From the NCBI GenBank assembly GCA_038496445.1, contig JALMLS010000566.1, forward strand, positions 1 to 40,537: 40,537 nucleotides of DNA. Reading direction: 5' to 3'. Source of the stretch: Trichosphaerium sp. ATCC 40318 (lineage: Eukaryota > Protista > Tubulinea). The position numbers and the translations under genes were made by a program. Positions 1-40,537 of this stretch are shown here, piece after piece. How positions within the stretch are numbered: position 1 is the stretch's first letter; the number at the start of each line of letters is the position of its first letter. Below the pieces are notes generated by a model. It was given only the letters and a program-made list of their open reading frames with translations, was not told where the DNA came from and made no database searches.

Positions 1-1158
1 AAAACCCTCCTTTTAATGACCTTGCAGCTCAATGGATAGAACAGCAAATGAAGGACAGGTGGAGCTCACTTATATCTGTAGACGAAATAGTATCCTCAGT
101 GGTTCAACTACTAGAAAAACTAGACGTACTTGACGATACATACATATTTTACTCAAGTGATCACGTGCGCTAATTGTTTTTTCTTTTTGAGTCTTTACGA
201 CTTAGTTCTTATCTTCTTAGGGGTATAAACTAGGTCAATGGCGTGTGGCTACATCCAAACTACAGCCTTATGAAACTGATATCCGTATCCCTTACATTGT
301 TCGCGGTCCTGGTATTAAGCCAGGTGCCAAGATTCCGCAAGTCAGTGGCAACGTTGATTTTACGCCAACAATGCTCGATCTAGCTGGAGTTTCAAAGCCA
401 AAATTTATGGATGGTGCCTTATAAACAATACAAATAGCTTTTAATAACCTACCTGTTTAGGAAAGAGTCTTGCACCGTTCTTTATTTCCGAAGAAAACCC
501 GTACTTTAAGCCTTTTGACCCTGAAGAAAAACAAAAGTATACGAATGCGTGGAGAAAACACTTTTTAATAGAGTTTAAATCTATTGCAGCTTTGTACAAT
601 GACCACGCAGATATATGGGTACAAAAGCATTAACTCCACAACCACAATAGCTCCTGCTTTCGTGTATTTGACAAGAATATAGGTACCTGATAACACTTAC
701 CATGGTCACAACGGTAAAGGACCTAGATCGCCGGTAGGTGATAAAAAGTGTGTACTTGGTAAAGGCGTTGGTGACGGTGAGTTTCCATACATATAATTGT
801 ACTCTTACTAACCACACAGGCACATGTTGGTACATTGATGATCCGTCTTCAAACACTTGGCGTGCTTTGCGTGTCTTGAACGAAAACAGCAACCTTGTAT
901 ACATTGAATTTGATCACACGTGGACATGGTCTAACACATCCATTGAGTTCAGAGAATTATATGATATTGATAGCGATCCATACCAGGTATTTCTTATTTT
1001 TTAATTATTATACGACAACATCAGATCATAATTCAACGTTTTAGATGAAAAACTTGATAAATACCACGAGTCCAACTGTACTCGCTGATCTGCACCAAAC
1101 TCTTCAAAAATACCAAGAATGCAAAGGAAACATTGCAACTGAATCCAACTGCGTATAA
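1..1158 (+). CDS. N-acetylglucosamine-6-sulfatase-like sulfatase, 3' part (5' end outside window), multi-exon
   Basis: Spliced reading gives RWSSLISVDEIV...DDTYIFYSSDH|GYKLGQWR...SKLQPYETDIRIPYIVRGPGI...GNVDFTPTMLDLAG...MD|GKSL...ELYDIDSDPYQ|MKNL, typical GNS-family motifs. Introns include 165-220. Stop TAA at 1156-1158. Confidence 0.9.
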
Positions 1159-1507
1159 AATAAACGCGACTCATCTGTTCAGTACTGGCTATGGTAGTAT
1201 TAAATTGTGACTTGAATCGATTATCAACTCATGAGTTTCACCTTTTAAGTCTTGTTGCGTCACACGTGCGCCAAATCATCAAGCAGTTTAGTAATATAGA
1301 TCTGGCAAACACTATCTTTCTTCTGTACAGATAATTGTGTACAACACTTTGGGAATAGTTAACGATCTTGAACTCTGAGAAAAGTTGATGAAAACTGGGA
1401 AATATCAGTGAAATAATTAACCGAATGGTTGTAGGTTTGTGAATTTCACAAGTTCTGTTGGTATCATAATTTTAAGGCTTTATTGTCTGTAATACACCGT
1501 GTAACGT

Positions 1508-4301
1508 ATGCTAGACCCTCAAAGGTGCTCACAGCTTCTAAATCTAGATGAAGAGGAAGTTGTTGTCGTTTTTGAACCGGATTGCGTAGAAACGACTCAT
1601 AAAGTGGGGAATGTATTCGGCATACCTCCTGTCCATATAAACGGCAGTAATAAGCGATATTTCGAGGTTTTATTGTTAAAAAACCGCGGCGGCGTTCATA
1701 TCGGTACGCACACGCTTAGTATATTATATCACTGCTTATTAACGCGTTTTAAAGGTTTTGTAAATAGTAACGCGTATGAAGTGACTAAACCTATCCCAAT
1801 GGGTATTGGAAGTAAACCAGGGACTTGGGCCATTGATTCGTATCGAATGGCATTTGGTACGCTAAAGCATAACATCAAAAAACTTTTCAAAAAAAAATGA
1901 TTGGTTTCTTTTCACTAACTTTGATTCTCGATATCAGGACATAACAACAGATGGAAAAGTTATGGAACTAGAAAATTAAAGGCAGGTGATGTCATATCTG
2001 TTTTAGTTGATAGCACAAGAAGAAGCTTAGAATTTTGGCTCAACGGAAAAAGGCACGTGTTTGAGGTGGCCTTGTTTTTTTCTTTCTCGCAGAAAATCGA
2101 TGTCCTGTAGAAAGTGCATTTATAATTTTTTCTAACGTTTTGCTTCAGTATGGGTATGGCATGTAAGAATCTAAGAATGGGTTCTATACTGTATCCAGCA
2201 TTTACACTGAGTCACAAAAACACTAAAATGAGGTAATTGCATATTAATATTCTTCGCTGTTCTTGTACTTAGTGCTCACACGTGGGTTTTAGAGTAAATT
2301 TTGGTGCTAGAGAAGAAATAGGATTTTTTCACAAGATGCCTAGGGGTTATTTGCCTATTGCTTTGGCACCCAAAGAGCAAAAAGCTCTTGATAATAAAGT
2401 TGCAATTGAAAATGAAAATTGGAACAAAAAAAATAGCACTGTTCATATCAGCATGCCACCAGAAGTACTCATGACTATGTTGAGTTTCGTTCATTCTGGC
2501 GCTATTATGGAATTACATAAAGTGTGTAGATACTTCCAAGATATACTAGAGTACGCAGCAGGACAACTTTTGATATCAGAAAACTAAACAAAAATAGGCA
2601 AGACTTTTTTTGGAAGTTGATTCTCGAAAATCAGTTTGACATTCTTGCTTCAACATCAGAGGCACAACAAGCGTACGGGACTATATATCACATTTAAAGT
2701 ATGTTAATGTTGTTAGTGATGAAGACGATGGTTGGAGTGATGAAGAGGATATGGCAGTATTGTACAAAGAAAAAATTATTCCTGAGTTAAGAACATTTCC
2801 CGAAAAGAGAACAGAATCAAAGAGCTCTCTAAGACGACGTTACTACACTCGATGGAACTGGGAGCTTGGTAAATACAAGCGAAAGCGATTTCAAGTTAAG
2901 GATATTACTGAACAACCTTGTTGTATGAAGTATGATCAAGATAACTTGTATCTTGGTGCCTTTGAACACATCTATGTTTTGCCATGTGATGACACTTGTA
3001 CGTCCATCCTTTGCCTCTTACTCACAGATATCTTACCAACTGTTATTTTACTTAGACGGTCGGTTTTGTACAACTAAGAAACAAGATAACACGCAATTCA
3101 TAGACTTGGCTATAGGAGAGAGTATCATTGTAGGGTAAGCAGAGAACAACCTACAAAAAAAAACAACAGCAATTTTTCCTTCTTTCCTAACTATTGCTCT
3201 AGTTCAACCACCTTTACAATGCGCGTGTACTCAAAGCACTCTATGAAGTTACTCTCATATTTCGAAGGTACATTTTCAGTACCATGCGCAATAACTGACA
3301 AAGAACTTTGCACCTAGATTTTCGAGGAATTTCATCTATAGATTACTCAAACATCTCGAATAAAATATTGTACAACGAGTCATCCAAATACGGTATCATT
3401 GATGTAGAAACTGAAGAAGTTATACGTTACAACGCTGTATTTGATAACAACAAGACTATATCTAAGATTCAGTTCTGTACTGAAAAAGGAGATACAGCAG
3501 TCATGTCGTCCATACAAAGCTCTGATGTCTTGTTTTATGACAGCAGAGGGAATGATTTGAAACTTCATCTTGTTAAACACCACGGACCAGCTATTGCTGA
3601 TTTTTACTACAAAGACAAAATGCTTGTTACAGGAGGTAAGAAACAACGTTTGAAGAACAGACTTTCCTCGTGAAAAAGCAATACTAATTTTTCTTTGAAG
3701 GAATTGACGGAAATGTAAGACTGTACGATTTAAGGTGGCCTAAAGATGAGGTTTCAACGCTGTGGGGAGATAAGAGAGTTATTACATCCATGGCATACGC
3801 GCCAGATCACCGCCTCATAACAGGTACATTGCAGTCAAGCAAATCCTAGCTATCTTGTTTCTTTTTTCATGCTTTACGTTTATCTTACCACGTGCCTCTT
3901 TAGCCGCACGTGATCAAACTTTGACATATTGGGATATCAACAACGCTACTGTGAAGTATGTTGTAGATACCAAAGGACCAGGTACTTAATCATAACCCTC
4001 ACAACCTAATGTTTTGTTATTTCTCAATTTTTTTTTAGTACTAGCAATGCACATGACACCTGATAAACTCTTCACATTAAATACTACAAAGAAAATCACT
4101 GAGTTTAATTTTGATGTTAATATATCAAGAAACTGGCGTGCTAGAAGAAAATCATACCTGCATATGGCTAAATTCGCAAAAGACCAAAACGATGTATATA
4201 GAAGAAAAAGGTACAATGTAAATAACAAGAAAAATAATGTACCACAACAACGTAAAAAACAAACCTACAGTAGTGAGTTCCCATCGCTATCTCGTAAATA
4301 A
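1508..4301 (+). CDS. SPRY + F-box + WD40-like repeat protein, multi-exon
   Basis: SPRY motifs KRYFEV, YGTRKLKAGDVISVLVD...LEFWLNGKSMG, LYPAFTL and RVNFG. F-box MPPEVLMTMLSFV...LHKVCRYFQDIL. WD-like segments KMLVTGG|IDGNVRLYDLR and AARDQTLTYWD. Basic C-terminal tail. Confidence 0.75.
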
Positions 4302-5087
4302 AAAAATGTAACAAAGACAGTCTCAGTAAAAAAATCATGTGATTGAATTGTACCCAAGTCCAGCTTGCTGTTCAGCCAAAAAGGGTTCGAAACCACTTCT
4401 TTACATAAAATACAATCCTGTTACGTCATACGAATTGAGTTCAAACTCACTTCGCTTGTGAGCGGCGCTTAGGAGGGTACTTTGTGGCTCTCAAGTTCAA
4501 CTCATGTCATTTTATAGTTGCTATACAAAGTTGGTTGATCGTTCGTGCCGCCTTCTCTCCTCTAAAAAAAGAGTAAAAAAAAAGCACATGATACTTGGGT
4601 TTCTGCATCATTTCTGTAACGGTTTTGTTGAGTGCGCATACATCCCTTTAGATATACTAACGGATAAAACGTTTAGTGTTAACACAAACACCAAGCGAGA
4701 ACCTGTGTAAACTGATATATTGTAAAGACAAGTTATCAATGTAAAAAATCCCAACCGAATTGTTATGTACACGGACTGACTAATTTATGGTTTACACATG
4801 GTTGGAAACTATGTACGCAGCTTGATATACCTAAGAATGATATAACTAAGAATGGATGTCTTGTTATTAATACTGTGCATCAACCCGACCATTGTAAATT
4901 TAGACACAGAGTGTCAGGTTATTTGTGTTCGTTAAGTTGCTGCACCAAAACTACAAGGCTAAAAGACAAACTAAAATTAACGTCAACAACTACTCAAGAC
5001 AATCCTCAGATACAAACCAACAAACAACAACTAACGATCGAGCTGATTGAAACCACAAATTCTATTGTACTTCTCCTGTATATCGCT

Positions 5088-8000
5088 ATGAACTCCTTGC
5101 TCGGCATCCGACATTCCCTTATTTTTTTTGGAGTAGTTTTCGTGTTATTATTTAGTACGGTCCCGTCACGTGCGGAACCAGGAGTAATTAGGGTTGGTAC
5201 GTATAGAGTCGTTAGTTGGGTTTAGCCTTTTCAATTTATTTTGTTCTTTCAAGGGTTTACCCTGCCTTTGAATAATACAGGAAGGCTATTCAGTGTACCT
5301 AATGATCACTTTCTGTACGTAATTTATGTTTACAAAGGTGTATCTAACGAAACAACAAGGCTTGGGTTCGAATATAACAGGCGTTGGCTTCAAAAAAATC
5401 CAATAAACGTACGTAGAATATGGCTTGAGCGAACTTCGTATAAAATCAAAATTGTGTATTTCAAAGCTAGTTATCAACAAAAAAACACCCAAACGAGTAA
5501 TTCTGAAACTAACCTTTCGGCTCGGCAAAGAATAACAAAATGGGATTCTTTTTATCCATGCCACGTGTAATTTTATTTTAGCTAACCAATAGTAATTTAC
5601 AACTTACTGTTGAGTATGATGTAACAGATGATGAATTTATTAATAGCACTGTGGCAAAGATTTATAGAGACTACATTGATAGTAAAACTATTTCGTTTCT
5701 ATTTGGTCCTTATAACGGCCGTATGGCACGTGCTGCAGCTGCAGTATCAGAAGACGCAGGATGGATGCTATGTGCGATAAAAAACCAAAAACAGTACTCC
5801 ACGTGTTCTAATCGCGTTTATAGTGAGTTGGATAAACAAAGACACCGATATTCCTCTCCAAGGAAGACGTGTGTTACCGTTACGTATATCCACTAGCAAA
5901 GAATTCGAGTACGTGTTTACACAAAACATGCTTTGTACTAACTACAGCTTTTTTTTTTTAGGATCGTACTAGCAAATTTCCGTGTTGTTGGTGCCAAAAC
6001 GGTGTTGGTTATTCAGCGGAGTAATCATACAGAAGAAGGATGCTTACATCCGGATTTTATACAAGAGATGAATAAGCAAGGTCTCTCACTGTCCGGATCA
6101 ATGAACCTCAAAAATTTTGGTACTGTTGTGCTTTTGTTTTCTTATTTGTTTACACGTGTCTTCTAGGTATACATAACCCGGGCTTCGATTTTGGTAATCG
6201 GACTCTCTACAACGAAATAAGGGCACACGTTAAGAACGAGACCCTTCGTATTATTAAAGAACATGACCCAGATATTTGGATGTATTGTAACCTATCATAT
6301 GGACCTTATATTGTTGAAGTTATGCGCGAGGTAGACTATACACCACGTGCTTTTGTTACTGTGTATCCCAGAACTATCGGAGACCCTTGGGACTATGAAA
6401 CAGCAATCAGGAGTGTACGGACACTGACATTTCCGATATGGAAACACAACATTAACGTTTGCTTTAGTTTGATCGAGATACCAATTTTCCAAACACAGAC
6501 TACTACCATAACATGACTTATCTTTCTAAAGACTTCAAAGAAGTAATGAATACTACACTGGAAGCTCTTATGTTTGATGGTCTACTACCTGGATTAATAC
6601 TTAAGATTGGTCTTGAAGCAATGGACAAAAACGGCTTTAAATTTGAGGTCACAAAGCCTAGAGTGAAGTAAACAACAACTAACTTTTTTAACTCAGCTTG
6701 ATTCAAATGGGCGATTGCGTGTCAGTAACTTTGAGGGAACTTGTACCGGGACAAATAACGTTGTAAGTATTAAGCTGATTTTACTGTTCACATGATATGA
6801 GTCCTAACACGTGTATTTTAGACTGAAGACAGTGGATTTTTGTTTATGCAAAACGAACTAACTGATACGCTTGTAAGAATGAAGATTGATACCGTTGTGG
6901 GTACCTTTGGATGGGATACTCTTAATCAACAGCAGCTAGAAAGTACCATGGTTCAAGTTAGGGATGGTAAACCTAAGCTTGTTTCTCCTGTGTCCATCCA
7001 AGACACTCAGCTTGTATTTCCTATGCCGACTTGGAAAGAACGAGTTTTCGATCCACAATTTGGTAATTTCTCACATAGTTTTTTTTGTTTCTTGCCTGAC
7101 ACTTGTCAATAGGTCATTGGACAGAGATATTAATGGTTACAGTGTCTATTATATTAATCATAAATAGTCTGTGCTGGCTAGCATTCACTCTGCTAGTGTA
7201 CTTGTTCGGATGTTCACCTGACTTAAATCGATCTATTAAGGTTTGTTTTCAGGGTTTTTTTTTCGGGCAGCCTGATTTACTGCTTTTCTAGGCTTCTTCT
7301 CCTGTTTTTATGTGCGTTTTAATACTGGGAAGTATCATACTGTATTGTAGTGTATTCGCTTTTCTACCTAATGTTGTTACGAATTTCACGTGCTCTGCTC
7401 TACCGTGGCTAGCTGATTTAGGTTTCATTTTACTGTTTGGGTATGTACTTTTTATGTTAAACGTTGCATCGCTGACCTCTTTTTAGACCTTTCTTTGCTA
7501 AAGTAAGTTAAGTAAATGGTACATTGTTTTAATTACTTTGAATAGACATTCCGTATTGAGAGACTCTGGAGTGTCAAAACAACTGAAGTGTTCAAAATTT
7601 CCAATTTAGTTGTGCTATCATGGGTACTCGGCATTGTACTTGTCCATGTCATTATTCTTGCTGCTATGGTACCTTTGTGTTATTGATACAGATGCTAAAG
7701 ATTACATACTTAGACTGCATTCGGTGACATACAACGAGAGGAGGTAGTAGTGGATGAAATCCGTATAAGTTACAATTACTATCAGTGTACAGCCAATCAA
7801 ACATTCACAATAATGGCTGGATTTCTTGTTGCATTAAACGTATGCCATTCAAAGGAGACTTCTATTATTGAATAATTCTAGGCTGTTTTACTCGGATTTG
7901 GAGCGTTCTTAGCATACAGAGTTCGCGAGATACCGATGAGGATTTACAACGAGTCAAAAATCATATTCTACTCAGTTTACAACGTGCTCTTCTTCTCAAT

Positions 8001-8294
8001 CATATGCGTTGCTCTATCTATTCCCAATGATATTGAAAGGTATACAAAGTTTATACTAGTATCTTCGTTTGTCATGTTAGGCGCTGGTAAGCTTTTTTTA
8101 TGCTTGGTTTTGAGTCCTGACTTTTTGTCTTTGTTTTTTTTCTAGCTATCACTGTAAATGTTCTTTTTCTGTATAAGATACATCGCTTTGTCAAAACGCT
8201 TAATGGTTCATACTCTGACTCTACACATCAAACGGATGTATCAAAGGGTGCAAAGAGCAGTATGACAGATACTAAAAATAGTCAAGTACTCTGA
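5088..8294 (+). CDS. Class C (family 3, GABA-B/Grl-like) GPCR with an N-terminal periplasmic-binding-protein-like domain, multi-exon
   Basis: Signal peptide MNSLLGIRHSLIFFGVVFVLLFSTVPSRA. LIVBP-like motif FLFGPY..MARAAAAVSE. 7tm_3 motifs IK|ASSPVFMCVLILGSIILY, C..LPWLADLGFILLFG, FAK|TFRI and YNESKIIFYSVYN. Stop TGA at 8292-8294. Confidence 0.88.
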
Positions 8295-8759
8295 CTTTGG
8301 CTAGTGCACTGACCTTATGATGTTAATAAACATACGTTTGTCTTGTAAATATACAGTAATTTCAGGTTTTCTACAAATTGTCTACATTTTGGCAATCACG
8401 AAACATTGCGTCAATAAGTAGCCAAACTGTACAATTCAATGATGTGCTAATAGCCACTAACACATCTTTCCTCCCAATAATCGCGTATAGCTAGTTCTGG
8501 AGCAAGTATTCTACCCTTTAAGTATACACTTTCATTAGCTTCTTGAAGAATAGTCTCAGCTAGGAATATTTCTTCAATTGTACAGATGTTATTTGTTAGA
8601 CCAATCCTCAATCCCAACAAAAGCTATTGCAAGACGATCTAGGAGGAAAGGAACACACTGTCCCTGACCGATAGCTCTGGCGCAGAGCGAGCGTGTGTGG
8701 TTTATTTACCTAACACGCTTGCATGTACATGAAAAAATGAAGAAAACGAAAAAAACAAA

Positions 8760-9873
8760 ATTTTACGGGTGGTAGTGGGTGGTGATTTCTGCTTGCTATT
8801 GAATAAACTGCCTCAGTTGGTTGCTTGTCTTTGTTGGATCAGTCCAGCTCGTTCAAACGCCTGAAATGTCTCGCATGTTCAGACAAAAGAGCTACTAAAG
8901 CTGTCCTTCTTTTCCTTACCAATATTTGGCTTGAGATTATGGTAACTAAAAACAACACACTTGAAATCCAAGCGATGCTTAGTTTAGAGTAGGGCTCTTA
9001 TAGAGACTAGACCAGGTAAATTTATGAGGTTTTTCACATCTGTATTGTCATGTATATTAGTAGGAGGCACGTTGTTCCCATTTTTCTTCGTGTTGATTTA
9101 TGTTTTTGTTAGCTCTGTTTCTTGTTGAGTTGCTCTTTTTTGTGCTGTATGCATGTATCAGAAGAGATGCCTTGGCACCTATTTGGATAATAGAAAATGT
9201 CTATTCATTGTTGTCATTTATAATTCTATTTGGAAGCTTGATTTGTATGGGCTTCAAAACAAGAAGTACATTAAGTGTTAGCAAAGATGCTTTCAGAAAT
9301 ACGGAAAAAGTACGTGCTAAGTAGCTCTCCCGCAATACTTTATTGTTGTTCCCTTACTACTGTTGATTCGTCTGCAGTCTTGGGAATAGTGATATTGAGT
9401 GAACAGTGAAGGAATATTGAGTGGGGCTCAAAACAGTTTCTTTTTGAAAAGGACTCACTTTGTGGTAGATACATATCCTTGTATTGGTGTCCATATCCGT
9501 TTTCTTTATTGTGTTTATCACGCTTGTACCAATGAAAATTCTATTTCTAGTCAAATTTACAGCTGAAAAAGCAGAACGTGTCACTGCAAGTGTTGTTTTT
9601 AGAATTATATTAAACCTTACAGAATGCATTCTTATCATTGGTTTTATTGTAACAACGACACCAAGTAGTCGGAGAACTACAAGTGAAACGTGTATGTACC
9701 CTAAAAATGGTCTTAATTATATTGACTCGATGCTTAGAAGTCTCGAATCCACGGGAAATCATTGGCAAATCAACATGCGCTTCAATACAATCCTCACGTT
9801 TTTAGTACCTTTGCATACATTGCACTATATTCTTGAGAACGGGGGAATTCTGAACTTGAGAATAGTGTTGTAG
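8760..9873 (+). pseudogene. Decayed or poorly resolved multi-pass membrane protein gene
   Basis: Hydrophobic segments (LLLNKLPQLVACL, ENVYSLLSFIILFGSLICMG, ILVLVSISVFFIVF, VFRIILNLTECILIIGFIV) lie in shifting frames with stops. Splice-like junctions are present but I could not build an intact model. Confidence 0.4.
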
Positions 9874-10193
9874 TTACTGACACATAGTGTTGTTAAAGGA
9901 CTGAAGTCAAGTGGAGTCGACTCGACTGAGTGGCCTAGTCAACTCCAAATTTTTGGCATCGGCTGACTGTGTGAATCGAAATGGCCTCAAATTCAGAAAA
10001 AACTAGGTAGCAAAAAAAAATGATAGTTAGGAGCAAAGTATATTTATTAACATAGTACCATTCCCTTGTGTTATATTAATGTAGTAGAGACTATTGTAGT
10101 ACAATATAGTAACAGTAAGAACAGTACACTGTCAACTAGACGGTGGTGGATTGTAATCATGAGGATGTGACTGTCCATTGTTAGGTTCAATGG

Positions 10194-10778
10194 TCATAAA
10201 TCGGCTTCTTCACCAGCCGACCACTCTTCTAAGTTTTTTGATCCGTCTTCATGCCAAGCATGATAATAACACACAATGTGGTCATTCTTGTAAACACATT
10301 TCGTCTTCAGTTGTCCGTTGTCATGCCACTCAACATAGTCACCATTCATCACTCCAAATGTACAAGTATAAACACATTTGCGTTCACCATTAAAATGCCA
10401 CGACTTGAACTGGCCATTGAGACCTGAACGAACATAGTTTGCAGTCCATGCTAAAGTTCCATTTGAATACCATTCATTAGCCTCGCCTTCAACCAAGCCT
10501 TCTTTGTAGAAACGCACAATCGCAACTTTTCCATTCGGATGATATTTTGTGCTTTTGCCATGCGGTTTACCATTCTTGTAGTTCTGTAGATGCTTATATG
10601 TCGCTTGTGGACCACTTTTTAGCCAAGCGCCACTCTTTTCGAAGTCTTTATTAAACCGTGTTGTTGTAGCTGCTAATTTGCAAAGCAAAGGCAATTTTAA
10701 GTAGATTTCACGGTCAGTATTTAATATCAAGTGTTGTAGCTCCAGAGGGAGTACGGTTAATATTGTTGCCTCTGTCAT
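10194..10778 (-). CDS. Intronless F-box-like + MORN-variant (YwqK/MORN_2-type) repeat protein
   Basis: N-terminal ILTVLPLELQHLIL followed by about five 24-aa repeats of the form YKNGKPHGKSTKYHPNGK / YVEWHDNGQLK. Confidence 0.85.
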   Translation of the reverse strand: MTEATILTVLPLELQHLILNTDREIYLKLPLLCKLAATTTRFNKDFEKSGAWLKSGPQATYKHLQNYKNGKPHGKSTKYHPNGKVAIVRFYKEGLVEGEANEWYSNGTLAWTANYVRSGLNGQFKSWHFNGERKCVYTCTFGVMNGDYVEWHDNGQLKTKCVYKNDHIVCYYHAWHEDGSKNLEEWSAGEEADL

Positions 10779-11902
10779 TGCTTAATTCAACAAAACTAGA
10801 ATTAATTGAGCGATTAGGAACTTGCAAGGGCTACCACGTAAGCAGTTTTACAATTTTTGGTACAAAGAAAAGTGTTGACACAATTTAATCAGTCAATGTT
10901 ATTCTGTGAATTATTGCACAACTTACTTACAGTAAACTCAAACGCTGAAATTTCAGTTGAAATACTGTGGTTTTTTTTGCAGTAAGTATCATTTTCATTA
11001 AAGACAGTTACTGTAGTTCGATTATACCAAAATAGCTTATCAAAAGTCAATGTGCTTCTTCTCACTGTACTCACTGACGACGGCCACCATAGCCATAGAT
11101 ATTAATTACCTGATACCATATTGAAGTGTTGAAAGCACATGCTAGCTTTTACAGTCTTGGACAATCTAGTTGTAATTTACGGGTAGAATAATCAAGTTTG
11201 ACTTTTTTAGAGAAAGGCCTGTTTGGCCTGATTGTGTACACTATCAGGTAACAATCAAAAATATGCTTATCGATAAACACTGTGATACCACTCAAGTCTC
11301 CTACTAGGTAGCATTCATTCAGAACGAGTTAATGTAATAAAGAAGAAAACGCCTTTGATAGAGCCTTACTCATAAAGGAAGCTTGTGGATGATGTTGCAT
11401 ATGGCACCGTCTATCTTTGACGTTCCAAGTAGGAGTGTCTTTTACACATCTCCTTGAATCGAGTACATCAATGAAAGAGTGGACGTAAGACTTTTAACAA
11501 AGTACAAAATCCACTTACAAATACAAGCGTGAAGTACTTTAAAAAGCTGTACTCTTCAAGCACAAGTCGAAGTAATGTGGCAATGTGTTAAGCATATTCA
11601 CGTGATATGTGAACTAACTATTAGTTCAATTTTATTTGTAGGAGTAAAGCAATCCCCAACTTAGAATTGTTACGATAGTAAAAATCATCAATCTTGGGAA
11701 TATTTAACTTAGTTTGTAGGTACTACAGTCCTAATAGCATTTTCCACTTATTCTCACAACTCTTTATAAAAGTTTATATTGAACCATTGTATTTAAGTGT
11801 GAGATAAACTGACAATCATTACTATTTTATTTTATTTTCTGGATTTTTTCTTACAGTTTTTTTTTGAAAGAGTAGCACTAACGTGTCTCTAGTTGTAAAA
11901 TT

Positions 11903-14840
11903 TTAAAAATACTGTAATGGAGAGTCATGACTTATGTCTGTGTTTTGTATTTCTATTTCATCTCCGAAAAGGATATTATCTTTATACTCTGGTACTAAGA
12001 ATGAATCTATGATTTCTTCTTGTTTTTCATCAAAAAACGAGCTAAATTCTGGTTGACATCTCTCTACTGTCAAGTCTATCTTTGGTTCGTTGCTACAAAT
12101 TAAATTAATGTCTGGTACTTTTACTTGTACATCAGACGCATTCCGAGGACTAGTGACACTACACCAACATTAGAAAAAACGAGAAACTCCAAAAAAAGAA
12201 AAAAAAAGAGCTAGAATTTGTTATTGCTTCTCTTATTGATGTTTAGAAGTTTGACCGCACGTGATCGAGAATATACGGTTTTTTGGCGCGAGAATATCAA
12301 ACGAAGGGAAAAATCACGTGCAGGGTTAACGTACACTTCAACAATATTTGTTGGTTTGGTTCTTTGTATTTCTTCAATTGTATCTTTAAAATGTGACATA
12401 TCATATCCATACGCGATAGCTTCATCATAGAGAGCTCTACATTGAATATTTACTACAATAGTATAACATAATAATATACTTACTTTGTGAGCATATTAGA
12501 TGTTCTCCAAGTGTTTGCCAAGTCAATCATTGTTCGAAACGTCTTTTTAGAAACAGTCAGAAAAAAGCTCGTGTTTGCGAAATGTTTGCGTTGCATACCT
12601 CTAAAAACAATAACTGGTCATTTGTTCTTATTGCGATAAAGCAACAGTTGTAAGCTGTAAAGTAGCATCCAGGGAAACATGAAATATTTGGACATTGAGT
12701 GTATGAGGACCAAGCTTTTCTAGCTCCCTTAAAAAAAATTATTTAAAGACAGAAAATAATGTGTCATACCTCAAGAGCCATGGTGTGATAAGATCCTGCG
12801 AGATTAACAACAGAGGTAAGAGTCATAATTAGGATAGAAAAGAACGTTACATTCAAAGGGCTCGAAGAACTCATCTCTTGGATGAGAAATTCTTCTGCCT
12901 CTTTCAACTGACACATGAAAGCTGTGTGTTCAATTGCCGACTAACAATGCATGTCAACAAACAACCAAGAGACTATAACAAATGCCTAACCAATTGCAGT
13001 AGGTCAGCCTTTTCTACACCCCATGATGAGCTATACCAAGGAAGCTTGGAAACGCCAAACCAAATCTAAAAAAAGAATTAGAAACACGTGATTTAGTAAC
13101 ATAGAGCCACCGGTCGTAAGATTGATTTTAACGTACACCAGCAAGAGAAGCCCATAACCTCTGTATAATCTCAACTTGTTTTAGAGGCCTAGCATTAGGT
13201 CCATAGCTAAGTTTAGATACTCTTTGTAAAACTCTTTCGTGTATATCAACAATATCTTCACTGGAGAAGGAAAAAATGAGTTCGCTAGCAACTTCTAGGT
13301 ATTTTACCGTGAGCTGTTTAGGATGTCTTTGTGGTGTAAAAGAAAGTTTGTATCTAAACGTTCAATAAGATCAGTGGATTCTTTATCATCAACGCTAGTA
13401 AGAGCATGCTTTAGATGGTTTGTAACGCCTAATGAAAGGAAATAAGAAAACAACTCGGGATTTTTTATATTCCGAACTGCGAAAATCACGAGTGACATGT
13501 AACTATACCGTGAGCTATTTGAAGATAGAACTGACCATCTGCTCCATTTTCAATTGTGTTAACGTATATACCGAGAGTGTAGGCACCAACTAGATAATAT
13601 TAATAAAAGGGTTATGAATTCGTCATGTTCGGAAAAAAAATAACGCACGCGCAACGATTGGGTCTTTGGTGTCAACAAGGTTACGCAGAATCTGTTTGCC
13701 CATATCAATAAATTTATCTGCATGATTTATATAACCTGTAAGCCTTGCTCCCCAAGCCATACAAGCCAAATTCTCAAGCATTGAAGGATCATGAAGCCAC
13801 TCTGAAATTTCGGTTACTTGTTTACGATTTTTTGGGTTTTTTTACAAAAACAAGTTTAAAGTGTGTACAACTCCCAAGGGATTTCTCGGCACAAAGGAGA
13901 GTCGGTAGCGTAGGATGATTGTTGGTTTAATTACTGAGAATCGTAAAAAGTTCTAGCGCATTTTTTGATGCACATTAAAAAGGTGCTTACTGTTATCTTC
14001 ATGCAAAGCATCGAGAATTGTCCTTGTATCAAACACAGGTACAGGTGAAGCCTTAAAACAAGGTCAGTATTTTCATCCTGTTTATGAATTATCTACTAAA
14101 AAAGTAATTCGTCAAGCGAAATGTATTCACAAAGTAACGTTTTATATGTACCAAAGCACGTGATATTTCGTTTTTGGTATACTTTAATAAAAAATCCGAA
14201 AAAAAATCGTAAACGTTTGATTCACGCACATGCCATGGGTCCATGATATTTCTGTATAAGTCCATGTACCCATTAATATTAGATACAAGTCCTATACGTG
14301 CTTGTAAAACCCAATCTTTTACCTACAACTAGCGCATCAAAAATTCTGTGAGAAAAAACAAAAAATAAAAGGCTTCGCTTTCTACATTGAGCAATTAACT
14401 TTTTTACGCACAGGAGAAGCTGTAGCTTTATCATATAGTGTCTTTAATCTTACTACTTCTCTTTTTTGTTCTTCCAATTGTAATCTTACAGTTTCCAACT
14501 CTTCCAACATTGTAACTCTATGTCCTATCCAGAACAAAGTCACTCAAGTGAAAAAAGAAAATAAATTAAACAAAAAAAAAAAACCGTTTGTTACTTCCTG
14601 TTAGCGCCTTTATATAAAACCACGCTAGATAAATACAAGTGCCATTTTCGCAGATGTTACAACATTACCTTGCACTGGACCTCGTTTTCTTGGTCTAGCA
14701 TAGCTGCATTTCACTTTAAGTTCAATACAACGCTCACAGGGACGCTGTCCGTTACACTTCTTGTGTCTTGCCCTGCATAGCTTACAAGCGCGTTTACTTG
14801 GTGCTTCTTTTGATGTACGCTTTCTCTTACGCGTACTCAT
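11903..14840 (-). CDS. Zn(II)2Cys6 (Gal4-type) transcription factor, multi-exon
   Basis: MSTRKRKR (NLS-like), then RACKLCRARHKKCNGQRPCERCIELKVKCSY (C-x2-C-x6-C-x5-C-x2-C-x6-C) and RKRGP, spliced to a coiled coil (MLEELETVRLQLEEQKREV). Helical middle exons and an acidic C-terminus ending ...SPLQYF* at 11903-11905. Linking the downstream exons to this gene is inferred from compatible splice phases. Confidence 0.8.
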
Positions 14841-15169
14841 TGTTGTTACGCCGAAATTATTATTATTACAAGCACGTGGAATCAAAAAAGCGAAAACTTA
14901 ATGACACGTGACTTGAAAAGGTCTTTATTAGGATGGTATCTCTATGGAATCTTTAAAAAAGCTAATAAACATATCTGGGATAAAAAAACCAAAACGAAAC
15001 ACGTGTTTTATTGACAGTTGTCACCGTTATACGTCACTTTTTATCAAGGTATTTGTGATTCTTTTGTACTGGCTGGCGTTTGATACTATTAAAAAACAAA
15101 GCTGGTATTCTATTTTAGGGTGAAAAAACAGAATCGAAATACAAATAGTGGAGGAACACATAGTGTTTT

Positions 15170-16053
15170 TTAATTGTCTACAGATACTACAACGCTCAAT
15201 GGATAAACCTTGTTAACAACTGAACCTTGCGCAAATATAGTGTACACTAAACCGGCACGTAATTGTAAGTCTTGAATTTTTAGAAGAGGCTTGCGGTCAG
15301 AGAAAGCTAAATGACATAAGACACTGAAAAAAAAGACAAATTTCAAGAAAAATGAGGCTTACTTCTCACGGTTAGAAAGTATGAACCTGGTTCTACAGCA
15401 ACGTATTCACTGTCTTGCGTGTACGAAATATCTTTGAATAACTCTATGTTGCCATCATCCACAACGACATCAACGGCAGGTGCATCTTCAACCAAGTGGA
15501 CAAGGCGCACCATTGACAATTTCTTTTCACAATCAGTTTCAAGTAGCTATCTCGTGCATAGGTACCTTTTGAGGTGCAAACACATCTTTAATAAGAAGAG
15601 GTCCGATGGTAGTAAAAGCTCCGCCAATAATAGCAAGTGTATACAAATTATCACCTTCTACAGGAAGCCTTGGTTGATTTAGTGTTGATTTTTTCGACAA
15701 GGTCAGAAAAAAAGATCGTTTTTGTCAAAAAGAGTACAGTGTATCAACGAGAGCAGGGAACTTTTCTCCGGTGGAAAATGCCTTTAAACGAATTATAGGT
15801 GCCTCAAACACTGGTCTATAGATAGTATCAACCGGCGCAAGGTACTGAATATTGTCTCTAAACTAAACAAAGTAAGTCGAAACTACCGGTGGAAATCTAC
15901 TGGTCATTTCGCACGTGCCCTGATGAACCCTTGTGGCGGATCGGTGCGGATATCGATACCAGGAGAATCCCTTACGCTATTGATAACGCGTAGGCTCGCA
16001 GCATTCGAAATGGTGGTAGTGACAGCAAGTATTAGAAGGACGTATTGCAGCAT
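15170..16053 (-). CDS. Secreted DUF4397-like protein, multi-exon
   Basis: Signal peptide MLQYVLLILAVTTTISNA. Two related modules: LRVINSVRDSPGIDI...LYTLAIIG and VRLVHLVEDAPAVDVVVD...LFKDISY..SEYVAVEPGSY...LRAGLVYTIFAQG. Confidence 0.78.
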
Positions 16054-16325
16054 GTTGGTTTTTGTGATACTAAAATTAATCTTTCGCTTTCTCCAATCGT
16101 ATGTTTGATGTTCCGACCACGTGTGATCCAAGAACACCTACTGTAACAATACAATAGCCAAATATCAATCACAGGTAGCATGAAAGGGAAGAACAGGTAC
16201 AAAAAAATCGAAACAAAGTTGTACCGACCTGCTAAAGTACCAGTAGTGGTAAAAACCAGATGCTACATGAGCTACAACCAAAGCAGCCAAATAACTTCAA
16301 ATACATCGAGGTAGCTTCTACTTTT

Positions 16326-18199
16326 TTATGATGAACAAAAAGGCTCAATGGGTGGAATGTACATCTCGTGGGTTAGTTTAATGTAAGTAACTATTTTCTC
16401 ATTTTGCGCTAGAAGATGGATAGGAATACTATTTGGAAAAGTACAGTCACAAAACGTGGCAACATCACAGCGAAGTGAAGTGACTGAATAATCAACACAA
16501 AACTCACTGCTGACGTTAATACAAGAGTCAAGAGACAAGTTCTATAAGAGTAACGGAATCACGTGTAGCGGCAAATCTTACAACCCCATTTACAGACAAA
16601 GTAGGCTGCTTTGTATCAAGCAAGCGAGTTGGAAAATTCAGGCCGTTGATAAGCTTCTCATTTAGTGTCAACGTGCTAACTTCTATCGTATCTACCACTA
16701 TTGGTATACCTTTCCATATTTAAACCACAATACTCCATGGTTTCTATGGACCGGCACGGTAAAAAGTTGACTTGGTTTAATACAATTATTGTTTTTTTAT
16801 TTCTGTTATACAACTTTTTGGCATGTGTACATTGCGAGTTGACATGTATCATTTAATACACGTGCACTTCTGTGTGTTACTTTGTATGTACGAGGTGGTA
16901 ATCCAAGAAGCGTTTCAATGGGAGAATCTAACATAGACTGTCAGTATAAAAAAAACTGAAAAAATATTCGTACCTCTCTTTTCTTTTGTGTTAATAAGAA
17001 GTGTTGCGATAAAAGATGATGGTTTATACATATCCAGTATACGTTCAACAAGTACATCATATTGTTCTTGTGCTGCGTTCGTCTCAAAACTAACAAACGA
17101 GAATTCTTTTTGTGGAGTAACATGAGTGGTGAAGAAATTCTAAAGCAAAAAAAACAACGTCAGTTTACACCAAGAAAAAAAAAAGCATGTGATCCAAAAC
17201 AACCAAATAAAATACAATAATCCTTCTACATTACCACAACAGAAAATAAAATGCCAAGAAATTGCATACAAGTCAAAAAACAATTAAAAAAAAAAGAAAA
17301 AAATGAGAAAAAAAAAGGTACCTTTTGTGACAGTCCATTTACTGAGTAACCACAAGGTTCAAAAAGGAATTCGCTTGTTGTAGCAGGTTCATTTGATATT
17401 ATAGTAGACATTCCAGTACTTTTTGTTATTCCTTTTGCTGTTCTACCTTCCTTGGCGTAAAAACTTTGAGAGACTTTTTCGTCGATCTGAGTCATCATTA
17501 TCTCAAAATGTTGATACTTCCCAAGCGCAGGTATATGATTTTCAGATGGTCTAGCGAGGTACAAGTACCAGTTATCAGTCGATGATGGATTTCCGAGCGT
17601 ATAACCCGTTCCTGCAAAGTGTTTGTTCAAGTATTCTACCTACAGCGGTTTTAGTACGTTTAGGAGCGTTTGGACGGTTTTTGCGTTGTTGGTGAACTTA
17701 GAGAGATCGGTTTTAATAAAACAAGCTGTTTCGTACCTCTTCGTCAAAGTTACGGTGCGGAAAGTGCTGTTTTGAAGGTTCCATGTAGCTTTTACGTGAG
17801 TAAGCCACAAATGACACAGAAGTCTTTGCGCGTTGCGAAAATTCCATGAGAGTATCAAGGCATCGTAGTAGTCTCGTCTCGCCGCATGTTTTGAGTACAA
17901 CTTTGTTGGAAAATACAAATAAGCTCGATTCTGATAGTACATACGCGTCACAATGATCGTTGGATGTTTGTGATAGAATATCGCATCGAATATGGCGTAG
18001 TAGAGTCAACCAGTCATTTTTCTTAATTACTCTCATCCCCATTGTATTATCTGTAGAACATGAAAACTCTACGTCTAGGCGCTTTTCCGCTCCTTCAAAA
18101 AAATCTGTAGGCCTTTGGGAAAATAAGCGAAACGAAACACTGAATGTCATCGTGAATTAGCCCCTAATAATGGTATACGTACACCTCAATATTCATCAT
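16326..18199 (-). CDS. AMD1: S-adenosylmethionine decarboxylase proenzyme (eukaryotic type); 3' exons uncertain
   Basis: MMNIEV|PTDFFEGAEKRL, DAYVLSESSLFV (autocleavage/pyruvoyl site), LKTCGETRLL, QHFPHRNFDEE|VEYL, FEPCGYSVNG and THVTPQKEFSFVSFETN. The C-terminus ends either near 16807 or, with three further exons, at 16326. Confidence 0.95.
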
Positions 18200-18379
18200 C
18201 TTAGTGTTGATACGTTACAGTGGAATAAGCACTCAATTAATACGGTTAGAGCTAGAAGCATGCACACAGTTGTTTTTATGGGTTTAATTACGCGTTTTAA
18301 TTATTATAATAAAACCTTGACGCGAGAGGGTTTAGAAGAGAGAGGCTTTCTTTTTCAGAATCCTTTGAAATCTTTGGTT

Positions 18380-18453
18380 TTAAGTCAACTTGATCAAATT
18401 CATATGAAAAACCCAGAACGAACATCCACACGAACGTCAAAAATGTCCGCCAT
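18380..18453 (-). promoter_or_regulatory. Candidate uORF(s) in the SAMDC 5' leader
   Basis: ATG at 18453. Unspliced it reads MADIFDVRVDVRSGFFI* (18453-18400), overlapping by ATGA a second ORF MNLIKLT* (18403-18380). Removing a 47-nt GTTCGT...AAG intron (18435-18389) gives MADIFDLT*. Confidence 0.6.
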
Positions 18454-19280
18454 AGTAGAAGCTTCTAGACTACACCTAGTTCACTTAAACAATGGCCGGA
18501 ATTTAGTTAGCGCTTAAAGATGATTGCGAGACGGCTATTCTTGGTCTCTCTGGAGAAAAAGAAACCCACAGTTTAGTGGGTGACACAACAAGGTACAATA
18601 AGAAACTTAAATTGAACGTCAACGTTAAAGATAACAAGTTAGCACGTGGAGAAAGGTAACATTATCTATTATTTTCAGATTCTAAGTTGGTCACAGCGCA
18701 ACTCATGCTGCATGAGAGAAACCTATGATCTTGTATTGCCATAATCCCAATCGCGTGGGTTTCTTGTAATTAACCTTTTGACAGAACTATGGTGTTTGTG
18801 TTGTGTTTCATAATTTCTGTCTCAATGGGTTGAAATAACGCTCTTCCGTTATGAATATAAGCAATATTCATATTTATAGCACCAAACGGCAAATATTCAT
18901 AGACAAAAGAAAAACCGTCACTTACAACGTATTCATGTGTGCAGTACTCTTATCTGTAATGCGTTATTGTAGTTCTTATGGTAATAGAATTGTAACTGCC
19001 AAACGTAAACCAATGCTGCGCGATCAATTTTCTACTGCGTAAGTGGCAGCAAAAAGGGCATGAATAATGAATGAATTTTTTTAGTCATGAATATTTGTGA
19101 ATATAGGCTGTATTTGATTATTCAAATTATTCATTCATAACGGAAGGGCGTTAGGTTGAAAGGCTCTAAATTAAAAAAAGAAAATGCCAACAAAGCAATC
19201 AATTTATTTATAGTGTGCTGAACACTAGCACTGAGAACCAAGTAACAACGTGGATGTGGTTACTATATAGATACACTTGC

Positions 19281-19675
19281 TTACTTACATTCATAACGGA
19301 ATACACCACCGTTCCCTTTCATCAAACCATCGAAATGATTACATCTTCCTGCGCTAGGTGTTCGCTTATTGCATCGTCTACCACAGTTTTTCTTGCCTGA
19401 TATGTGTTCAAACTATATTTTGAAGTGAGTCGAAATTTGAGCAGCGTAGACAATGCAGAAGTGCGTACGTAATCATATTTCTCGCTAGGGCAAGATCCCC
19501 AACGGTCGGCGCAAAAAGTTCCAGACTCTCCGTCAGTGCTTTCATACAGCCTCGAGCACCATTTGCCTACGCACGATTCTACCTCTTCGTCATTTCCTGA
19601 TACAGGACATGCGAACATAAAGACTACAAACAGAATAGCCAAGGATAGCGTCGGTATTAAAGAAAAGTTGCTCAT
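19281..19675 (-). CDS. Small secreted cysteine-rich protein (8 Cys in the mature part), 2 exons
   Basis: MSNFSLIPTLSLAILFVVFMFACPVSG-NDEEVESCVGKWCSRLYESTDGESGTFCADRWGSCPSEKYDY|FEHISGKKNCGRRCNKRTPSAGRCNHFDGLMKGNGGVFRYECK*, with a GTACGC...ATAG intron. This second-exon frame differs from the ORF track. Confidence 0.75.
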
Positions 19676-20159
19676 TGTAAGGCAACAATAGTTTTTTGAA
19701 TGAAAATGTTGTGAGTTTTCAAGAGTTTGTCCGATGAATCCCCGATTTCTGTGAAAATTGAAACCGCGACACTCACGTAAAACCTCCTTGACCACGTTGG
19801 TCTCCGAGCCATACTGAATATTAGACGAGTTAGATGGTCTTATTACAGTCTTTGTTACTTCAAGCGACCTTTCGTGTCTTGTTTACGACTCACAGAGTAA
19901 GCACAAGGAGTGAAACGCTCCGCGAAACTACGTGGTTTTCTGGAGAGAAATACAGAAAAAATACCGCACGTGACTGAAAAAAAAAAGCCAAAGGAAGCTA
20001 CCTTTCGTTGAACAAAGGTAACACTAAACTACACGACTCTCACAACACCACATGAGGACTACACAAATACACGAGATATGGTCTCAACTGTCGACTCACT
20101 TCAAAGTGTCGTAGATGGCATACAAAATTTAGTTATTTACCCACTAACAGTGTTTTCGT

Positions 20160-20393
20160 ATGTTCAAAAAACTCACAGGATTGGAACAATATCAGGTATA
20201 TAAACTTGGATCTGGATTTTTGGTAATGAAGGTTTTTAACTCCGAAAGTGATTTTGAAAAAGTGCAAAGGTATTCTAAATATTTCGAAGCTCTCTCCTTC
20301 GGAGGCTGCTTCAGATATCGTGATAATGCCAAAAGAGCACGTGATACTTCTAAAGATGATGATATTAGACGTTATTGTTCTGCGTTACAATAA
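20160..20393 (+). pseudogene. Possible ORF1 remnant of the retroelement (RRM-like)
   Basis: QVYKLGSGFLVMKVFNSESDFEKV resembles the RRM/DUF4283-like pattern of L1-clade ORF1 and sits at the element's 5' end. Confidence 0.35.
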
Positions 20394-20399
20394 CAATAC

Positions 20400-21115
20400 T
20401 ATTGTAGGGTATACAAATGGCTAATTTATTTCCAAATTAAGCACAATCAATCTACATGTGTGGATTATTTATCACAACATTGTTGCATCTGAAGATTGAT
20501 TTGGGTATTGTAGGGTATCTAAATGACTAATTTTTATCTAAATCGGGCGACTAAATCAATCTAAGGGTATTGGTGACAAATAACTAATTTATTTCCAAAT
20601 TAAGCACAATCAATCTACATGTGTGGATTATTTATCATAACATTTGATTGAATTTTGGAGTATTGGCAACAAATAACTAATTTATATCTAAATCAGGACT
20701 ATTTATGTCTAAATCGGGTATTAGTTATCAAAATATTGTCGCATCTTTAGATTGATTTGGGTATTGGCGACAAAACACTAAATTTATTACTAAATTGGCG
20801 ACTAAATCAATCTTGGGTAATGGCGACAAATAACTAATTTATATTTAAATTAGGACTATTTATGTCTAAATCGGGTGTTAGTTATCAAAACATTGTCGCA
20901 TCTTTAGATTGATTTGGGTATTGGCGACAAATAGCTAATTTTTATCTAAAGCAAGACTATTTATTGATTGATTTTTGGGAGTATTGGCAACAAATAACTA
21001 ATTTATATCTAAATTAGGACTATTTATGTCTAAAATGGGTTATTAGTTATCAAAACATTGTCGCATCTTTAGATTGATTTGGGTATTGGTGACAAAACAC
21101 TAATATTTACCCTTA
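20400..21115. repeat. Complex tandem array I within the retroelement
   Basis: About 9 copies of a core resembling GGGTATTGGCGACAAATAACTAATTTATATCTAAAT, interleaved with TTAGTTATCAAAACATTGTCGCATCTTTAGATTGATTT blocks. No open frame. Confidence 0.9.
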
Positions 21116-21462
21116 TTAGGACAAGGTGTATAAGGGTAATACGGTCCGCCTATTTATTCCTTTGCGGTCCCATACAGATTTACATATCTGATAGGAACAC
21201 TTACAGAGTAAAAGTTTTGTTGTTGTAGCTTGTGAGATACAAAATTTCTACTCCATGTTTGACTCGTCATATTTCCAATTTGTTTTTGATAATTTTGTAT
21301 TGATTTTTGTTTGTTATTTTCCTGTTTTTGTAAGACTTCGATATGGTTGTGGGTTTGGGTGGGTGCTATCGTAGGATTGCGGAAACGTTGTTACGTTCAA
21401 GGAACAAAAGGGCTTAAGAATACTTAGTATTGTTAATGTCCTTGAACAATAACTACAATTAG

Positions 21463-22285
21463 TTAAGTACCACTACTTATACACATAATAACCCTAATAG
21501 TGACGCATTTGAATATGGGTTTATACTTCAACTTGTAAAGGATTGGACCTTGAGCTGTTTATAGTTGTAGTTTATCAATCAATAATCATTATCAATGTCA
21601 ATTTGGTTAAGCATGTGTACTTAAAACAAAATAGCCCGTATCAATAAAACTCAGTGATTGATTATGCATTGTTGGTTAAGGACATCAACTTAAAATGAAA
21701 TAGCCCGTATCAAAGTACAACTTTTCAATCACCTTTTGAATGTGATTAAGGATGTGTACTTAAAACGTAATGACTCTAATGGTGGCAAATACAACATTGG
21801 TTGTTGGCGAGGGTTTTAAAAAATCTAATTTGTAATTGTAAACGTTTTTGGAATCAATCTGGTAACTGTGTTAAGTAGGTGAACTTAGATCGTAATAGCA
21901 ACAATCAATCTAGATAAAGTACATTAAGGATGTGTGCTTAATGCATAATGGCAACAATCAATCTAGTCTTAATGTGTTAAGGATGTGTGCTTAAACTACG
22001 AAAGCAACAATCAATCTAGATAAGGTGCATTAAGGATGTGTGCTTAATGCATAATGGCAACAATCAATCTTAGAGTAATGGCTATTCACTAGTGCTAAGT
22101 AATACAACTTAATGCAAGATAGCAACAATCAATCTAGATAAAGTACATTAAGGATGTGTGCTTAATGCATAATGGCAACAATCAATCTAGTCTTAATGTG
22201 TTAAGGATGTGTGCTTAAACTACGAAAGCAACAATCAATCTAGATAAGGTGCATTAAGGATGTGTGCTTAATGCATAATGGCAAT
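21463..22285. repeat. Tandem array II: 53-bp units with a 224-bp higher-order repeat, built on the palindrome TTAAG-N8-CTTAA
   Basis: Unit starts (GCAACAATCAATCT) at 21898, 21951, 22004, 22057, 22122, 22175, 22228 and a partial one at 22281. More degenerate copies extend upstream to 21463. Confidence 0.9.
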
Positions 22286-23346
22286 AGTACATGCAAGCAT
22301 GAACAATGTATCAAAAGACAGCGAAAACCTCGACACCAAGAGGTAACTCTTATAATCCAATGACGAAAACATCTAATGGCCTAGAGTCAAACTAGTGGTA
22401 GTGGAGGTTTTTCAAATTTCTTTCGAATTACTTTTGCTACTGAAACCATTCATTCCCTGCTCATATTAACAGTAAACGTATTTTACACACAGATACTGGT
22501 AGAGGTAATGGGGTCACTATTGCTACACTCCGTGGAGCTCAATCGAAATTTGTGAATGAACAAAAAGGTCGTTTATTAATTGTTGATGTTCAAGCATCAG
22601 GTGTTTCTCTTAGGATGGGTGTTGTTTACGCACCTAGCAAAAACATCTTAATAATCTAGCGGCATCAACAAAAGCTATGTTTGAGGAAGTTCCAAGTGCT
22701 TTTCTTACAACAATGCTTAAAGGCAAGAAAGCGGGATTAAACATTAAGGAACTACAACTGGTAATGGTGATTGTTCTTCTGATATGCGAAAAATGCTTGT
22801 CGCAGGTGTTAACTTTTATAGTAAATTATACGATGAGGTGGAGATTGAGGAAAAGGTACTTGAGTCGTTTATTAACAAATGGGACATTCCCTGTGATAAA
22901 CAAGTTTGTGGATAAGCTTAACAAAAAAAATTACTGTCAAGGAAGTTACTAAGGTTCTACCGAAACTCCCAATTAACAAGGCTCCTGGCCTGATGGTTTA
23001 ACAACGTGCTTGTCAAATCCATGAGTGGTATGTTTGCTCCTATATTGACTAACCTCTTCAATCTGTTCCTTGGTCAGCCTTCTCGGGTTGATCACAGATC
23101 CTTTGCGGGCGGGTTAAACCCCATCTTTAAAAAAGGAGACGCTTCTGATCTGAGTAACTACAGTCCAATTACTTTAGCAAACGTTGACTATTATGGTACA
23201 ACGCTGGCACGTGGCCCTCCAAAATTTGTGGGAACAGCCTGATCGGCAAGCTGGATGGTGATTTTTTTGATGTAATTATCTTGTAATTATTATTATGAAT
23301 AAAGTGAGGGCTACGGCGCTCGCCTCTTGTTTGAAAAAAAAAAAGA

Positions 23347-23470
23347 CGACTCACTTCAAAGTGTAGTATGACCACATATCAAGTAGAAAAACTGTGGTAG
23401 ACGATGCAATAAGCGAACACCTAGCGCTGGAAGATGTAGTGACTATCACGGTATGATGCTTGGTCTGAGA
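23347..23470 (+). pseudogene. Broken inverted duplicate of the 8-Cys peptide gene (intron end + exon 2); left remnant at about 20083-20109
   Basis: AGAAAAACTGTGGTAGACGATGCAATAAGCGAACACCTAGCGC matches the reverse complement of about 19350-19395. It carries a 1-nt deletion and is separated from its upstream part by the retroelement. Confidence 0.8.
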
Positions 23471-24317
23471 ACGCTCATCATTATGTTGCTGGTGAGCGCA
23501 TATCTTCATTTAGGTTGTCATAATTTATTATTATTAGCTCATGAAGCTAATTGTCACAATATCTCTGTGCGCTGAATATTTAAAAGGGGATTTCTGACGC
23601 TCCGAATAGTGTCAACCAACTTACAACATACTGCAGAACCACCAACTGTAAGTACAGCTCATAATATAGAGAATTAAAAAAACGGTTTGTGGTTCGCACG
23701 TGTTCCATATTTTATCAGTTCTAAGTCCGTCAAACGGGAATTTTTTGCTATGGTTTGGGTCTAAGCAGCTCTGAAACACTATTAAACAAACTTACAGAAG
23801 TGAAAACGCTAAATAAGGTAAACTGCCTACCTGTTGAATTATAATTCTGCGGAATAGTACGCCAAACACGCTTATGCGTCAAATAGGTAACACATGTACT
23901 TCAAGCTTCCCAATTAGCACCACAATGTAAATTTGTAACAGATGCTATTAAACGGGCTCTTGTTAGACTGAATGGTTATATATGCGATTAAGATGCTGTG
24001 TACGGGGGTTTGCAGTCTTTAAACTGTGTTGTCTATTTTTGACGCCTGGTATTACTTACTATTTGTTTTCAAGTTTCTGGTACATTCGTATTCTCTGTGA
24101 AAAATGTGACTTGCCATCCAGACACATCACCTGGCACAACACTTGACATTTTCAAATGTTGAAGTTGTTCTTTGACATGTAGAATGTCAAGTAAGTATTA
24201 ATCTAGTGCTAGCATTAGTATTTACCTTTCTAAACAAGTTTTATATAACTGGCGCGATAGTTGGCACATAACACCATCTTGTTAATCAAATTAAATCTCA
24301 CTCACTCTTCTTTCTAG

Positions 24318-25840
24318 TGACTACAAAGGCCGAGTGGAATTTGAAAAGGGCATCAAGCAACCCAAAGAGGTGTTTGAGATTGTTTTGAATAGGCACAAAC
24401 AGGTTTCAGCCGAAATAGAGGAAGTAGAAGGTAAGTAACAACAAGGTAAAAAAGTTTTTAAATATCGTCATATTGCAGTGCTCTGACATGGAATTGTATC
24501 GATTTTGAGGACGTGTACCAAAACTACAGTTATATGCGAAAAGAGAGCTTTGACAGTGTCTAGTAGAGGTACTGTGCCATCTAGTTGTCAATCTATTTTG
24601 TTTTCGTTAGTATCAATCACATAAATCTAGTGCTATGGTTAGCGCTCATTTTTGTCCCTGTAGAGACTACAAACATCAAACACTAACAATTTTCTGAACA
24701 GGCAAACAACCTAAACACAAGCTTATTAGAAGAACCGGCACTCTGAGTTCTCAGAGGTAGCAGTAGTAGTAAATCAACTTCCCAAACAAGACACCACCTT
24801 ATGACTAAGAAAGAAGGCAAGAAAGAGGTGGAGGAAGAAGAAAATGATGTAGTGGTAGACAAAGGCTTATTTCTACGGACAGTTATTAACCCCAACCCTA
24901 TATCCATCTAATAGTGCACCCGCTTATTTTTAGGTTTTTTGCTTATTTCATGCTAGTGTTACAGTTACCCTGTATTATCTCACCCCTATCTCCCTTGCTT
25001 AACCTTGTTGTTATGTACTAATGTTTGTTGCCCTCCAGTACACAAACTCAGGACAATCGTTTATCAGCAAGGAAAGGGCATCTACAAGTACATGTTAACC
25101 AACCGCAATCTCAATCTCAGATGGACAATTATAAGCCCAACTCTAACATGTTGAAATAGAACACACATTGCAACTGGTAGTGGTGATATGTTATGATACC
25201 TTTGACATGCTACGCTATTTGAATGCAATCTAAAGTGGAAAACAAGTAACTCTGCCTGGTACTTGAAGAAGCACATGCGCATGTATGCTTTGCACTAAAT
25301 AATCAATTGGGTTTTAACTTGTACTTGACACTTAATTTTAGGTGTAACAGACTAACGAGATACTAAAGTTGATGTGTCTAGTTCTACTTCTCTACTTCCA
25401 AACAAATATGGCCAAGTCTGTGCTTTGGCAACCCAAATACAATAGTAGTAAATAAGGCACGTGCTTGCTATTCATGACTCCCTTTAGAACCAACAATAAT
25501 ACTACAACATTACTTTAGTCTATTCCTGGAATTATCTCATTTTGGATAGTAAATGCAACTCGTATGGAAGCACAGCATATACCACATCGTTTTACAATAT
25601 GCAAGTGTACATTGTTTTATTTTACCTTTTTTAAGCAACTACAGAGGCACCTTACAATTGAGGCTTAACTCAAAGCAAAGCTTCCAAAGCCAAACGGCAA
25701 TACCCCAAAAAGTTAATTTTTTCCAAGAGATTCAAAAGCAACTCTTGGGCACGCTAACCTGTCTACACGTTCTTTTTTTGAGTTTAGTGAGTAGCTGGTA
25801 TTTCTTAAAGGGTTTTTTGAGTTTGACAGGTAAGTAGCAA
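24318..25840 (+). pseudogene. Decayed intron-containing gene of unknown product
   Basis: A clean exon 24318-24430 (DYKGRVEFEKGIKQPKEVFEIVLNRHKQVSAEIEEVE, then GTAAGT) joins an exon with in-frame TAA/TGA (KH*QFSEQ...PAL*VLRG...EVEEEENDVVVDK). Further splice-like sites lie downstream. Boundaries are approximate. Confidence 0.4.
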
Positions 25841-26274
25841 GACACCTCTACGCGAGAGATTAAGGTAAAATATTTTTGCATTTTTATAAAAAAGGCTAAC
25901 ATCCATGCCCATTTGGATGCATATTTTTTGCATTTTCGCCACTGCTAGAAACAGCACAGTAGCACTATAAAAGAACAGCGGAGATGATTCCGGAAGCTTT
26001 TAATTAATAACAGTGAGTTTGGCTTATTCAGCGTATAGAGATATATATATATATAACTTGAACTTAGATTAATAAAGCAAACTTAACTTATAACTCGTAA
26101 TGAAGCTACTAAAGCTTTGAATGTTACTTCAAGTACAATGCAGCGAAAATTGTAACAATTCATCGAATTGTAAAAAACTTGTGTTTTTGACATAATTTTA
26201 TGTGCTGCAGTTTATTTTTGGCTTATTGCGTGTTAAGTTGTATCTAGAACTGTCTACTTGTTACAACGCCATTA

Positions 26275-28960
26275 ATGGCTCTTCGTTTAAACGCTGATGG
26301 CGTCCATGACAAAGACGATCTACTCTCTCTGTTAACGCGTAAATTTCATCCAAAGATAACTAAATACCTACTGGCAGTCTTTTTACAAGGAAGTAGGCAT
26401 GTGGAACCATAAAATCTATAAAACTGGCTAATAATATCCGTAGAGTACACGGAACGCATAGAGATGATTCTGACTGGGACTACATAGCAATAACTACTCA
26501 TCAAATAAAAAACGCTTACGATGAAGCGGCAGATAATATGCTTGAGTATAAAGGCTCTGAGCAAGATATAGACGTTATATTTTATACAGAGGAAGAGTTA
26601 GAGTCGTATGTACGTTAATAGATAATTCAACAAAAACTTGTCTTTTTTGTGTTTTTTTTGTTTTGATTGCTTTCTGTCGCTTGTTGATCAATTATTTATA
26701 AAAGATAGTTGTTAGAGCACCGCATGGCATTACTAGAGATGATCCACTATCCAAAAAAATACGTAAGAAGCAACTATCAGACTGTAGCAGTTGAAAACAG
26801 TTTTTGGGTTTTTCGCGCACTAATTTCATGTTTAGATTGTGTACAAAAAACGTGATTTGCCTTGCGAGAATTACTTAGATATAGACGTTCTAAAAAGGTA
26901 TGACGTTTGTATTGTTACCACGGATACCTAAAATTAACTAGCACTACAATTTGGTCAGCAAATCAACGATTTAATTTGGCACGAGAACGGATTAGAGAAG
27001 GAAAGATTTTCAAAGCTCAAAAAGTACTTTCCTTCCTTCCATTCTTTCATTATCTTATGTTATGATAATTATAGCTTGTCCTTATCGCAATAAGATATTT
27101 GGAGTTTGCTACACAACTAGTGGAAAAGGTTCGTTTCCTGCACATCCAGAAAAACTTAAACATTTGGCTTGTGTTACGGATTCTCATATTTTTCTTAGGG
27201 CACTATTTACAACGTTAACCTCAAACCTTATTGGAACAGTACGTATTTATTTTATACTATGGTTTTAATATACTGACGCCAGTATCTTTTATAGAAATTC
27301 AAGAGATTGACGCACAAACATGGCCAGAATTTCAGAAGTTTTACAAACCTCTTTGGCAAGAATCGTTAACAAAGTTTAAGAAGTCTGGAAGTTTCAATAC
27401 TTTCTATATCCATGATGAACTTGACTTCAATGCTTGGTCAATGGCTCGCGTTAGGTTAGGTAATTTGACATCCAAGGACATTGATGGTAGCAATCACGAA
27501 GACATAATTCTTCAGTGTCTTAAAAATAACAGTTTGTCTGTACAAAAAAAGTATAAACTTACTGTAGCAAGTCATAACGATTTTGAACCTTTGATACAGC
27601 TTTCTGCGAATGCTTATACACCTAACAGGTAACCAATATTATGAATCGTATAACTATAAATATTTGGCTAGTACTTATAACCTCATAGTGCTGCACTTGC
27701 TTCATCTCAAGGTCTTCTTGTTTTGGATGTTGATGCTTTCGAGCAAAATGTCAAATGTTATTCTGGTAGCTATGTTAAAGGTACAGGTGATATCGATTGG
27801 AATGTACCAAGTGTTGTTACACCGATATATGATGGGCATGTTTGTTCCTTGTATCACTATAAAGGTGAATGGCGTGTTGCTTCAGAACGTAAGTGAAAAC
27901 GGCTAATAAGTTGCTTAAGTGTTGTGTATAGGACTTCCTGATGCTTCAGAGGGTGTATGTACACGGCCTTTTGATGGTAAGGTAGTCAAGACTACATTTG
28001 CTGAATTATTTTGGCGTATTTGGAAGGAGAACGAGTTCACTCTTCCAACTGAAACAAACTTGTACGCTTTCTTAACTTTTTCTTACATTATAACTCATGT
28101 TGCTTCTTTAGGTGCTATAGCCTAGTGTTGATGTCACAATCGTTTAGAAAGGTTGGTAGGTGTAACCGAGATACTATAATTCACATGAAAACTTTTAATG
28201 TTGACACATTACAAAGTGTTGAAGAAGAGGTTCGTAGTTTCTTTCGTTCATATGTGTTAACTATTTGTTAGTTTTGCTGTGGAGAGCCTCCTAAAGAAGC
28301 TTGCCATATTTACAATGATGAAACTTTAGAACAAGCCGTAGATGAATTGAATCCTTTTGGACCAATTGTGAGTGCATTTAGATGAGGAGTTAGTTTCTTG
28401 TATTTTTCTCGTTTTAGTTCAAACTTTAACGCCTGTTTGTCTATTAGGCTGGCTATGCTATTACACAACATAAAACTGTTTTTAAGAGATATAACAAAGG
28501 ATATGTTGCTATAAAATACTCTATTGGTTTTGTTTGTGATACACCATTCAACGTCTCTGCTAAAAAATTCTGCTTGGATTCTTTACTTAATATCATACGA
28601 CTTAATCAAGTTGAAGAGTGCTTGCATCATCTCCCACACCTTGAAACAGATATGAAATCTGCAGAAGAGAAGTATGAGAATATTATAATGTACCTAGAGA
28701 ATGAATGGGCGAAGGTTAAGGATGCAAAAGACATGAGAACATATTTTTCTCTTATCAAGAAAAAAAAACTGGTACGTCCTTTTTGTAGCAAGTTATTTTA
28801 GTAGCATACACGTGTTAATATATATTTTTAGGAGCCAAAAGTAAAGCCAATACTATTGTGTTTATTCAAGAATGCTGAGTTACAAACTATTCGTGATGCT
28901 TTGGCTAGAGTGAATAGAAAGACATTTAAAACAATTGTAAAACTATGTATTACCAATTAA
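26275..28960 (+). CDS. Pol-beta-superfamily nucleotidyltransferase fused to a degenerate T4 Rnl1-like RNA ligase domain, multi-exon
   Basis: N-terminal VFLQGSRVHGTHRDDSDWDYIAI...DIDVIFY (GS, DxD and third Asp; needs GC-AG intron 26397-26443). C-terminal SSQGLLVLD...IDWN...TPIYDGHVCSLYHYKGEWRVASERLPDAS...TFAELFWRIW...LNP..AGYAI...YVAIK...LLNIIRLN follows the Rnl1-like layout. Stop TAA at 28958-28960. Confidence 0.75.
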
Positions 28961-29371
28961 GTTGTTCAAATACATTTGTTGATTGAAACAGCAACACATA
29001 CATGTATGCTCTTGTCCAAAAAATGTCCCTGTTTTAAATGAAACCCGACATACACTTTGATTTAGTTGACTTCGTGTGGGAAGTGTTAGTGAAGGAAACA
29101 GTTCTAGTCGTTCAAATTCTCTATTTTTTTTCCCACGAGTTGAAAATGTTCATTTTATAAGCCCATTGGATGGAAAAAAGAAGTAGGATTTGAGCGAATA
29201 GGACTGTATTAGTAAGAAATGTTTGAAGAATATAAAAGTCACTCGAAGGACAATGACACAATGTTGCCTTTTCCGGGTTTTGTTTAAGTAACAGTTGTTG
29301 CTATGTTTTATATATATGGATATTTTATTGATATTCAAATACATAAGTATCGTAAGGAGCAGTACAATAGT

Positions 29372-29938
29372 TTACTTTTTGGTTCTTTTTTCTTTTGTTG
29401 TTTTTTTTCTTGTACTTTTTTTTTTCTTTACTGGTTTCTTCTTTAGTGTAGGCGGACCTCCCAGTCCAAAAGATTCCTCACGACGCTTTCCATTCTTCAC
29501 CAAATATTTAACAAACTCTGAATAATATCCTTCAAGTTTCATGACACGCAAGTCATGGACTTTAATTGACGTTTCATCCTCGAAGAAAATAGTAAAAGTT
29601 GAGATTGTCTGTCCACAGTTCAAACTGCCCTTTGAGACGGCTTTATTCACCTTTTCAACTATCTTTTCATTACCGGACATCTTCTCAGCGGCATATTTCT
29701 CCAAACTAAAACCGAGGAAAAAAGTGTCAGTAAAGACAGTAAGTTCACCTTTTTTCAATGAAAAAATAAAAAAAATACGGACTTACCTACAAACGCCGTT
29801 AAGTGTTGTTTTGCTCATCAAACTTGAGAACTCCTTTTGATGTTCCTTCGTGTTAGATAGCGTGATGCTTACGGGTTTATTATGGGGTCCAAGTGAAGGA
29901 TTTGAATGCCTTAGTTCGACTGATGACACTTTTGACAT
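29372..29938 (-). CDS. Hypothetical protein with Lys-rich C-terminal tail, 2 exons
   Basis: MSKVSSVELRHSNPSLGPHNKPVSITL... spliced via a GTAAGT donor near 29786 to ...SLEKYAAEKMSGNEKIV...LKKKPVKKKKSTRKKTTKEKRTKK*. Confidence 0.65.
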
Positions 29939-30612
29939 TTTGGTTTTCGGTTTTCGGTTGTTTTGGCGTTTGAATGCTCTCCTCAACGTTTGTTAATTCT
30001 TCTTTGAGCGTTATAACCCTTTTAAGGAAGTTAGCACTTCATTGGCGATAACTTTTGCTGTGTAGACGTTGAACGCTTTTTCTTAGCGTATAGGTGTTTA
30101 AATCAAAGTCTTTTTGCGATTTTGGATAAAGGTTTGTTTGGTTGACACTCTCGTTGTTCCAACACGCATCATTTAAACGAAACGTACCAAGTCAGTGTTA
30201 TGCTGCGTTTTTAGTGAAGAGTTGACAGCAATAACAACAGATCAGTGCTATTTGGGTCAGCAAAAGTAATGAGGCAATAATTCGACAGTCAACTTGACCT
30301 ACAACGAAGGTATGTTAACTTAACTCCCTGCTTACGATATTACTCTACACTACGCCTGGAGCAAGTTTTGTAGACCACTCTCATTAATTGTTCGCGTGTT
30401 TTTTTGTCTTGTCCCGTGGTAAAAAAAACCCTTTACTTTTGGAGAAAGTACGAAGGATTGACTGTCAACCAAAGTAAACGCTTTCTAACTAAGCTGAGAG
30501 CCTGCTGGTAGGCAACAAAGATTGCTACGTATTGAAGCGGTTTAAGCCAAGAGTGTCGTATTAGAACACCATAGTACTCATTGATACAACGACAGTAACT
30601 GTTGTTTGTTAG

Positions 30613-31911
30613 ATGGAGTGTATACAAAGGATTAAAGACCAACGCAGTGTAAAATCGGATGACTGCCATCTATTGAGCCTCCCAGTTGAGATTCAGCTTG
30701 ATATTATCGATTTGGACCTATCCCGGGAAATAAATTGTATTTGGCCATTACTATCTAAACAGACGGCAATGACGCTCAGGTTTGATGGGGAGATGAAAAA
30801 GCATGGAAAATGGCAAAGAAGAATAAATAACAGGCTTTTTTGTGAGGTGTATTGGAACCATGGTGTTCAACATGAGTACAAGAAATGGGATAAGAATGGC
30901 CAAATGAAACGGCATTTTAGTTTTCTCAATGGGAAAAAACATGGAGAGTGCAAGCGTTGGTATTACAATGGTCAGTTATATGATCACCGCAATTATGTAA
31001 ATGGTATACAAATTGGGGAATATAGAGCTTGGCATGACAATGGCCAATTAAATGAGCAGTGCCATTATGTTGATGGTAAGCGAGATGGAAAGTACATCAT
31101 GTGGTTTAAAAATGGCCAATTGAAGCAACGTGATAATTATGTTAATGGGAAACGACATGGTGAGTGCAAGCATTGGTACAGCAATGGCGAATTAAGGCAA
31201 CATGATAATTACGTTAATGGGAAACAACATGGTGAGTGCAAGTATTGGTACAGCGATGGTCAAGTAAAGAAAGAATATTACATAAATGGGAAACAACATG
31301 GTGAGTGCAAACGTTGGTACAGCAATGGTCAATTACAATACCAATATTGTTACAATAGTGGTGTCAAAGATGGAGAGTTTATGGAGTGGCTTGAATCTGG
31401 CCAATTGCTTTTAAAGTGCACTTACACAAACGGTACACTACATGGAGAGCACAAAACCTGGCATAATAATGGCCAAGTGAGGAATGAGTTTAATTATATC
31501 AATGGCCAAAACGAAGGAGAGTTCAAGAGGTGGTACAGCAATGGTCAATTATGTGAACAGTGCAAATATGTCAAAAATAAAAAAGAAGGAGAGTTCAATG
31601 AGTGGTATTACAATGGCCAATTGAAGAAGTGTGTTCAGTATGTCAATGGCATACAACACGGGATGTACAACACATGGTACAAAAACGGCCAAGTTGAGGA
31701 GCAGTTCAATAGTATCAATGGTAAAAAAGAAGGAGAGTACAAGATATGGCATAGCAATGGCAAGTTGTGTGAACAGTGCAATTACATCAACGATAAACGA
31801 GATGGAATACACAAAAACTGGGATAAGAATGGGAAATTGTGTCTGCAGGGCAAATTTGTTTTGGGTAAACAGGAAGGGGAGTACAAGAGGGGACGTAAGG
31901 AAATACATTAG
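30613..31911 (+). CDS. Intronless F-box-like + about 14 MORN-variant repeats protein
   Basis: LLSLPVEIQLDIID followed by 24-aa repeats of the form NGKKHGECKRWYxNGQLxxxxxY. Clear paralogue of 10194-10778 (shared REI...PLL.K..A.T.RF...K.G.W). Confidence 0.9.
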   Translation: MECIQRIKDQRSVKSDDCHLLSLPVEIQLDIIDLDLSREINCIWPLLSKQTAMTLRFDGEMKKHGKWQRRINNRLFCEVYWNHGVQHEYKKWDKNGQMKRHFSFLNGKKHGECKRWYYNGQLYDHRNYVNGIQIGEYRAWHDNGQLNEQCHYVDGKRDGKYIMWFKNGQLKQRDNYVNGKRHGECKHWYSNGELRQHDNYVNGKQHGECKYWYSDGQVKKEYYINGKQHGECKRWYSNGQLQYQYCYNSGVKDGEFMEWLESGQLLLKCTYTNGTLHGEHKTWHNNGQVRNEFNYINGQNEGEFKRWYSNGQLCEQCKYVKNKKEGEFNEWYYNGQLKKCVQYVNGIQHGMYNTWYKNGQVEEQFNSINGKKEGEYKIWHSNGKLCEQCNYINDKRDGIHKNWDKNGKLCLQGKFVLGKQEGEYKRGRKEIH

Positions 31912-32624
31912 CTACGGTCAATGAGAACTAATGCACAAGAGTTAGTGTACCTGATGATCAATTGTATGGAAGCAATCTAACCTCGTGTATGAGAAACTGA
32001 ACAAGAAACTGCGTGAAGAAGTAAAACAATTGCAACAATGATTCGTTGAACACTACAATCAATAAAACTGATTCTTATTTTACCAGTTTTAACTATTCTT
32101 CATCGCATCAGGCAGAAAGCTCGCAAAGTTGCATTCGCCAGTTTGTTAACAATTCTCGAGCGAGAAGTATATTTAGGGTTGCGTTTATTTCTGATTACCT
32201 TAACCTCAACACGCAGAGTTGGCTTGAAAGGACACAGTCTACTTTTCAGAAATTAATAGCAAGCACGTGACTAACTCATATTAGTACAAAGTACAAGGAT
32301 ACATCAACAAGCTAGTTTGCGTAGCCTAGTGTTATTTGTGCTCACAAATCATCGTGAAACACTTGCTTTTGACACTACAAAATGGCATTAGTTCCGGTCA
32401 AACACAAACAAAAGCTGATTTGTCTTTTCAGTCTTTCTTGTATTTTACTTAGAATAAGAAGCTGTCGTTTACTTTGTGTTCAAAGAAGAAAAGAGTCCGT
32501 AGAGTTTGTAGGGAAGGGTACGTGCGCATGGTACTGGTCTTGCTCTACAGAATTCTATTCAAAGGAATTTTGTAGACTAATCCCGAAATTGTTGTCCCGT
32601 TTATTGTTGGTTAAAACAATTACA

Positions 32625-35600
32625 ATGGCGAATTGCTCGCTTGAATTTGTTAGTGTTGGTGTAAATCGTTTGGCACATTGCATTCGTTGGGGCAAAGGAG
32701 ATTTAGTAGCATTCGCTGCTCATAATTTCGTTGGTTTATGGAATACTAAGGTGCATAGACGCGTATTATTATGATTTTAATGAAATTAAAGACGAATAAT
32801 GTTGCAACGCTTCCAGGGCACACTAATCGCGTAAATCAAGTAGAATGGATACATAAAAAAGGTAAATTAAACAGACGGCGACCAATCACCTTATTTTTAT
32901 ACAAGACAACTCGCAATCGCTTATAGTATCCGCCAGTACCGATAAGACGGTGTTAATATGGAGTTCAACAGCAAAAGAGCTGTGCGTTGATTCTACAAAG
33001 GTACACACGCTTGGTAAGGCTCAAAACTAACATACAGCGCTCTTAGTGGACAATCCAGCAAAAACTGAAGCTGGACGGTGTTGTAACAGGTCTTTCTGCT
33101 GTTAGAAACGATTCAAACGATACAATACATATCGCTGCAATTGATACTAGCGGTAAATTGACAGTTTTCAACTGGGAAGGAGATAAATTCGTAAAAGTTT
33201 TCGAAAAGTTGTTTTCTATGAAAGCAATGCCGAATTCGGTCAAAATCGCGATGCTACCTTCACCAATTAATAAACCATTCGTTGCTATTGGTAATTTACT
33301 ATCTCACATGGAAATTCTATGCCCTTCAGATGATCTAAAGGTAACTCAAATGACGCTCTATTCATTTTGTTTTTTTGAACTTTTGATTTCGAATTGCTTA
33401 TTTGTTTTTGTTTTAGTCGTATACTACTGTCACAACTCTTAAAGGTCATGAAGATTGGATAAAGGATTTAGATTATATTATGATATCCAAAGGGACTGTA
33501 GGACTTTTGGCTTCGTGTGGACAAGATAGACGCATCAGACTTTGTATGAGTTCTTTTTTTTTAATTAACCTTTGATTTAAATCGAAAGTTCACTGACACG
33601 TGATATGTGTAGGGCGTGTTAGTCATGTTAAAGAAGATTTGGCTGAAGAGAAAGCTTCATTTTCAACATTTGCAGAGCAGCTTGATTCTCTTAAAGCTGG
33701 TTTAGAGACGTACGGTCAACAGAGAAATATCCACAACTCCACTAATATTTGTAAACAAGTGGTGTTGGTATGATAGGCAACCAAGATAAGTTTAAAGTTG
33801 GAAATCATACAGTAGCTATTACATTAGAATCTGTACTAGTTGGGCACGCACAATGGGTGTCATCTGTTCACTGGGGAAGGCCGAAGAAAGATGAAGGTAA
33901 ATTTTTGACATCTACTGCTTTTTGTTTATTTTTTTTTGCTTTTAGACACCTTGGTCCTTTTGTCTTCAAGTATGGATAAATCTGTTATTATGTGGACACA
34001 GGATAGTGATTCTGGCATATGGATAGAAACTGTACGCGTTGGAGAAGTAGGCGGGAATAGATTAGGATTTCATGGCGCACAATGTTCTCCGTGCTGCGAT
34101 AAAATTATTGCTCAAGTATGTTCAACTTTATTTTCTTTTTTTGTGGTTGTACCCATCTATAACTTACATATATGATGCTTCTGTTCATTTCAAATCTCTT
34201 AATTATCAATTTAGGGAGACAATGGATCCTTTCATTTATGGCTTAAGACCGAAAGTACTTGGGAACCAACTGCAGCACCTACAGGTCATTTTGAAAGTGT
34301 AACTGATGTCGCTTGGGATCCAACAAAGTCTTATCTTGTTTCTGTTAGTAAAGACCAAACAGCAAGGTTATTTGCTAAGAGCTCTGAGACTGGAAAATTC
34401 TTAGAAGCAGGTAGACCAGAAGTACGTGAAAAGTTTTCTGCGAAACTAGTTGGCAGGAAGTTTTGTTAATGACAAAATGAAGGTTCATGGACATGATTTG
34501 CGTGCTATTGCTTTTGTGAATAAAGTACAACATACTTTTGTTAGTGCAGCAGAAGAAAAGGTTATAAGGGTATTCGAAGCACCGATTACATTTGTTAAAA
34601 GTATTGATAACCTTGCTGGGATAAAGACAAAGGAAGCGGAAGAGGCAAGCCACCTGATTTTTTTTCCAATTTTTTGCTAATTTTTTTCATAGAGTACTGC
34701 TGCACGTGCTTATTCTGCTAATACTCCTTCACTTGGTTTATCTAATAAACCAGTATTTCAAAGTGCTGGAACTCAAAAAGCTGAAGCACAAGCTATGAAG
34801 AAGCAAACCTTCGATTTGGAAGAGTTTGAAGGTACTCTTTCCTTGGACAAAAAGGAGAAATTAATTGCTTACTTTTCTTAAAGGTCACGCCCCTCTCGTT
34901 CTTGAAAAACCTCCTGTTGAAGATCAACTAAAACAACGTACATTATGGGCTGAAATTGAAAAGTTGTACGGTCATGGTGATCAAGTGTATGCGTTGGCAA
35001 CATCAACTTCTGGAAAGGTTTTGGCTTCAGCTTGTGTTGCCAAAACAGAAAAAGTTGCAAAGATCCGACTTTGGAACATGTCTAATAGAAGTGCTATTGG
35101 AGAAACAGAAGGGAGTGGTCATACACTAACTGTAGTTGGACTTGAGTTCTCTTCAGATGATGAGTATTTGCTATCAGTGTCAAGAGATCGCGCTTTTTGC
35201 GTTTGGAAAAAGGTTTGTGTTTGTTTTTTTTAAACTTGGTTTCCTCTCTGTGTTCTTCGTGTTTCTTATTGTCATGTAGGGAGATGACTCAATGTATTCT
35301 CTTGTATTCAAAAAAGTAAAAGCTCATGCTCGTATTATTTGGAGTGGATCATGGTCTCCTTGTAACACATATATCGCAACAGCTTCTAGAGATAAAACAG
35401 TTAAGATTTGGAAAAAATCTATCAATGACGAAAAAGCACTTACTTTCGTCCCTGTGTTGGCTATAAAATTTAAGGTACGTAATAATCTAATAATAACACT
35501 CCTATTTAACATGTTATTATCCTTAATTTTCACAAAAAAATTGTTGGTGGCGCTTGCGAACATCATTTAAAAAATAATCTTTAACACGTGATTTTTTTTA

Positions 35601-36114
35601 GAGCGCTTGCACAAGTGTTTCTTGGTATTACAACAAAGTCAATGAGAAATATCTGATTGCAGTTGGATTGGAGAATGGTAGTATAATAGTTTATACCATT
35701 TCTTTGAAAGATGACGAAAAGGCTCCAGTAGCAGCTGAGATGTTGGTTGAAGTTCCAAAACCGTACGCAATCAAAAATCTGAAGGTTTTTTTTTCCCTTT
35801 CTTTCTTCGTTTGGGTATCGTCCGCCAACGCTCGTATTGAAGTATTTGTATATTAATGTATAATACGTTGCGCTAAAAAAGACAAATTTTCATACTGCAC
35901 AGCCAAGTTAAACTTTGAAACAAAACCTTTGTAATTTTTTTTTTTATGTTTTTTTTTGACGTCTTCTCTTTCTTTTTTTTTTGACTGTTTTTTAAGATTA
36001 TGTCATGTTGCAACTGTTCAGAAGCTGATTTGGAGGAATAATGAAAAAGATGGCGTACAGCTAGCTTCTTGTAGTACTGATGGATCAGTGAGGTTGTTTA
36101 ATGTAAATATATAA
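32625..36114 (+). CDS. ELP2: Elongator complex protein 2 (WD40), multi-exon
   Basis: [38 protein letters not shown]...[42 protein letters not shown]|[65 protein letters not shown] and AHARIIWS. Stop TAA at 36112-36114. Confidence 0.95.
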
Positions 36115-36419
36115 ATGGAATAAACAACTACCTTCAAACGTTAAAATCGATTTTTATAAATAGCAACTAGCAAGTATATTCAGTCCTGCAGCACTGGGTT
36201 TTCTAGACGAGGTTAAACGATAGTTGGACGCAAAGCGATGTTGTTAGTACTAATAGTGAAAACTTGGCATCAAGCTGACAACACGTGAACGATACTTTTT
36301 TTATGTTTTTGAAAGTAAAAATGCAAAACTGGTTAAGAATCAGTTTTATTGATTGCATGTAATGTTATGTTAATATCGATATTCTTAATCAAACAATTTA
36401 ATCATAAACTATAGAAACA

Positions 36420-37109
36420 TCACTTATTGCAAGTTGGTGGGTTTCTGACAACACAAGTAAAGGCCTAACACCATCGTTAACAAAAAGACTAAAATAAGAT
36501 TGTATTAGCATACCACTTCATCATGATCTAGACAAATTTCGTAATAAGCATCGCAATCTAGATGTGTAATTTCTTGTCTACAGTAGGTCCTGAACGAACC
36601 ACCTACAACCATGTTAAACAAACACAGGTACAAAGAAAAAAAAAAAGTTAGACAAAATCCAAACACGTGATTTTCCTCTTTGCTAAAGAATAGATATAAT
36701 GTTTATACGTACAATTCTCTAAGCCACATGTAGTAAAGACTCTCTTGCAGAAAGCACACTTTGTAATTTGGCTAGTTCCGGCTATGGAAGGGGTTAGTTA
36801 GTGTATTGTATGAGTGTATTTAATGCATACGTTTGTAACATGGTGTGTGAGGTTTGTTATGCTTACAGAAGTTATGACTGCATACAGTCACTCCTAATAC
36901 GTTGTAACAGAATATGAGAGCGAATAAAGCGAAAACAAGAGGTGATGCAGTCATTGGGATGCGCAAGAGACTTTGTGAATGGTTTTAATTTTCTGTCCAC
37001 CTTTTTTTTTCGTTGTTTTCTAAAGCATACTTCGAAGTTTACAATACTCTCAGCACTACCAAGGCACAGATAGTTGATGCGTTGCTCACCTCATTAAATG
37101 ATGTTTCAT
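36420..37109 (-). CDS. Small secreted 12-Cys protein, copy A (5 exons)
   Basis: MKHHLMS|LLRIPMTASPLVFALFALIFCYNVLG-VTVCSHNFCKHNKPHTPCYK|PGTSQITKCAFCKRVFTTCGLEN|CGSFRTYCRQEITHLDCDAYYEICLDHDEV|AFTCVVRNPPTCNK*. All introns are GT-AG and in phase. The start could be the second Met (MTASP). Confidence 0.85.
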
Positions 37110-37886
37110 GAAAACTGCAAATGCTACAACGTCCTGCAGTAAGCGAACAACTTTGGTTTTGTGTATTGTTGTATTGCTAAAGCTCAGTGGTCAGGGATTA
37201 ACGGTAGCTCAACATAGCTTCTCCTCGCGTACAACGACCACAATAAAAACTCGGAATACGGTCTTTAGCCTAACATAAACGTGATACGCACGTTTTCAGC
37301 CTTTATCACGTGTTTGGTTAAAAACCACGAAACTGACAAGAATGATGTACGGCTACACACAGATCGAACCTTACAAGCTATATCTCCGCAATGTTGAATG
37401 CCAATTTATTTGTGTTCGGTATTAAAACGCTTTATTTGAACGTGTATTTTTAGTGCACTGGTGCCGACATTGATAGCAAGAACGCTTCTAACAGTGCCAG
37501 ACAACGCCAGGAAGAATATAAAGGATCACAGCCGTATTTCTCAACGTTTGTTTGATTTTTTTTTTTTGTGTAAGGCAAGCGACCAGAACAACACGATATC
37601 CTCGACTGCTATAAACCAAAGCTGTTCGCTTACAACAATACACAAAACCAAAGTTGTTCGCTTACTGCAGGACGTTGTAGCATTTGCAGTTTTCATGAAA
37701 CATCATTTAATGAGGTGAGCAACGCATCAACTATCTGTGCCTGGTAGTACTGAGAGTATTGTAAACTTCGAAGTATGCTTTAGAAAACAACGAAAAAAAA
37801 AGGTGGACAGAAAATTGAAACCATTCACAAAGTCTCTTGCGCATCCCAATGACTGCATCACCTCTTGTTTTCGCTTTATTCGCTCT
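36917..37886. repeat. Near-perfect inverted repeat (arms 36917-37173 and 37631-37886, about 457-bp spacer)
   Basis: Direct comparison shows about 256-bp arms with roughly three differences by eye, covering the leader, exon 1, intron 1 and signal-peptide codons of both genes. Confidence 0.92.
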
Positions 37887-38404
37887 TGTGCTCTGTTACA
37901 GTGTATTGGCAAATCCTACAGTAGATACTTGCTCCCATGCTTTCTGTAGCACCAGAGATCCTCACACACCATGTTGTAAAGGTATTTAATTTTGTTATTG
38001 ATACAGTTTGGAGTCTAACTACAAGGCAAAGGTACTGCTAGGCCTTGCGTACTAACAAAGTGCGCTTTTTGCCAGAGAGTCTTTACAACATGTGGATTGG
38101 AGTCATGTACGTTTAATTTAACTATGACAAGTGCAGTGGCCCGCAAAATAACAAACTGCCAAAAAAAAAACCAATCATCACGTGTTCTGCATCTCGGGTT
38201 TTTTAACCAAGCAATAGGTGGTGCTTGGTGGGATACTCATTGTGTTTCTCCTCCTATAAGTCCAAATTGTGACGCATTTTATGAGAATTGTCTAATACAA
38301 CACGAAGTGGTACGCTACATTTTTCAAACCTACTTGTTCGCTAATACACTTTACTTTAGGCATATCCTTGTATTGTCAGAACTCCTGCAACATGTGATAA
38401 TTAG
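37695..38404 (+). CDS. Small secreted 14-Cys protein, copy B (5 exons)
   Basis: MKHHLMS|LLRIPMTASPLVFALFALVLCYSVLA-NPTVDTCSHAFCSTRDPHTPCCK|GTARPCVLTKCAFCQRVFTTCGLES|CGAWWDTHCVSPPISPNCDAFYENCLIQHEV|AYPCIVRTPATCDN*. Intron positions match copy A. Confidence 0.85.
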
Positions 38405-38620
38405 TAATTGATACGTTGCAGAACTTTATAAATAAACAGCATTTATTTTGAACACGTGTTCCGGAAAACAGAATTAAAACAATTTAAAGATTCTTGTGTT
38501 TCACTAAAAAAAGATTAATACGGTATTAACACTACATAATTTTTTTTCGAAGAGAATATCCAACTTTAAAGTCATGGACCGTTACCAGAGTCCGTTTTGT
38601 TCTGAAAAAACAGCAGTTTA

Positions 38621-40537
38621 TTATCTCTTTTTCAGTACAACAGATAGATCAGGGTTAGGCTCTACAAGGAACATTCCACTATAGGTATCATTGACGTTCA
38701 TTGGATCTTCGTTTTGATCTAAAGGCACGCTGTTAGAGACTTTTAAAAACAAATTTTGCAATGAAGCTGAATGAACACGTACCAGGCGGTTTTGAGACCT
38801 CAAATCTCTTGACCAAAGCCGAAATAGTAACCACAAGCTCCATAAGGGCCAATTGTTTACCAATACAATTACGAGGTCCCGCTGAGAAAGGCATCCACCC
38901 AAACTTATCTCCTACTTTAGACTCTAAAAACCGACTTGGATCAAACTCCTCAGGGCGCTCCCTAATAACAACACATTTAATAAAATGTCAACACGCCACA
39001 TACAACAATTTGACTTACCATACACGAGAATCCCTCATTATTAAAGAGTGTGCAATCAACACATTCTGGCCAGCGGGTAATAGAATATCTCCTAGTTTAA
39101 CATCTTTTCCGATAACACGTGGCAAAACATTTGCTGGAGAGAACAGCCTCAGTGTTTCTCTATAAAGTCATAAATGAAGGATATATTGTTCTGAGAAACT
39201 AATAGGCTAGTTGTTTGACGTACTTAATGAATGCTTTCGTGTACACAAAATCATTTAGTTGTTGTTTCGTAGCTATTGTAGAGTCGCCTGCTGTTCTTTT
39301 GTGTTAGATGGCTCTCATGTTCAATCAATTGCTTGTACGTACGTATGAGTCTATTAGCTTCTGCTAATAGCTTTTCTTGAACGCTGGGGTATCTTGACAT
39401 AATATACAGAGACCATGCAAGCGTAATTGCTGTCTAGGATAGAAACAAAACTTAACAACTTTTGTTAAGTTGTTCTGTTTTTTTTTGACGTACTGTATCA
39501 TGTCCAGCAAAGAAGAACAATAATGATTCATCAAGTACAACGTCATCAGTGAGAATATCTGGATATTCCTTTTGTGCTTTCAACATTAACGTTATTAAGT
39601 CTTGATGTTTCGTGCTGCTTAGATTTTTCTTTCTTCTTTTGATTGCTTCTCCCACTTTTGAATGCAACTCAGCACGTACTTGTCGGAACGGTCTTATAGG
39701 CGTTAATGTCAACGAACATATGTGAATCAATTTACGCACGTGTGATCCCATAGTCCACAAAAGACAGTCTGGAGAAGCATAAACATACCAAACTCGTCAA
39801 TGAGTTTTTTAAAAGTAACAGTCATGAACTTGGCATCGAAGTCTTCACCAAATACTAAAGCAACAATCATCCTCATTGTCATGAAAGCAGTCTCTTCTTT
39901 AGGTTGTATATCAAGCATTCCTTTGGCGTTATCTACTTTAGCACAAAGATCCTCAATGCACTGTTGTGTAATGTCAGCGATTGTAGGCAACATTGCTGTT
40001 AGCGACTTAAAATGAAAAACAGGTGTCAAAAGTCTTCGTCTCGTTTTCCATGTATCATTTGTCTGCAACGAAACTAAACCAACACCAAGAAGTGCAACAA
40101 ACTATACAATCATTTAATCAAACAATCATAAATCCCAGAAAAAGAATAAGAACAAAACCAAAGTGACAATCTTCAATATTTTTTTTCGAAAGTCAAGATA
40201 TTCTACGCACGTTTTTGTACATTAGCATTGATTTTGGTATGTTTTCATGAATAAGAAGTTGCTTTGCATAAGCAGGATCGGAAATACCCAAAACAACTTG
40301 ACCCTGAAGGTTCATTTTAACAATCTTAGCATTCTTGTTATCACGTGTCTTTGGCCATAATGTGATTCTATTAGCAAAATGCTTTGGGTGTCGCAACAAC
40401 CTCCATTGAACATTTTTAAACGAAGGATGAATAGGTATGCCTTGGAACCAGAAAAATTGTTTGATGTATCCAATGACCTTACTCCCGTACAGCCTGTAGA
40501 AAAGGACAATAGCGTAAGTAAAGATCAATGCTAGGAA
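38621..40537 (-). CDS. Cytochrome P450 (CYP4-clan-like), multi-exon; start just outside window
   Basis: N-terminal membrane anchor, WKTRRRLLTPVFHF, I-helix FFAGHDT, ETLRLF (ExxR), PEEFDPSRF and heme motif PFSAGPRNCIG. Confidence 0.95.

Follow-up and report, generated by a model that had tools for sequence, protein, structure and literature searches.

The window analysed here is a stretch of 40,537 nucleotides from Trichosphaerium sp. ATCC 40318, an amoeba-like protist. On its forward strand, at 26275–28960, is a frame-consistent coding region of 14 exons and 13 short introns of 42–99 nt (Table 1). The exon model was built by hand, and the phases, junction codons and internal stops were all checked. 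Reading starts at an ATG at 26275, every junction phase is consistent, and the only stop is the terminal one at 28958–28960, so that the spliced frame is open, as the first-pass annotation had claimed. The predicted protein has 636 amino acids if intron 1 is of the GC-AG type and 634 if the GT-AG alternative is used. As read from the DNA, this is one intact nuclear gene, predicted to encode a two-domain protein of about 636 amino acids. The five motifs singled out at first – IYDG, SQGL, AGYAI, SDWD and DID – all lie where they had been placed.

Table 1. Exons, both forms of intron 1 and motif positions in the predicted gene (window coordinates)
Feature	Position	Strand	Content
Exon 1	26275-26396	+	N-terminal helix and G-S of the Pol-beta motif (GS at 26389-26394)
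Intron 1, favoured GC-AG form	26397-26443	+	GCATGT...TAG
Intron 1, alternative GT-AG form	26393-26445	+	Ends GAG; Ser removed
Exon 2	26444-26609	+	Pol-beta nucleotidyltransferase core; SDWD 26469-26480, DID 26565-26573
Exons 3-7	26709-26762, 26836-26897, 26942-27023, 27075-27128, 27199-27238	+	Helical region after the nucleotidyltransferase core
Exon 8, junction exon	27295-27628	+	First ~70 codons N-terminal half; last ~40 codons start the Rnl1 N-terminal subdomain
Exon 9	27689-27888	+	SQGL 27705-27716, IYDG 27825-27836, then W.VAS motif
Exon 10	27932-28061	+	Conserved DAS...TF.ELFW.IW...LP block of this Rnl1 subfamily
Exon 11	28112-28229	+	Motif III region, CYSLVL against family CY.FEL; E159 to V at 28125-28127
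Exon 12	28272-28367	+	Ends in NPF block preceding motif IV; aligns only in part
Exon 13	28448-28771	+	Motif IV AGYAI 28448-28462, motif V, then first helices of Rnl1-type C-terminal domain
Exon 14	28832-28960	+	End of C-terminal helical domain and stop; aligns to P0001/P0002 C-terminal helices

The C-terminal part of the protein, about 390 amino acids, consists of an Rnl1-type N-terminal subdomain, a nucleotidyltransferase core and an Rnl1-type C-terminal domain, and by homology, far above chance level, this half is a real member of the Rnl1 family. With an HMM built only from canonical Rnl1 proteins (122 sequences), exon 9 (E 2.5e-4), exon 13 (E 2.5e-3, HMM positions 262–319) and exon 10 (E 0.06) were the top three of the 1,473 six-frame segments of the window, and they were colinear. 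Colinear tblastn matches on the same three exons, with E values from 1e-6 to 7e-11, were obtained with three relatives: P0001, a transcript of Rhizamoeba saxonica, and P0002 and P0004, which are JGI contigs. A phmmer search with exon 13 against 1.84 billion representatives matched only P0001 and P0002. A fourth relative, L239, is the intron-containing JGI contig Ga0209935_1046640 from another organism. Exon 10 is 54% identical to L239 (z 15.5), 48% to P0002 and 43% to P0001, and the scaffold motifs that were said at the outset to persist are indeed kept, the non-catalytic blocks being 43–54% identical to these three relatives.

Both flanking parts of the Rnl1 architecture are present. The tail of exon 8 and the start of exon 9 align to the N-terminal subdomain in P0004, L239 and L174, the P0002 contig. 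For the exon 8 tail, the SW score against the upstream frame of L174 was 63, with shuffled sequences at 23.9 ± 4.2 and none of 1000 reaching it; the comparison with L239 gave a z of 8.3, and that with the P0004 N-terminus was equalled in 4 of 1000 shuffles. Exons 13 and 14 align to P0001 and P0002 across the helical C-terminal domain that is specific to Rnl1 and separates it from Rnl2–6. P0002 exceeds the gathering score of Pfam RNA_lig_T4_1 and matches positions 68–366 of 377 in the T4 Rnl1 PHROG (E 1.4e-15). The AlphaFold model of P0001 has three T4 Rnl1 structures (2c5u, 5tt6 and 9do4) as its top PDB matches over some 330 columns – 331 in the case of 2c5u – and the assignment of the ligase-like region to Rnl1 made from the letters alone is borne out by this model, the tblastn matches and the HMM ranking together. 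RLIG1/C12orf29, Rnl2, Rnl5 and Trl1/Rnl6 were considered as the parent family and ruled out by the C-terminal domain match and the fold ranking. The fold, called ATP-grasp in the first-pass annotation after one school of nomenclature, is the covalent lysine nucleotidyltransferase (ligase/capping) fold. Several searches with the ligase exons were uninformative: per-exon scans of Pfam, NCBIfam and PADLOC gave nothing usable, with no single exon reaching Pfam; tblastn of the exons against phage genomes and phmmer of exon 9 against PDB sequences found nothing; and the atlas features of exon 13 could not be interpreted.

Sequence identity, like the residue assignments below, was read from the exon rows of the window in the alignment columns. 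The gene is 16–22% identical to canonical Rnl1 proteins and 28–30% to P0001 and P0002; those two are 35% identical to each other and 23–32% to canonical members.

Eight positions – R54, K99, D101, G102, E159, E227, K240 and K242 – are invariant wherever they are present in 188 canonical relatives (122 + 66). The corresponding residues of the gene are Q, I, D, G, V, A, K and Y, a loss of five of the eight (R54Q, K99I, E159V, E227A and K242Y), and it additionally has K75G. The motif I nucleophile Lys, found in every one of the 186 canonical relatives whose sequence reaches this position, is absent from IYDG, and SQGL stands in place of CRG(L/I). The motif IV change falls at 28448–28450 and the motif V change at 28490–28492, while K240 is kept at 28484–28486, as are D101, G102/G228 and an aromatic residue equivalent to F77. 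The dead motif I and the substituted CRGL and EGFVV motifs first picked out by eye thus correspond to K99I, R54Q and E227A, all at positions invariant in the canonical set. [quoted passage not shown] With replacements at the nucleophile Lys, at R54 and K75, at both of these Glu residues and at one Lys of motif V, the residue pattern predicts that the domain carries out neither ATP-dependent self-adenylylation nor RNA sealing.

Losses of this kind are also found in the closest relatives. L239 is a second dead copy, with K99Y, E159K and E227A, and its motif I region reads EYLDG. P0001, P0002 and P0004 still have both KxDG and the Glu of motif III, while the motif IV Glu is already absent from P0001 (E227I) and P0002 (E227V). 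Since L239 is dead too and P0001 and P0002 lack the motif IV Glu, the comparison supports an inherited dead state, and so a pseudo-ligase that has been kept and is not simply decaying; the same view had been taken in the first-pass annotation, and a dead copy in a second organism speaks for it. No paralogue of the gene was found within the window.

One rival explanation is that the gene is a slowly decaying paralogue, in which selection no longer acts on the ligase half, or on the gene as a whole, and a stop or frameshift is still to come. Its low identity to canonical Rnl1, below that of P0001 and P0002, would fit relaxed constraint, and six functionally important residues are gone. Against this, 636 codons are open over 14 exons, all 13 introns have usable splice sites, the non-catalytic scaffold is conserved, and L239 shares E227A but has other residues than the gene in place of K99 and E159 – what one expects of a pseudoenzyme of long standing and not of recent decay. 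We consider slow decay unlikely.

The N-terminal part, about 250 amino acids, has the elements of a Pol-beta nucleotidyltransferase: a GS (under the favoured splice), a DxD, a third Asp and a helical tail. Homology searches were run exon by exon. Exon 2 matched phrog_388 (E 6.9e-4), the family of T4 NrdC.11/RlaP, as well as Pfam Polbeta (E 0.052) and, as a fragment, NCBIfam MntA (E 0.016). Its atlas features scored 0.92, and all 30 of the nearest named clusters carry a Pol-beta nucleotidyltransferase Pfam (PF18765/PF01909). T4 NrdC.11 belongs to both phrog_388 and PF10127, and PF10127 was not matched in the per-exon Pfam scan. Custom RlaP HMMs, made from 84 phage and 83 bacterial RlaP proteins, gave exon 2 E values of 0.3–3.6; tblastn of T4 NrdC.11 and bacterial RlaP proteins on the window gave no match, and neither did phmmer of exon 2 against PDB sequences. 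Exons 3 and 6 have their best ungapped placements on the expected RlaP helices, a likeness of the helical region seen by eye only; a colinear chain without exon 2, in which the exons are 13–27 amino acids long, was not above shuffles (9–18 of 300, p 0.03–0.4; z 0.1–1.2). The RlaP family is defined by its partnership with RNA ligases (PMC7824862), and in the predicted gene model the nucleotidyltransferase half is itself associated with one, being fused in a single reading frame to the inactive Rnl1-family domain. This half is a candidate RlaP-type enzyme, that being its likeliest subtype.

The nucleotidyltransferase signature noted at first stands, with one caveat. SDWD, which holds two catalytic Asp residues, and DID, which holds the third, are intact, and GSRVHG is present only with the GC-AG form of intron 1; the GT-AG alternative reads QGIHG and has lost the Ser. 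If the latter were used, the whole protein could be non-catalytic – an RNA-binding scaffold, decoy or regulator. A canonical GT donor is available at 26393 and its use keeps the frame, and the evidence for a nucleotidyltransferase comes from one exon of 55 amino acids with weak E values. However, the GT-AG form needs a GAG acceptor, while all 12 of the other introns end in TAG; the GC donor GCATGT after AG is a strong context; and all three Asp residues are intact in both intron 1 models. The GC-AG form is favoured because it alone ends in the TAG acceptor of the 12 other introns and because it reproduces the S-x10-D spacing of T4 NrdC.11 exactly. We regard a wholly non-catalytic protein as quite improbable.

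The boundary between the two domains falls within a single exon, exon 8, which has 48 stop-free codons from its acceptor to the first in-frame Met. Two separate genes might be read here instead, a nucleotidyltransferase gene ending inside intron 7 and a ligase-like gene starting from that Met (27441). The product of the second would be roughly as large as an Rnl1 on its own (370–390 amino acids), and P0001 and P0002, the closest relatives, are known only as ligase-only pieces. But intron 7 shares its GTACGT...TAG signals with introns 2 and 13 and its phase matches, a stop-free run of 48 codons before the Met has a chance of about 3% in this AT-rich genome, a terminator and a promoter would have to fit into only some 160 nt, and the helical domain of the nucleotidyltransferase would be cut short at about 205 amino acids. 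A pair of genes is therefore very unlikely. Of the relatives, the L239 contig breaks off upstream, and P0001, P0002 and P0004 are short or incomplete pieces; no nucleotidyltransferase could be shown on any of these four. The upstream exon of L239 looked by eye like the end of a nucleotidyltransferase of the type found in the window, and was rejected as such (z 0.6 against exon 8, no RlaP signal).

Another explanation, that the ligase domain is not dead and has been rewired, to another AMP acceptor such as Tyr or to nucleotidylation in cis by the fused nucleotidyltransferase, draws on the Tyr that both dead copies have in or beside the place of the missing nucleophile, on the retention of D101, G102, K240 and the F77-equivalent aromatic, and on the weak exon 2 match to MntA (a nucleotidyltransferase that adenylylates a protein Tyr), but is highly improbable, since the motif III and IV Glu residues are also gone, together with R54 and K75, which contact the gamma-phosphate, no such mechanism was found described for this superfamily, and the MntA match has an E of 0.016 on a fragment.

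No further fusion of a nucleotidyltransferase to an Rnl1 domain was found in the protein and metagenome collections searched or in the literature. Phage ligases dominated the results of a profile search that started from canonical Rnl1, no new member came from a profile combining the close clade with the exons of the gene, and a first metagenome scan found nothing. The second metagenome scan yielded 64 loci, all of which except L239 are uninterrupted ligases of prokaryote or virus type that keep the catalytic residues as far as the ORF extends over them; three loci from viruses were canonical as well. A fused nucleotidyltransferase was present at none of the 64, and an adjacent RlaP at one (L210).

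The two halves can be read together as an RlaP-like nucleotidyltransferase fused to a dead Rnl1 fold that would serve as an RNA-end-binding module, a reading to which we give an even chance. RlaP adds one or two NMP to damaged RNA and adjoins RNA ligases (bioRxiv 10.64898/2025.12.29.696909; PMC7824862), and the C-terminal domain of T4 Rnl1 confers specificity for the tRNA anticodon loop (PMC6379707). The N-terminal nucleotidyltransferase, if of this kind, would extend damaged RNA at its 3' end by one or two nucleotides. The ligase half is probably an RNA-recognising module rather than an enzyme: it may keep the Rnl1 surface for binding RNA ends or broken tRNA loops and hold the substrate for the fused nucleotidyltransferase, with any sealing left to another ligase. 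The biological role could lie in mending RNA cut by ribotoxins or in conflict with viruses.

A broader and more doubtful proposal is that amoebae keep a lineage of pseudo-RNA-ligases, inactivated stepwise and used as readers of RNA or tRNA ends, from which fusion to an RlaP nucleotidyltransferase has here made a "recognise and extend" enzyme for repair or defence. In such a lineage the motif IV Glu would have been lost first and the nucleophile Lys and motif III Glu later, and the single-chain enzyme would serve RNA repair or defence against ribotoxins and viruses. The sequences suggest a sealing enzyme turned into a non-catalytic module, with intermediate stages of the loss visible in a small protist lineage. 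We know of no earlier described pseudoenzyme of the RNA ligase superfamily that acts as a targeting domain, and this would, if true, be the first. It would also point to an undescribed RNA-damage response in amoebae. Should broken tRNA still be bound by the dead domain, this would be a natural case of a ligase fold reused for substrate recognition, and would help to learn how enzymes of the RlaP type find their targets, a question left open by bioRxiv 10.64898/2025.12.29.696909.

Among known systems, T4 Rnl1 (PF09511 RNA_lig_T4_1 and PF20819 T4_Rnl1_C; PDB 2c5u, 5tt6) has the same three-part layout as the ligase half: an N-terminal subdomain with the CRG segment, core motifs I, III, IV and V, ordered and spaced alike in both, and a helical C-terminal domain. 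Unlike T4 Rnl1, the ligase half lacks six essential residues, among them the nucleophile Lys, is fused behind a nucleotidyltransferase, is encoded by a spliced eukaryotic gene, and is distant in sequence from canonical members. P0001, P0002, P0004 and L239 belong to the same Rnl1 subfamily, recognised by the DAS...FW.(V/I)W...LP block.

The RNA repair cassettes of phages and bacteria (Pnkp + Rnl1, Hen1-RlaP-RlaP-Pnkp) draw on the same component families. In Deinococcus gobiensis, Hen1 and Pnkp flank a pair of RlaP-like genes, and kinase/phosphatase genes adjoin P0003 and P0006. The cassettes are operons of separate active enzymes, whereas the gene in the window lies in an ordinary eukaryotic gene neighbourhood with no kinase or phosphatase nearby. 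The nucleotidyltransferase half resembles RlaP in its GS-x10-DxD core, with the spacing of T4 NrdC.11, in its third Asp, in a helical extension of similar length and in having an RNA ligase family as its partner, although the profile matches separate it only weakly from a generic Pol-beta nucleotidyltransferase. RlaP and Rnl1 are known from phages and bacteria as separate, co-operating RNA repair enzymes, RlaP being a protein of its own beside an active ligase; here, in the gene model, an RlaP-like nucleotidyltransferase and an Rnl1 domain meet in one eukaryotic protein, the former covalently joined to an inactive ligase.

The gene consists of 14 exons on the + strand, from an ATG at 26275 to a stop at 28958–28960, as judged from stop-free stretches and splice signals. 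Its introns are 42–99 nt long, and 12 of them are clearly GT-AG, each of these (12/12) with a TAG acceptor. Intron 1 is ambiguous – two donor/acceptor pairs are possible. A GT-AG form (donor 26393, GAG acceptor) gives QGIHG at the junction, and a GC-AG form (donor GCATGT at 26397, preceded by AG; TAG acceptor 26443) gives GSRVHG. The sequence favours the GC-AG form, because its acceptor matches those of the 12 other introns and because the resulting GS-x10-DxD spacing is identical to that of T4 NrdC.11. A scripted check of exon phases and junction codons, with no protein assembled, found both versions of the model to be divisible by three and to have a terminal stop only.

The first-pass annotation had described an intact Pol-beta nucleotidyltransferase (NTase) signature in the N-terminal half. 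SDWD and DID are both in exon 2 (55 aa), and GSRVHG is present under the GC-AG form; the complete signature is probable rather than certain, since intron 1 must splice non-canonically to give it. Exon 2 matched phrog_388 (E 6.9e-4), the PHROG family to which T4 NrdC.11, also a member of Pfam RlaP, belongs. It also matched NCBIfam MntA (E 0.016) and Pfam Polbeta (E 0.052), and all of its language-model neighbours were Pol-beta NTase clusters. With RlaP profiles built from 84 phage and 83 bacterial sequences, exon 2 was the best or near-best segment of the window, yet at E 0.3–3.6. Colinear chain tests that included exon 2 beat all shuffles because of exon 2 alone: without it they were not significant, and exons of 13–27 aa are too short for exon-wise testing. 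Exons 3 and 6 had their best placement on the expected RlaP helices. By its sequence the N-terminal half is a Pol-beta NTase with predicted catalytic residues intact, and the RlaP subtype is plausible.

The C-terminal half is a domain of the Rnl1 family in which all three sub-parts are present, as indicated by sequence matches and by a structural model of a relative. A phmmer search of 1.84 billion representative proteins, with exon 13 as query, matched only two: P0001, from a EukProt Trinity transcript of the amoeba Rhizamoeba saxonica, and P0002, from a 1.2 kb JGI contig. P0002 scores above the Pfam gathering score for RNA_lig_T4_1 and matches positions 68–366 of 377 in the T4 Rnl1 PHROG, including the C-domain. 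In tblastn searches of the window, P0001, P0002 and P0004 (a ligase-like protein from another JGI contig) matched exons 9, 10 and 13 colinearly. An HMM of 122 canonical Rnl1 proteins and T4 Rnl1, with nothing else, ranked the same three exons highest among 1,473 six-frame window segments – exon 9 (motif I region, E 2.5e-4), exon 13 (C-domain, 2.5e-3) and exon 10 (0.06), in colinear order. The tail of exon 8 matched the N-terminal subdomain frame upstream of P0002 (SW 63 vs 23.9±4.2, 0/1000 shuffles) and the second dead Rnl1-like copy, L239 (z 8.3). P0001 was modelled with AlphaFold from an alignment in which the window exons were separate rows (pLDDT 83), and the model's three best PDB matches were T4 Rnl1 structures, followed by Rnl3, Rnl5 and Trl1. 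Elsewhere in the window, a weak match to the N-terminal helices of the canonical HMM at 880–1041 (+; E 0.11) is probably chance, since no further ligase-like segment is near.

Eight residues (T4 Rnl1 numbering) are invariant wherever the ORF covers them in a canonical set made up of 122 proteins from databases and 66 ORFs from metagenomes or viruses: R54, K99, D101, G102, E159, E227, K240 and K242. In the window gene these positions read Q, I, D, G, V, A, K and Y, and K75 is G. Published work assigns AMP acceptance to the motif I Lys, ribose and metal binding to the Glu of motifs III and IV, and contact with the alpha-phosphate to the motif V Lys (PMC1807946); Arg54 and Lys75 of T4 Rnl1 are essential and touch the ATP gamma-phosphate (PMC6379707). 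As residues with these roles are replaced, neither self-adenylylation nor sealing would be expected. The proposal of a dead Rnl1-like ligase is thus well supported, both by homology and by the loss of invariant catalytic residues.

Simple decay of the ligase half was weighed against retention by surveying relatives for KxDG and dead variants. In P0001 and P0002 the nucleophile Lys and the motif III Glu are still in place, but E227 is already replaced by Ile or Val and K242 is gone. Scanning metagenomes with the conserved FW.(V/I)W block gave 64 loci, and all except one are uninterrupted ORFs of 360–460 aa (one of 488 aa) that retain the invariant residues wherever the ORF covers them. The sole exception is L239 (JGI contig Ga0209935_1046640), a partial, eukaryote-type gene with introns from another organism, which keeps CRG but reads EYLDG (K99Y), CYSFKMV (E159K) and CAGYVLV, the last giving the same E227A as the window gene. 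The window gene is 28–30% identical to P0001 and P0002 and somewhat farther from canonical Rnl1 than they are. The motif IV Glu is gone from P0001, P0002, L239 and the window gene, which dates its loss to the common ancestor of this small eukaryotic clade. Two clade members have lost the nucleophile, with differing replacements, and the scaffold blocks are still 43–54% identical. This pattern of loss beside a conserved scaffold speaks for a pseudoenzyme that has been retained rather than for recent decay.

Several of the relatives have features of their own. The L239 gene (1–1708) is flanked by CA and CT microsatellites, and one of its introns is mostly a (CT)n run. The P0002 contig (L174) encodes a canonical Rnl1 N-terminal subdomain at 1–240, in another frame 5' of the called start; the CRG segment is absent and the upstream frame is open to the contig 5' end, and P0002 as called probably reflects a frameshift or a skipped exon. 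At 790–930 of its contig (L175), called P0004 appears to run into an intron past the motif IIIa region; this contig is probably eukaryotic genomic DNA with an active-looking relative (SRG, EKLDG, FEM). At locus L237 (40–1503), the first 215 aa of a 488-aa Rnl1-like ORF contain a LAGLIDADG_2 homing-endonuclease domain (Pfam E 9.6e-17), which looks like an insertion or fusion of intein or homing-endonuclease type in a ligase gene.

The two halves could instead be separate genes. The domain boundary is inside exon 8, whose first ~70 codons continue exon 7 in phase and whose last ~40 codons are the ligase N-subdomain, and 48 stop-free codons lie between the exon 8 acceptor and the first in-frame Met; a two-gene reading therefore appears unlikely. 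No second NTase-Rnl1 fusion was found in the protein or contig collections.

The gene neighbourhood is ordinary nuclear. The window is AT-rich (GC ~36%), with genes of ordinary eukaryotic type and short introns, among them WD40 segments recognised by eye and those listed below. No RNA-repair partner genes were seen, by eye, among the neighbouring coding segments of the window. A (TA)n microsatellite (26040–26056) lies ~220 nt 5' of the ATG within AT-rich sequence, presumably the promoter region.

Coding segments near the fusion gene, assigned by eye
Segment	Window positions	Strand
Zn2Cys6 transcription factor-like	14628-14897	-
S-adenosylmethionine decarboxylase-like	17229-18156	-
MORN-repeat protein-like	30613-31908	+
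Cytochrome P450-like	39455-40537	-

As a whole, the observation of an NTase joined to a dead Rnl1-like ligase is confirmed. No description of a pseudo-RNA-ligase was found in the literature, nor of an NTase-Rnl1 fusion, in coverage that excludes the paper naming RlaP (Burroughs and Aravind 2016). RlaP takes its name from genomic association with RNA ligases, and both are present in jumbo phages (PMC7824862). On plasmid P2 of Deinococcus gobiensis, an RNA repair operon has two adjacent RlaP-like NTase genes flanked by Hen1 and Pnkp (L093, 1364–6330). Pseudomonas RlaP adds 1 or 2 NMP at damaged RNA 3' ends, and has been proposed to replace nucleotides lost to ribotoxins ahead of ligation (bioRxiv 10.64898/2025.12.29.696909). 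T4 Rnl1 owes its specificity for tRNA broken in the anticodon loop to its C-domain (PMC6379707). By analogy with these systems, it is reasonable that the pseudo-ligase might serve as a guiding module for the NTase.
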